Source: Nemertoderma westbladi
Lineage: Eukaryota > Animalia > Xenacoelomorpha
Assembly: GCA_032718475.1 (NCBI GenBank)
Contig: JAUCBJ010002736.1
Coordinates: forward strand, 2,143-66,142
DNA length: 64,000 nucleotides
Reading direction: 5' to 3'
Shown here: positions 1-64,000 of the stretch, piece after piece
Layout: each line of letters begins with the position of its first letter
Numbering within the stretch: the first letter of the stretch is position 1
Translations under genes and position numbers: made by a program
Notes under the pieces: generated by a model
Database searches by the model: none
What the model saw: only the letters and a program-made list of their open reading frames with translations
Told to the model about the DNA's origin: nothing

Positions 1-3000
1 ATTAACCACCGCTGTGTTTGTCCGGTCCCACCGTACCTGTTAGCTATTAACCACCGCTGTGTTTGTCCGGTCCCACCGTACCTGTTAGCTATTAACCACC
101 GCTGTGTTTGTCCGGTCCCACCGTACCTGTTAGCTATTAACCACCGGCTGTGTTTGTCCGGTCCCACCGTACCTGTTAGCTATTAACCACCGCTGTGTTT
201 GTCCGGTCCCACCGTACCTGTTAGCTATTAACCACCGCTGTGTTTGTCCGGTCCCACCGTACCTGTTAGCTATTAACCACCGCTGTGTTTGTCCGGTCCC
301 ACCGTACCTGTTAGCTATTAACCACCGCTGTGTTTGTCCGGTCCCACCGTACCTGTTAGCTATTAACCACCGCTGTGTTTGTCCGGTCCCACCGTACCTG
401 TTAGCTATTAACCACCGCTGTGTTTGTCCGGTCCCACCGTACCTGTTAGCTATTAACCACCGCTGTGTTTGTCCGGTCCCACCGTACCTGTTAGCTATTA
501 ACCACCGCTGTGTTTGTCCGGTCCCACCGTACCTGTTAGCTATTAACCACCGCTGTGTTTGTCCGGTCCCACCGTACCTGTTAGCTATTAACCACCGCTG
601 TGTTTGTCCGGTCCCACCGTACCTGTTAGCTATTAACCACCGCTGTGTTTGTCCGGTCCCACCGTACCTGTTAGCTATTAACCACCGCTGTGTTTGTCCG
701 GTCCCACCGTACCTGTTAGCTATTAACCACCGCTGTGTTTGTCCGGTCCCACCGTACCTGTTAGCTATTAACCACCGCTGTGTTTGTCCGGTCCCACCGT
801 ACCTGTTAGCTATTAACCACCGGCTGTGTTTGTCCGGTCCCACCGTACCTGTTAGCTAATAACCACCGCTGTGTTTGTCCGGTCCCACCGTACCTGTTAG
901 CTATTAACCACCGCTGTGTTTGTCCGGTCCCACCGTACCTGTTAGCTATTAACCACCGCTGTGTTTGTCCGGTCCCACCGTACCTGTTAGCTATTAACCA
1001 CCGCTGTGTTTGTCCGGTCCCACCGTACCTGTTAGCTATTAACCACCGCTGTGTTTGTCCGGTCCCACCGTACCTGTTAGCTATTAACCACCGCTGTGTT
1101 TGTCCGGTCCCACCGTACCTGTTAGCTATTAACCACCGCTGTGTTTGTCCGGTCCCACCGTACCTGTTAGCTATTAACCACCGCTGTGTTTGTCCGGTCC
1201 CACCGTACCTGTTAGCTATTAACCACCGGCTGTGTTTGTCCGGTCCCACCGTACCTGTTACCTATTAACCACCGCTGTGTTTGTCCGGTCCCACCGTACC
1301 TGTTAGCTATTAACCACCGCTGTGTTTGTCCGGTCCCACCGTACCTGTTAGCTATTAACCACCGCTGTGTTTGTCCGGTCCCACCGTACCTGTTAGCTAT
1401 TAACCACCGCTGTGTTTGTCCGGTCCCACCGTACCTGTTAGCTATTAACCACCGCTGTGTTTGTCCGGTCCCACCGTACCTGTTAGCTATTAACCACCGC
1501 TGTGTTTGTGCGGTCCCACCGTACCTGTTAGCTATTAACCACCGCTGTGTTTGTCCGGTCCCACCGTACCTGTTAGCTATTAACCACCGGCTGTGTTTGT
1601 GCGGTCCCACCGTACCTGTTAGCTAATAACCACCGCTGTGTTTGTCCGGTCCCACCGTACCTGTTAGCTATTAACCACCGCTGTGTTTGTCCGGTCCCAC
1701 CGTACCTGTTAGCTAATAACCACCGCTGTGTTTGTCCGGTCCCACCGTACCTGTTAGCTATTAACCACCGCTGTGTTTGTCCGGTCCCACCGTACCTGTT
1801 AGCTATTAACCACCGGCTGTGTTTGTGCGGTCCCACCGTACCTGTTAGCTAATAACCACCGCTGTGTTTGTCCGGTCCCACCGTACCTGTTAGCTATTAA
1901 CCACCGCTGTGTTTGTCCGGTCCCACCGTACCTGTTAGCTATTAACCACCGCTGTGTTTGTCCGGTCCCACCGTACCTGTTAGCTATTAACCACCGCTGT
2001 GTTTGTCCGGTCCCACCGTACCTGTTAGCTATTAACCACCGCTGTGTTTGTGTGTTCCCACCGTACCTGTTAGCTATTAACCACCGCTGTGTTTGTCCGG
2101 TCCCACCGTACCTGTTAGCTAATAACCACCGGCTGTGTTTGTCCGGTCCCACCGTACCTGTTAGCATTAACCACCGCTGTGTTTGTCCGGTCCCACCGTA
2201 CCTGTTAGCTATTAACCACCGCTGCGTTTGTCCGGTCCCACCGTACCTGTTAGATTAACCACCGCTGTGTTTGTCCGGTCCCACCGTACCTGTTAGCTAT
2301 TAACCACCGCTGTGTTTGTCCGGTCCCACCGTACCTGTTAGCTATTAACCACCGCTGTGTTTGTCCGGTCCCACCGTACCTGTTAGCTATTAACCACCGC
2401 TGTGTTTGTCCGGTCCCACCGTACCTGTTAGCTATTAACCACCGCTGTGTTTGTCCGGTCCCACCGTACCTGTTAGCTATTAACCACCGCTGTGTTTGTC
2501 CGGTCCCACCGTACCTGTTAGCTATTAACCACCGGCTGTGTTTGTGCGGTCCCACCGTACCTGTTAGCTAATAACCACCGCTGTGTTTGTCCGGTCCCAC
2601 CGTACCTGTTAGCTATTAACCACCGCTGTGTTTGTCCGGTCCCACCGTACCTGTTAGCTAATAACCACCGCTGTGTTTGTCCGGTCCCACCGTACCTGTT
2701 AGCTAATAACCACCGCTGTGTTTGTCCGGTCCCACCGTACCTGTTAGCTATTAACCACCGCTGTGTTTGTCCGGTCCCACCGTACCTGTTAGCTATTAAC
2801 CACCGCTGTGTTTGTCCGGTCCCACCGTACCTGTTAGCTAATAACCACCGCTGTGTTTGTCCGGTCCCACCGTACCTGTTAGCTATTAACCACCGCTGTG
2901 TTTGTCCGGTCCCACCGTACCTGTTAGCTATTAACCACCGCTGTGTTTGTCCGGTCCCACCGTACCTGTTAGCTAATAACCACCGCTGTGTTTGTCCGGT

Positions 3001-4625
3001 CCCACCGTACCTGTTAGCTAATAACCACCGCTGTGTTTGTCCGGTCCCACCGTACCTGTTAGCTATTAACCACCGCTGTGTTTGTCCGGTCCCACCGTAC
3101 CTGTTAGCTATTAACCACCGGCTGTGTTTGTGCGGTCCCACCGTACCTGTTAGCTAATAACCACCGCTGTGTTTGTCCGGTCCCACCGTACCTGTTAGCT
3201 ATTAACCACCGCTGTGTTTGTCCGGTCCCACCGTACCTGTTAGCTATTAACCACCGCTGTGTTTGTCCGGTCCCACCGTACCTGTTAGCTAATAACCACC
3301 GCTGTGTTTGTCCGGTCCCACCGTACCTGTTAGCTAATAACCACCGCTGTGTTTGTCCGGTCCCACCGTACCTGTTAGCTAATAACCACCGCTGTGTTTG
3401 TCCGGTCCCACCGTACCTTTTAGCTAATAACCACCGCTGTGTTTGTCCGGTCCCACCGTACCTGTTAGCTATTAACCACCGCTGTGTTTGTCCGGTCCGA
3501 CCGTACCTGTTAGCTATTAACCACCGCTGTGTTTGTCCGGTACCACCGTACCTGTTAGCTATTAACCACCGCTGTGTTTGTCCGGTCCCACCGTACTTGT
3601 TAGCTATTAACCACCGCTGTGTTTGTCCGGTCCCACCGTACCTGTTAGCTAATAACCACCGCTGTGTTTGTCCGGTCCCACCGTACCTGTTAGCTATTAA
3701 CCACCGCTGTGTTTGTCCGGTCCCACCGTACCTGTTAGCTATTAACCACCGCTGTGTTTGTCCGGTCCCACCGTACCTGTTAGCTATTAACCACCGCTGT
3801 GTTTGTCCGGTCCCACCGTACCTGTTAGCTATTAACCACCGCTGTGTTTGTCCGGTCCCACCGTACCTGTTAGCTATTAACCACCGCTGTGTTTGTCCGG
3901 TCCGACCGTACCTGTTAGCTATTAACCACCGCTGTGTTTGTCCGGTCCCACCGTACTTGTTAGCTAATAACCACCGCTGTGTTTGTCCGGTCCCACCGTA
4001 CCTGTTAGCTAATAACCACCGCTGTGTTTGTCCGGTCCCACCGTACCTGTTAGCTAATAACCACCGCTGTGTTTGTCCGGTCCCACCGTACCTGTTAGCT
4101 AATAACCACCGCTGTGTTTGTCCGGTCCCACCGTACCTGTTAGCTATTAACCACCGCTGTGTTTGTCCGGTCCCACCGTACCTGTTAGCTATTAACCACC
4201 GCTGTGTTTGTCCGGTCCCACCGTACCTGTTAGCTATTAACCACCGCTGTGTTTGTCCGGTCCCACCGTACCTGTTAGCTATTAACCACCGCTGTGTTTG
4301 TCCGGTCCCACCGTACCTGTTAGCTATTAACCACCGCTGTGTTTGTCCGGTCCCACCGTACCTGTTAGCTATTAACCACCGCTGTGTTTGTCCGGTCCCA
4401 CCGTACCTGTTAGCTAATAACCACCGCTGTGTTTGTCCGGTCCCACCGTACCTGTTAGCTAATAACCACCGCTGTGTTTGTCCGGTCCCACCGTACCTGT
4501 TAGCTAATAACCACCGCTGTGTTTGTCCGGTCCCTCCGTACCTGTTAGTTATTAACCACCGCTGTGTTTGTCCGGTCCCACCGTACCTGTTAGCTATTAA
4601 CCACCGCTGTGTTTGTCCGGTCCCA
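1..4625 (-). repeat. 45-bp minisatellite (at least 102 copies) made of the exon-9 end plus 5' splice site
   Basis: Unit in gene sense is GGGACCGGACAAACACAGCGGTGGTTAATAGCTAACAG|GTACGGT, i.e. the last 38 exon nt plus 7 intron nt. Runs off the window edge. Confidence 0.97.
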
Positions 4626-4758
4626 GCGTCCGCACTAAGGGGTTGTCCCGCTCGAACAGTTTTTCCGCCAATAAGAAACCCTTCGAAGTGCCCTTCCCCA
4701 TTCCCTAACGTTGAATTCGGACTGCAACTTGCGTCGGAATGATCGCTCAGACTTTGGT
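4587..4758 (-). CDS. TFCP2: TFCP2 exon 9 (start of SAM-like oligomerisation region); gene continues beyond window start
   Basis: TTTTAG| acceptor. Encodes DQSLS..PLSADAGTGQTQRWLIANR (cf. LLPTTTPQEAQQWLHRNR). Donor AACAG|GTACGG, phase 2. Confidence 0.85.
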
Positions 4759-4961
4759 CTAAAACAAATAAAATATATACGATAGGCAAAAATACGGGAT
4801 GTAAATAAGGGGCGGGGGGGGGGGGGGGGGGGTACCCCTACAAAAAAACTTAGTTTCAACATCAGGGGGTTTTAAAGAAATAAATTGATTGTGACTTGAG
4901 TATAAAGAAATTCTAGAACGCCTCAATAATTTTGAATTGGGTTGTTGTAACATACACTTAC

Positions 4962-5172
4962 CGAGTGAGGATAACTTGCCGCTCGTCTTTAGTTTTTTTG
5001 GCCGAAGTACGTCCGCGGGATTGGTGGATGTATCTGTTTGCTCGATACCTGATTGGTTGAAACTCGTGTCATATGGATTTTTAACTGAGGTCCGTTGTCC
5101 TGGAGACGGATAACCTTTCATTTGAGAAGGTTTTAATGAACAATTCACTCCTTTACGCGATTTTCCCTCAAC
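4962..5172 (-). CDS. TFCP2: TFCP2 exon 8 (low-complexity linker)
   Basis: Strong TTTTTAG| acceptor, 211 nt open frame VEGKSRKG..LSSL, donor G|GTAAGT. Phase 0 to 1 fits the neighbours. Confidence 0.7.
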
Positions 5173-6689
5173 CTAAAAAGCGTAAAAAGTTATATGAGAA
5201 TGAAAGATACCGAGTGCCGGAGGCAACCCGGCATTTAATGGGCAAATTTTCACAATTTTTTACTACTTCGGTCATAAGTATAAAAAATCCGAGCACTTAG
5301 AAATTTCCTGATTGTCTTTCTCAGTTTTTCTAACTCGTGGCTCAGTTAATCTTTAATGATCGTTTCAAATATCATGGAAAATTCGCTGTTAGCGCCATGC
5401 ATGGCGGTAGTTGTGGTACCAGCATCGTTTGATGGGGGTGGGCGGCTACCCCCTCCCGTGGTAAAATTTTAAAATTTTTGTTTTATATTTCGTCTGATGC
5501 TGAATTTAATGGGGACTTTAAATATTAAAACGGCTTGGTGAGATCTTTTCTAGTTCTCAATAAGTTATCGCTGTTTCCGTCTAACAGTTTGTCCGTCGAA
5601 ATTTAGACGACTGACTAACGTAAAAACAGACGTCGGAAATCACCGACCCCGAAAACCTCTATTGATAATTTCAGTGAGTTGTTATGAAGCAATTTAGTGC
5701 CAAACATTACTAACCGATTAACCGACCACAGACAGGTTTGAGGGGGAAAGTTGAAACTTTAAAGGAAATTATCTCGGAATTCACATTTTTCGATTTTTCT
5801 AAATACTACTCCTCCGCCATTTTTATCTCAAATTCAACAATTTATGGCTTTATTTGATTGGATGGCTTTTTTTCCGAGAGGTTGAAGATCTTGAAAAACT
5901 TCACATTTTTGGGAATTTTAATTTAATTTAATAATTTTAATTTAATTATTAAATTTATCAATTATATTTAATGAAAAAATTTGGATAAAAATTAAGGGAC
6001 TAGTGTTATTAGTGAAATATTTAATTCTGCTACTCGCCGATAGAGGGAAACAAAAAGTTTTCAAATTTAAATTTTTTTGCTCTTTGGCCTTCCCCACGTT
6101 GTTGGCTGAACACAACAACAGGAAGTGACATACAATACGTAGTTGGAGCTGTTTCCATGGAAATGAGATAGATAACCCCAATTGTTTTTCCAAAAATGAA
6201 CTTCATTTACTAAAATTTCCCTCACCATAAATCGATATAAGATTTTACTGGTACAGTTCTGTTTAATATTGTGTTTACCTATTTAATTTACCCTGCTCGT
6301 TGTATAGATAATGATATTTATTCTTACTAAAATTCGGGGGTGTCACGGTCCCATGTGACGTACACTAGACTTTCTGCTGTTATATTTCACTTTTCAGTTT
6401 GCCCCCATGTGAAGAATACCAGGTTTTCACAAAAGTCCCATGTCACGGGATTAACCCTGTGTACACTTCGACATCCCAAAGTTATTAACAACAATATTGT
6501 TATTTATTATATTTATTTATTAACAACAACTTCGGTTTGAAGAACTATCAAAAGCTTGAGTTCTAGGCCCCATATAAGTTGTGTCAATCTAGATCCCCTA
6601 ACAACCCATGATACAGAAGGGCGAATCTAACCAAAACAATAAACGGAAACATACGCGCATGATAAATAAATGATAAATTCAAGCTATAA

Positions 6690-7395
6690 AACACTTAATA
6701 AAGGCTACCAATTAAAGTCACTCCAAAATTGATGAATATTTCACCAGAAAAATTATATTATACCAATTTAAATAATATCCCAAAAAAAATTATTCAACAC
6801 CAAATAAAATAAAGTCACCACAAATAAAATTATTCAACACCAAAAACCAATTATTCACACCAAAACAATGACAAAACCCCCAAAATAATTACAAACTTTC
6901 CCAAAATAAGTACATATCGCCCCAAAATAAATACATACATAAATGGATATTCAATTCCCCCAAAATATTCAAGTATTCTACCAAAATAAACAGACTCTTA
7001 GTTACAGACTCTCAGTTGCAGAGAATATTGGTACGAGGATCGTTAGTATACGATGATTAAACATTTTGTTTGATTTATGGAAATAAATAATTAATGAATT
7101 TGTATTTGGTGTTATGAATATAATATAATATGAATATAGAATAAAATAGAATGAATATATATTTGGTGTTGGAAGAATTGTTTTTGGTTGACAAGTAATT
7201 ATTTTAGGGAGATTGAATACTTTTTGAGGTATGAATAATTGTTTTTGGGGACGAATAATTGTTTTTGGTGAGGGAGATATTCAAAATTGGGGGATGTAAA
7301 TTATTGGTGCTACAAAAAATATATTTGGTGCTAAATAATTGATTTTTGTGTCAAATCATCTAATTTGGGGCGGCATTCTATTAGTGGCGCTAATA
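6690..7395. repeat. Degenerate foldback-like inverted repeat in TFCP2 intron 7
   Basis: The left half is A/C-rich with ATTCAACACCAAAT motifs and the right half has the reverse-complement ATTTGGTGTTG motifs. Strand skew flips near 7030. Confidence 0.5.
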
Positions 7396-7562
7396 AAGGA
7401 GAAATAAAAAAAATACAAAATTATCATATATAAAATTCCAATAAAATTTCTACCGAAAAGTGAAAACCTGATATTCTTCACATGGGCGGGTGTCATAGGG
7501 GTTTGATACCAATATGGTTACGTTTTACACGGGTAATACGGTTGTATATTTAACTGACGTAC

Positions 7563-7750
7563 CTTGACCTGTTTGTATTGCTCAGCTAGATCGGCAAAAG
7601 ATAAATCCTTGGTGTCGATAGTAATAAGAGGTTGACTACCCATCGGTTGGTTTGCGATTAAGTGGAGGGGAAGGGGCGGTGGGGGTGGGGGAGGGGGAGG
7701 AGGGGGGCACTTCCCTTCCGATACCGAATCACGGCGCTTCGTTCCAGTAC
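7563..7750 (-). CDS. TFCP2: TFCP2 exon 7 (Pro-rich linker)
   Basis: TTAG| acceptor, phase 1. Open frame GTGTKRRDSVSEGKC-polyP..EQYKQVK; donor AAG|GTACGT. Phases fit the flanking exons; no homology support. Confidence 0.65.
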
Positions 7751-8150
7751 CTAAGCCAATCAACAGTTAGTCTATCATAACGTCATTCGGTCACATCCAG
7801 TGACGAATTCCACGAATTATTAGTTAGATTTATCATTACGGCTTATAATTCCTGGAATTTACGCCACAATATCTTATCTTTCTGAGAATACTATACTGTA
7901 ATGTAATGTATGTCTACTACACTGTAATCTTGTTTATTGGGATGATTGCTGCAATAGTCCGGTAAATATTGCATTACCTTGCATGGAAGTAAATGAAATA
8001 AACAACCCGACTTACCATACTGGTACCATTGAGGGTTTACCTAAAAGTTACCAAATTCTACACCAGATCGTGACTTTAGTTTCCATAATATTGTTCGATC
8101 TTGTACAGATTTACCTTGGTGTTGTTGGTACAGCAGCTGTATACACGTAC

Positions 8151-8382
8151 CTTGGGCAGGTGTCTGTCCCGTACCAGTAGGACTTCTAGCAGGCGCCCTC
8201 GGTAGAACAGCTGGGGAGGTAGGGTGACTCCAGTTCACCGGTATATCGTAGACGCATTGGGAGAGCAGCGTACACTCGTACGACGGCTGGTACTTCTGGG
8301 CCTCTTTAGCCGGCTTCCTTTCCAGTTTATCGCGATCTGTTTTACGTTTACGATCGGCGCCTTTCGGTTTAAATACCTTCAC
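8151..8382 (-). CDS. TFCP2: TFCP2 exon 6 (end of CP2 domain)
   Basis: Encodes VKVFKPKGADRKRKTDRDKLERKPAKEAQKYQPSYECTLL, matching the CP2 KVFKPKGADRKQKTDREK..YQPSY motif. Donor CAAG|GTACGT at 8150; an alternative in-frame donor lies at 8114. Confidence 0.85.
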
Positions 8383-8494
8383 CTGTAGATAAACAGATTA
8401 ACGATTCGTAATATTGATTAATTAGAGTTCCCGGGAAGGTTGGGCATTGAAATAATCTACGGCAAAATCGTAACATCGCTCAATGACATTGTTA

Positions 8495-8745
8495 GAAGCG
8501 TGTCTCGTCAAACCGATTGGTCACTCGCTTTTCTTATATAGCTAGGAGGTCCCAGGATCGATCCCTTGCCAAGGTAGTTACAATTTTGTAACTAGTGCGC
8601 CAGCCAATGCGGGGACCTGGCTTCTGCTGGGTGAGCAAAGAAAATAGATTGGATGTTTACGGGATGTTCACCCTTGGGAGTTAGTGTGGCGCCATCCCTT
8701 CCTTATAGGTAACAGCCACGAGATAATATCTTTCTGGTGCCTCCG
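8495..8745 (+). mobile_element. Possible degenerate tRNA-derived SINE
   Basis: GGAGGTCCCAGGATCGATCCC resembles a tRNA T-arm/B-box and is followed by a GC-richer body inside an AT-rich intron. Confidence 0.4.
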
Positions 8746-8817
8746 GTGTTTCGTGTTTCACACGTTCACCGATCACTTTAGTTACCCAACTAGACATTCA
8801 TCCACAATCTCGCCTAC

Positions 8818-8976
8818 CTGGGCACTAGCAGAGAATACTAGATTGGGATCCTGGCTGACATCTGAACTAGGAACAGACTGATTGGGTAACATAAAAGTAT
8901 CCAACTGGATTCGGAAAGGTACTCCTCTCTCCCCTCCGTGCTTCCTTTGTGTAAATTCTGTACCGATACAATGGAC
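8818..8976 (-). CDS. TFCP2: TFCP2 exon 5
   Basis: TTTTAG| acceptor. Encodes [35 protein letters not shown], the CP2 signature ([28 protein letters not shown]). Donor CAG|GTAGGC. Confidence 0.93.
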
Positions 8977-9021
8977 CTAAAATAAACGAAAATATATCAG
9001 CATCAATTTAAAATACAGTTG

Positions 9022-12000
9022 GCGGGTTGCTTGGATCCCTACCTACCTGTATAAACACACTGACGGGTTGCTTTGGATCCCTCCCTACCTGTATAAACAC
9101 ACTAGCGGGTTGCTTGGATCCCTCCCTACCTGTATAAACACACCTGACGGGTTGCTTTGGATCCCTCCTTACCTGTATAAACACACTAGCGGGTTGCTTG
9201 GATCCCTCCCTACCTGTATAAACACACCTGACGGCTTTGGATCCCTCCCTACCTGTATAAACACACTAGCGGGTTGCTTGGATCCCTCCCTACCTGTATA
9301 AACACACTAGCGGGTTGCTTGGATCCCTCCCTACCTGTATAAACACACTGACGGGTTGCTTTGGATCCCTCCCTACCTGTATTAACACACTAGCGGGATG
9401 CTTGGATCCCTCCCTACCTGTATAAACACACTGACGGGTTGCTTGGATCCCTCCCTACCTGTATTAACACACTAGCGGGTTGCTTGGATCCCCCCTACCT
9501 GTATAAACACACTGACGGGTTGCTTGGATCCCTCCCTACCTGTATTAACACACTAGCGGGTTGCTTGGATCCCTCCCTACCTGTATAAACACACTAGCGG
9601 GTCGCTTGGATCCCTCCCTACCTGTATAAACACACTGACGGGTTGCTTGGATCCCTCCCTACCTGTATAAACACACTGACGGGTTGCTTGGATCCCTCCC
9701 TACCTGTATTAACACACTAGCGGGTTGCTTGGATCCCTCCCTACCTGTATAAACACACTAGCGGGTCGCTTGGATCCCTCCCTACCTGTATTAACACACT
9801 AGCGGGTTGCTTGGATCCCTCCCTACCTGTATAAACACACCTGACGGGTTGCTTTGGATCCCTCCCTACCTGTATAAACACACTAGCGGGTTGCTTGGAT
9901 CCCTCCCTACCTGTATAAACACACTGACGGGTTGCTTGGATCCCTCCCTACCTGTATAAACACACCTACGGGTTGCTTGGATCCCTCCCTAGCTGTATAA
10001 ACACACTGACGGGTTGCTTGGATCCCTCCCTATCTGTATAAACACACCTACGGGTTGCTTGGACCCCTCCCTACCTGTATAAACACACTGACGGGTTGCT
10101 TGGATCCCTCCCTACCTGTATTAACACACTAGCGGGTTGCTTGGATCCCTCCCTACCTGTATAAACACACCTGACGGGTTGCTTTGGATCCCTCCCTACC
10201 TGTATAAACACACTAGCGGGTTGCTTGGATCCCTCCCTACCTGTATAAACACACTGACGGGTTGCTTGGATCCCTCCCTACCTGTATTAACACACTAGCG
10301 GGTTGCTTGGATCCCTCCCTACCTGTATAAACACACTAGCGGGTCGCTTGGATCCCTCCCTACCTGTATAAACACACTGACGGGTTGCTTGGATCCCTCC
10401 CTACCTGTATAAACACACTGACGGGTTGCTTGGATCCCTCCCTACCTGTATTAACACACTAGCGGGTTGCTTGGATCCCTCCCTACCTGTATAAACACAC
10501 CTGACGGGTTGCTTTGGATCCCTCCCTACCTGTATAAACACACTAGCGGGTTGCTTGGATCCCTCCCTACCTGTATAAACACACTAGCGGGTTGCTTGGA
10601 TCCCTCCCTACCTGTATAAACACACTGACGGGTTGCTTTGGATCCCTCCCTACCTGTATTAACACACTAGCGGGATGCTTGGATCCCTCCCTACCTGTAT
10701 AAACACACTGACGGGTTGCTTGGATCCCTCCCTACCTGTATAAACACACTAGCGGGTTGCTTGGATCCCTCCCTACCTGTATAAACACACTGACGGGTTG
10801 CTTGGATCCCTCCCTACCTGTATTAACACACTAGCGGGTTGCTTGGATCCCTCCCTACCTGTATAAACACACTAGCGGGTTGCTTGGATCCCTCCCTACC
10901 TGTATAAACACACTAGCGGGTTGCTTTGGATCCCTCCCTACCTGTATTAACACACTAGCGGGTTGCTTGGATCCCCCCTACCTGTATAAACACACTAACG
11001 GGTTGCTTTGGATCCCTCCCTACCTGTATAAACACACTAGCGGGTTGCTTGGATCCCTCCCTACCTGTATAAACACACTAGCGGGTTGCTTGGATCCCTC
11101 CCTACCTGTATAAACACACTGACGGGTTGCTTTGGATCCCTCCCTACCTGTATTAACACACTAGCGGGTTGCTTGGATCCCTCCCTACCTGTATAAACAC
11201 ACTGACGGGTTGCTTGGATCCCTCCCTACCTGTATAAACACACTAGCGGGTTGCTTGGATCCCTCCCTACCTGTATAAACACACTGACGGGTTGCTTGGA
11301 TCCCTCCCTACCTGTATAAACACACTGACGGGTTGCTTGGATCCCTCCCTACCTGTATAAACACACTAGCGGGTTGCTTGGATCCCTCCCTACCTGTATA
11401 AACACACTGACGGGTTGCTTGGATCCCTCCCTACCTGTATTAACACACTAGCGGGTTGCTTGGATCCCTCCCTACCTGTATAAACACACTAGCGGGTTGC
11501 TTGGATCCCTCCCTACCTGTATAAACACACCTGACGGGTTGCTTGGATCCCTCCCTACCTGTATAAACACACTGACGGGTTGCTTGGATCCCTCCCTACC
11601 TGTATTAACACACTAGCGGGTTGCTTGGATCCCTCCCTACCTGTATAAACACACTGAGCGGGTTGCTTGGATCCCTCCCTACCTGTATAAACACACTAGC
11701 GGGTTGCTTTGGATCCCTCCCTACCTGTATAAACACACTAGCGGGTTGCTTGGATCCCTCCCTACCTGTATAAACACACTGACGGGTTGCTTGGATCCCT
11801 CCCTACCTGTATTAACACACTAGCGGGTTGCTTGGATCCCTCCCTACCTGTATAAACACACTAGCGGGTTGCTTGGATCCCTCCCTACCTGTATTAACAC
11901 ACTAGCGGGTTGCTTGGATCCCTCCCTACCTGTATAAACACACCTGACGGGTTGCTTTGGATCCCTCCCTACCTGTATAAACACACTGACGGGTTGCTTG

Positions 12001-12830
12001 GATCCCTCCCTACCTGTATAAACACACTAGCGGGTTGCTTGGATCCCTCCCTACCTGTATAAACACACTGACGGGTTGCTTTGGATCCCTCCCTACCTGT
12101 ATTAACACACTAGCGGGTTGCTTGGATCCCTCCCTACCTGTATAAACACACTGACGGGTTGCTTGGATCCCTCCCTACCTGTATTAACACACTAGCGGGT
12201 TGCTTTGGATCCCTCCCTACCTGTATAAACACACTTAGCGGGTTGCTTGGATCCCTCCCTACCTGTATAAACACACTGACGGGTTGCTTGGATCCCTCCC
12301 TACCTGTATTAACACACTAGCGGGTTGCTTGGATCCCTCCCTACCTGTATAAACACACTAGCGGGTCGCTTGGATCCCTCCCTACCTGTATAAACACACT
12401 AGCGGGTTGCTTGGATCCCTCCCTACCTGTATAAACACACTGACGGGTTGCTTGGATCCCTCCCTACCTGTATAAACACACTGACGGGTTGCTTGGATCC
12501 CTCCCTACCTGTATAAACACACCTACGGGTTGCTTGGACCCCTCCCTACCTGTATAAACACACCTGACGGGTTGCTTGGATCCCTCCCTACCTGTATAAA
12601 CATACTAGCGGGTTGCTTGGATCCCTCCCTACCTGTATAAACATACTAGCGGGTTGCTTGGATCCCTCCCTACCTGTATTAACACACTAGCGGGTTGCTT
12701 GGATCCCTCCCTACCTGTATAAACACACTGACGGGTTGCTTGGATCCCTCCCTACCTGTATAAACACACTGACGGGTTGATTGGATCCCTCCTACCTGTA
12801 TAAACACACTAGCGGGTTGCTTAGGATCCC
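9022..12830 (-). repeat. 41-bp minisatellite (about 92 copies) made of the exon-4 end plus 5' splice site
   Basis: Unit in gene sense is AAGCAACCCGCTAGTGTGTTTATACAG|GTAGGGAGGGATCC; the first 27 nt equal the exon codons KQPASVFIQ. Confidence 0.97.
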
Positions 12831-12951
12831 ACAGGAACTCCCCCTGGTTTATGGGACCATGACGGGCTCCCGCTATACCAAAGGACTGCGGTACATCGAT
12901 GTAGAGCATGCGTTCCCCTGGTCTGTTAGCGAACCACGAAACCAGCTGCTC
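12796..12951 (-). CDS. TFCP2: TFCP2 exon 4
   Basis: Encodes EQLVSWFANRPGERMLYIDVPQSFGIAGARHGPINQGEFLWDPKQPASVFIQ (cf. [38 protein letters not shown]). 156 nt; donor CAG|GTAGGA. Confidence 0.92.
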
Positions 12952-13179
12952 CTACGGGGTGATAAACAAACGCAAGATTGAAGGTGGTATAAGAAATAAA
13001 TATACCGGTAATTAATAATGCAATACAATACATTATACGGCGTATTTGTTACACTAAAGTGCCATGGCCTGGCCAACCGTAACCATATTCTACAACGGCT
13101 TCTACACAATCAACCCTGTCTGCCAGAGTGCCAGTACTGTACCACTTATATCTACATCATACTGTAGGATACCGGATAC

Positions 13180-13295
13180 CTGTTCATTATATTGGTGTTT
13201 TCGTTCGTGAAATAGAACTCGAACAACGCTCTTGAGAAATTCACCGAATTCGTCTGGATCGCCAAGTTTTTTTAAATTAATTTCGTAACTCTGAC
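13180..13295 (-). CDS. TFCP2: TFCP2 exon 3
   Basis: TGCAG| acceptor. Encodes GQSYEINLKKLGDPDEFGEFLKSVVRVLFHERKHQYNEQ. Donor CAG|GTATCC; 116 nt with consistent phases. Confidence 0.92.
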
Positions 13296-13393
13296 CTGCA
13301 ATCGCAATAATCAAGCAATTACAACGGGTGGTTTATGAAAACAGTATTTTTAGAATAGGTCTAGACCAACTTCGATGCAAAATGAATTGAGAA

Positions 13394-16065
13394 TGAACTC
13401 ACCTTGGTATAGCTGCGTACTGAACTCACCTTGGTATAGCTGCGTACTGGACTCACCTTGGTATAGCTGCGTACTGAACTCACCTTGGTATAGCTGCGTA
13501 CTGAACTCACCTTGGTATAGCTGCGTACTGAACTCACCTTATTATAGCTGCGTACTGAACTCACCTTGGTATAGCTGCGTACTGAACTCACCTTGGTATA
13601 GCTGCGTACTGAACTCACCTTGGTATAGCTGCGTACTGAACTCACCTTGGTATAGCTGCGTACTGAACTCACCTTGGTATAGCTGCGTACTGAACTCACC
13701 TTGGTATAGCTGCGTACTGGACTCACCTTGGTATAGCTGCGTACTGAACTCACCTTGGTATAGCTGCGTACTGAACTCACCTTGGTATAGCTGCGTACTG
13801 AACTCACCTTGGTATAGCTGCGTACTGAACTCACCTTGGTATAGCTGCGTACTGAACTCACCTTGGTATAGCTGCGTACTGAACTCACCTTGGTATAGCT
13901 GCGTACTGAACTCACCTTGGTATAGCTGCGTACTGAACTCACCTTGGTATAGCTGCGTACTGAACTCACCTTGGTATAGCTGCGTACTGAACTCACCTTG
14001 GTATAGCTGCGTACTGAACTCACCTTGGTATAGCTGCGTACTGAACTCACCTTGGTATAGCTGCGTACTGAACTCACCTTGGTATAGCTGCGTACTGAAC
14101 TCACCTTGGTATAGCTGCGTACTGAACTCACCTTGGTATAGCTGCGTACTGAACTCACCTTGGTATAGCTGCGTACTGAACTCACCTTGGTATAGCTGCG
14201 TACTGAACTCACCTTGGTATAGCTGCGTACTGAACTCACCTTGGTATAGCTGCGTACTGAACTCACCTTGGTATAGCTGCGTACTGAACTCACCTTGGTA
14301 TAGCTGCGTACTGAACTCACCTTGGTATAGCTGCGTACTGAACTCACCTTGGTATAGCTGCGTACTGAACTCACCTTGGTATAGCTGCGTACTGAACTCA
14401 CCTTGGTATAGCTGCGTACTGAACTCACCTTGGTATAGCTGCGTACTGAACTCACCTTGGTATAGCTGCGTACTGAACTCACCTTGGTATAGCTGCGTAC
14501 TGAACTCACCTTGGTATAGCTGCGTACTGAACTCACCTTGGTATAGCTGCGTACTGAACTCACCTTGGTATAGCTGCGTACTGAACTCACCTTGGTATAG
14601 CTGCGTACTGAACTCACCTTGGTATAGCTGCGTACTGAACTCACCTTGGTATAGCTGCGTACTGAACTCACCTTGGTATAGCTGCGTACTGAACTCACCT
14701 TGGTATAGCTGCGTACTGAACTCACCTTGGTATAGCTGCGTACTGAACTCACCTTGGTATAGCTGCGTACTGAACTCACCTTGGTATAGCTGCGTACTGA
14801 ACTCACCTTGGTATAGCTGCGTACTGAACTCACCTTGGTATAGCTGCGTACTGAACTCACCTTGGTATAGCTGCGTACTGAACTCACCTTGGTATAGCTG
14901 CGTACTGAACTCACCTTGGTATAGCTGCGTACTGAACTCACCTTGGTATAGCTGCGTACTGAACTCACCTTGGTATAGCTGCCTACTGAACTCACCTTGG
15001 TATAGCTGCGTACTGAACTCACCTTGGTATAGCTGCGTACTGAACTCACCTTGGTATAGCTGCGTACTGAACTCACCTTGGTATAGCTGCGTACTGAACT
15101 CACCTTGGTATAGCTGCGTACTGAACTCACCTTGGTATAGCTGCGTACTGAACTCACCTTGGTATAGCTGCCTACTGAACTCACCTTGGTATAGCTGCGT
15201 ACTGAACTCACCTTGGTATAGCTGCGTACTGAACTCACCTTGGTATAGCTGCGTACTGACTCACCTTGGTATAGCTGCGTACTGAACTCACCTTGGTATT
15301 ATAGCTGCGTACTGAACTCACCTTGGTATAGCTGCGTACTGAACTCACCTTGGTATAGCTGCGTACTGAACTCACCTTGGTATAGCTGCGTACTGAACTC
15401 ACCTTGGTATAGCTGCCTACTGAACTCACCTTGGTATAGCTGCGTACTGAACTCACCTTGGTATAGCTGCGTACTGAACTCACCTTGGTATAGCTGCGTA
15501 CTGAACTCACCTTGGTATAGCTGCGTACTGAACTCACCTTGGTATAGCTGCCTACTGAACTCACCTTGGTATAGCTGCGTACTGAACTCACCTTGGTATA
15601 GCTGCGTACTGAACTCACCTTGGTATTATAGCTGCGTACTGAACTCACCTTGGTATAGCTGCGTACTGAACTCACCTTGGTATAGCTGCGTACTGAACTC
15701 ACCTTGGTATAGCTGCGTACTGAACTCACCTTGGTATAGCTGCGTACTGGACTCACCTTAGTATAGCTGCGTACTGAACTCACCTTGGTATAGCTGCGTA
15801 CTGAACTCATCTTGGTATTATAGCTGCGTACTGAACTCACCTTGGTACAGCTGCGTACTGGACTCACCTTAGTATAGCTGCGTACTGAACTCACCTTGGT
15901 ATAGCTGCGTACTGGACTCACCTTGGTATAGCTGCGTACTGAACTCACCTTGGTATTATAGCTGCGTACTGAACTCACCTTGGTATAGCTGCGTACTGGA
16001 CTCACCTTAGTATAGCTGCGTACTGAACTCACCTTGGTATAGCTGCGTACTGAACTCACCTTGGT
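13394..16065 (-). repeat. 27-bp minisatellite (about 98 copies) containing the exon-2 5' splice site
   Basis: Unit in gene sense is GTACGCAGCTATACCAAG|GTGAGTTCA. ACGCAGCTATACCAAG matches the exon end ACGTATCTCAACCAAG at 12/16 positions. Confidence 0.97.
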
Positions 16066-16194
16066 TGAGATACGTGATACTCTCTTCGTTAAGTTTAGTA
16101 GCTGGCGAGGTCGCGGCATTAAATATAAACTGAAATCCAGACTCCTTGAATATTGGTACAGCCAAGAGGTCGTTCATATTATAAGCACCGGCTC
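16060..16194 (-). CDS. TFCP2: TFCP2 exon 2 (start of CP2 DNA-binding domain)
   Basis: CTAG| acceptor. Encodes [45 protein letters not shown] (cf. [43 protein letters not shown]). Donor AAG|GTGAGT. Confidence 0.92.
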
Positions 16195-16283
16195 CTAGGA
16201 TATAAGCAAAATGTTATTAACCTCTAAATTACTTACAATTAGTTAGCTAATTAATTTAGCTATAGGAATTTGGAAACATTTAA

Positions 16284-17193
16284 GGGGGGTAGCGCTATTT
16301 TAACACAGTCAATGAAAACTAATAGTAACATGGCAAGGCTTTGTCCAAAATGAATAATTTTTGGTATAAGGGTCAATCGATAACTGAAGGTTGCCTTAAA
16401 GAAAAAATGAATTAGGATCAAAATTTTAAAACTCTCACCAATCTTTTGAAGACACCAAGCTTGTGATTACTGTGTCCAAATTAAATAAAAAAATATTAAA
16501 AATTGGCAGAAGAGTAGCATTTGAAATTCTGAGATAATTGCCTTTTAAGTGTGAAACTTCCCGCGCAAAAACTGTCTGTCAATATATATCTAGCAACAAG
16601 AAAGCACAAAACCATGCTAAGATTTTTGCTATGGGGGTTTTCCTGGTCGCTGATTTCATTTATGAGGTCAGTTTTCACTCTCAAGAAATCTGTATGTCTG
16701 TCTGTAGGTCTTTCTGACTATCCGACTCTCTGTCTGCCAAATATAAGAAAAAGGCACACCATCTAGCTAAAAGTTTAGCTATAGGCGTTTTCCTGGTCGC
16801 AGAATTCATTTAGAGTGTCAATTTAAACATTTGATGATTTCCAAATTGTCTGTACGGCTGTCAGAGTGTCGGTTATATTTTGACAGACAGACTGGCAGGC
16901 ATACAGACGGAACCGACAAGGTCAAATTTGAATGAAGTCATCGACCACGAAAACCCATACTGCCATACAGGGAATTTTTTAGACAGATAGTATGCTTTTT
17001 ATTGACAGACAGACATGTCAGACAAACCGACAGTAAAACGGACAGACGCCATATCTGAGAAGTAAGACAGATATTGCGAAACGGTTTTCAAATCGGAAAT
17101 ATCGATAAAAATCTGATCTGGATGAAATATAAAAAAAATATTTGTAAAAAATTATTGTAATAGAGCTACCCCCCCCCCCCCCCCCCCCCCCCC
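16284..17193. mobile_element. Non-autonomous TIR DNA element (possibly Kolobok-like) in TFCP2 intron 1
   Basis: Left end TTAA|GGGGGGTAGCGCTATT and right end AATAGAGCTACCCCCC. Internal inverted motifs (ggggttttcctggtcg vs cgaccacgaaaacccata; tctgtc vs gacaga runs). Right TSD not clean. Confidence 0.55.
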
Positions 17194-17460
17194 AATAAAA
17201 CTAAAACCTTTATTAATTTAATAAATAAATGTATTGGCCTAGTAAATAATATAAATATTTAATAAAACCAGTAACCTATTGAGAATCACCCATGGTGGTT
17301 AGAAGGAATTATTCCTGGTTTAATAATGCTAAAATATTACCCCACGCACAAAATGTATAGGCCTATATGTTACCTGATTAGATTAACCATAATTTAATAT
17401 ACCGGTAGATTAATTAGGAGCCGCATTTGGCATTAGATTTATTAGCGGTACTCTACTCAC

Positions 17461-17848
17461 TAAATTCGGTTCCCAGACCGCTCAAGCTGGCCTCAAAGTC
17501 CGATACCAACGACGCCTGGGGGTCGTCTAGAGGGAGATTCCAGGAGGCGATGTTAACAACATCCCTCGTGGAGAACCCATTGTCTTCGTCGATAGAGGAA
17601 TCAGCGGTGTCTGCTGTGAACATCCGGGAGCCTGGGAACAGTCGTTCCACCAAACGTTCAGTTGTTCCGTCCGATTCGCTACAAGAGGTTGCTGTGCTGG
17701 AGGAGTCAGTCTGGGACCCCAGCTGTCCCAACGGGACACCACGCCCGCAAGGGACAGCAATAGCCCCAGTACCAGGGACAGCAATAGCCCCGTTCAGATT
17801 CATCGACGGAGCGAATGTAATAAAGTTGTCCGGTTGTAAATTACTCAT
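17461..17848 (-). CDS. TFCP2: TFCP2/LSF-like transcription factor, coding exon 1
   Basis: ATG at 17848. The C-terminal part ASWNLPLDDPQASLVSDFEASLSGLGTEF resembles the TFCP2 N-terminus ([33 protein letters not shown]). Ends A|GTGAGT donor at 17460, phase 1. Confidence 0.8.
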
Positions 17849-19104
17849 AATTTAATCATACCTTCAATAATACATATAGATATAGGGTACGCTTACAAGA
17901 CAAGATAACCTAAAATAAAAACATATAAGCCGATTGCCGATATATTATATACCGGTCAGCCGGTAGTAGGCCTACCGGTATAGCGGTATACTGGTATATA
18001 TGATATATTTTAACTATTTAGTACTGTAGTATAATATTAATAATAGCAGCCTATCAGCCTATATAATTAAAATATAATAATAATCACTGGAGCTCTGCTC
18101 GAGTTCCTGCCTGCAGCATTACTACTGTACTAGTTTGTCAGTTTGTGGACCGGTGAACATTGGCATTATACTGGCTGACTTTATTGACAGTTGGCCTATT
18201 TCGACCACATTTAACATTCAACTGTCTGACTGTTATGAAATGAATTAGGGCGTACTAACACCGGCAGACCGCAATCGGTGCGGTAGGCAGGTAGGCGTAG
18301 GCCTACAAATCGGCACCGGTGTATGGTGTACAGGTGTAAAAACTTAGAACCGGCACCGGTCAACCGGTGTCTGGGTGTAGCAGCTTATGTTACCCCCTGT
18401 GCCCTGACCGCCTGATGCCTGAATGCTGAAGATTAGGCCTATCAGCCTATGCCGCTACTGCCCTAGTCAGGCTAGGCTGCTAGGTGCAGCGTGCAGAGGT
18501 GCATGGTGGTAAAGCTGTATAGGCAATAAGCATCAGGGCATGGCAGCGGAATAGGCCTACTAAATATAGAGCAGTAGAGTACCGGCTATTTCAGTATTTA
18601 GTAAGGTAACTAACTGGGTAAGGCTTAATGGTAACGGTAAGGCCTAACGGCTGCATGGCAGCATGGTGTATGTAGGTCATACAGTCATAGGTTAAAACCC
18701 GGTTGCGCAATCAATATGCCCCTGCCCCCTGCTGTCTGGAAAGGACTGAGGAATACTCTGATACTTGGGTGTACTTATAAAGAAGTACCGGTCACCGGTA
18801 GCCTATGGAGGGCAGTAGGGTGCAAGAACATGCTCATGCACTAACTGCTGCTAACAGACACGTTCGTGGGGCCTTCGCGCAGCACGAGGCCCAGTTATGA
18901 GATACAAATTAAAATTGAGCGACTGTATCACAAAATCAGTATTTGAGAAATTTACCCACACCACCAATCAAATAAAGAAAGGGGGACAGTACGTGTTCAC
19001 CCCTTTTAATCCCACCCCCACCCTTCCCACCCACCAATACATAACCGCGACATCTACCACCCACCACCCATGGAAGGGTAGCACGAACTTATTTCCAATC
19101 GCAC

Positions 19105-19470
19105 ATTCAATATGCAAAGCCAGGTGGTTTATAGGAATATAATAAACGCAGTACTCGTCTTCATTATAAGCCTCGTTGCGTTCGTCCTGTTTTGTATTTA
19201 AATATATTTCTTAAACGCAGGCTGACGATCTTTATAATAATAGTAACAAGGGATGCGTTCAATATGTGAAGCCAGGTGGTTTATATAATAAGATAGTCAA
19301 CGCAGTACAGCAGTACTCGTCTTCATTATAAGCCTCGTTGTGCTCGTCCTGTTTTGTATTTAAATATATTTCTTAAACGAAGACTGACGATCTTTATAAT
19401 GGGTTCAATAGGCGAAGCCAGGTATGGTTTTGGTTTATAGGAATATAGTCCACGCAGCACTCGTCCTCAT
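19105..19470. repeat. Degenerate tandem repeat of about 150 bp (2.5 copies)
   Basis: AGCCAGGT..TTTATA..ACGCAG..CTCGTC.TCAT recurs at about 19118, 19270 and 19416. Confidence 0.75.
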
Positions 19471-20706
19471 GAGACCGAGTTATAGTGTGGCAATGTAGAT
19501 GCAGTAGTTGCACCCGACCAGCCGGAAACTCGGAGCAATAGGCCTACTGCTTGCACAATGCGTGTCAATTTCAACACCGCCGGGCACTGGTTGATGGCAG
19601 AGTGAGATTAAAAAACCGGATTTCATCCTCGGTTACGGTTAGTCCAGTTTGCCCGTAGCGGCAGCGATAGGTACCGAAAGTCGAGGTCAACAGACAGAGG
19701 CGGCCTTGGTGGTGAGTTGTTTGATTTCAATTCCAACACTTTTCTGGGCAGCTGGGTAGACTCTGGTAGTGGGTACCTGAACTTAGAATGCCGGTCAGCT
19801 GGTTAGTCCGCATAACTTCCATTGTTCTGTTGTTGCAGTTGCAGTTGCCGAGTCGATGGATGGTTGGGGTTGGTAGGGGTAAGCCTATCAGCCTATTGCT
19901 ATTGTTGTATTGGCAGATTGATATGTCTGTATGTACATCTACATCTGATTATACCAGTTGCCGGCGCCGTCGGTCGTACCAATACATAGTCTTTAATTAA
20001 CATATTTAACCGTTAACAAGAGCAGAAACCGTAAACGAAGAAATTCATTTTCTTTTGTCGCTGACAGGAGCGTAGAAATACGGTATAGGCTAGTGCTGTC
20101 GTAGTTCAGTAACGTACCGGTAGTTCTGTAGTTGGTAGTTCAGCAGTTTCTACCACTCCGGTTATACTTCTACAGTCTGACAGTAATCAGGTAGTAGCTG
20201 AGTAGGGCGGTACGGCGGACGGCGCCAACGGACCCTCTAATCTAATTCAGGACTGCAGTCCAACAGTCCGGAGTCGCACTGCATGGCTAATTAGGGCTTA
20301 CAGAATTAGGCCTGTCCTGTAACAAGACAAGTATACGTGATCTATAATGACTGAACCGGTACCGCGGTACGAGTCAGCCAGTACCGTAAAACACCGAATA
20401 CAGTATGTCTGTATGGTATTGCAGTATTGCTGTATTGTCTGATTACAGGATTCCTGATTCAGGGATTGACATTGAGTATAGTACCGGTACAGGCAGACAG
20501 GCAGACAGGCCACAATGGCATTACTGCAAGGCCTACTGTACTCAGTACAGCAGTACAGTACTGTACTTAGTACAGTAGGCCTTGCATTACTGTAATTTCG
20601 TAATTTGCAAGAAACCCAGCTGATTTAGTCTCCTAGCAACCTGCTGATGTCAAGCGTTATAATTTTGAATAAATAAATTTATTATAACTGTAAGACAGTT
20701 ACAGTG

Positions 20707-21141
20707 GTGCTGCACGAAGGCCCCACGCAAATTCAACTTGGAAAATTTCTAAACTTTTGACAGACTATTTGTGTACCAAGTTTGGTTACATTTCATCGAG
20801 GATTGATAGAGTTATTAACGTTCAAAATTGAACATTGCAAAAAAAGCGACAGAAGGACTTAATTAACTAATTAACTGCTATTATCTTAGCTTCTCGAAGG
20901 CCACACGGAAATTCAACTTGGAAAATTTCTAAACTTTTGCCAAACAACATGTGTACCAAGTTTGGATAGATTTCATCGAAGATTGGCCGAGTTATTAACG
21001 TTTAAAATTGAACAAGAACGACAGAACGACAGGTTGATTAATGGTACCACTACACTAAGGCTCGCTCACTTCGTGGCTCGCCCCACAGGTTGATTAATGG
21101 TACCACTACGCTAAGGCTCACTCACTTCGTGGCTCGCCCCA
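20707..21141. repeat. Interspersed repeat fragment with internal tandem duplications of about 180 bp and 56 bp (HINE/Helentron-like, tentative)
   Basis: AAATTCAACTTGGAAAATTTCTAAACTTTTG..TGTGTACCAAGTTTGG occurs twice, and ACAGGTTGATTAATGGTACCACTAC..CTTCGTGGCTCGCCCC occurs twice. Confidence 0.5.
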
Positions 21142-21408
21142 CATATAATATACATCTCAAAACAGCTATTATTATAAAGTTGAAGCAAATTCCATCCTGG
21201 CGAATTATTGAAATAACAAAATTGAATCGAAAAATTTATTGAATTTTTTATTAATGGATGTTGTACAGTTAGTTAACATTTATGTAGTTATTTTTAGCAT
21301 TACGATATTACTACTGTATTAATAGCATTACTACTGTATAATTAATTATATAATTGCAAATAAAAGTGAATAACAATGGGGGTGAACGAGAAATGCAAAA
21401 TTACTGAG

Positions 21409-22270
21409 TTAACGAGAAATGCACCGAACCGCTCGCTTTCTTCTACGCTGTCCTGGCTTCTTTCCTGCAGAAGGTTTGGGGTCAACAGTTGCTAACTTTC
21501 CATCCATTGAGGTGACGATCTGAGTTTTTCGAAGTTTATAGGTATGCATTTTAATTAAATGATTAGTTCTTGTTACCCCATCCATTCCTTCCCACTTGGA
21601 CTTTCCCACTGCAAACTTTTTAAAACGTCCCGAGAGTCGATATTGTCCGTTTCCAATAACCGCCCTTTCAACATCTCTTTGTTTGGTTCTAACTACATCT
21701 ATCAAAAGCTTGACAATTTCAGTCAGGGGCCGAGGCTTCCAATCGAACGCCTGTTTGAAGACGTGATTGGCTGATTCGTTATTATTACTGTATTATCCCA
21801 GAATTTATCAACTACCCCGGACTGTTTCGGTTCCCATACATAATTTGATAACATCGGAAGTACTTTACACTTCTCATGTATTTTTTGAATGTTGCTGGTA
21901 GTTTTTTCGATAACAAAGTGTCAGAACGTTCCTGAAAGGTTATATCATCCTGAGAATCAAGTATCCCGTCTGTATCAAATATTAATTTAATAATCTCTAT
22001 GCGAGTGATTTTATCAACACCGCAATCTATCAGATGTTTCGATACATTTTTCCTTACATGCAGCACGCATATTAGTGTATGGGAGTTAAGGAAATGCAAT
22101 ACGGATTGCTTTTCTTAAAGCTGCTTCTTCATCTGAACCAAGACACAGTTTTTCTTCAGTCGTCGTCGTCGTCGTCGTAAATTTTTGATCGCTAATAACT
22201 CGGTTATTCCTTGATGAAATTAAACGAAACTTGGTATGTATGTAGTCTGACAAAAGTTTAGAAAGAATCT
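21409..22270 (-). pseudogene. Mutator-like (MULE) transposase remnant, frameshifted and 5'-truncated
   Basis: LGSDEEAALRKAIRIAFP / NSHTLICVLHVRKNV gives the MULE second D and CxxH. NNNESANHVFKQAFDWK carries the E motif, followed by DVERAVIGNGQYRL. Spread over three frames. Confidence 0.8.
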
Positions 22271-23011
22271 CAAGTTTGGTCAAAAACGAATGAACGCAAC
22301 AAGGCACAAGAGGATGACGAGTATTGTGTTGAAGACTTCTGACTAACGGCACACAACTCGTTAATGGTACCCATTTGCGAAAGGCTTTGCTCACTTCGTG
22401 CTGCGCGAAGACCCCACGAACGTGTACTTACTGTATAATTATAAGATAGCCGTGTATTACGAATATATAGTCGGAACAAATTACAAATATAAATGCTCTA
22501 TAATATTTATGAATAAAATCTTAAAAAATAAAACTTAACAGAAATTTTAACTACAACATCCAACAATAAATACTTGTTATTTCAATATATAGGGCTACTT
22601 TAAATAAGGGAACTTTCGATGCAATCTAAATTGATCCCACTCCAGTGCAAAATCGATGCAAATAACAACGGATTACTTCCAAAAGTAATACTTCCCTAAC
22701 CTGTTCGATTGGCATTAGTTTATTGTTTTGGTTAGAATAACGCGGCAGTTTAACAAGTGCATTTCCTTAATTTGGTACGTTAATATTGAAACAAGATATC
22801 AGTTCATCACACACATCTGAACACTACATATATCAAACATTAATCAAACATTATCTAACACTACATGTATCAATCATTATAAATCAATGTCTTTATTATA
22901 ACTAAAATTATAGTATGTACATGGTACTACAATGTTAAGTATGTGCAATATACATATTATGCGCTACTTTATACATAATGATGTCCATGGCATAACATAG
23001 GGGTACATAGT

Positions 23012-23290
23012 ATGTTGCGGCGATTGTGTCCCCGTTGTGACAACTATAGCAGCCGTTGTGGCGATTGTGTCCCCCGTTGTGACAACTATAGCATCCGTTG
23101 TGGCGATTGTTTCTTCCGTTGTTGCAACTATAACCTCCGTAGTGGCGATTGTTTCCTCCGTTGTGGCAACTATAACCTCCGTAGTGGCGATTGTTTCTTC
23201 CGTTGGGGCAACTATAACCTCCGTAGTGGCGATTGTTTCTTCCGTTGGGGCAACTACAGTATAACATTTGTTGTGGCGATTGTTTCCAGA
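23012..23290. repeat. 42-bp (2x21) minisatellite GTTGTGGCGATTGTTTCCTCCGTTGTGGCAACTATAACCTCC
   Basis: About 6 units seen directly; the same family recurs at 31250-31720. Confidence 0.85.
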
Positions 23291-23612
23291 AGACGGCAAC
23301 TTTAACTACAACACCCAGCAATAAATATTTTTTAATTTCAATAACTATGTATAGGCCTACAGTACTTTAAATAAGGGGGAGTTTCGATACAAACTACAGT
23401 ATATTTACAAAAATAACAACTGATTACTTCCAAAAATAATACCTTAACCTGTTCGATTCACATTAATTTAATGTTTTGGTTAGAATAACATAGCAGTTTA
23501 ACTAGCTCCTTTCCCTTAATTTGATCCTTTACCATTGAAACGAGATATCAATTCTCCAATTGCTTCCAGCCCCCACCCCCCCCCCCCCCTCCCCCGTATA
23601 AATAAAGCGCTA

Positions 23613-24186
23613 TGTGAGCGGATTCAATTCCGCCTCATTACCCCCATAAAGTTGGGAAGTGGCGCCCTTTTCAGCAATATTGGAGATACCAGATTGATAA
23701 CAACCAATCTCGTATCACGACCCAATAACGGGGTTAACATACACCCCAAAAGCCACACAAAGGGAGGTTAGAGGTCAAACCACCTCGAGAGGGCAGATAA
23801 CCAACAGCGGGGGGGGGGGGGGGGGCACTCCCACAGAGGTGAGAGGCGTGAAGTAGGTCATCAACCAATGGGAGCGGGGAAAAGTATCCACTGGACACAG
23901 GCCAAAGTAATGTAGGAATGAATACATATATTATCCTATTACCGGTCAGTTAATCAGTTTACTCAGTCATTAAGTTCAGTGTAGACCGGTGATGTTTTTC
24001 ACCGTCACCATCACCATCACAACATGTTACATTATCACTACCGGTATACTGCTATTATATTGTCAATTCAACTGTGCTATTATCCATTACGAATATCAGA
24101 GGGATAACAACAAACTGTCATTATTTTATCTCAAACGGTGACGCATAGTCAACTAAACCCGATAGGGATCCCTTGATCCTGTCACA
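23613..24186 (+). repeat. 5' LTR
   Basis: TGTGAGCGG...GTCACA; near-identical to 30387-30961 (roughly 15-20 differences by eye). Confidence 0.93.
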
Positions 24187-24359
24187 GTGAAAAACTACAA
24201 AACTGCTGAACTGTGACTGCCAGCCACCATAGAAGAACAAAGATGAGCGCATAGCCCCGAGATTTAGAGGGAGAGAGGACACCGCCGCGGACCCTGGACG
24301 ATACCAACCGAACGATCCGCGAGGCCGCGACGCGACGGTACCGACCTGCGACGCCGGAT

Positions 24360-27346
24360 TTGCCGACGAGAGACGATCCGGCAGTCCAAGCGGAGAGCGG
24401 CCGTCTACCACAAGGAAAGGACGAGTCGACATACGATGGCGGTCAAAGTACCGAAGTCGACGGCCAGCCACAGGCCGAGGGCGACGGACGGCCCACCGGA
24501 ACAGCGACGGTGGGGCTGCCGGTACGACGCCGAAGCAGGAGAGGAGGAGGAGATGTCGGCGACGAGGACGTCGGGACCAGCGATCGGCTTCGACGGGCCT
24601 ACAACGCCACGAAGAAACAGCTCAAGGGGGCCAGAGAAGGAGCAAAGGTGAACCAGGGGGAGTTGAGCCAGCGGCGAGGTGAGTCGAATAAACATTTCAG
24701 ATACCTAGTTCGTTTCGGGCAGGGTGAACTGGCGAGTGAGAGAGCGAGCGGGGTCGCCACCGAACTATTCGAACTGTGGCGATCCGGGATTATGGAGCCC
24801 CAAGTAGTGTACGTAGGGCCATATTTAGTGGATGCTAGGGGAATTAAGTTAGTGGGTTGGGCAGATCCGCACAAGGGCGAACCCGAGGTTAACCCCGAGA
24901 ATTCGGTCTCGTCGGTTAGCGAGAACCCCAGAAAGCGGGGGAAAGTTAGTAGGACAGAGAGGCGACGGGAGTCCGTCACGACCGATAAGTCCGCTACATC
25001 CTCCGCGAAAGCAAGAAGGGTGTTAGAGATAGATCTGGCGTGTCAATTAGACATGGTGGCGCTAGACCAGAAAGAATTAGAGAGGCAGTTGGATGAGGGA
25101 AGAGGCTGTTGGAGAAAAAGAGGGAGTTGGCGAGGGAGTGTAGAGAGAGGGCCGAGAGGGTAGCGAGAAATTGTAGAGAACAAGAAGGGAGAGAGGCAGA
25201 GGAACGCAAGGAGCGAGAAACGAGAGTAGAGAAGGAACGTAAGGAGCGAGAAATGAGAGTAGAGAAGGAATGTGAAGAGCGAGAGACGAGAGCGGAGAAC
25301 GAGTGTAAGGAGCGAGAGACGAGAGAGATGAACGAGCATAGAGAGCGAGAAGCGAGAGTAGAAAGCGAGCGTAAGGAGCGGGTGGCGAGAGAAACAGAGT
25401 TGGCGAACCAGAGTTTGCGAGAGGATAGAGCGAGAGAGAGAGAGCGGGAAAGCGCATGCGGGATGATATGCATGCCCGGTTAAGGGGGCTTATGCAATAT
25501 CAGGCCAAACAGAAGCACCGACTAGAACTGGCGCAGTTGGGACTATCAGAGAGTGAGGCTGGCTCGGGTAGTATTTACGAGGAGCCAGAGGTTATGGAAA
25601 CGTTTGTTAATACCCCACTTACAGGGACTGGACGACAGACCCAAGACTGGTGTAACCGTACGGGCGGGGGTAATAACAATACATTAGAAGACGTTAATAT
25701 TAATAGTACCATAGTAGACAACCCTAATCCAACTTTCATTGCAGGAAATAATATTTTGCCCAGTAACAATAATTTAAATCCGAATGATCCTAATTTAAAT
25801 ACAGAAAATAATTCAAATAATAATCTAGATTCCAATATACAAAGTAATTCAAATAATTTAAATTTAAATACGCAAAATAATCTAAATAATAATTTTAATT
25901 CAAATGAACAAAATAATCCCGATTCTAACCCAAATATACAAAATAATTTCAATAATAATCCGAATTCAGTACAGAATAACTCTAATAATTTAAATAATTT
26001 AGAAAATAATATTGATAATGGTGCTATTAATATAAATGCGGCAGATATAGGTGGACCGGCCAACGAGAGCCTGCCAGGCCACATAATCAGTACGCAGGGG
26101 GTAGCAGGGGTGAGAGACCCCGACGTGAACCTGGAAGGCCATGTAGTTAATACGCAGGGAGTAGCGGGGGTGAGTCGACCCGACGGGAGCCTGCCAGGCC
26201 ACGCAGTGATAGAGGGAGAGGCGGGGGTGAATAGACCCAGCCGCAGTAGAGATAGTGTGTCGACTAGAGAGGGGCGTAGAGGCAAAGCGAGAGATAGTAA
26301 AGTGATAGGTGGCGAGTGGGGGGGGGGGGGGGGGGGCTACAGGCGCCCCACAACGAGAGATTAGCGGCGAGAGGGGGGGAGCAGAGAGTGTCCCACAGGC
26401 GTCGGCGGACAATGCGCGGGGCGAATTAGGTGAACCGCAGCACCCAGCAACGGAGAATAGTAGGGGGGTTACGAATATCTCCAGCGGCTTGCGACCGGGT
26501 AGAGAGAGGGAGGTTGGCATTGCGAGTGGGCGAGTGACGAGATGTCGAGCCCAGTCAGAAGAGGGAAGAAGAACAGTGGAGTTTAACTGGGAGGTCGACG
26601 AGAGATCTTACGAACGGGGACGCTACATTGAAGAGAGAAGAAGAGAAGAGAATAGAAGAAGCATCGTTACGAGCGACCGGAGAGCGAGGATGGATAGCGA
26701 GCCGTCGGTAGTAGAAATGGAGTTGGAGAGTCAGTGGGGTCGAACTCCGAGAGATTGCCGTCGCCCCGGAGAGACGCAACCTGACGAGGTGTACTATACG
26801 CCGAAAGAGGGGTACAGGGCGTACTGGTACGAGGATGAGAATAGGAGAGGGGATCGAAGAGAAACTTCCCGACGGGATATAGCTGCCGATCGAGGGTATG
26901 GTAGTCGCCGGGAGGACTTCTTGGATTATTCGAGAAGGTTAAACTTCGGTCCGGAGGGACACATACAGACTGCAGGACATACTGTAGGCCTTACTGCACA
27001 TACTATAGACCATGCTGGGAGAAATAGTGTAGGCGATAGGGTAGCGCGGACGATGGGATTGGACCCGGAAGTCGCGGAGTATATACCGGTAGGTAGGCCA
27101 GAAGTGGATAGGCCTATACCGGTACCAGCACAACAGTATGACTATAACATGCAGGGACATAACATATACCCAGTTGAGGGGGATATTGCAGATAGATGGA
27201 TGGGCCCCAATATATTAACATCAACCCCAGTACCAAACATAACATTGGTGGGGGGGGGACAGGGTGACATTCCCCCATTACAGTATCGGCAGTATAGACA
27301 ACCAAGAACAAGAAGGATTCGACGAAGAGAGTGGGGTGGAAAGTGA
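24360..27346 (+). pseudogene. Frameshifted gag-like/ORF1 low-complexity reading frame of the LTR element
   Basis: Overlapping ORFs 24360-25163, 25109-25483 (E/R coiled coil), 25456-26364 (Asn-rich) and 26309-27346 tile one region; one junction falls in a G run. No capsid or CCHC motif recognised. Confidence 0.5.
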
Positions 27347-28310
27347 GACGAGCTAGAGGGGGGAAGATGGGGGGGTGCCTGATGGAGGAGTGGCCCTTAG
27401 GTTGCTGAGTGGTCCAATAGGTTGGACAGAGAAGGGTACGGACGTGCCGACGTGAAGGTGTAGGTAGTTAAAGAGAAACATACGCACTGAGGTAGACTGA
27501 GGGCGTCACGTGCGGGATCGAAAGGGGGGTATGTACGCATACCGTTGGTTGTCAGAAGTGGGATAACCAAGAAGAGTATGGAGAGGGAGAAACCTGTGGG
27601 CATTGAGGGCATCAGGTGACCAGAAACGAGAAGGATTAGAGGAAGAGAGTGGGGCGGAAAGTGAGGCGAGCTAGAGGGGGAAGATGGGAGAGATGAGAAG
27701 GGTACAGGGGATGCATTGAACTAAGCAGGGCACGGGCGTGATGACGTGTTTGATGCAAGAGCAGGGTATGTTAATTTGGGTGGGTGCCAGGCACACGAGG
27801 TGCCGGGCACAAGAAGTTAGGCAGTGTGGTATATTGACATACTACGAGAGTAGTAGGAGGGTATGTAATACCGAGAGTTAATAGAGTTAGTAGAGTTAGT
27901 TGAGTTAGTAAGAGTTAGTAGAGAGTTAGTAGAGTTAGTAAGAGTTAGTAGTTGTTCACATAATTAACATACCCACTTTTACGGCACTCAGAGCGTCACG
28001 TGCAGGCGAGGAGATCTAAAGGGGATAAGATGTAAAGGTAGATGTAGAGGAGATAAGATGTAGATAGAGTAGAGGAAGTAGATGCAGAGATAGATGTAGA
28101 GGAAGTAGATAGAGATGGGAGAGATGCATGATGGAGGGGTGGCCCATAGGTTGTTGAGTGGTCCAGTAGGTTGGGGGTGTGGGTGGTTAAACGTTACCTA
28201 GGTTAACAAGGCTCCTAGGGTAACTTAGCATACGCACCTTTGACGGCACTGAGGGCATCATGTATGGAATTGAGGGGGAGCATGTATACATAACCATAGT
28301 TGAGGGGTGC

Positions 28311-29175
28311 AGTAGTAGAGGCGGGCACAAAGGGTGTCAGGTAGTAGAGTAGTAGAGACAGTAGAGTAGTAGAGGCGGGCACAAAGGGTGCCAGGTAGTA
28401 GAGTAGTAGAGGCAGTAGAGTAGTAGAGGCAGGCACAAAGGGTGCCAGGTAGTAGAGTAGTAGAGGCGGGCACAAAGGGTGCCAGGTAGTAGAGTAGTAG
28501 AGGTGGGCACAAAGGGTGCCAGGTAGTAGAGTAGTAGAGGCGGGCACAAAGGGTGCCAGGTAGTAGAGTAGTAGAGAGGGCACAAAGTGAGGGGGGGGGG
28601 GGTATGTACGCATGCCATAGCCGAAGAGTATGGAAAGTGCGAAACCTGTGGGCACTGAGGGCATCACGTAGTGAGCAGTAAGAGGGCAGGTAGTACCGTT
28701 AGTCGAGAGTAAGAGGGTACGCAGTACCGTTAGTTAGAGTTAGGGAGTAAGAGGGTACGTAGTACCGTTAGTAAAGTTAGAGTTAGGGAGTAAGAGGGTA
28801 CGTAGTACCGTTAGTAAAGTTAGAGTTGGGGAGTAAGAGGGTACATAGTACCGGTAGAGAGTTAGTAGAGTTAGTAGAGGTAGAGAGTTAGTAGAGGTAG
28901 AGAGTTAGTAGAGTTAGAGAGTTGGAGAGTTAGTAGAGTTAGTAGAGGCAGAGAGTTAGTAGAGTTAGAGAGTTAGTAGAGGTAGAGAGTTAGTAGAGTT
29001 AGAGAGTTAGTAGAGGTAGAGAGTTAGTAGAGTTAGAGAGTTAGTAGAGGTAGAGAGTTAGTAGAGTTAGAGAGTTAGTAGAGGTAGAGAGTTAGAGAGT
29101 TAGTCGAGTTAGAGAGTTAGTAGAGTTAGGGAGTTAGTAGAGCTAGTAGACTTAATAGAGTTAGTAGTAAGAGAG
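28311..29175. repeat. Purine-rich minisatellites inside the LTR element (37-bp, 38-bp and AGAGTTAGT-type)
   Basis: Tandem units AGTAGTAGAGGCGGGCACAAAGGGTGCCAGGTAGTAG, GGGAGTAAGAGGGTACGTAGTACCGTTAGT.. and AGAGTTAGT are visible. Confidence 0.85.
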
Positions 29176-30386
29176 TTACAAGGTAAGTAGTAAGTAAGAA
29201 GTAAGTAGAGAGAAAAATGACAGCACAGAACAGGGGCAAATAGAGATAAAACAAAAAAAATCAAAATAAAACTAAGAATATCAGGACCACTCCCGAACTA
29301 CAGAAGAGCCTTCAAGGTAGCCTTCGGAGGTCTGGTAGACCACCCGGGGCTGAAGGGCGAGTCGGTGTACTACGACAACCAGCATCTAGTAGACAGGGAG
29401 GTGGATACACCATAACAGAGGTGGGAGAAGTTGGAAGCGGATAGACTTGAGGAGAAGCGACTGGAAGAAGTCGCTAAACGAGAAAGGCGGAGAAAGAGTG
29501 AAACGGGCAAGACTGGGAATGACGAGTCATATCACCTCCGAGAGGGGGGGTTAAGGCGCGTCATATAGACGAGCATATAATATAATATATAATATATAAT
29601 TATAATAATTAATTGTTATATATAACATATGTATTATACAGTATGTACCGTAGTCAAGCACAACCTTTTTCCAATTAGCTACTGGGACTGGGGACTAATT
29701 GACTAGGGCGACAGGACGGGACTTAGATGGCTCCCACTAACATGTGCGCACATGTGTGGGACCCGATAAGTGTGTGGTCATTAAACAACAGGGCGGAGTT
29801 CAGGATTTATTGTGAAAGCTCGTATCCTGCGGGATAGGAATCGTGCAGATGGGCACTACCGGGATATGAGTAGGAGGGGCACTTGATGGGACCCCCGGCG
29901 TGGAGAGTGAGGGCAAAATGAGAGGAGTATGAGAGGAATATGAGAAGAGTATGAGAGGAGTATGAGGAAAGATAGTGAGAGGTGGTGTTGAGGAGTGTGG
30001 AGAGAGTACGGGTGCGATTCAAATGTGGGGGGGGGGGGGGGGGGAGTAAGAGGCAGAGTGAGGGACAAAGAGGTCCGAAAGTGGAGTGGAGTTAGAGTGA
30101 AAGTAGAGAGGCGTTAGAGTCAGTTTGGAGTGGAGTGAAGATTTAAAATTGTGTGAGAGGAGTCCACAATTGTCTCGAACCGAGACGCCAGATGTCTTGG
30201 TGCAACATAGATTGAGGTTGCACCAAGAGGGGGTAATAATATCATACCCAGAGGGAGCGGCCTGGAAAGCCGACTCCAAGTAAAAGAACTCCACCCCACA
30301 CCCGATAGTAGATCGGGTTCCAGCGGAATTTAAGCGCACTCAAAGGTGATGCTATCTTCTCACCGGGAAGATAGCATGGGGGGGAG

Positions 30387-30961
30387 TGTGAGCGGATTCA
30401 ATTCCGCCTCATTACCCCCATAAAGTTGGGAAGTGGCGCCCTTTTCAGCAATATTGGAGATACGAGATTGATAACAACCAATCTCGTATCACACCCAATA
30501 ACGGGGATAACATACACCCCAAAAGCCACACAAAGGGAGGTTAGAGGTCAAACCACCTCGAGAGGGCAGATAACCAACAGCGGGGGGGGGGGGGGGGAAG
30601 CACTCCCACAGAGGTGAGAGGCGTGAAGTAGGTCATCAACCAATGGGAGCGGGGAAAAGTATCCACTGGACAAAGGCCAAAGTAATGTAGGAATGAATAC
30701 ATATATTATCCTATTACCGGTCAGTTAATCAGTTTACTCAGTCATTCAGTTCAGTGCAGACCGGTGATGTTTTTCACCGTCACCGTCACCATCACTACAT
30801 GTTACATTATCACTACCGGTATACTGCTATTATATTGTCAATTCAACTGTGCTATTATCCATTACGAATATCAGAGCGATAACAACAAACAGCCATTATT
30901 TTATCTCAAACGGTGACGCGTAGTCAACTAAACCCGGTCGGGATCCCTTGATCCCGTAACA
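30387..30961 (+). repeat. 3' LTR
   Basis: TGTGAGCGG...GTAACA followed by the TSD CGCTA. Confidence 0.93.
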
Positions 30962-31249
30962 CGCTACTTTATACATAATGATAATGATGTCCATTGTATA
31001 TCATATACGTGTAAAATAGCGTGGTTAATAGATGAGTCTCTAAATTTATACGGGCTTGGTATCGTTTTTTGTGTTCTACACAAAACGTTATTTTTTGTGT
31101 AAAACACAAAACGTTATTTTTTGTGTAAAACACAAAACGTTACCGGTATTTTTTGTGTAAAACACAAAAAGATGCATTACTGTAATACATCAATACAGAT
31201 TAATATCAGTAGTTTTAACTAAATCAATGTTGATGAACGTTAGATAAAC

Positions 31250-31720
31250 TGTTGTGGCGATTGTTTCCTCCGTTGTGGCAACTATAACCTCCGTAGTGGC
31301 GATTGTTTCCTTCGTTGTGGCAACTATATCATCTGTTGTGGCGATTGTTTCCTCCGTTGTGGCAACTATATCATCTGTTGTGGCGATTGTTTCCTTCGTT
31401 GTGGCAACTATAACCTCCGTAGTGGCGATTGTTTCCCCCGTTGTGGCAACTATAGCATCTGTTGTGGCGATTGTTTCCCCCGTTGTGGCAACTAACGCAT
31501 CTGTTGTGGCGATTGTTTCCCCCGTTGTGGCAACTAACGCATCCGTTGTGGCGATTGTTTCCCCCGTTGTGGCAACTAACGCATCTGTTGTGGCGATTGT
31601 GTCCCCCGTTGTGGCAACTATAGCATCCGTTGTGGCGATTGTTTCCCCCGTTGTGGAAACTAACGCATCTGTTGTGGCGATTGTGTCCCCCGTTGTGGCA
31701 ACTATAGCATCCGTTGTTGT
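31250..31720. repeat. 42-bp (2x21) minisatellite, same family as 23012-23290
   Basis: GTTGTGGCGATTGTTTCCCCCGTTGTGGCAACTA.. about 11 units. Confidence 0.88.
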
Positions 31721-31798
31721 ACGCGCTTTTGAAGACCTTTAGCAGTTTAACCTGCCAAAATTTATATGTCTTTTGGTTTATAGATATACTTTAGAAGA

Positions 31799-32996
31799 TG
31801 ACAAATATTTAATACCAATAAACACAACATTAGCAGAAGCCAGCCTAGTGCGCGTCCATTCACCCGCTGGATAATCCCGGGAGACTGGATTCTGAGGGCT
31901 TAAATTATTATTGCAGTGAAGCTTACTGTATTGTATTATTCGATTGATCGTTAATAATTAATTTCTGACTAATATTATTTACTTTCGGGAAATATTAACA
32001 GTTCCTTTAGGACGTGGCGCTCTATCTAGGTAAACAGAGATATGACTTATACTAATCACAACGGTAAGTCGGTAAGGCTTAAGATTCACGTATGAGGCGC
32101 ATTCTTTAGGAAATGCTTAGTTATCAGTCACAATCATGCACACTACCGGTAACACACAATACTGCACGCTAATTTGCCGATCGTCAATGAATTTTATCAT
32201 ATATAAAGAGAACAGCAACGGACCAATGTAGTGCTTATCAAATAGCATTAAATTCACTACAAACCACAACAATATAAGTCGCAATCGCTATATATAACCC
32301 GTCTCTCTAACCTGTAGTGTATCAAGAAAATTGGGAAATTTGGGTTCTTTATATATGTTCTCCAAATAATATTCAACCAAACACAACAGTAAATAGCAGT
32401 ATAATAATGTATGTTGAACAGTAATAACAACAAAGTATTGAATTGTGAATGGTTTGTTAAGAATTGCATTGAATTGATAAGATTTGATAACAGTCATACG
32501 CTCTATAATTTAAGCCTACTAATGTTTCTTCTAAAAGTATGAAACGAATTGATTCTAGAGCCGTTGTTCCTGGCCTAGACAGCAATAACAACAAAGTATA
32601 TGAAAAAACAGTAAGACTGAACTCTCTCCTTAAGATCGACCGAAAAGCTACACGTCGACAGGAAAAATCGCTCCGATTGGCTCAAGCCAAACAAAGAACC
32701 ATGCGTCCAATGGCTGTTTCCATGTCAGCAACCAGCTGTTAGATGTCGTAATATGAATCGTCACGGCTAAGCTATGAAAGGTATTTGTCGCATTGCAGGT
32801 TTTTTGCCTTACCATGTCCGCTAAAACACGTATATAGCAGAATGACTTTTATGTCCGTTAAAACACCTGTAACGGTACCTTGCGGGCGAGGGGAATATAT
32901 ATACAGTTAGAGAACCTTTTTAGAGTATTCCAGCGCCTGGGGGGAAACTGGATTGCGAAGCAAAAGGGCCAGTTATATCCCACAGAAGCTTTTACA
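31799..32996 (-). repeat. Probable 3' LTR of the BEL/Pao element
   Basis: On the minus strand a purine-rich TGGGAGCGG directly precedes TGTAAAAG at 32996, with a candidate end TTTGTCA at 31799 and an AATAAA inside. No partner LTR is present to confirm the distal end. Confidence 0.5.
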
Positions 32997-33074
32997 CCGC
33001 TCCCAGAAAATGGGATTTGAGTCTATAAAATATACAAAATCACAGTTTCTAATATACGTAAATACTCTAAACAG

Positions 33075-34522
33075 TTAGTCTTTCTTGCGCGGACGGCGTT
33101 TACGCAGTTTTTTAAAGCTAGCAAGAGTCCTTTTCTCTTTGGGGCGAGCCACTTTACAAGGAGGGCTATAACTCCTGGGTGAAGGGTGCAATATGATTGC
33201 ATCAGAGGGTGTAGGATTATAGTCGGTGTATCCGCCAGTCGAAGTACCGGGTTGATTGACATCAACGTCAGGTGAGAGGGGTCTAACGGCTTTGAGAGCT
33301 CGTTTCAAGACAGCCGCTCTTACGGGTCCTTTACGAGTGGTCTGAACGAGGGCCGTGGGTGGACCATAGGCAGTTAGAAACTTCCGGGGTTTAATGGTCC
33401 TTTCCAACTCGCGTTCGCGGGCTCGGTATTCGTAAGGCCGTCGATATACTTCCTGTAACTCAGGGTGTGAGTTAACAAACAAGTCTCCATAGTCCGGATC
33501 CTGACGGATATAATTGATTAAGTTATAGGAATGAAGGTCGCTAGGATTAACACTCCTGAGAAATTTGCGTACGAATTTGGTTGAAATACATTCTCCGACG
33601 CGCTTCAGTAGCTCGTAACTTGATATGCGTGATTTCTGTTCAACCGAAGCGAATAGATAAGGATGGAACGCATAAACTCCTTCGTAAGCGCGTCCGGGAT
33701 AATAGCGATGGCGCGAATCACAATGTAAATCAGCGTTCGCTTCCCAAGCTCTGATGTAACGTAGTGTGATCATTTCATCTACGCTTTCCAAATCGTGATT
33801 AAAAAGGGCAATCGAAACTGGCGTGTCCCTTTAGTTGACAATGGTGACATTGAGTCATAAATTGAGGGCAAACCGCAAAAATGTGCAAATTATTAAATCT
33901 GCAATACGCTCAATAAATTTCCATCGCCGGTTGTTCGTGGAAATAGGAACAGCAGACGTTTGGGTCCATGGGCGTAACATGGTCTCTCGATGCGCATAAC
34001 CGACAACGTTGCCGAGAAACATAGTTGGCATGGCGATAATCGTACGCAGTGAGACACTGGACCTTGATACCATTCTAGGATGTAATCGTTGTCGCTGTTC
34101 CGGGCGCGATAGGCTGAATCTCCTCAGATTCTAGGCATATTGGTTCGTCTTCCCAGTCTGTTACGAATATAATTTTCGTGATCTATTCTCGGTTTATCGT
34201 TACGACGCCGCTGGGTATGATATTTAAATAGAACCATTTCCCTTTCGGTATCTACATCGTCTGTATCATGTAAATCGATAGGATGGCCGGTCGTTAGGAA
34301 GTCCATATACGTACCATTACGATTCGTATAGCGAGTGGTGAATTTTCGATAGTCCAATTCACGCGCAAGTTGCTCTTGGGACATCGGCGGTTCGATATAA
34401 CGACCATCGTCCTCCGTAATGGTTGGATCGGCTTCACCGCGTATTAAGCTATCCACAAATGCTTGTAAAGGTAGAGTATATCGCTCCCTAATACCAAGAT
34501 CATCTTCTATCAACTCCATCAT
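33075..34522 (-). pseudogene. Disrupted accessory ORF2 with CCHC zinc knuckles in the BEL element 3' region
   Basis: Between ORFs 34124-34522 and 33075-33791 one frame reads CRLCASRDH..., *AYCRFNNLHIFAVC and CHHCQLKGHASFDC, then frameshifts in a T5 run into the 238-aa ORF. Confidence 0.6.
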
Positions 34523-35129
34523 ATCTGCTATCTGAGTTTATTAATATCAAATAAGTTTGTATTTAGGCGAGCGGGCGTCGCTGCCTACTTCTCTTTGCCC
34601 CCGGACAGTGGGATTCTCAGCGCCGATGTACCGTCGTCGGGGTGTTTACGCCAACATGTAGCAACAGCACGACAACGATAACCGGCACAAGTCACTCCAC
34701 TGTCCGTCCCAAAGGCTTGAATTCACTTTAGGTTCTTTCTATAGGAGAGTTGGGCTATTTTTACAATTGCGACTAGCTACTGTAAACATACTTTAGCAGT
34801 AACATTCACCTATAAACGCACAAATTCCACACAACTGTCAACAACTGCACACACACAGGCCATTTGTCCGTTAGTCAGTGCCTTCCAGAATGTCACGTTA
34901 TTACTGTGTATCCTTGGATACTAACAGTGTGCTATGTTCTCTATGCTATGCAATGGGACAAGCTTTCTATTGTTCTTTTAACTTGCTTCTAATTCTAGCG
35001 TGGGTGTTGCTATGGTGACATTATGTAATGCTAGCGGTAGAATTAGGGTAATTCTCATGCATACAGATCTGGGATGCTATTTAATAATAATTCTTTAATT
35101 GTCAATATCCTCTTTATGCATGATTTTAT

Positions 35130-35610
35130 TAATTTTATCGGCTATTGACTATATGTCGGAGATTCTCGCACTCTAATACACTCAATAGGATGAATCTCCG
35201 CTCCCATGATCTATTAATTAATGGAATTTTGGGAATGTTATAAATTGTACAAAATGACAATTTATGAAATTCATTTAAAAATATGAATTTAAATTTATTC
35301 CCGTGAATTTTATTATTTGATGTTAAAATTGACACAATTTGATTCCAGAGCAGGTCTGGGGACATAGGATCCTTAATTCTATGAAATTTGTCTTTTAAGA
35401 GTATCGGGAAGTGCTACGATATCTTAATCGACTAGAATTGTTAATGGATCTGAATTTTACAGATTTTAACAAATATTAAATTAATATTTAAGATGGGCAC
35501 CGATTTATTCCAGAACTTGTCTGGGGACGTTAACCATTGATTCTAGAATTTGTCTTTCAAGTATATCGGTGGGTGCCGCGATATCTTAATCGACTAGAAT
35601 TACAGATGGT
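35130..35610. repeat. Degenerate tandem repeats of about 165-180 bp in the BEL 3' region
   Basis: TTCCAGA...GTCTGGGGAC and GATATCTTAATCGACTAGAATT are each present twice. Confidence 0.6.
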
Positions 35611-36146
35611 CAAAAGGTTTAACAGATTTATTTGCGTTTTACGCTACTGTTATAGGGACATCACGCTACTATATGTATTATTTAATATAAGGTAGAAGAG
35701 CAATATCGCACGAAGCAATGTCAGTGTGAAGAGGCAAGTCGTTTCCAAGGTCTACCCAGAGCTTGGCTTAGCCGAGACACGAGGATCTGAACTTTGCATT
35801 CCTAATACTCTGCCTACCGATAATACTTGAATATAGTAGTGGCTTTATTGTACTTTAATAAGTACGGATATTTCATCTTACTGTAGTCACGTATTTATAA
35901 TATGATACGGACAGTAAGGAAAGAGAAAAAATTATTTCTCGCCGTCGCACTAAATATATATTATAAGTAATTACGTACGTAATAAACACTAATATATTGC
36001 ACTAATCTACTAAATAATCACTAAAATAACATTCTACTAAATAAAATTGAATAAAAACGATTATAATAAAGTACATAATAAAGTTCGCATATAAAAATAT
36101 AATAAAATAGATAAAACAATATAGTCATACACCCACTCCAGACGTA

Positions 36147-39100
36147 TCACGTTAGGGAGTCCCTAGATGTTTGAGGAATTAGGGAGGTGGTCGTGGGAAG
36201 AGTGTCTTGCCTTCCATAGTTTCCAGAGAGTTCTCTGTCTCTTTCCAGTAAACATAAACGACCAACTGGGCGATTGAGTTGTTGCGTCTCAAAGATGATG
36301 CCTGGCTTCTTGAAGTTACGCCGCATGACGATGAGTTCTACCGAGCGTACTAAACCATCATCTGAGATGTGTGTCTCGATGATACGACCTGTCTGCCAGC
36401 GTTTACGTGGGAGGTCTGGATCTACAATAAGCACCATATCTCCAGCGCTGACATTTTCTTGCTGCGCAAACCACTTAGTTCGAAGTTGTAGCGTGGGCAG
36501 ATAATGTTTCTCGAAATGGTCAGCGAAACGACGGGATAGCAACTGCATAAGTTGCCAAGTTCGACGGCAATATTCGTCTCCGTCGGCAATCTCCGATCGT
36601 GGGAGCATGGCTACAGGTTTCTTCAGTAGGAAGTGCGCGGGTGTTAGCGCTTCCAGGGAATCGGGACTCGATGAGACTGGCATAAGCGGTCTCTCGTTGA
36701 GATAGGCAGCGATTTCCTCCATTAACGTCCGCAAAAGTTCGTCGGTGAGATACGCGCGGCATGGCACTATAAAGTGAAATGCGGTTTTGACACTTCGAAT
36801 TAATCTCTCCCAACTTCCTCCCCACCAAGGGGCGTCGGCAGCGTTGAAGGTCCAGCTAGACGCTGTTATCCTTAGCTGGTCGTCCACCTGTCTTTGGTTC
36901 CAGTCCTTCACGTAAGCCTGTATCTCGTTGTTGGCACCTATGAAGTTCGTTCCTTTATCCGATCTCATGGTATTACTCGTCCCGAAGCAAGCGATCTGTC
37001 GTCGTAAACTTAAGACGAAGCTGTTAGTAGATAGATCGTTCACCATATCGAGATGGATGGCTCTACAAGTCATGCACACGAAGATGACACACCATCTCTT
37101 GACTATAGTCCTCGCATGATATACTTCAATAGGGCCAAATAAATCTACACCAGTATTAGTAAAAGGTGGTTCATAGAAGCTTACTCGTTCCCTAGGTAAT
37201 TCTGCCTCTCGCTGTGTTAAAGGCCTACTGAATGCTTTCCTACAGGGTATGCAGTTCCTAAGAACTTGGTTCAGAGCTCTACGGGGTTTATCAAAATAAT
37301 AGCGAGTTCGAATTTCGCTAAGAATTCGTTCTCTACCAGCATGGTAAAGTTTACTGTGAACGTCTACAATCATCTTGATTTGTACTTCAAGATTTCTAAT
37401 AAGTATGGGGAATTTGGTGTCAAAGGATAAGGGCGCGTTGGTGAGTCTTCCTCCAACACGTATTAACCCATCTATCATTGTGCTCGAGAATCGATCCCTT
37501 AAGCGCATCTGTGGATTTCTCAACAACAGGAAGTACTTTTCGGAATCCTCATAGCATTGCAGGAGTCTCAGTATCTGCTTATTTGTTTCTTCATGCTCCT
37601 GGTGACTAATTTTCTCTTTTAGAAAACGATCAGATATCTTATATTTGGGTAAATTCTGAATAACATGAACTTGTGCAGATGTCAATGGAGCGTGATCACT
37701 AGTGGTCTTCGTCCTGGAGTAGTGATGATGAAAACATCGTCTTAAATATGTGACGGCTTTACAGAGCCGATTCCAGGAACTGTCATGATGCATTGCTCTC
37801 TGCAGCATGGGTGAGATTCCTTGCGAGACGTCTGGTATTCCAGATTTCCAATCTTTATCTCTAATTTCCACAACAGACTTATTTGTGTTGAGGGATTGTG
37901 GATCCGAAGCATCATTCCCGGAAGTATGTAATACAGATAGATCGATAGTCGGTTTAAATAACTTCGATTTACTCGCCCAGGTTTTAGGTTTGACTGTCTC
38001 CGCTCCCTTGGCTTGTCTAATCTCTGCCGTAGTAAGGTGAGGAGGCCATTCATCCTCTTCCTTGCTCAGGAAGTCGGGTCCACCCAACCAATCTGGAGTA
38101 TCTATCAGTTCCTGTGGGGTTGCTCCCCTGGAGGCGATATCGGCTGGATTAATCGTACCAGGGCAATGTCTCCATTGATCTATCTTGGTGCGACTAAGAA
38201 TAATAGCTACTCGGTTAGTAACAAAAACGCTAAACTGACAGACTTCATTGGTGAGATACTCCAACACGAGTAAAGCGTCGGTCCAATAAACCGTTTTCTC
38301 CAGTGGATAGTCGATTTGTTCCGTTACGTTCCGGCCGATGGCTGTAGCGTATAAAGCCGCCTTTAACTCCGCTCGAGGAACCTTTAACTTGTTGTTAATC
38401 AATGCCTTAGAGGTAACCAAGGCGACCTTGATTCCATCCGGAGTTTCGACTCGCAGATATGCTACTATACCTATTCCCATGTCGCTGGCGTCTCCAAACA
38501 CATGGAGTTGATAGGAATACGTAGGAAGAACATGGCCAAAATATGCACGGGAAATTATAAAGTTCTCGATGGCAGGTAGAGAATCTTCCCATTTCATCCA
38601 TTTCTTTAACAATTCCCCTTTAAGCGGATCGTCCCATGAGTGGTTTTCAAGCCACATTTGTTGTACTAAACTCCGAGCAATCAATATAACTGGGCTAATA
38701 AATCCCAATGGGTCGAAATAAGTGCTCAGGATGCTTAAACAAATCCGTTTGGTCCGAACTGGATTATCTCGCTGTTTTAACTGAAAAAACAGGATGTCTC
38801 TTTCAGTGTCCCACTTCAAGCCTAGCGTCTTGGTTTCAGGAAGATCGTCCTTTATCAAATCTAGGTCTTTCGCTCCGTGGTCTTCTACCGGTATGGCTTC
38901 CAGAAACTCACGGGAGTTGCTAGTGAATTTCGTCAGTCGAAATCCACCTCTTTTCAAACACTCTACCATTCCTTTCGCGACAGCTATGGCTTCTTCTACT
39001 GATGGAAGGGACCTTAAATTGTCGTCCATGTATATATTGCGTTTTATGTTGTCTATCACTTCTTTGGAGAAGGAGTCTCGGTTGTCATTCGCAGTGGTTC

Positions 39101-42100
39101 GCACCACGGAGCAGGCGTTGGAAGGGCTTGATATGATCCCAAAAGCCTGGATGGTCATCCAGTACTCTACCGGTTTCTGGTTGAGGTCTCCTTCAGGCCA
39201 CCACAGAAATCTCAGGCTGTCTCTATCTCTATCCAGCGCCTTGACTTGTAAGAACATTCCTTCTATATCAGAGGCGAACGCGATGGAATATTGTCTTAAT
39301 CTAAATAGTATTCCCAACAAAGATTGGAGTAAGTTGGGTCCTGGTAACAACTCGGAATTGAGGGATTGGCCCATATATAGAGCAGAGCCATCAAATACGA
39401 CTCGTACTTCATGGGGTTTACCGGGTTTGGGAACGTAATGATGTGTTAAATAATACGTTCTCTCAGTCACTGGTGTTCCTTCCGGTACTCTCTCCGCGTA
39501 TCCCTTTGTTATAAATTTCTTCAGCTGAGTTTGGTACATTTCTTTCGCTGAAGCATTAGCTGTAAGGCGTCGATATAATTGAGCGATTATTTTCTCTGCC
39601 AAGGGTCTGTTATTTATAAATCTAGGTTCTCGTTTTCGAAATGGTAGGCCGATTTCATACCTACCTTGGTCCTTTAAAAAACGTGTAGTTGTTTCCTGGA
39701 TTTGCTTGGCTCTTTCTTCTTCTATCGATAGAGCCTTATTATATGAATTGGGCTCTACCAGTTCCTGAGTAAAGAATCGTACGGCTAGTTCGTCCCGAGT
39801 TCTAGCGTAGTAGCGCTCTATCTCATCGTTTAGTTCGTCATTGTAAGCGATGGGTTCCGATGGGTGAATCAGTTGACATAGGTTCACCTGACTTTTCCAA
39901 GTTTGGTTTTCTGTAAGTAGGTCGATTGTGTTCTCTTCATCGAAGAGTTGATAGATGTCGTCATTATCTGAGGAGTATGGTGTTCCTTCAGTTAGTTCGT
40001 CCACCTCACTGCTCTCCACTTCCCAATCGTGTACTTGGTATGTTTGATCTCGTGGCATTCTCTCTTCGAGAGTCCTGCGGGAAGGGCCAGTAAAGTACCA
40101 ACCTACTCTAGTTCTTACCGCATAGGTTTGCAGTGGCTGCGGTTGAGCAGGCCGTTTCTCTAATGTTTCGAGCGCCTCATGCGCGTTCTGGCCGATGAGT
40201 ATTTGCACTCCAGGATAATCTGTCTGGAATCGAGGTATCTTAAGATGTTGGATGCTCTCATCCTCGTCCCAATTATAAAGGTCTGCTTGAGTAGTAGCGA
40301 AGTTCTTTATAGCCACCATTTTTACCGACCTTATACCTTGTGCTCCTATCTTATCCTGGGGGGTGGACAACACACCTACATAGTAATCTGCCGTTAAGGT
40401 AGATTTCCAAACCTGCATAATTCCTGACATATTCAATTTAGTCCGGAATTTGGGTTGTCCAGCAAAGATATCTTCGGCTAATTCTTGATCGATGAATGTT
40501 CCTGTGCTGCCGGAGTCAAGGAGGGCGTTCACTATGTAACTTTTGTTAAGACCGTGAACTCTTACCTGCACTACAGGAAATTCTCTGATTCCTACGTTGG
40601 AAGTTGGAGCTTTCCAAGATGGTTGTTTGGCAAAAGTAGTTGGGGGAAACTCATCGTTGGTGTCCTTTTCATAAGTAAGTGCTCGATACACTGCGGTATT
40701 GATTAGATAACAGGATTCGTTGGCATCGGAGAATTCGTCAGTATAGAATCCTTCCATCTCAGACTCCTGATCAGTGTCGTTTACATCACTGAATTGGACA
40801 TGTAGTTCGGGCTCACTTACCTGACTCTGTTTGTCTCGTTCGAACTCACTGTGTAACAAGATGTGATGTTTCGCGCCACACTTTGCACACTTTATGTCGG
40901 AGTAACAGGTTCGCCGTTGGTGTCCTGGTCTGAGGCAATTATAGCATAACCGCTTGTCCCACACAACTGCACGTCTGTCTACAAGGGATTTCTTTAGAAA
41001 TTCAGCACACGCACTCAAACGGTGGGTCCCGTTGCACAGCGCACAGTTAGGTTTTATGTTACTCACCTTACCTTGGGTAATTTGATGCACTCTCGTTTTT
41101 TCTTCGGGTTTTCTTCGGTGCATTCTGTTAGGAGACTGAGGGGGGGTCTTGGTAACCTGTTCTCTCCTATCGTTGTTTCGAGCCTTGTATTTACTTACAT
41201 CTTTGGAGGTTTTGTCAACGTAGTAAGATCGGTCAGTGTCTTTCCCGCTGTCCTCTTCTTGAGAAACTTGGCTTTCGCCGTCGTCAGTGTAACACACCGG
41301 TGTTATTCTTCTCCTAGAAGCGGGTTTCTCACTTACCTTATTTTCCGATGTTTTCTCTCTGGACTGCTTGATGAGTTGTAGTTTTACCTCACCATCTAAG
41401 AAGGACATGAGATCAGCCATGGTAGGACTTCGTCGTTGTTGTTCATTCATGTACAACACTTTCTTGTCCCAGCGTGTACATACTCCACCTTTTGGTAAAG
41501 TAGAGACTACGGCTCCAATAACCATTGAACTCTGATATTCATGAGACTTACCTAACCAGTCCAATTGTCTACAGATCTCCTGAATTTCATTGGAAAACTC
41601 TATAATCCCGCTACTAAGGAAGTGTCGGGGGGCTACTAATTTTGCATACAAATACTTAGCTATGTTATCCTTGTTACCATACCTGATGTTTAATGTATCC
41701 CATACTTGTCTTAATCCTTCTGGATGTCCAATAAACTTTAACGCCATTAATCTGGGAGGTCCTTCCAAGCACTTGATGAGGAACCTAAGTTTCTCTCCGT
41801 TAGATAGTACAGAGTTTTGTATACTATCTTTGTAATATTCGTTGAAAGGTAACCATTTCATCTCATCTCCATTGAATTTGACGATCTCTCCCACTTTGAC
41901 CGCTTGGCGGGCTTCTGTTCTAGCCATCTGACGCGTAAAGCTTTCTTGGGCCATCGTGTTATTTAATATCGAATTATCGGTATATAAATTTCTCGGATCA
42001 TTGTCAGGTCTATAAGGGATATCATTAATAACAGGTCTATAATCACCCTTAATAGGGTTTGTTATAGGAGTTTCTACTTCACTAGCAGTATAGATGCGTG

Positions 42101-42932
42101 TAGGCTCCACACCTTGCGCATGTAATACTTCAGACCTAACAGGTTGACACAATGTTACAGGGGGTATTGGTATCCCCTTTTGGATATTGACTAATTTGTC
42201 GCGTTCTAGCGCGATACTTTGCTGCACTTCTTGCAATTCGGCCCTACCTTCCCTTACTGTTCCCTTAAGTTGGTGGACAGTCTCCTGCATCTGTCCGAGC
42301 AGGAGATTCATCCCCCGCCGTCCCTCCTCTACCCACTCGACCGCAGAAGCGGGAGTCGCCAACATTGTAGCGGGCTGACGTGGGACGACGGGAGACAAAT
42401 CTTTGATTTCTCTCTCAGCTTCCAGGACAGGAATATTCTCATGGACTGTTCTACCGGGTACAGGCAGTGTAGTACTGTGTAAAGGGAACTTAGAGTTAAG
42501 CTCTGGAAGTACAGGGGTCTCTAGCACAGGTGTGACTTTGGGAACGACAGGCCTAATTATTTCAGGCTCATCAACTATAGTAGGGAGTTTTTTGACCTTA
42601 ATAATTTGGTCTGTAGGTTCTATTCTACTTAAGTCGGTGCTAGCTAGTTGTCTCTTAACAGCTGGGGGCAAATCAGGCAATTTGTGACGGTAAGATGTTT
42701 TTCTATGCCGGCTTAGACGAGATCTATTTCCTCCGCCTTCAGGATCGGTGGTTTCACTTTCCTCCGATGACGTATATCCCATCCGTTTGGGAGTAGATTT
42801 TCTCATCATCTGCATGTGACTAGCAGTTAACTGTTTATTTATGTTGTCTTGCGTCTCTTGCAGATTTTCCAACTCCAGTTGGGTAGTCTCTTCAGACGCT
42901 CTCTGTTCTGCGTCTACTGCTGTACTGACCAA
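36147..42932 (-). CDS. BEL/Pao LTR retrotransposon Gag-Pol polyprotein (uninterrupted, probably 5'-truncated)
   Basis: DUF1759-like FNGDEMKWLPF..LSNGEKLRFL; BEL Zn fingers CALCNGTH..C, CYNCLRPGH..C, CAKCGAKHH; protease ALLDSGS; RT YMDD; RNase H VFGDAS; integrase GVDLFGP, RSDKGTNF, GGSWERLI; C-terminal LQLRTKW. Confidence 0.96.
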   Translation of the reverse strand: MVSTAVDAEQRASEETTQLELENLQETQDNINKQLTASHMQMMRKSTPKRMGYTSSEESETTDPEGGGNRSRLSRHRKTSYRHKLPDLPPAVKRQLASTDLSRIEPTDQIIKVKKLPTIVDEPEIIRPVVPKVTPVLETPVLPELNSKFPLHSTTLPVPGRTVHENIPVLEAEREIKDLSPVVPRQPATMLATPASAVEWVEEGRRGMNLLLGQMQETVHQLKGTVREGRAELQEVQQSIALERDKLVNIQKGIPIPPVTLCQPVRSEVLHAQGVEPTRIYTASEVETPITNPIKGDYRPVINDIPYRPDNDPRNLYTDNSILNNTMAQESFTRQMARTEARQAVKVGEIVKFNGDEMKWLPFNEYYKDSIQNSVLSNGEKLRFLIKCLEGPPRLMALKFIGHPEGLRQVWDTLNIRYGNKDNIAKYLYAKLVAPRHFLSSGIIEFSNEIQEICRQLDWLGKSHEYQSSMVIGAVVSTLPKGGVCTRWDKKVLYMNEQQRRSPTMADLMSFLDGEVKLQLIKQSREKTSENKVSEKPASRRRITPVCYTDDGESQVSQEEDSGKDTDRSYYVDKTSKDVSKYKARNNDRREQVTKTPPQSPNRMHRRKPEEKTRVHQITQGKVSNIKPNCALCNGTHRLSACAEFLKKSLVDRRAVVWDKRLCYNCLRPGHQRRTCYSDIKCAKCGAKHHILLHSEFERDKQSQVSEPELHVQFSDVNDTDQESEMEGFYTDEFSDANESCYLINTAVYRALTYEKDTNDEFPPTTFAKQPSWKAPTSNVGIREFPVVQVRVHGLNKSYIVNALLDSGSTGTFIDQELAEDIFAGQPKFRTKLNMSGIMQVWKSTLTADYYVGVLSTPQDKIGAQGIRSVKMVAIKNFATTQADLYNWDEDESIQHLKIPRFQTDYPGVQILIGQNAHEALETLEKRPAQPQPLQTYAVRTRVGWYFTGPSRRTLEERMPRDQTYQVHDWEVESSEVDELTEGTPYSSDNDDIYQLFDEENTIDLLTENQTWKSQVNLCQLIHPSEPIAYNDELNDEIERYYARTRDELAVRFFTQELVEPNSYNKALSIEEERAKQIQETTTRFLKDQGRYEIGLPFRKREPRFINNRPLAEKIIAQLYRRLTANASAKEMYQTQLKKFITKGYAERVPEGTPVTERTYYLTHHYVPKPGKPHEVRVVFDGSALYMGQSLNSELLPGPNLLQSLLGILFRLRQYSIAFASDIEGMFLQVKALDRDRDSLRFLWWPEGDLNQKPVEYWMTIQAFGIISSPSNACSVVRTTANDNRDSFSKEVIDNIKRNIYMDDNLRSLPSVEEAIAVAKGMVECLKRGGFRLTKFTSNSREFLEAIPVEDHGAKDLDLIKDDLPETKTLGLKWDTERDILFFQLKQRDNPVRTKRICLSILSTYFDPLGFISPVILIARSLVQQMWLENHSWDDPLKGELLKKWMKWEDSLPAIENFIISRAYFGHVLPTYSYQLHVFGDASDMGIGIVAYLRVETPDGIKVALVTSKALINNKLKVPRAELKAALYATAIGRNVTEQIDYPLEKTVYWTDALLVLEYLTNEVCQFSVFVTNRVAIILSRTKIDQWRHCPGTINPADIASRGATPQELIDTPDWLGGPDFLSKEEDEWPPHLTTAEIRQAKGAETVKPKTWASKSKLFKPTIDLSVLHTSGNDASDPQSLNTNKSVVEIRDKDWKSGIPDVSQGISPMLQRAMHHDSSWNRLCKAVTYLRRCFHHHYSRTKTTSDHAPLTSAQVHVIQNLPKYKISDRFLKEKISHQEHEETNKQILRLLQCYEDSEKYFLLLRNPQMRLRDRFSSTMIDGLIRVGGRLTNAPLSFDTKFPILIRNLEVQIKMIVDVHSKLYHAGRERILSEIRTRYYFDKPRRALNQVLRNCIPCRKAFSRPLTQREAELPRERVSFYEPPFTNTGVDLFGPIEVYHARTIVKRWCVIFVCMTCRAIHLDMVNDLSTNSFVLSLRRQIACFGTSNTMRSDKGTNFIGANNEIQAYVKDWNQRQVDDQLRITASSWTFNAADAPWWGGSWERLIRSVKTAFHFIVPCRAYLTDELLRTLMEEIAAYLNERPLMPVSSSPDSLEALTPAHFLLKKPVAMLPRSEIADGDEYCRRTWQLMQLLSRRFADHFEKHYLPTLQLRTKWFAQQENVSAGDMVLIVDPDLPRKRWQTGRIIETHISDDGLVRSVELIVMRRNFKKPGIIFETQQLNRPVGRLCLLERDRELSGNYGRQDTLPTTTSLIPQTSRDSLT

Positions 42933-42934
42933 CT

Positions 42935-45547
42935 CGTCACCTTCAAGGCAGAACCCCCTAAGTCGATTTTTGTAGTTCTGAGATAATCGATAAAAACTGT
43001 TTATTTTTTAGAGAGAGGCCTCAGTTTACTTGTTATTGTGTTTTTTGATAACTAAATATATATAGAATTCATATAATTAAACTTTCAATTTGATTTAGAA
43101 TTAACTTTGAAATATATTGCGGTTTTTTTTTAAAAATTCTGACTTATGGTGTTTTGCCAAAACAAAGGGGTCCACCGTTTTCTGGTATTATCCCGTAACT
43201 ATACGATAGTTGCGGGGTATTGCCTAGAAAACAAGGTATCCTCAATTTGGCAAAACACCATAAGTACGAATTTTTACAAAAAAACACGCAAAATATATCA
43301 AATTATAGCCAAGGCGTATCGTGCGTACTTAATTATTTAGTGCGTAGTGCGCACGTAATACATGTGCGCATTTGTTATTAGCTAATAAGTGCTATCTAAC
43401 ATGTTAACTAGCACATAATCAGGTGTTAGTATTACCTGTAAACGCAATAATAACAAATAATCACATACAATATAGCTAACACACTTGCGCACATGTCGGA
43501 AATTTTTGAATTCAAAATTCTAAAGAGCTCCATAAGTTTTTGATATTTTGGTATTAATTGCTTCTAAAATAAGTACGGGACTGTAGTTAGAATCATGTAT
43601 CAATACAAATTGAACAAAATGTAGCCAAATGCAGAACTATAAGAACAAAATTTAGATTCAAGAAAGCGGAACTCTAAGTACAAAATATAGCCATGGGTGG
43701 TACTCTACAATAAGAACAAAGTCTAGCTACAGGGTTACAGCTACGTTAAAGTGAAGTTCACTTACAGTACGTCATGACGAATAATTAAAGACCTGTTTTT
43801 TCTACAGTACGTGGCAACATTTTGAGCAACTCTATCAGCAACTTAGTAAGCATTTCAGGTTGCGATCAAGTTGCTCTATGTAAACGCGAACTTTGTTGCT
43901 GTTAAAGATGCCTCATATAACGGAGACTAAAAGTTAATGTTGCTCAAATTAAGTTGCTAGTTGCTGACCAAATTGTCCAAAACGTCCGGCAACCTATAGT
44001 AACTTATAGCAACTTGGACAAAAACATTAAATGATGGATAGATATTTATCAGCACCATAAACATTAATGTGGGACAAACATTAATCAGGGTGACAAACAT
44101 TAATGTGGGACATAAACATTGATGTAGGACACAAACAATAATGTGGGACATAAACATTGATATAGGTCACAAACATTAATGAGGGACACATACATTAATG
44201 ATGGACACAAATATTAATGAGGGACACAAACATTAATGAGGGACACAACATTAATGAGGGACACAAACATTAATTGAGGGACACTAACATTAATGAGATA
44301 CACAAATATTAATGAGGGACACAAACATTAATGAGCGACACAAACATTAATGAGGGACACAAACAATAAACGAGGGACAGATATCAATCAAGGGCACAAA
44401 CATTAATGAGGGACACAAACATTAATGAGCGACACAAACATTAATGAGGGACACAAACATTAATGAGGGACGAAAACATTAATGAGGTACACAAACATTA
44501 ATGAGGGACACAAACATTAATGAGGGAGACAAACAATAAACGAGGGACAGATATCAATCAAGGGCACAAACATTAATGAGGGACACAAACATTAATGAGG
44601 GACACAAACATTAATGACGGACGCAAACATTAATGAGGTTCACAAACATTAATGAGGGACACAAACATTAATGAGGTACACAAACATTAATGAGGGACAC
44701 AAACATTAATGAGGTACACAAACATTAATGAGGGACACAAACATTAATGAGGGACACAAACATTAATGACGGACGCAAACATTAATGAGGTTCACAAACA
44801 TTAATGAGGTACACAAACATTAATGAGGGACACAAACATTAATGAGGGACACAAACATTAATGAGGTACACAAACATTAATGAGGGGCACAAACATTAAT
44901 GAGGGACACAAACATTTAATGAGATACACAAACATTAATGAGGGACACAAACAATAAACGAGGGACAGATATCAATCAAGGGCACAAACATTAACCATGG
45001 GCACTATCGCCCTTCGCACTTCGCACTTCGCACAATTCTCATTACTGTCAAGCAATAAAATAACAACAATAAATAATAACATATTAATCTGACCAAACCA
45101 ATAAACTATGATATTGCCAATTGAAGGAAAGGATCAGGATACAGAGATGGTTTTTCTAACCAAAACAATAAACTAATTAATATTTGTGTCCTGGCCGCAA
45201 TACAAACCAGTATATAAATGATAAATTACGGGGTTTTGCCAGGCTATTGTTTCTGATTTAAGGGGTTTTACAGGTTGTTATTTCTGATTTAAGGGGTTTT
45301 GCCAGGTGGACTGAATTTCATATACTTGAATTTACGGTGTTTTGCAAGCCAATTATTGACTTGGGGGGTTCTGCCTCGAAGTGGGCATAAGTTACGGGGA
45401 ACTGTCTTTGGCTTATAACTCAAAAATGGCTGGTAGAAAAGCTTCGGGGTTCTGCCAGACGAAAAAGCCGATATCGAATTACCCAAAAAGTCAAAAACAT
45501 GAAAATCGAAAAAAATCGACTTAGGGGGTTCTGCCTTGAAGGTGACG
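42935..45547. mobile_element. Non-autonomous DNA transposon with 37-bp TIRs and 4-bp TSD (Sola-like)
   Basis: CGTCACCTTCAAGGCAGAACCCCCTAAGTCGATTTTT at 42935 and its exact reverse complement ending at 45547, with AACT on both flanks. The superfamily is inferred only from the 4-bp TSD. Confidence 0.8.
44050..44995. repeat. 19-bp minisatellite GAGGGACACAAACATTAAT inside the TIR element
   Basis: Period 19, about 45-50 copies. Confidence 0.92.
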
Positions 45548-46144
45548 AACTGAAAGTACTTTGTACCGGTACCATCCTATATCAGTACATCTAGGCATGC
45601 AGTACATCAATTCAGGTTTTACTTAATTAATTAATTAAGCATTTAAGTCAAATATTTTCTTTCCGTTTTTCTTCACAATCTTCGTAAATTGTATTTCCAG
45701 ATCTTTTCGCCACACCGTTGTGATATGAATGAGTCCGATATAACTCCGTATTTCACCGTTTGGGTGCGTTTGGGGCCGTTTGGGTACCGTTTGGGTTTTT
45801 AGTCCTACCGCCTGCTAGTTACATAAACTCGTAACAGGCTTCAGATGGTATAAGGTTATGCCTAAAATAATAGCAGGAGGAACATCTATTATTATACGCA
45901 CTGTAAGAATAGAAACAGCCAATATGTAGTGCGTAAGAACATCGTAAAGTATGGCAACCAATAGGAGCTTTAGAATTACGGCAACCGATGCTGGGCAACG
46001 GATAAACAATCTCAACAGTGACATACAGCATGGATTGGAGACGAAATATTATGCGCTCAGAAGTTGAATAGTTCTCTGATAAAAATATAAGACTTCGATA
46101 TGCAGTTAGCGTGTGCATCAAAAAAAATGTTCACGCAAAATGCA

Positions 46145-46660
46145 ATATTTTTACTCTCGATATTTTTCAACACTTGATATTTTTACTCCCGATATTTTTA
46201 CTCTCGATATTTTTCAACACTCGATATTTTTTCTCTCGATATTTTTACTCTCGATATTTTTCAACACTCGATATTTTTCAACACTCGTTATTTTTACTCC
46301 CGATATTTTTACTCTCGATATTTTTCAACACTCGATATTTTTAAACACTCGATATTTTTCAACACTCGATATTTTTACTCTTGATGTTTTTACTCTCGAT
46401 ATTTTTCAACACCCGATATTTTTACTCTCGATATTTTTACCCTCGATATTTTTCAACACTCGATATTTTTCAACACTCGATATTTTTCAACACTCGATTT
46501 GTTTCAACACTCGTTATTTTCGATATTTTTCATCTTGCGTTATTTTTACTCCCGATATTTTTTAATCACGTAAATTTTCAACACTCGTTATTTTTACTCT
46601 CGATATTTTTACTCTCGTTATTTTTACTCTCGATATTTTGCAAGTCTCGATATTTTTTCA
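46145..46660. repeat. CTCGATATTTTT(TA/TCAACA) short tandem repeat
   Basis: Units of 15-18 bp visible directly. Confidence 0.9.
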
Positions 46661-46747
46661 CCATTACCCACCATGTACCGCATAGGGTACTAAGTCAAGC
46701 AATACTGCAGTCAAGGCGTACTTGACTGCTGTACCTGCATACAGTTC

Positions 46748-47218
46748 CAGGGTGTCGAACGACCGGGAAAAGGCCGGGAAAAAATTAAACAGGGAAAAAC
46801 CTGGAAAATGCCTTCGAAAAATATCATGTAACCGGGAATTTGCTAAAACAGTAGACAGCTGAACGATGAGATAGAAGAGCTATAACAACTCTGAGTTTAG
46901 TATTTAATAAAATATACTAACTTGAGGGGTAAAATTATAATTGAATGTAAATGCACATTATTATTATATATTATATTATGCAATTAAATTGAATACAATA
47001 ATATAATATTTACAATAATATTTTGTACATACAATTTTTTTGACAACATATAATTTGATAGGAAAGGTTAACATGAAATTTAGGTCAAGTGGAAATCAAA
47101 ATATAATAATGTTTTTATGTAATACATTATGTCATCAAACTGGTAAAATTCACAAATGAACCTGGAAAAACCGGGAAAGGGCCGGGAAAAAATCATGTCA
47201 AAATCGTTCGACACCCTG
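46748..47218. mobile_element. MITE with 15-bp TIR and 5-bp TSD (hAT5-like)
   Basis: CAGGGTGTCGAACGA ... TCGTTCGACACCCTG, TSD AGTTC on both sides, and subterminal CCGGGAAA repeats. Confidence 0.88.
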
Positions 47219-48399
47219 AGTTCCGGTGTACAGTGTCAGAGTGTAGGCCTACATCTGCATTGCAGTATTGCAATACTCACCATATTGTTGGTACAGGTAG
47301 TACTGCTGTACTCTAGTAGTAGTACGGAGTTAGTCTTCATTTCTGTCTATCTATACCTGTTTACTGCTATACAGCTATAGCATATAGGCATTCCTGTCCT
47401 GTATACTGATATAGTTCTGTAGGTTATTCAACTGCAGAACAGATTGTGGATTGACCGGTAGGCCTACCGCTACCGGTACGGGTACGCCAGACTGCAGTAG
47501 CTACCGGTATATGTGGATTATGTGTTATGTCCCACAACCAAGTACATCCAAGCGTCACGACTGGGAATGACAGGTTTAAAGCAAGTAGGACTGGAGGTAA
47601 GTCTGACTCCTGATATTGCTGTAGCAGTGTAGGTAGGCCTATTGAAGTACAGAAGTATTGTGCTGGCTGACTCTACCAATCTACCTACACAGCTGCACAG
47701 TACCGGTACATGGCCATTTTTTTTTTAATGTAATTATTGGTGTGAATAGTACAGTAGTCTGGTAGTAGGCTAATAATGATGTAGGTAGGACCTACCGGCT
47801 AACCGGTATTTATTAATTATTTTACATCATTAATTAGGCCTACAGTTGTGAGTTGTATTAACAGCTCAACTCCAATTCATTCATTACCGGTATTACTTAT
47901 AATATTAATATAGCCTATTGTTGTCATATTGTTATTTTTGGTACCGGTATTGTTATAATATGTATAATATGTCCCAGCAGCCCAGTCTCACCCACACGAT
48001 AAGCCTACCAAGTAGGCCTACTCCAGTCAGCCAGTACCGGTACTCATATACCGTAGTGAATTGATTTTCAATGATTTGCTGGACAGTTGGATGAGCAAGA
48101 GGAGAACGAGAACGAAAGACATATAGTATATAGATCGTAACGATGGTAATGATAGTGGTGGATATTGTGACATAGACACTGAGAAAACTGTAGAAGATGA
48201 AGCTGAAGGTGGCATTCTTAGTGATAGTGATTATTAGTTAGAGGAAGGAGGACTATTCAGATACTGATGGAAATGTGTCATGTGAGAATTAATCTGATAC
48301 CAGGATACAACAGTGATGGCAGTTGATGATTCTAATTCATTTTTTCTTTCACCTTCTTAAGAAATCTGGATACACAAAATCCAGGCGATACCTCATCAA

Positions 48400-48765
48400 G
48401 CAACTGGCACTATCTTTAGCATTTCACATTTAGTGGATGGTAATATTCGTTCCAATTTGGTACTTAGAAGGATAAATGAGAAAAACTTTTATTAGTTATC
48501 AAAAAAGAAAGACAGGCATCTGGCTGTTATCTTTGTTGACTTCTTCAAGGCCTTTGATTCAGTCTCTCGCTCACGTATGTTCAGGATACTTTCATTATAT
48601 GGGATTCCTGATGAAATTATTGCAGCAATCAGATCAGTATACGATGGTTCGACAAAATTTGTGTCTACTGTTGACTGTGGCACAGAACCATTCTGCCATT
48701 TGAAGTGTTATGGGGCGTCCTCCAGGGAGACACACTTGCACCATTCATGTTCATAATTGTAGTAG
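48400..48765 (+). pseudogene. Non-LTR (LINE, RTE-like) reverse transcriptase fragment
   Basis: HLAVIFVDFFKAFDSVSRSRMFRILSLYGIP..., then frameshifted GVLQGDTLAPFMFIIVV (RT domains 3-4). Confidence 0.85.
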
Positions 48766-49604
48766 TAAACGGCACAAGTTGACAACAAAGTAATCTATTT
48801 GCACTTCCATTTCCTAAACTGGCTGACTGGCAAACATCATAAAATCTGGCAGATAATAAGCACTATGTTAGGCCTCTAGTGACTCTATGTAATTACCCTA
48901 GTTAACAGTTAGTTTATTTTGTTTTCAAAATCCAAACTTTTTGCATCCATTTTTACTGTTTTTATTTTACAATTTTATCACGTCTTATTTTACGCTTAAT
49001 GTGGTAAAAGCCACTAACAAAGCGGCAAAAATTAATAGGCCATAAATACATTAATTAATTACCTTTCTGTACCCTCAGACCCTGGTATTGTCAGAATTGT
49101 ATTTTAAGTAGGCCTATAGGCCTAAAATTAATTAATAATTTTTTTGTTCGATTCCCTAGAAGAAAAATATTCACACCGTACTTTAATTTTAAACACTAAA
49201 TTTAGCAATTGATTGCTGTTTTCTGTATCTGTAATACTGCCGCTTATAAAATCCATAACATGCAAATTATTTCCTTAAATGACTTATGGTTATTCAAATG
49301 ATTAATGATTTATTACGCGTTCGTATTTTTGCTTGTTATAATGGTTACTCTGATTCAGGCCTTTGGAACACTATATGTACATAATTGTTGGTGATTATAT
49401 ATCGTTGTGATATATTTAATTATTCATTGTATGCATAAAGGCAATGGGATAATTTAATAAAAGTAATAAATACAAATAATGACGGTTTTTTCTTCCCTGT
49501 TAATTATTTTTTAACTTTGCGCGAAAATCCGCAATACTGCTAAAATTAGCAGTCTCCAATGGCTTCGTTTGCAACTAATTCAAACACTATATTATTGCCT
49601 TACA

Positions 49605-49652
49605 TTCTTCCCGCCCAATAGTTGACTGCCACGACAAGCCGGAAGTGAAATA
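49605..49652 (+). promoter_or_regulatory. Candidate promoter motifs (CCGCCCAAT, ETS site GCCGGAAGTG), possibly for the GRAMD1 gene
   Basis: GC-box/CCAAT-like motif and a consensus ETS/GABP motif in unique sequence; no TSS evidence. Confidence 0.25.
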
Positions 49653-50280
49653 AAAAATGATCAGTCGTTATATATCCAGATTGGCAAAAAGCATATAACA
49701 CATCGTGCTATATTATATCGTGCTCATATAACACATTGGCTCTTACGAAAATTAGTTCCTGAACTTGTAGCGTAGGTTCTTGCAGTTATACAATTTAGGA
49801 CTAGTTGATATCTCGTTAAAACTGGTTTGCTCTGTGGTGAATTCAAATTTCCCGTTTTAATATGCAATGGCATCGAACAGACCAGTTTATAATGTTTTCT
49901 TACACGTGCAAAAGTTTATGTAAATGGTGGTTAGGTTTAGTTTTTTGGGTAGTTAGGGTTTGTGCCGCCTCTCCTGTTCCCTGCGTGTTGTGTATTCCAA
50001 CCTATCACAGCATCACCATGTGGTGGGCAACGGGAGATTTGAATTCGCCAAAGGACAAATCGGCGCAGTGGCGGTACGCCTAATGTCGCGTTACGGAAAG
50101 TCGCGTTACGACTAATTTTCTGAGTAGCCCTACCGCGACTTTGAAAGTCGCGGTACGGCTACTCAAAAAGTCGCGTTACGGCTAATCTATTTTCTTGGTT
50201 TTGCATAGGGAATCATTATCAATATTATTCTATGATGTTTACGTACATATGAGAAAGGCTCGAAAAATTTAATGTAATAA

Positions 50281-53200
50281 TGTTTTACAGCATGGAAGTA
50301 TCCAGGGGGGGGGGGGGGGGGGGGAGATTTTAACTAAAAAAACGTAATTATTAATTATTGTATTACTATTGTTGTATTGAGTACCACAATACACAGTATC
50401 ATAGGTATATTGGTCGAAAGTATATCAAGATTTTGCCGAAATATTGCACTTTGAATTTATCTTAATAATAATCAAATCAAAAGTATCTATAACTAAAGCT
50501 CTTGAATTAGCCAGTCATCGCCCGCGTATGGCATTTGGTTCGGTGGTGGGGTGGGTTGGAATGGTTCGGCCGCGAAGGGGTGGTTCGGTGGCGGGGTGGG
50601 TTGGAATGGTTCGGTCGTGAATGGGGGTGGGTTGGGTAGAAATCGTAACGCGACTTTGAAAGTCGGGGTACGGCTAATCTATTGTCTTGGTTCTACATAG
50701 GGAATCATATTCAATATTATTCTATGGTGTTTACGTACAGATAAGGTCCGAAAAATGTAATGTAATAATGTGGGGGGGGGGGGGGGGGGGGTTGGGGGGT
50801 TATCTATAAAAATTAATTTTATAATTACTGTATTATTATTTGTGTATTGAGTACCACAGTACCATAGGCATAGGTGTAGCGGAATACATGAATATGGGTG
50901 GGTCGAAAGTATATCAGTATATTGCCGAAATATTGCGCTTTGAAGTTATAATTATAAAAATCAAAAGTATCTAAAATTATAGCTCTGGAATTAGCCAGTC
51001 ATCGGCCGCGTATGGCATTTGATTCGGTGGTGGGCTGTCTATTTATGGTTCGGTCGCGAAAGGGTGGTTCTGTGGTGGGTTGTGTATGAATGCGAATGGT
51101 TCGGCCGCGAAGGGGTGGTTGCGTGGTTCGATGGTGGGGTGGGTTGGAATGGTTCGGCCGCGAAGGGGTTGTTCGGGGGTGGGTTGTGTATGAATGGTGT
51201 CGGCCGCGAAGGGGTGGTTCGGGGGTGGTTTGTGTATGAATGGTTCGGCCGCGAAGGGGTGGTTCGGGGTGGGGTGGGTTGGAATGGTTCGGCCGCGAAA
51301 GGGTGGTTCGGGGTGGGTTGTGTATGAATGGTTCGGCCGCGAAGGGGTGGTTCGGGGTGGGGTGTGTTGGAATGGTTCGGCCGAGAAGTAGTGGTTCGGT
51401 GGTGGGGTGGGTTGGAATGGTTCGGCCGAGAAGTAGTGGTTCGGTGGTGGGGTGGGTTGGAATGGTTCGGCCGCGAAGGGGTGGTTCGGTGGTGGGGTGG
51501 GTTGGAATGGTTCGGCCGCGAAGGGGTTGTTCGGGGGTGGTTTGTGTATGAATGGTTCGGCCGCGAAGGGGTGGTTCGGGGTGGGGTGGGTTGGAATGGT
51601 TCGGCCGCGAAGGGGTGGTTCGGGGTGGGTTGTGTATGAATGGTTCGGCCGCGAAGGGGTGGTTCGGGGTGGGGTGTGTTGGAATGGTTCGGCCGAGAAG
51701 TAGTGGTTCGGTGGTGGGGTGGGTTGGAATGGTTCGGCCGCGAAGGGGTGGTTCGGTGGTGGGGTGGGTTGGAATGGTTCGGCCGCGAAGGGGTGGTTCG
51801 GGGGTGGGTTGTGTATGAATGGTTCGGCCGTGAAGGGGTGGTTCGGTGGTGGGGTGGGTTGGAATGGTTCGGCCGCGAAGTGGTGGTTCGGTGGTGGGTT
51901 GGAATGGTTCGGCCGCGAAAGGGTGGTTCGGTGGTGTGGTGGGTTGTGTATTCGAATGGTTTCGGCCGCAAAGAGGTGGTTGCATGGTTCGATGGTGGGA
52001 TGGGTTGTAATGGTTCGGCCGCGAAGGGGTTGTTCGGGGGTGGGTTGTGTATGAATGGTTCGGCCGCGAAGGGGTGGTTCGGGGGTGGTGTGGGTTGGAA
52101 TGGTTCGGCCGCGAAGGGGTGGTTCGGTGGTGGGTTGGGTTGGAATGCTTCGGCCGCGAAGGGGTGGTTCGGGCGTGGGTTGTGTATGAATGGTTTCGGC
52201 CGCGAAGGGGTGGTTGCGTGGTTCGGTGGTGGGGTGGGTTGGAATGGTTCGGCCGCGAAGGGGTTGTTCGGGGGTGGGTTGTGTATGAATGGTTCGGCCG
52301 CGAAGGGGTGTTTCGGGGGTGGGTTGGAATGGTTCGGTAGATGGTTGGTTGGAATTGTTCGGCCGCGAAGTGGTGGTTCGGTGGTGGGGTGGGTTGAAAT
52401 GGTTCGGCCGCGAAGGGGTGGTTCGGTGGTGGGTGGGTTGGAATGGTTCGGCCGCAAAGGGGTGGTTCGGGGGTGGGTTGTATATGAATGGTTCGGCCGC
52501 GAAGGGGTAGTTCGGGGGTGGGGAGGGTTGGAATGGTTCGGCCGCGAAGGGGTGGTTCACTACACCAACATGCCAGTCGGGATCACCACCCACTCCCAAT
52601 GCAGCTGGACCTTCAACTTTATTGGGGAATGACAAAATGAAAGTAAATTCAAATCTGATGTTTTACAGCATGGAAGTATCCAGGGGGGGGGGGGGATTTT
52701 AACTAAAAAAACGTAATTATTAATTATTGTATTACTATTGTTGTATTGAGTACCACAATACACAGTATCATAGGTATATTGGTCGAAAGTATATCAAGAT
52801 TTTGCCGAAATATTGCACTTTGAATTTATCTTAATAATAATCAAATCAAAAGTATCTAAAACTAAAGCTCTTGAATTAGCCAGTCATCGCCCGCGTATGG
52901 CATTTGGTTCGGTGGTGGGGTGGGTTGGAATGGTTCGGCCGCGAAGGGGTGGTTCGGTGGCGGGGTGGGTTGGAATGGTTCGGTCGTGAATGGGGGTGGG
53001 TTGGGTAGAAATTGTAACGCGACTTTGAAAGTCGGGGTACGGCTAATCTATTGTCTTGGTTCTACATAGGGAATCATATTCAATATTATTCTATGGTGTT
53101 TACGTACAGATAAGGTCCGAAAAATGTAATGTAATAATGTGGGGGGGGGGGGGGGGGGGGGGTTGGGGGGTTATCTATAAAAATTAATTTTATAATTACT

Positions 53201-54896
53201 GTATTATTATTTGTGTATTGAGTACCACAGTACCATAGGCATAGGTGTAGCGGAATACATGAATATGGGTGGGTCGAAAGTATATCAGTATATTGCCGAA
53301 ATATTGCGCTTTGAAGTTATAATTATAAAAATCAAAAGTATCTAAAATTATAGCTCTGGAATTAGCCAGTCATCGGCCGCGTATGGCATTTGATTCGGTG
53401 GTGGGCTGTCTATTTATGGTTCGGTCGCGAAAGGGTGGTTCGGTGGTGGGTTGTGTATGAATGCGAATGGTTCGGCCGCGAAGGGGTGGTTGCGTGGTTC
53501 GATGGTGGGGTGGGTTGGAATGGTTCGGCCGCGAAGGGGTTGTTCGGGGGTGGGTTGTGTATGAATGGTGTCGGCCGCGAAGGGGTGGTTCGGGGGTGGT
53601 TTGTGTATGAATGGTTCGGCCGCGAAGGGGTGGTTCGGGGTGGGGTGGGTTGGAATGGTTCGGCCGCGAAAGGGTGGTTCGGGGTGGGTTGTGTATGAAT
53701 GGTTCGGCCGCGAAGGGGTGGTTCGGGGTGGGGTGTGTTGGAATGGTTCGGCCGAGAAGTAGTGGTTCGGTGGTGGGGTGGGTTGGAATGGTTCGGCCGA
53801 GAAGTAGTGGTTCGGTGGTGGGGTGGGTTGGAATGGTTCGGCCGCGAAGGGGTGGTTCGGTGGTGGGGTGGGTTGGAATGGTTCGGCCGCGAAGGGGTGG
53901 TTCGGGGTGGGGTGTGTTGGAATGGTTCGGCCGCGAAGGGGTGGTTCGGTGGTGGGGTGGGTTGGAATGGTTCGGCCGCGAAGGGGTGGTTCGGTGGTGG
54001 GGTGGGTTGGAATGGTTCGGCCGCGAAGGGGTGGTTCGGGGGTGGGTTGTGTATGAATGGTTCGGCCGTGAAGGGGTGGTTCGGTGGTGGGGTGGGTTGG
54101 AATGGTTCGGCCGCGAAGTGGTGGTTCGGTGGTGGGTTGGAATGGTTCGGCCGCGAAAGGGTGGTTCGGTGGTGTGGTGGGTTGTGTATTCGAATGGTTT
54201 CGGCCGCAAAGAGGTGGTTGCGTGGTTCGATGGTGGGATGGGTTGTAATGGTTCGGCCGCGAAGGGGTTGTTCGGGGGTGGGTTGTGTATGAATGGTTCG
54301 GCCGCGAAGGGGTGGTTCGGGGGTGGTGTGGGTTGGAATGGTTCGGCCGCGAAGGGGTGGTTCGGTGGTGGGTTGGGTTGGAATGCTTCGGCCGCGAAGG
54401 GGTGGTTCGGGCGTGGGTTGTGTATGAATGGTTTCGGCCGCGAAGGGGTGGTTGCGTGGTTCGGTGGTGGGGTGGGTTGGAATGGTTCGGCCGCGAAGGG
54501 GTTGTTCGGGGGTGGGTTGTGTATGAATGGTTCGGCCGCGAAGGGGTGTTTCGGGGGTGGGTTGGAATGGTTCGGTAGATGGTTGGTTGGAATTGTTCGG
54601 CCGCGAAGTGGTGGTTCGGTGGTGGGGTGGGTTGAAATGGTTCGGCCGCGAAGGGGTGGTTCGGTGGTGGGTGGGTTGGAATGGTTCGGCCGCGAAGGGG
54701 TGGTTCGGGGGTGGGTTGTATATGAATGGTTCGGCCGCGAAGGGGTAGTTCGGGGGTGGGGAGGGTTGGAATGGTTCGGCCGCGAAGGGGTGGTTCACTA
54801 CACCAACATGCCAGTCGGGATCACCACCCACTCCCAATGCAGCTGGACCTTCAACTTTATTGGGGAATGACAAAATGAAAGTAAATTCAAATCTGA
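50281..54896. repeat. Tandem duplication of a unit of about 2.3 kb (50281-52658, 52659-54896) containing a G-rich minisatellite of about 45 bp
   Basis: Both copies start TGTTTTACAGCATGGAAGTATCC and end GTAAATTCAAATCTGA. Internal arrays have the unit GAATGGTTCGGCCGCGAAGGGGTGGTTCGGTGGTGGGGTGGGTTG. Confidence 0.92.
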
Positions 54897-55307
54897 CCGT
54901 AATCCGTATCTGTGTTTGCGACTGTAACTAAGGATGTACCGGTACTCCACATAATATATTGCATGTGAGCTGTGAGGTCCATTTTTTACTCTCTAGTCTA
55001 GATATTTTTCAATATAACCATTACAAATTAACGAAAGGAGCAGTGGCAGGTTTACAGTGGCAGGTTTGCAGTTGCACGCATCAGCTGTTATTTGCGGTAT
55101 TTTTCACCTGGAGAGCGATTAATTTTGATCGCGACCACACTATCTGATTGACTGGATTGACCGCTGGGCCAATTGCAAGGGCCCTTCGTCCATTCGGGAG
55201 TCTTATAAATATGGGTTACAGATAGTTCCGGTTACAAAACAGTTTTTATCTGGGTACAGTAGGTCCACTATAGTATTTATACTAGGTTGTCATTCTTGTA
55301 ACAATAG

Positions 55308-55368
55308 AGGAATGACAAATATTACCCCCACTCCTTGAGCCCCCAAAATCTCTCATATCCCAGTTTAT
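55308..55368 (+). CDS. Possible upstream GRAMD1 exon
   Basis: TAG| RNDKYYPHSLSPQNLSYPSL T|GTAAGT; the phase 1 end fits the 56225 acceptor. No homology support. Confidence 0.3.
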
Positions 55369-56224
55369 GTAAGTAACCTATATCGTCGTTACAACATGTG
55401 ACGCCACTCAGAACTTCCACACGCTGGCTTGCGAATAATATTCGGTGACATCAAAAAGGTCCCATACTCATTAAACATTTATCCTATTTAATGTGGATCG
55501 GTTTGATGAAGGTCGATCTTCCCTCCAACAAGAGGCGCATACTTTATTAGGTGGGGAGACATCCGCCTTATAATTAGTCAAAATGGTTAAAAAACGGAAG
55601 ACGCCCATTCCCATTATTACAATAACAAGCCGTGAGTATCCACACTGGTATAATAAGAGGCCGTCTTTCCTGACAACCATTTCGTTGTTTAATTACGACA
55701 AGTCGACTAATATTTATAATATAATTTGTTTTACTCACTGCAATTCTAAATCACACGAACTATTTAATTTTAATAATTATTCTACTTATTCTCTTTGTGT
55801 CATTTGTTATTAAATTTATGTCTTATCATTATGTAGGGGTATGGAATGTCAATAAGTTGGTAATGTATACCAGCCTTTTTTACTTTTATTTATTGGTACA
55901 ATCTAAATAAAAAACGAACAACGGTACATTATCTATGTCGCCCCACATCGGTTCCCCACCGGCTTCTGATACATTACCGACCTCAGATGATTTTCTCATC
56001 TGATTTTATTCAACACCAATACGCTGATACCAAATATCGAAACTGTTTTTTAATTCACCCAACCGTTAAAAATTGGTGAAACTTTAAATTTACGTTGTAT
56101 TGATGGATAACACATTACTCACATTACAGTTAGTACATACGGTACCGTTGTACGTACACATGTACCGATTGTACATATGTATGTTAATAATTCTAGAATT
56201 ATTAACATTATTTATTTGTTTTAG

Positions 56225-57353
56225 CCGTTAGCGACGATGCTCTGTCTGCCACCGAACCGGTAAGTAACTGCTTCTCAGTGGCGCCATCTAGCGGAAATGT
56301 TCAGAGTAATTCCACCCCAACCATCGACTCGGATGACGTCACTTATCCGCTAGCAACCACCCCGGCGGACGGGTCCCACAACCGTAACCTAGCAACCACT
56401 CCTACCGACGGCTCCCGTAACCTAGCAACGACCCCGACGCCCGGTACGTCGACGCCGCCCAGGGGTTTCCGTCGCCACGCCCACAGTGTTGGTGCCCTAA
56501 TGAATCTGGGCGTTACGACCAACAACGCCCTAACGAACCTAGTGGGCGCCAGTCCCGACGAATCGCCCCCGAGTAGGGCCCACGCGGCGTCCACACCCAA
56601 GTTCCCGGATGATTCCCGGTACAGCGACAAGAGTCTGCTATCCCCGGACAGCGAACCGCGTCCGCGCGGACAGCAGCGGAGTCGGACTGTCAGCTGGACC
56701 GACGTTCTCTCCCACACTTACCGCTCCCGCTCCGAAACATTCAGGAAAGTATTCAGGAAGGACGCGGATAAATGCCTCGAGAAGGACGAGAGATTGCTCT
56801 CCGATTACTCGTGCGCGCTGCAGAAAGATATCCTGGTACAAGGCCGAATGTACACGTCGCAGTACTACATCTCTTTCTATTCGAAGATTTTCGCTTTCGA
56901 AACGGCAATCCGTATAAAATTAAGGGATGTTGTTTCTATAACGAAGGAGCGAACCGCTAAAGTGATTCCCAACGCGATACAGATTTGTACGACTAACGAT
57001 AAGTATTTCTTTACGTCGTTCACCAGTCGCGATAAGGGTTACACAATGCTGTTCCGTTTGTGGCAGAACTGTTTGTTGGAGTTGCCGACGACGGAGCACA
57101 ACCTCTGGGAAATCGTGCGACACAACTACACGTCGCGTCGCACCGCGTTGACGCCGACTAGTGCGACGGAGCCGGGGGTGGGGGCGTCGGATGAGTCTGT
57201 GGGGGCGGACGAGAGCGACGGGGGCGGGAGTGGAGTTGGGGGCGAGGAGGGACCCAGTAGTGACCCCGGGTTACTGCTCAACGCCGCGGATAAGGGCAGT
57301 TGCGATGGAGACACCAGCGAGACTCACACCGTCGGGGTTACCGATACGTCAAG
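56225..57353 (+). CDS. GRAMD1: GRAMD1/Aster-like sterol transporter, GRAM-domain exon
   Basis: TTTTAG| acceptor. TYRSRSETFRKVF..ERLLSDYSCALQKDILVQGRMY..FYSKIF..KERTAKVIPNAIQICT..KYFFTSFTSRDKGYTMLFRLWQN is the GRAMD1 GRAM domain. Donor AAG|GTCAGT. Confidence 0.9.
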
Positions 57354-57576
57354 GTCAGTGAACGAATCCTACGATTCGTTACAATTACCTAATGCTTCCT
57401 TGGTAACACTTACTAACCCATACTGTATAGCGTCTACGTCTACTGATATGTTCTATTGTAGAAATAGAATATATTTAGAGAGTCTTGTTGTTGTTTATGT
57501 TTAGTATGGATGGATCGATTGTTAATTATCAGACACGGTTAATTGTTTATTTATCCTATCCATTTCTTTATTTCAG

Positions 57577-57810
57577 GACTGATAAACCGCCCACTCAGAT
57601 ATTATTCAACGATCTGGACGAAACGATTAACGAGACCCACGAGACAGCTGCTGACACTTCCGACGCTGAGGATGAGGTTGTATGTCCCTGCGAAAAACAC
57701 TACAAACCCCTACTCAATCTCGTTCTACCTATGAGTGTCGATAATCTGTGGACTTTGTTGTTCGCTGCCGAATCCAATTTCTATAAAACATTCCTTTTTG
57801 AGTTTGGAAA
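57577..57810 (+). CDS. GRAMD1: GRAMD1 exon, start of VASt/ASTER domain; gene continues beyond window
   Basis: TTTCAG| acceptor, phase 2. Encodes DEVVCPCEKHYKPLLNLVLPMSVDNLWTLLFAAESNF. Donor AA|GTAAGT. Confidence 0.85.
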
Positions 57811-57974
57811 GTAAGTTGGATTGCATGCAAGTTATTCAGCAACAACTATTTTATTAAAGTGATAAAACCTTTCAGATGATTACAATTCTTATCTCAATTT
57901 ACGTTACGCGGCATGTAAACCAAATCTTGCTGATTCATTCTGAGAATGCGTCACGATGACAGTTCTGACATTCC

Positions 57975-60226
57975 CCAGTCATATAGAGCAGACACACCAT
58001 ACATTGTATGATAACACACAATCCCCCAGACACACCTACACTGTATGCTAACAGTCCCAGTCATACAGTCCCCCAGACACACCTACACTGTATGCTAACA
58101 GACTCAGTCATACAGTCCCCCAGACACACCTACACTGTATGGTAACAGACTCAGTGATACAGTCCCCCAGACACACCTACACTGTATGCTAACAGATTCA
58201 GTCATACAGTCTCCCAGACACACCTACACTGTATGCTAACAGACTCAGTCATACAGTCCCCCAGACACACCTACACTGTATGCTAACAGACTCAGTCATA
58301 CAGTCCCCCAGACACACCTACACTGTATGCTAACAGATTCAGTCATACAGTCCCCCAGACACACCTACACTGTATGCTAACAGACTCAGTCATACAGTCC
58401 CCCAGACACACCTACACTGTATGGTAACAGACTCAGTCATACAGTCCCCCGACACATCTACACTGTATGCTAACATTCTCAGCCATACAGTCTCCCAGAC
58501 ACACCTACACTGTATGCTAACAGACTCAGTCATACAGTCCCCCAGACAAACCTACACTGTATGCTAACAGACTCAGTCATACAGTCCCCCAGACAAACCT
58601 ACACTGTATGGTAACAGACTCAGTCATACAGTCCCCCAGACACACCTACACTGTATGCTAACAGACTCAGTCATACAGTCCCCCAGACACACCTACACTG
58701 TATGCTAACAGACTCAGTCATACAGTCCCCCAGACACACCTACACTGTATGCTAACAGACTCAGTCATACAGTCCCCCATATAGACTCACCATACACTGT
58801 GTATGGCAACAGTCTAGTCATACAGTCCCCCAGACACACCTACACTGTATGCTAACAGACTCAGTCATACAGTCCCCCAGACAAACCTACACTGTATGCT
58901 AACAGATCCAGTCATACAGTCCCCCAGACACACCTACACTGTATGCTAACAGACTCCGTCATACAGTCCCCCAGACACACCTACACTGTATGCTAACAGA
59001 CTCAGTCATACAGTCCCCCAGACACACCTACACTGTATGCTAACAGACTCCGTCATACAGTCCCCCAGACACACCTACACTGTATGGTAACAGACTCAGT
59101 CATACAGTCCCCCAGACACACCTACACTGTATGGTAACAGACTCAGTCATACAGTCCCCCATATAGACTCACCATACACTGTGTATTGCAACAGTCTAGT
59201 CATACAGTCTCCCAGACACACCTACACTGTATGCTAACAGACTCAGTCATACAGTCCCCCAGACACATCTACACTGTATGCTAACAGACTCAGTCATACA
59301 GTCTCCCAGACACACCTACACTGTATGCTAACAGACTCAGTCATACAGTCCCCCATATAGACTCACAATACACTGTGTATGGCAACAGTCTAGTCATACC
59401 GTCTCCCAGACACACCTACGCTGTATGCTAACAGTCTCAGTCATACAGTCCCCCAGACAAACCTACACTGTATGCTAACAGACTCAGTCATACAGTCCCC
59501 CAGACACACCTACACTGTATGCTAACAGTCCCAGTCATACAGTCCCCCATATAGACTCACAATACACTGTGTATGGCAACAGTCTAGTCATACCGTCTCC
59601 CAGACACACCTACGCTGTATGCTAACAGTCTCAGTCATACAGTCCCCCAGACAAACCTACACTGTATGCTAACAGACTCAGTCATACAGTCCCCCAGACA
59701 CACCTACACTGTATGCTAACAGTCCCAGTCATACAGTCCCCCATATAGACTCACAATACACTGTGTATGGCAACAGTCTAGTCATACCGTCTCCCAGACA
59801 CACCTACGCTGTATGCTAACAGTCTCAGTCATACAGTCCCCCAGACAAACCTACACTGTATGCTAACAGACTCAGTCATACAGTCCCCCAGACACATCTA
59901 CACTGTATGCTAACAGACTCAGTCATACAGTCCCCCAGACACATCTACACTGTATGCTAACAGACTCAGTCATACAGTCCCCCATATAGACTCACAATAC
60001 ACTGTGTATGGCAACAGTCTAGTCATACCGTCTCCCAGACACACCTACGCTGTATGCTAACAGTCTCAGTCATACAGTCCCCCAGACAAACCTACACTGT
60101 ATGCTAACAGACTCAGTCATACAGTCCCCCAGACACACCTACACTGTATGCTAACAGTCCCAGTCATACAGTCCCCCATATAGACTCACCACACACTGTG
60201 TATTGCAACAGTCTAGTCATACCGTC
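57975..60226. repeat. 47-bp intronic minisatellite with higher-order structure
   Basis: Unit CAGTCATACAGTCCCCCAGACACACCTACACTGTATGCTAACAGACT, about 45 copies. A long variant (CCCCATATAGACTCAC..) recurs at about 59355, 59548, 59742, 59983 and 60177. Confidence 0.93.
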
Positions 60227-63200
60227 TGTTACGGTATATGGCGCTGTATCCATAATATTAGTCATCATGCAGTATGCAATATTAGTCCGTTATGCAGTAT
60301 GCAATATTAGTCCGTTATACTGTATGTAATATTAGTCCGTTGTGCAGCATGATATTTTAGATAAGGCATAATAACGCAGTGGTATTTAGATAGGGAAATC
60401 GAAACACCCATATATTTGAATCCATCCATTTTGTATAGTATGTAGCCCTACCTACGTAATTTTGTATTAGGTAATATGTAGATAGTTCCAGGGTAAGTTT
60501 ATTCGGACCCTGGATTCCGTGCTTGCTGATATTAGCTTTAGTAGGGCTAGCATATAGGGACGCTGTCCTGGCCATTCAGCAGCCAGAGACGTGAACCATT
60601 ACCATATATGGTAATAATTCGAGGAAGGGGAGCAAATAGGGCTACAATCCGGCCTCCTTATTGGACTAGCTGCTTCCAGGTTGGTCTAGTGCTAGCACGG
60701 ACTGGAGAGCCAATAAGAAAGCGATTGAGTCACCCTATTGCATCACCCCATCCGGATCACCTATAAATTGGCGGTGTGCCGGTAGAGCCTCACCAACTCA
60801 TCACATGACACCTAGCCCTAGCACCTGTCTTGCTGTTTTTTCTTGATACTTTCTGCAATTTGCTAATTTGATTAATTTCGTGAAATGATTTGCTAGTGCG
60901 ATTACTTGCTTGTGTTTCTCAATAATTCCTTCGACTACTGCTAATTACAACTGAACTATGATTTCTACCTTTTGATTAATGGTTCTATGTGATTCTTTTC
61001 TGCGCAATAATCCTAAGGGATTCCTGAGACTGTCAGACTTTGTGATTTGCATGCGCCGCTACGGTAGCTATTAGCATAATGGAGGGCTAAGGCGCCAGTG
61101 GGCGGTGGGCACATCGGGGGGTTAGCGACGAAGGGAGCGGAGGATTCAAAGGCGAGCAACGCTGGCGGGGGGTCACCGTTGCGGTCGGGCAATTTGCATT
61201 GTAGCGTGGGGGCAGCTCGCTGGTACAGTAATTAGGGGGCTGATGATCCAGGTTTTGTCTCTATTTAGTATTAGGGGGGCAGGAATTGGGTTAGTTAGGA
61301 AGCCTAGATGTACCCGGGAGAGGTCTGCGTGCTTTACAATTGCGAATTGCATGTATTGCAGTATTGCGAATTATTATATTGTGCTGTGTAATTGCTAATT
61401 GCGTGCATTGCGGATTGTACAATTGTGAATCGCGCATTGCGAGCTGTGATTGCTGACGCTGATTGGTGTGTTACTAAAGTGTGCCTAAGATTACGAATGC
61501 TTAGATAGGCGCTCTTTTCCCTTTGATTGATTTCTATCTCTTAGTTTACTGTAAATAATTACTGATTAGGTCAAAGTAATACAGTATTTTAGGCTGTTAC
61601 ATATTTGTGACTGTAATTAATTAGTAAAATTAAGAATTAGTACGCAGCATAGCGGAGAGTAGCTAAGGTAATAATTAGAGTACCGTAAACTATTCACGCT
61701 GAGCGGTTATTTTAATTAGCGGGCAATAAGCTAGATAGCAGTATTCAGTACGCAAAACGCATTAGTAATTTGCTGGCCTAAAGCCAGCCGCAGACAAGTT
61801 TAGTCCCACTATAGGTATTAGCCCTAATAAACACTGTACCACTTTGATTATTTTAAATATTCTCGCATTCACACATTCCGTTAGGGAACCCCCAGTATTC
61901 GCGATTAGAAAAGACGTAGGCATTGGCGTACTTTAACAGTAAGATTAGGCGTAAGAATATACTCTGAGTGTAAAACCTCTCACACTCGTTTTAAGTCAGC
62001 TTAGGGAGCCGATTCGGGTTTGTTGTTTTGGTTATTCCCGCGTGGCTCATATATTCGAACAGTTAGCTCTCTATCGAGTAATTGGTAGAGAAAGGAACAA
62101 GAAATTAGCAGGAGCCGTAGACTGGTAGAAAATTAGTAAAACATATTAGCGGACGGCAGGTTAGCGCCATCTAACGGTAAGTAGCGGTTTTGTATTTAGC
62201 AGCCCCTCACATTAGCAATAATACGCTCCTGATTGCCCTGTCTAATAAATAGAGCAGTTTGCAGTTTTGTGTCTTTATTGGTTAGGCCGGGGTAGTTTGT
62301 TTAACAGTAAAGCACGTTTTGGTTTTGCGTCTTTAACAGTAAAGCACGCAATTTGCTTGCTGTACTGCGTACAGTAAATACAAATTAGATTACTGTATTA
62401 GGCACTGTACTGCGTATAGTAGGACAGAGAGTGTATTTTTAGGCTAGTTTAGATTACTGTATTCACTGGTTGCGTACGATAGTACAGTAGTAACATTAGG
62501 CTGATTGCTGTTACTGCGTACGGTAGAAGGACATTTGTTTTGCCGTACCACACACAGTATCATTAGGCTGTTAGGTTGGTGTACTGTTTTACTTACTGTA
62601 CTGCATAAAGTGGATGTACGGTAGTGCGTTTTTACTAATTGCGAATACAGCAGTTCCTTAGGCCTTAGGGCAAACTGTAATTAGTAAGTTTTTTGAAAAT
62701 TATTAGCTAGGTTTGCGAGAATTCAGTTTCGGTCAAAATTATTTTGTAAAATTCTAGAGTTTTGTACCGGTATGTTAGGTAACCGCTTAGTTATTTTATA
62801 CCATCTGGAGATACATGGCAAGACGGAACTTCTGAGTTTGGGGTTCGTGTGGGTCTGCGGGTTCGGTTTGCAATCAGCGAAGGGCCTGAATCTTTGGACG
62901 CGGACGTGGAATCTCACAGCAAACAAGGTTAGTTGTTCTGTTGGCGCCAGTGTGTTTGTGGAAGCAGTAAAAAATTATCGGTTGTTTAACTGCGAAGCTG
63001 AACTCAATTTATTAGTTAGGATATTTAGGTTTAGCCGGCCATGGTTTTTGAATCGCTCAAGTTAGAGAGAGAGTTAGAGAGAGTCGCAACCCGAAGATGT
63101 AGCCACGCGCTAGTGGATACATATAATATTTGAAATTAAAATTACGTTGATTAGAGCTATATATAAAATTAGAAATATTCGGGTGGCAAGTTTATTTTGA

Positions 63201-64000
63201 ATATTTTGTATTAGATTCAAGGTTATTTTGTGCTATACCGGTATTTAATATTATATAGTAGCTATATAATAATATTTTTGTTTAAATATTGTGCTAGTAT
63301 TTGCTATAACTATATACCCCATTAAATTCACAATATTGCATTGCGAATTTATTTGACATTTTGGACCAACTGATTATTTGACAATTAATTTGACCGTATT
63401 TCGGTTAAATTATAATTATATCTCGAACTTTTGCGAGATTTTTGCCGGAAGGCAAACATTATTAAGACTATGAGTGTCTCAGACAAAGAGGCACTAGAGG
63501 ACAGCTATGAGACGGCGGCTGGACCGCCGACTGACGATAGCGTAAATATTACTGTTGACGACAATGCCGACTATGACGACGCAGCGAGCGACGCTGACGT
63601 AAGTGAACAGGAGGACGAGACAGTGACTAGTGAGGAAGAAGAACTACCTCAGGTAATAGTATTAGGATCCCCTACCGCTACTGTAAGGAAGGATTGTACA
63701 GCAACCCGGACAGAGGTGAGTGATAGGGAGGGTAGTGTAGCAGAAGCGAGAGCCCGGAGCCCGGTTTCCAGACCTGTGGGTATGGTAAGTGCCGTGGTCC
63801 CAACGGCTGTTAGGAGTACCCGTAGTTCCCGAAATAATCCTTCAAGTCCACCGAGTGTGAGTCAGGTAAGCGAGAGAGAACTTGATATCGCGATAAAGAA
63901 GAAACTTCGCGCGCACGCCGGACATATAACTCGGACGACGGACAAGGTAAGGAAGATGTTAGCCGACTCAGCGAACATCGGACGGGAAGGGTTAGTAGAG
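60227..64000 (+). mobile_element. LTR retrotransposon 5' portion (BEL-like gag), inserted into the intronic satellite
   Basis: The satellite stops abruptly at TGTTACGG (60227). TATA-like CTATAAA near 60761, AATAAA near 61826 and a candidate LTR end TTTAACA at 61938, then a long leader and a gag-like ORF. Confidence 0.6.
63470..64000 (+). CDS. Gag-like ORF N-terminus, open to window end
   Basis: ATG at 63470 and 177 codons without a stop: MSVSDKEALEDS..KKKLRAHAGHITRTTDKV. The basic G-x-I-T-R helix recalls BEL gag N-termini. Absent from the ORF track because it is incomplete. Confidence 0.6.
   Translation, partial: MSVSDKEALEDSYETAAGPPTDDSVNITVDDNADYDDAASDADVSEQEDETVTSEEEELPQVIVLGSPTATVRKDCTATRTEVSDREGSVAEARARSPVSRPVGMVSAVVPTAVRSTRSSRNNPSSPPSVSQVSERELDIAIKKKLRAHAGHITRTTDKVRKMLADSANIGREGLVE

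What the first reader, a model, noticed from the sequence alone, without database searches (positions are those of the whole stretch)
1..16065. Three introns of one TFCP2 gene are each built from about 100 tandem copies of their own exon-end plus 5' splice site
Seen in sequence: three unrelated minisatellites (45, 41 and 27 bp) each begin exactly at a TFCP2 exon end and each unit contains that exon's terminal bases plus its GT donor. Copy numbers are similar (at least 102, about 92, about 98), giving roughly 300 donors in one pre-mRNA of a conserved and apparently intact transcription factor gene. Established: tandem duplication of an AG|GT-containing segment is a proposed intron-gain route, and competing donors are often resolved toward the acceptor-proximal site. 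Inference: three independent expansions centred on donors suggest either a donor-targeted amplification process (transcription/R-loop or rolling-circle-type expansion at exon-intron junctions) or a function such as a U1 snRNP sink, telescripting, or a copy-number rheostat of productive versus NMD splicing. I do not know of a described system like this.
Basis: partly seen in the sequence, partly recalled or inferred. Interest (0 to 1): 0.93.

Follow-up and report, generated by a model that had tools for sequence, protein, structure and literature searches.

The report
Three splice-donor minisatellites in one gene
In an invertebrate TFCP2 gene, three introns each begin with about 100 head-to-tail copies of the preceding exon end and its splice signal, yet the spliced transcript seen keeps only the true exon at the two arrays checked, so this is a very large but likely harmless case of the 'mirage' repeats known from lancelets and a few human genes.

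Summary
The arrays are real. A minus-strand TFCP2/LSF gene (nine exons, open frame) carries donor-spanning minisatellites in 3 of 9 introns: 27 bp (99 donor-like sites), 41 bp (92) and 45 bp (at least 102, cut by the window edge). The 45- and 41-bp units copy about 38 and 33 exon bases; the 27-bp unit shares only 6 exactly. Array words are high-depth in DNA runs of two studies. One run holds spliced contigs that leave the exon at the first donor of the 45- and 41-bp arrays, with no array sequence; its 10 listed exon differences are all synonymous. The 27-bp array was not tested on RNA. The class is described: lancelet 'mirages' (two donor arrays in PGBD5) and human F7, CBS, 6-16, LMNB2, PDGF, where the first donor wins. 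This scan has noted single arrays of this kind before on other DNA (46 notes, at least 19 genomes, unchecked). Nothing supports intron gain, proximal-donor use or a regulatory role. Unexplained: three large arrays at donors of one gene is far above the window's background (P about 1e-5 to 2e-4, before selection bias), which hints at a genome-wide donor bias that could not be tested.

The parts
17461..17848 (-). TFCP2 coding exon 1 (from first ATG; predicted)
   Evidence: open frame, GT donor; end aligns with TFCP2 N-terminus in blastp; not seen directly in RNA
16060..16194 (-). Exon 2; its donor is the first site of the 27-bp array
   Evidence: CP2 Pfam 4e-5, PDB 8y7v TFCP2
13394..16065 (-). 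Array A3: 27-bp unit x ~98 in intron 2; 6 exon bases exact + 9 intron bases + 12 diverged or foreign bases; 99 donor-like sites
13296..13402 (-). Residual intron 2: last donor copy to true acceptor, 107 nt
13180..13295 (-). Exon 3
   Evidence: CP2 Pfam 2e-5
12796..12951 (-). Exon 4; its donor is the first site of the 41-bp array and is the one used
   Evidence: PDB 8y7v 9e-11; X4 contig runs from exon 5 through one exon-end copy into unique exon 4 sequence
9022..12830 (-). Array A2: 41-bp unit x ~92 in intron 4; ~33 exon bases + 7-8 intron bases; 92 donor-like sites
8977..9046 (-). Residual intron 4: last donor copy to true acceptor, 70 nt
8818..8976 (-). Exon 5
   Evidence: CP2 Pfam 1e-6; spliced joints in X4
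8151..8382 (-). Exon 6; a second donor-like site lies 36 nt downstream and is not used in X4
7563..7750 (-). Exon 7
   Evidence: joints skipping 400 and 2390 nt in X4
4962..5172 (-). Exon 8
   Evidence: joints in X4
4587..4758 (-). Exon 9; its donor is the first site of the 45-bp array and is the one used
   Evidence: X4 contig leaves the window here into an off-window exon
1..4629 (-). Array A1: 45-bp unit x at least 102 in intron 9; 38-39 exon bases + 6-7 intron bases; runs off the window

Best explanation
Three introns of a working TFCP2 gene start with tandem copies of the exon end and donor, and the transcript seen uses the first donor at the two arrays tested, so the arrays are likely tolerated 'mirage' minisatellites rather than a regulatory device. 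Shown: anatomy, open frame, first-donor product at A1 and A2 at contig level, block-wise repetition of unit variants. Inferred: each array began as one 27-45 bp tandem duplication across the exon-intron junction (for A1 the intron start resembles the exon 45 nt upstream, 10 of 12 letters, which would allow slippage), then grew by slippage or unequal exchange, as other minisatellites in this repeat-rich genome did. Inferred: such duplications survive at donors because the exon and first donor stay intact, all added DNA falls inside the intron, and the spliceosome commits to the most upstream donor (shown experimentally for human F7). Because every unit starts with GT and ends with AG, stepwise removal would give the same mRNA; the data cannot tell one step from several. 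The lineage is probably prone to mirages, as lancelets are; why donors rather than intron interiors seed the arrays is not explained.
For: X4 contigs skip introns 5-8 exactly, hold one copy of the exon 4 end followed by unique exon 4 sequence, and leave exon 9 into an off-window exon. X4 depth in the two array-touching bins equals the exon contig alone (810.1 vs 810.1; 310.9 vs 310.9). 10 of 10 listed exonic differences in X4 are synonymous. Distinct substitutions in the donor 9-mer: 6 of 32 against 7.5 expected, so no clear selection for or against spare donors. Repeated four-unit variant words exceed shuffles in A1 (6 vs 0.6, P=0.002) and A2 (11 vs 0.6, P=0.0002), not in A3 (0 vs 0.26). No special RNA structure (z 0.27, 0.39, -0.01) and spare donors about as unpaired as the true one. 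Five other arrays of 0.4-3.7 kb in the window hold 0, 0, 0, 0 and 2 donor-like motifs. Precedents with undisturbed splicing: PMC1557585, PMC3087553, PMC3902484.
Against: Ordinary seeding does not predict 3 of 3 arrays of this gene at donors: product of overlap chances 2e-4; Poisson from the window's background 1.3e-5; both post hoc. None of 13 variants that spread to 4 or more copies lies in the donor 9-mer (P=0.023; post hoc, events counted by hand). The two arrays with visible ends sit in the two shortest residual introns (70 and 107 nt against 203-2390; 1 in 28). X4 is one run, labelled 'DNA?' by the tool and read as RNA only from its joints; contigs drop rare forms; its allele may lack the arrays. 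A3 was not tested on RNA.
Confidence: 0.6

Rival explanations
1. Donor-biased origin: in this lineage a transcription- or splicing-coupled process (pausing, R-loops or breaks at 5' splice sites) preferentially seeds or expands duplications across donors, so a sizeable share of all donors carries large arrays. The arrays would still be neutral for the protein.
For: 3 of 9 TFCP2 donors against 0 of 8 acceptors; P 1e-5 to 2e-4 against the window background. Faint single junction copies behind two more donors (exon 6: 8 nt, P~0.012; exon 3: 7 nt, P~0.05; uncorrected, 9 array-free donors tested). Spread variants avoid the donor 9-mer, 0 of 13. A1 and A2 are G-rich on the RNA strand (skew 0.24, 0.25). 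PMC3087553 calls the mechanism of mirage formation unclear.
Against: Donor versus acceptor is not significant (Fisher P=0.12). 0 of 3 putative donors of the neighbouring Aster gene carry copies and its 2.2-kb intronic array is not donor-derived. A3 has little skew (0.08). The window was picked for this feature. Lancelet mirages occur at both boundaries (PMC3087553). Survival bias alone explains donor over acceptor.
Confidence: 0.25
2. Functional decoy arrays: about 300 spare donors bind U1, protect the nascent RNA, or divert a tunable share of transcripts to nonsense-mediated decay, setting TFCP2 dose.
For: 290 of 293 sites keep GT. Donor 3 onward in A3, donor 4 onward in A2 and donor 34 onward in A1 would carry stops, so leakage could feed decay. 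Spread variants avoid the donor.
Against: No array-bearing contig in X4. Donors 2-33 of A1 would give stop-free in-frame inserts rather than decay. Distinct mutations hit donors at the neutral rate. Units are 93-98% alike, so high donor retention needs no selection. Studied precedents show little or no effect on splicing.
Confidence: 0.07
3. Artefact or gross inflation: short donor duplications were stretched to about 100 copies by amplification or assembly.
For: The 3' three quarters of A3 is nearly uniform (6 of 72 non-consensus units). Relative depths disagree between runs (A1 about 1000, 127, 67; A2 about 146, 15, 53), even between two runs of one sample. X1 may be the source of the assembly.
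Against: Array words, including the same one-base unit variant of A2, are high-depth in two studies. Variants recur in multi-unit blocks. The tool states that these depths are not copy numbers.
Confidence: 0.08

Closest known systems
Lancelet 'mirage' minisatellites: Adh3, globins BflGb6/BflGb9, troponin C, PGBD5 (PMC3087553 and PMC3902484, matching passages read; original Adh3 paper PMC117041 not held)
   Same: Repeat unit spans an exon-intron boundary and duplicates the splice signal; splicing reported undisturbed; more than one array per gene (PGBD5: 60-bp and 108-bp repeats, each abutting a 5' splice site); concerted turnover.
   Different: Copy numbers read were 2-7 (PGBD5) and 3-6 (BflGb6) against about 100 here; three arrays, all at donors; the animal is not close to Branchiostoma (neighbouring Aster GRAM region 55-57% identical, no better than to molluscs or arthropods), so an independent origin is inferred.
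Human donor-spanning VNTRs: F7 intron 7 (37 bp x 5-9), 6-16 (25 pseudo-sites), CBS (15-20 units), LMNB2 (100 bp x 10-15), PDGF (81 bp x 16-18) (PMC1557585; abstract, introduction, start of results and part of discussion read: parts 1 and 4 of 6)
   Same: First unit spans the exon end; identical pseudo-donors follow; the most upstream donor is used (F7, LMNB2, PDGF), with some use of the next two in 6-16 and CBS.
   Different: One array per gene and 4- to 20-fold fewer copies; leakage to the next donors was not detectable with the contig data here.
Intron gain by tandem duplication of an AGGT segment (Rogers model; ATP2A1; fission yeast cases; as summarised in PMC4974935, passages read)
   Same: Each unit here is formally a GT...AG segment between AG|GT junctions.
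   Different: The duplications span existing donors; introns 2 and 4 keep their own unique acceptors, so no new intron position is made.
TFCP2/LSF subfamily of CP2 transcription factors
   Same: CP2 domain hits on four exons; about 52-53% identity over 270-280 aa to proteins named TFCP2/UBP1; only PDB hit is TFCP2 8y7v.
   Different: Longer low-complexity N-terminus and linker; the C-terminal part lies outside the window.

Membership tests
Mirage / donor-spanning minisatellite | Tandem unit spans an exon-intron boundary | tested here: met
   39, ~33 and 6 exact exon bases plus intron start in A1, A2, A3
Mirage / donor-spanning minisatellite | Splice signal reiterated in the units | tested here: met
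   102, 92, 99 donor-like sites, 290 of 293 with GT
Mirage / donor-spanning minisatellite | Normal mRNA made from the authentic, most upstream donor | tested here: met
   for A1 and A2, one run, contig level; A3 not tested directly (contig length leaves 66 nt beyond the predicted coding exons: weak)
Mirage / donor-spanning minisatellite | Turnover by block duplication or concerted evolution | tested here: met
   P=0.002 (A1), 0.0002 (A2); not seen in A3
Mirage / donor-spanning minisatellite | Length polymorphism between alleles or somatic instability | not testable with these tools
   contig depths differ between runs but are not copy numbers
Intron gain by tandem duplication (Rogers model) | New intron whose GT and AG both come from a duplicated exonic segment | tested here: not met
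   introns 2 and 4 end at unique acceptors 107 and 70 nt beyond the last donor copy; the end of intron 9 is off the window
Recursive (zero-length exon) splicing | AG|GT junctions inside the intron | tested here: met
   99 of 102 CAG|GT in A1, 90 of 92 in A2, 98 of 99 AAG|GT in A3; automatic for a copied junction
Recursive (zero-length exon) splicing | Splicing intermediates or saw-tooth nascent RNA | not testable with these tools
   only contigs available; exon-to-unit splices would regenerate the same junction
TFCP2/LSF subfamily | CP2 DNA-binding domain closest to TFCP2/UBP1 | tested here: met
   (names of the 10 proteins looked up or their cluster members are TFCP2/UBP1/CP2-like where specific; none is named grainyhead)
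TFCP2/LSF subfamily | C-terminal SAM-like domain (recalled as the subfamily mark) | tested here: inconclusive
   exon 9 alone gives no Pfam hit; the domain would continue off the window

The most novel reading that the evidence does not exclude
This animal has a genome-wide, 5'-splice-site-coupled expansion process that turns several percent or more of its donors into kilobase arrays of about 100 intact donor copies, keeping units with an intact donor as the ones that spread. It would make the open question of how mirage repeats arise, and how one donor is chosen among a hundred identical ones, testable on thousands of natural replicates.
Probability: 0.25. Interest if true: 0.65.

Novelty: new member of a known kind. 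Interest (0 to 1): 0.33.

Why it matters
As it stands, it is an extreme natural test of first-donor choice: the authentic site wins against about 90-100 identical downstream sites, even when the last of them lies 70 nt from the acceptor. It extends mirage repeats, with several per gene, to another animal lineage. If donors prove enriched genome-wide, the species would be the best system to find out why exon-intron junctions seed minisatellites, which the lancelet literature leaves open. It also warns annotators: donors 2-33 of the 45-bp array are in frame and stop-free and could mislead gene prediction.

Tried and rejected
No whole genome is held, so no genome-wide enrichment test. The run search listed no RNA holder on record; X4 is read as RNA only from its joints. 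Donor use at the 27-bp array remains untested on RNA. Intron gain rejected (unique acceptors). Proximal-donor use rejected for A1 and A2. An array-free paralogue as the source of the transcript is unlikely: 11 differing letters in about 900 aligned, and two of X4's variants are shared with a DNA contig of X3 at this locus; an array-free allele is not excluded. Structural masking of spare donors: no support. 'Founder units must be multiples of three' (45, 27, and 42 if A2 lost one base; all stop-free; 1 in 27 by chance): dropped, because units in papers read are 37, 100, 81, 60, 108 and 157 bp (3 of 6) and those given in this scan's unchecked notes are 35, 52, 53, 35, 76, 31 and 45 bp (1 of 7). 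Similar copy number as a meaningful feature: dropped (A1 truncated; depth unreliable). Homologue search with exon 5 alone gave one uninformative hit. No earlier notes for this genome or look-alike stretches. Literature searches found no genome-wide test of donor enrichment and no gene with three arrays of about 100 copies; the library lacks most subscription papers and the original Adh3 paper, and no supplements were read. Note look-ups for several arrays in one gene or genome-wide enrichment gave no matching report.
Full report
Observation. Tandem Repeats Finder reports 45-bp x102.8 (1-4629), 41-bp x92.4 (9022-12830) and 27-bp x98.6 (13394-16065) arrays, 93-98% alike within each. Reading the minus strand gives nine exons between 17848 and 4587 with GT-AG introns and an open frame of about 585 codons. 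Four exons hit Pfam CP2, exons 4 and 2 hit only TFCP2 in the PDB (8y7v), and the spliced model is 52-53% identical over 270-280 aa to proteins named TFCP2 or UBP1. The neighbouring Aster gene has no close named relative (best 57-61% over the GRAM region to molluscs, arthropods and fish; 55-57% to Branchiostoma), so the host is an animal without a near named relative among those hits and not close to Branchiostoma. No genome is held.

Anatomy. A3 (27 bp) follows exon 2, A2 (41 bp) exon 4 and A1 (45 bp) exon 9. They hold 99, 92 and at least 102 donor-like sites counting the true ones; 290 of 293 keep GT. The A1 unit equals the last 45 exon bases at 43 positions, with the last 39 exact; the intron start matches the exon 45 nt upstream at 10 of 12 letters, a ready slippage point. 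The A2 unit is about 33 exon bases plus 7-8 intron bases, one base shorter than the exon copy; 14 of 91 units have a base at that place. The A3 unit shares only 6 exon bases exactly and 12 of the last 18 (P=0.057 for the extra six): either an old, diverged 27-bp duplication or a 15-bp duplication around a 12-bp filler. Introns 2 and 4 end in unique tails of 107 and 70 nt from the last donor copy; the six array-free introns are 203-2390 nt. So the arrays grew inside existing introns.

Are they real? Array words are high-depth in DNA runs of two studies (X1; X2 and X3), and a one-base unit variant of A2 is present in all three. Relative depths disagree between runs and the tool says they are not copy numbers, so presence is shown and length is not; X1 may be the assembly's source. 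Unit variants recur in four-unit blocks beyond shuffles in A1 (P=0.002) and A2 (P=0.0002) but not A3, whose variants cluster at the exon-proximal end (13 of the first 24 units, 6 of the next 72). That is minisatellite turnover, not random error.

Which donor is used? Run X4 is labelled 'DNA?' but its contigs skip introns 5, 6, 7 and 8 exactly, at depth 869-970, and the three other runs show none of these joints. Upstream of exon 5 the contig holds one copy of the exon 4 end and continues with letters that match unique exon 4 (12831-12860); downstream of exon 9 it leaves the window into other sequence that continues the frame for the 30 letters shown. X4 depth in the two bins that touch arrays equals the exon contig alone. 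So at A1 and A2 the mature product is that of the first donor and no array RNA is assembled. The 10 exonic differences listed for X4 are all synonymous (the piece table counts 11, one is not listed). Limits: one run; contigs drop rare forms; X4's own allele may lack the arrays; A3 was not tested directly (the contig's length leaves 66 nt beyond the predicted coding exons, so at most two extra units if it reaches the start codon); one-step and stepwise removal give the same product because each unit is GT...AG.

Selection on spare donors. Distinct substitutions fall in the donor 9-mer at the neutral rate (6 of 32, 7.5 expected). Against that, none of 13 variants present in four or more copies lies there (P=0.023, post hoc). 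Use of A1 donors 2-33, A2 donor 3 or A3 donor 2 would give stop-free in-frame inserts; later ones carry stops. The arrays fold no better than shuffled-unit arrays and spare donors are about as open as the true one.

More than chance? All three large arrays of the gene span donors: product of overlap chances 2e-4. Five other arrays of at least 400 bp in 38 kb give an expectation of 0.04 at nine donors, P(3 or more)=1.3e-5. These are post hoc for a window chosen for the feature. Acceptors: 0 of 8 (Fisher P=0.12); three putative Aster donors: 0 of 3; 3 of 12 donors overall, 95% interval 5-57%, biased upward. Two more TFCP2 donors have faint single copies (P~0.012 and 0.05 uncorrected, of 9 tested). 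Some donor bias in this genome is therefore likely; its cause is open.

Comparison with what is known. PMC1557585 (parts 1 and 4 of 6 read) describes the human F7 intron 7 VNTR whose first unit spans the exon end, lists 6-16, CBS, LMNB2 and PDGF as like cases, and shows by mutation that the most upstream donor is chosen. PMC3087553 (passages) reports 'mirages' in lancelet globins and Adh3 (units 10-72 bp), at both boundaries, with normal splicing, length instability and an unclear mechanism. PMC3902484 (passages) reports two such repeats in one lancelet gene, PGBD5, each abutting a 5' splice site, 2-7 copies. PMC2812944 (abstract and passages) finds repeats at exon-intron boundaries in human duplicated genes; PMC4974935 (passages) summarises the Rogers intron-gain model; PMC13196383 (passages) added nothing specific. 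The original Adh3 paper was not held; that most Adh3 minisatellites are mirages is my recall. Searches (listings only, apart from the papers named) showed no genome-wide donor-enrichment test and no gene with three arrays of this size. This scan's notes list 46 findings with these words in at least 19 genomes, among them arrays of about 377 and 140 copies (unchecked), so a single large array is not unusual; none of the 16 shown reports three in one gene.

Verdict. Most likely (0.6) the arrays are tolerated by-products: seeded by short junction-spanning duplications, expanded like other minisatellites, and harmless because the first donor is taken. A donor-coupled mutational process is the live alternative (0.25) and would be the interesting outcome; function (0.07) and inflation (0.08) have little support. 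Interest 0.33.

Noticed in passing
window:8114-8150 (-): A second donor-like site 36 nt behind the exon 6 donor shares 8 junction letters with it and is in frame; X4 uses the first. Possibly the trace of an old single duplication (P~0.012 uncorrected).
   Followed up: partly
window:13166-13180 (-): A 7-base direct duplication at the exon 3 donor (P~0.05).
   Followed up: partly
window:56206-57811 (+): GRAM-domain Aster/GRAMD1-like gene, divergent from TFCP2; a 47-bp array of 2.2 kb (58018-60178) starts about 200 nt behind a putative donor and is not derived from it. A donor-like site at 56260 lies inside the long open frame.
   Followed up: partly
window:23613-30961: Element bounded by 576-bp direct repeats, 96.9% alike, with broken open frames and many internal simple repeats; a 42-bp minisatellite family lies on both sides (23014-23286, 31249-31717). 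One ORF tested had no Pfam hit. Likely a decayed LTR element.
   Followed up: partly
window:36147-43007 (-): Uninterrupted 2286-codon BEL/Pao retrotransposon polyprotein frame (Peptidase_A17, DUF1759, DUF5641, integrase zinc domain).
   Followed up: partly
window:50280-54796: A 2.2-kb block holding a G-rich 45-bp minisatellite is duplicated in tandem (91.6% alike).
   Followed up: no
window:33075-33830 (-): 251-codon open frame without a Pfam hit, in a stretch that looks like another mobile element.
   Followed up: no
window:6230-7600: Intron 7 holds very high-copy dispersed repeats (summed depth 1e4-1e5 in DNA runs against about 6-25 for single-copy parts).
   Followed up: no
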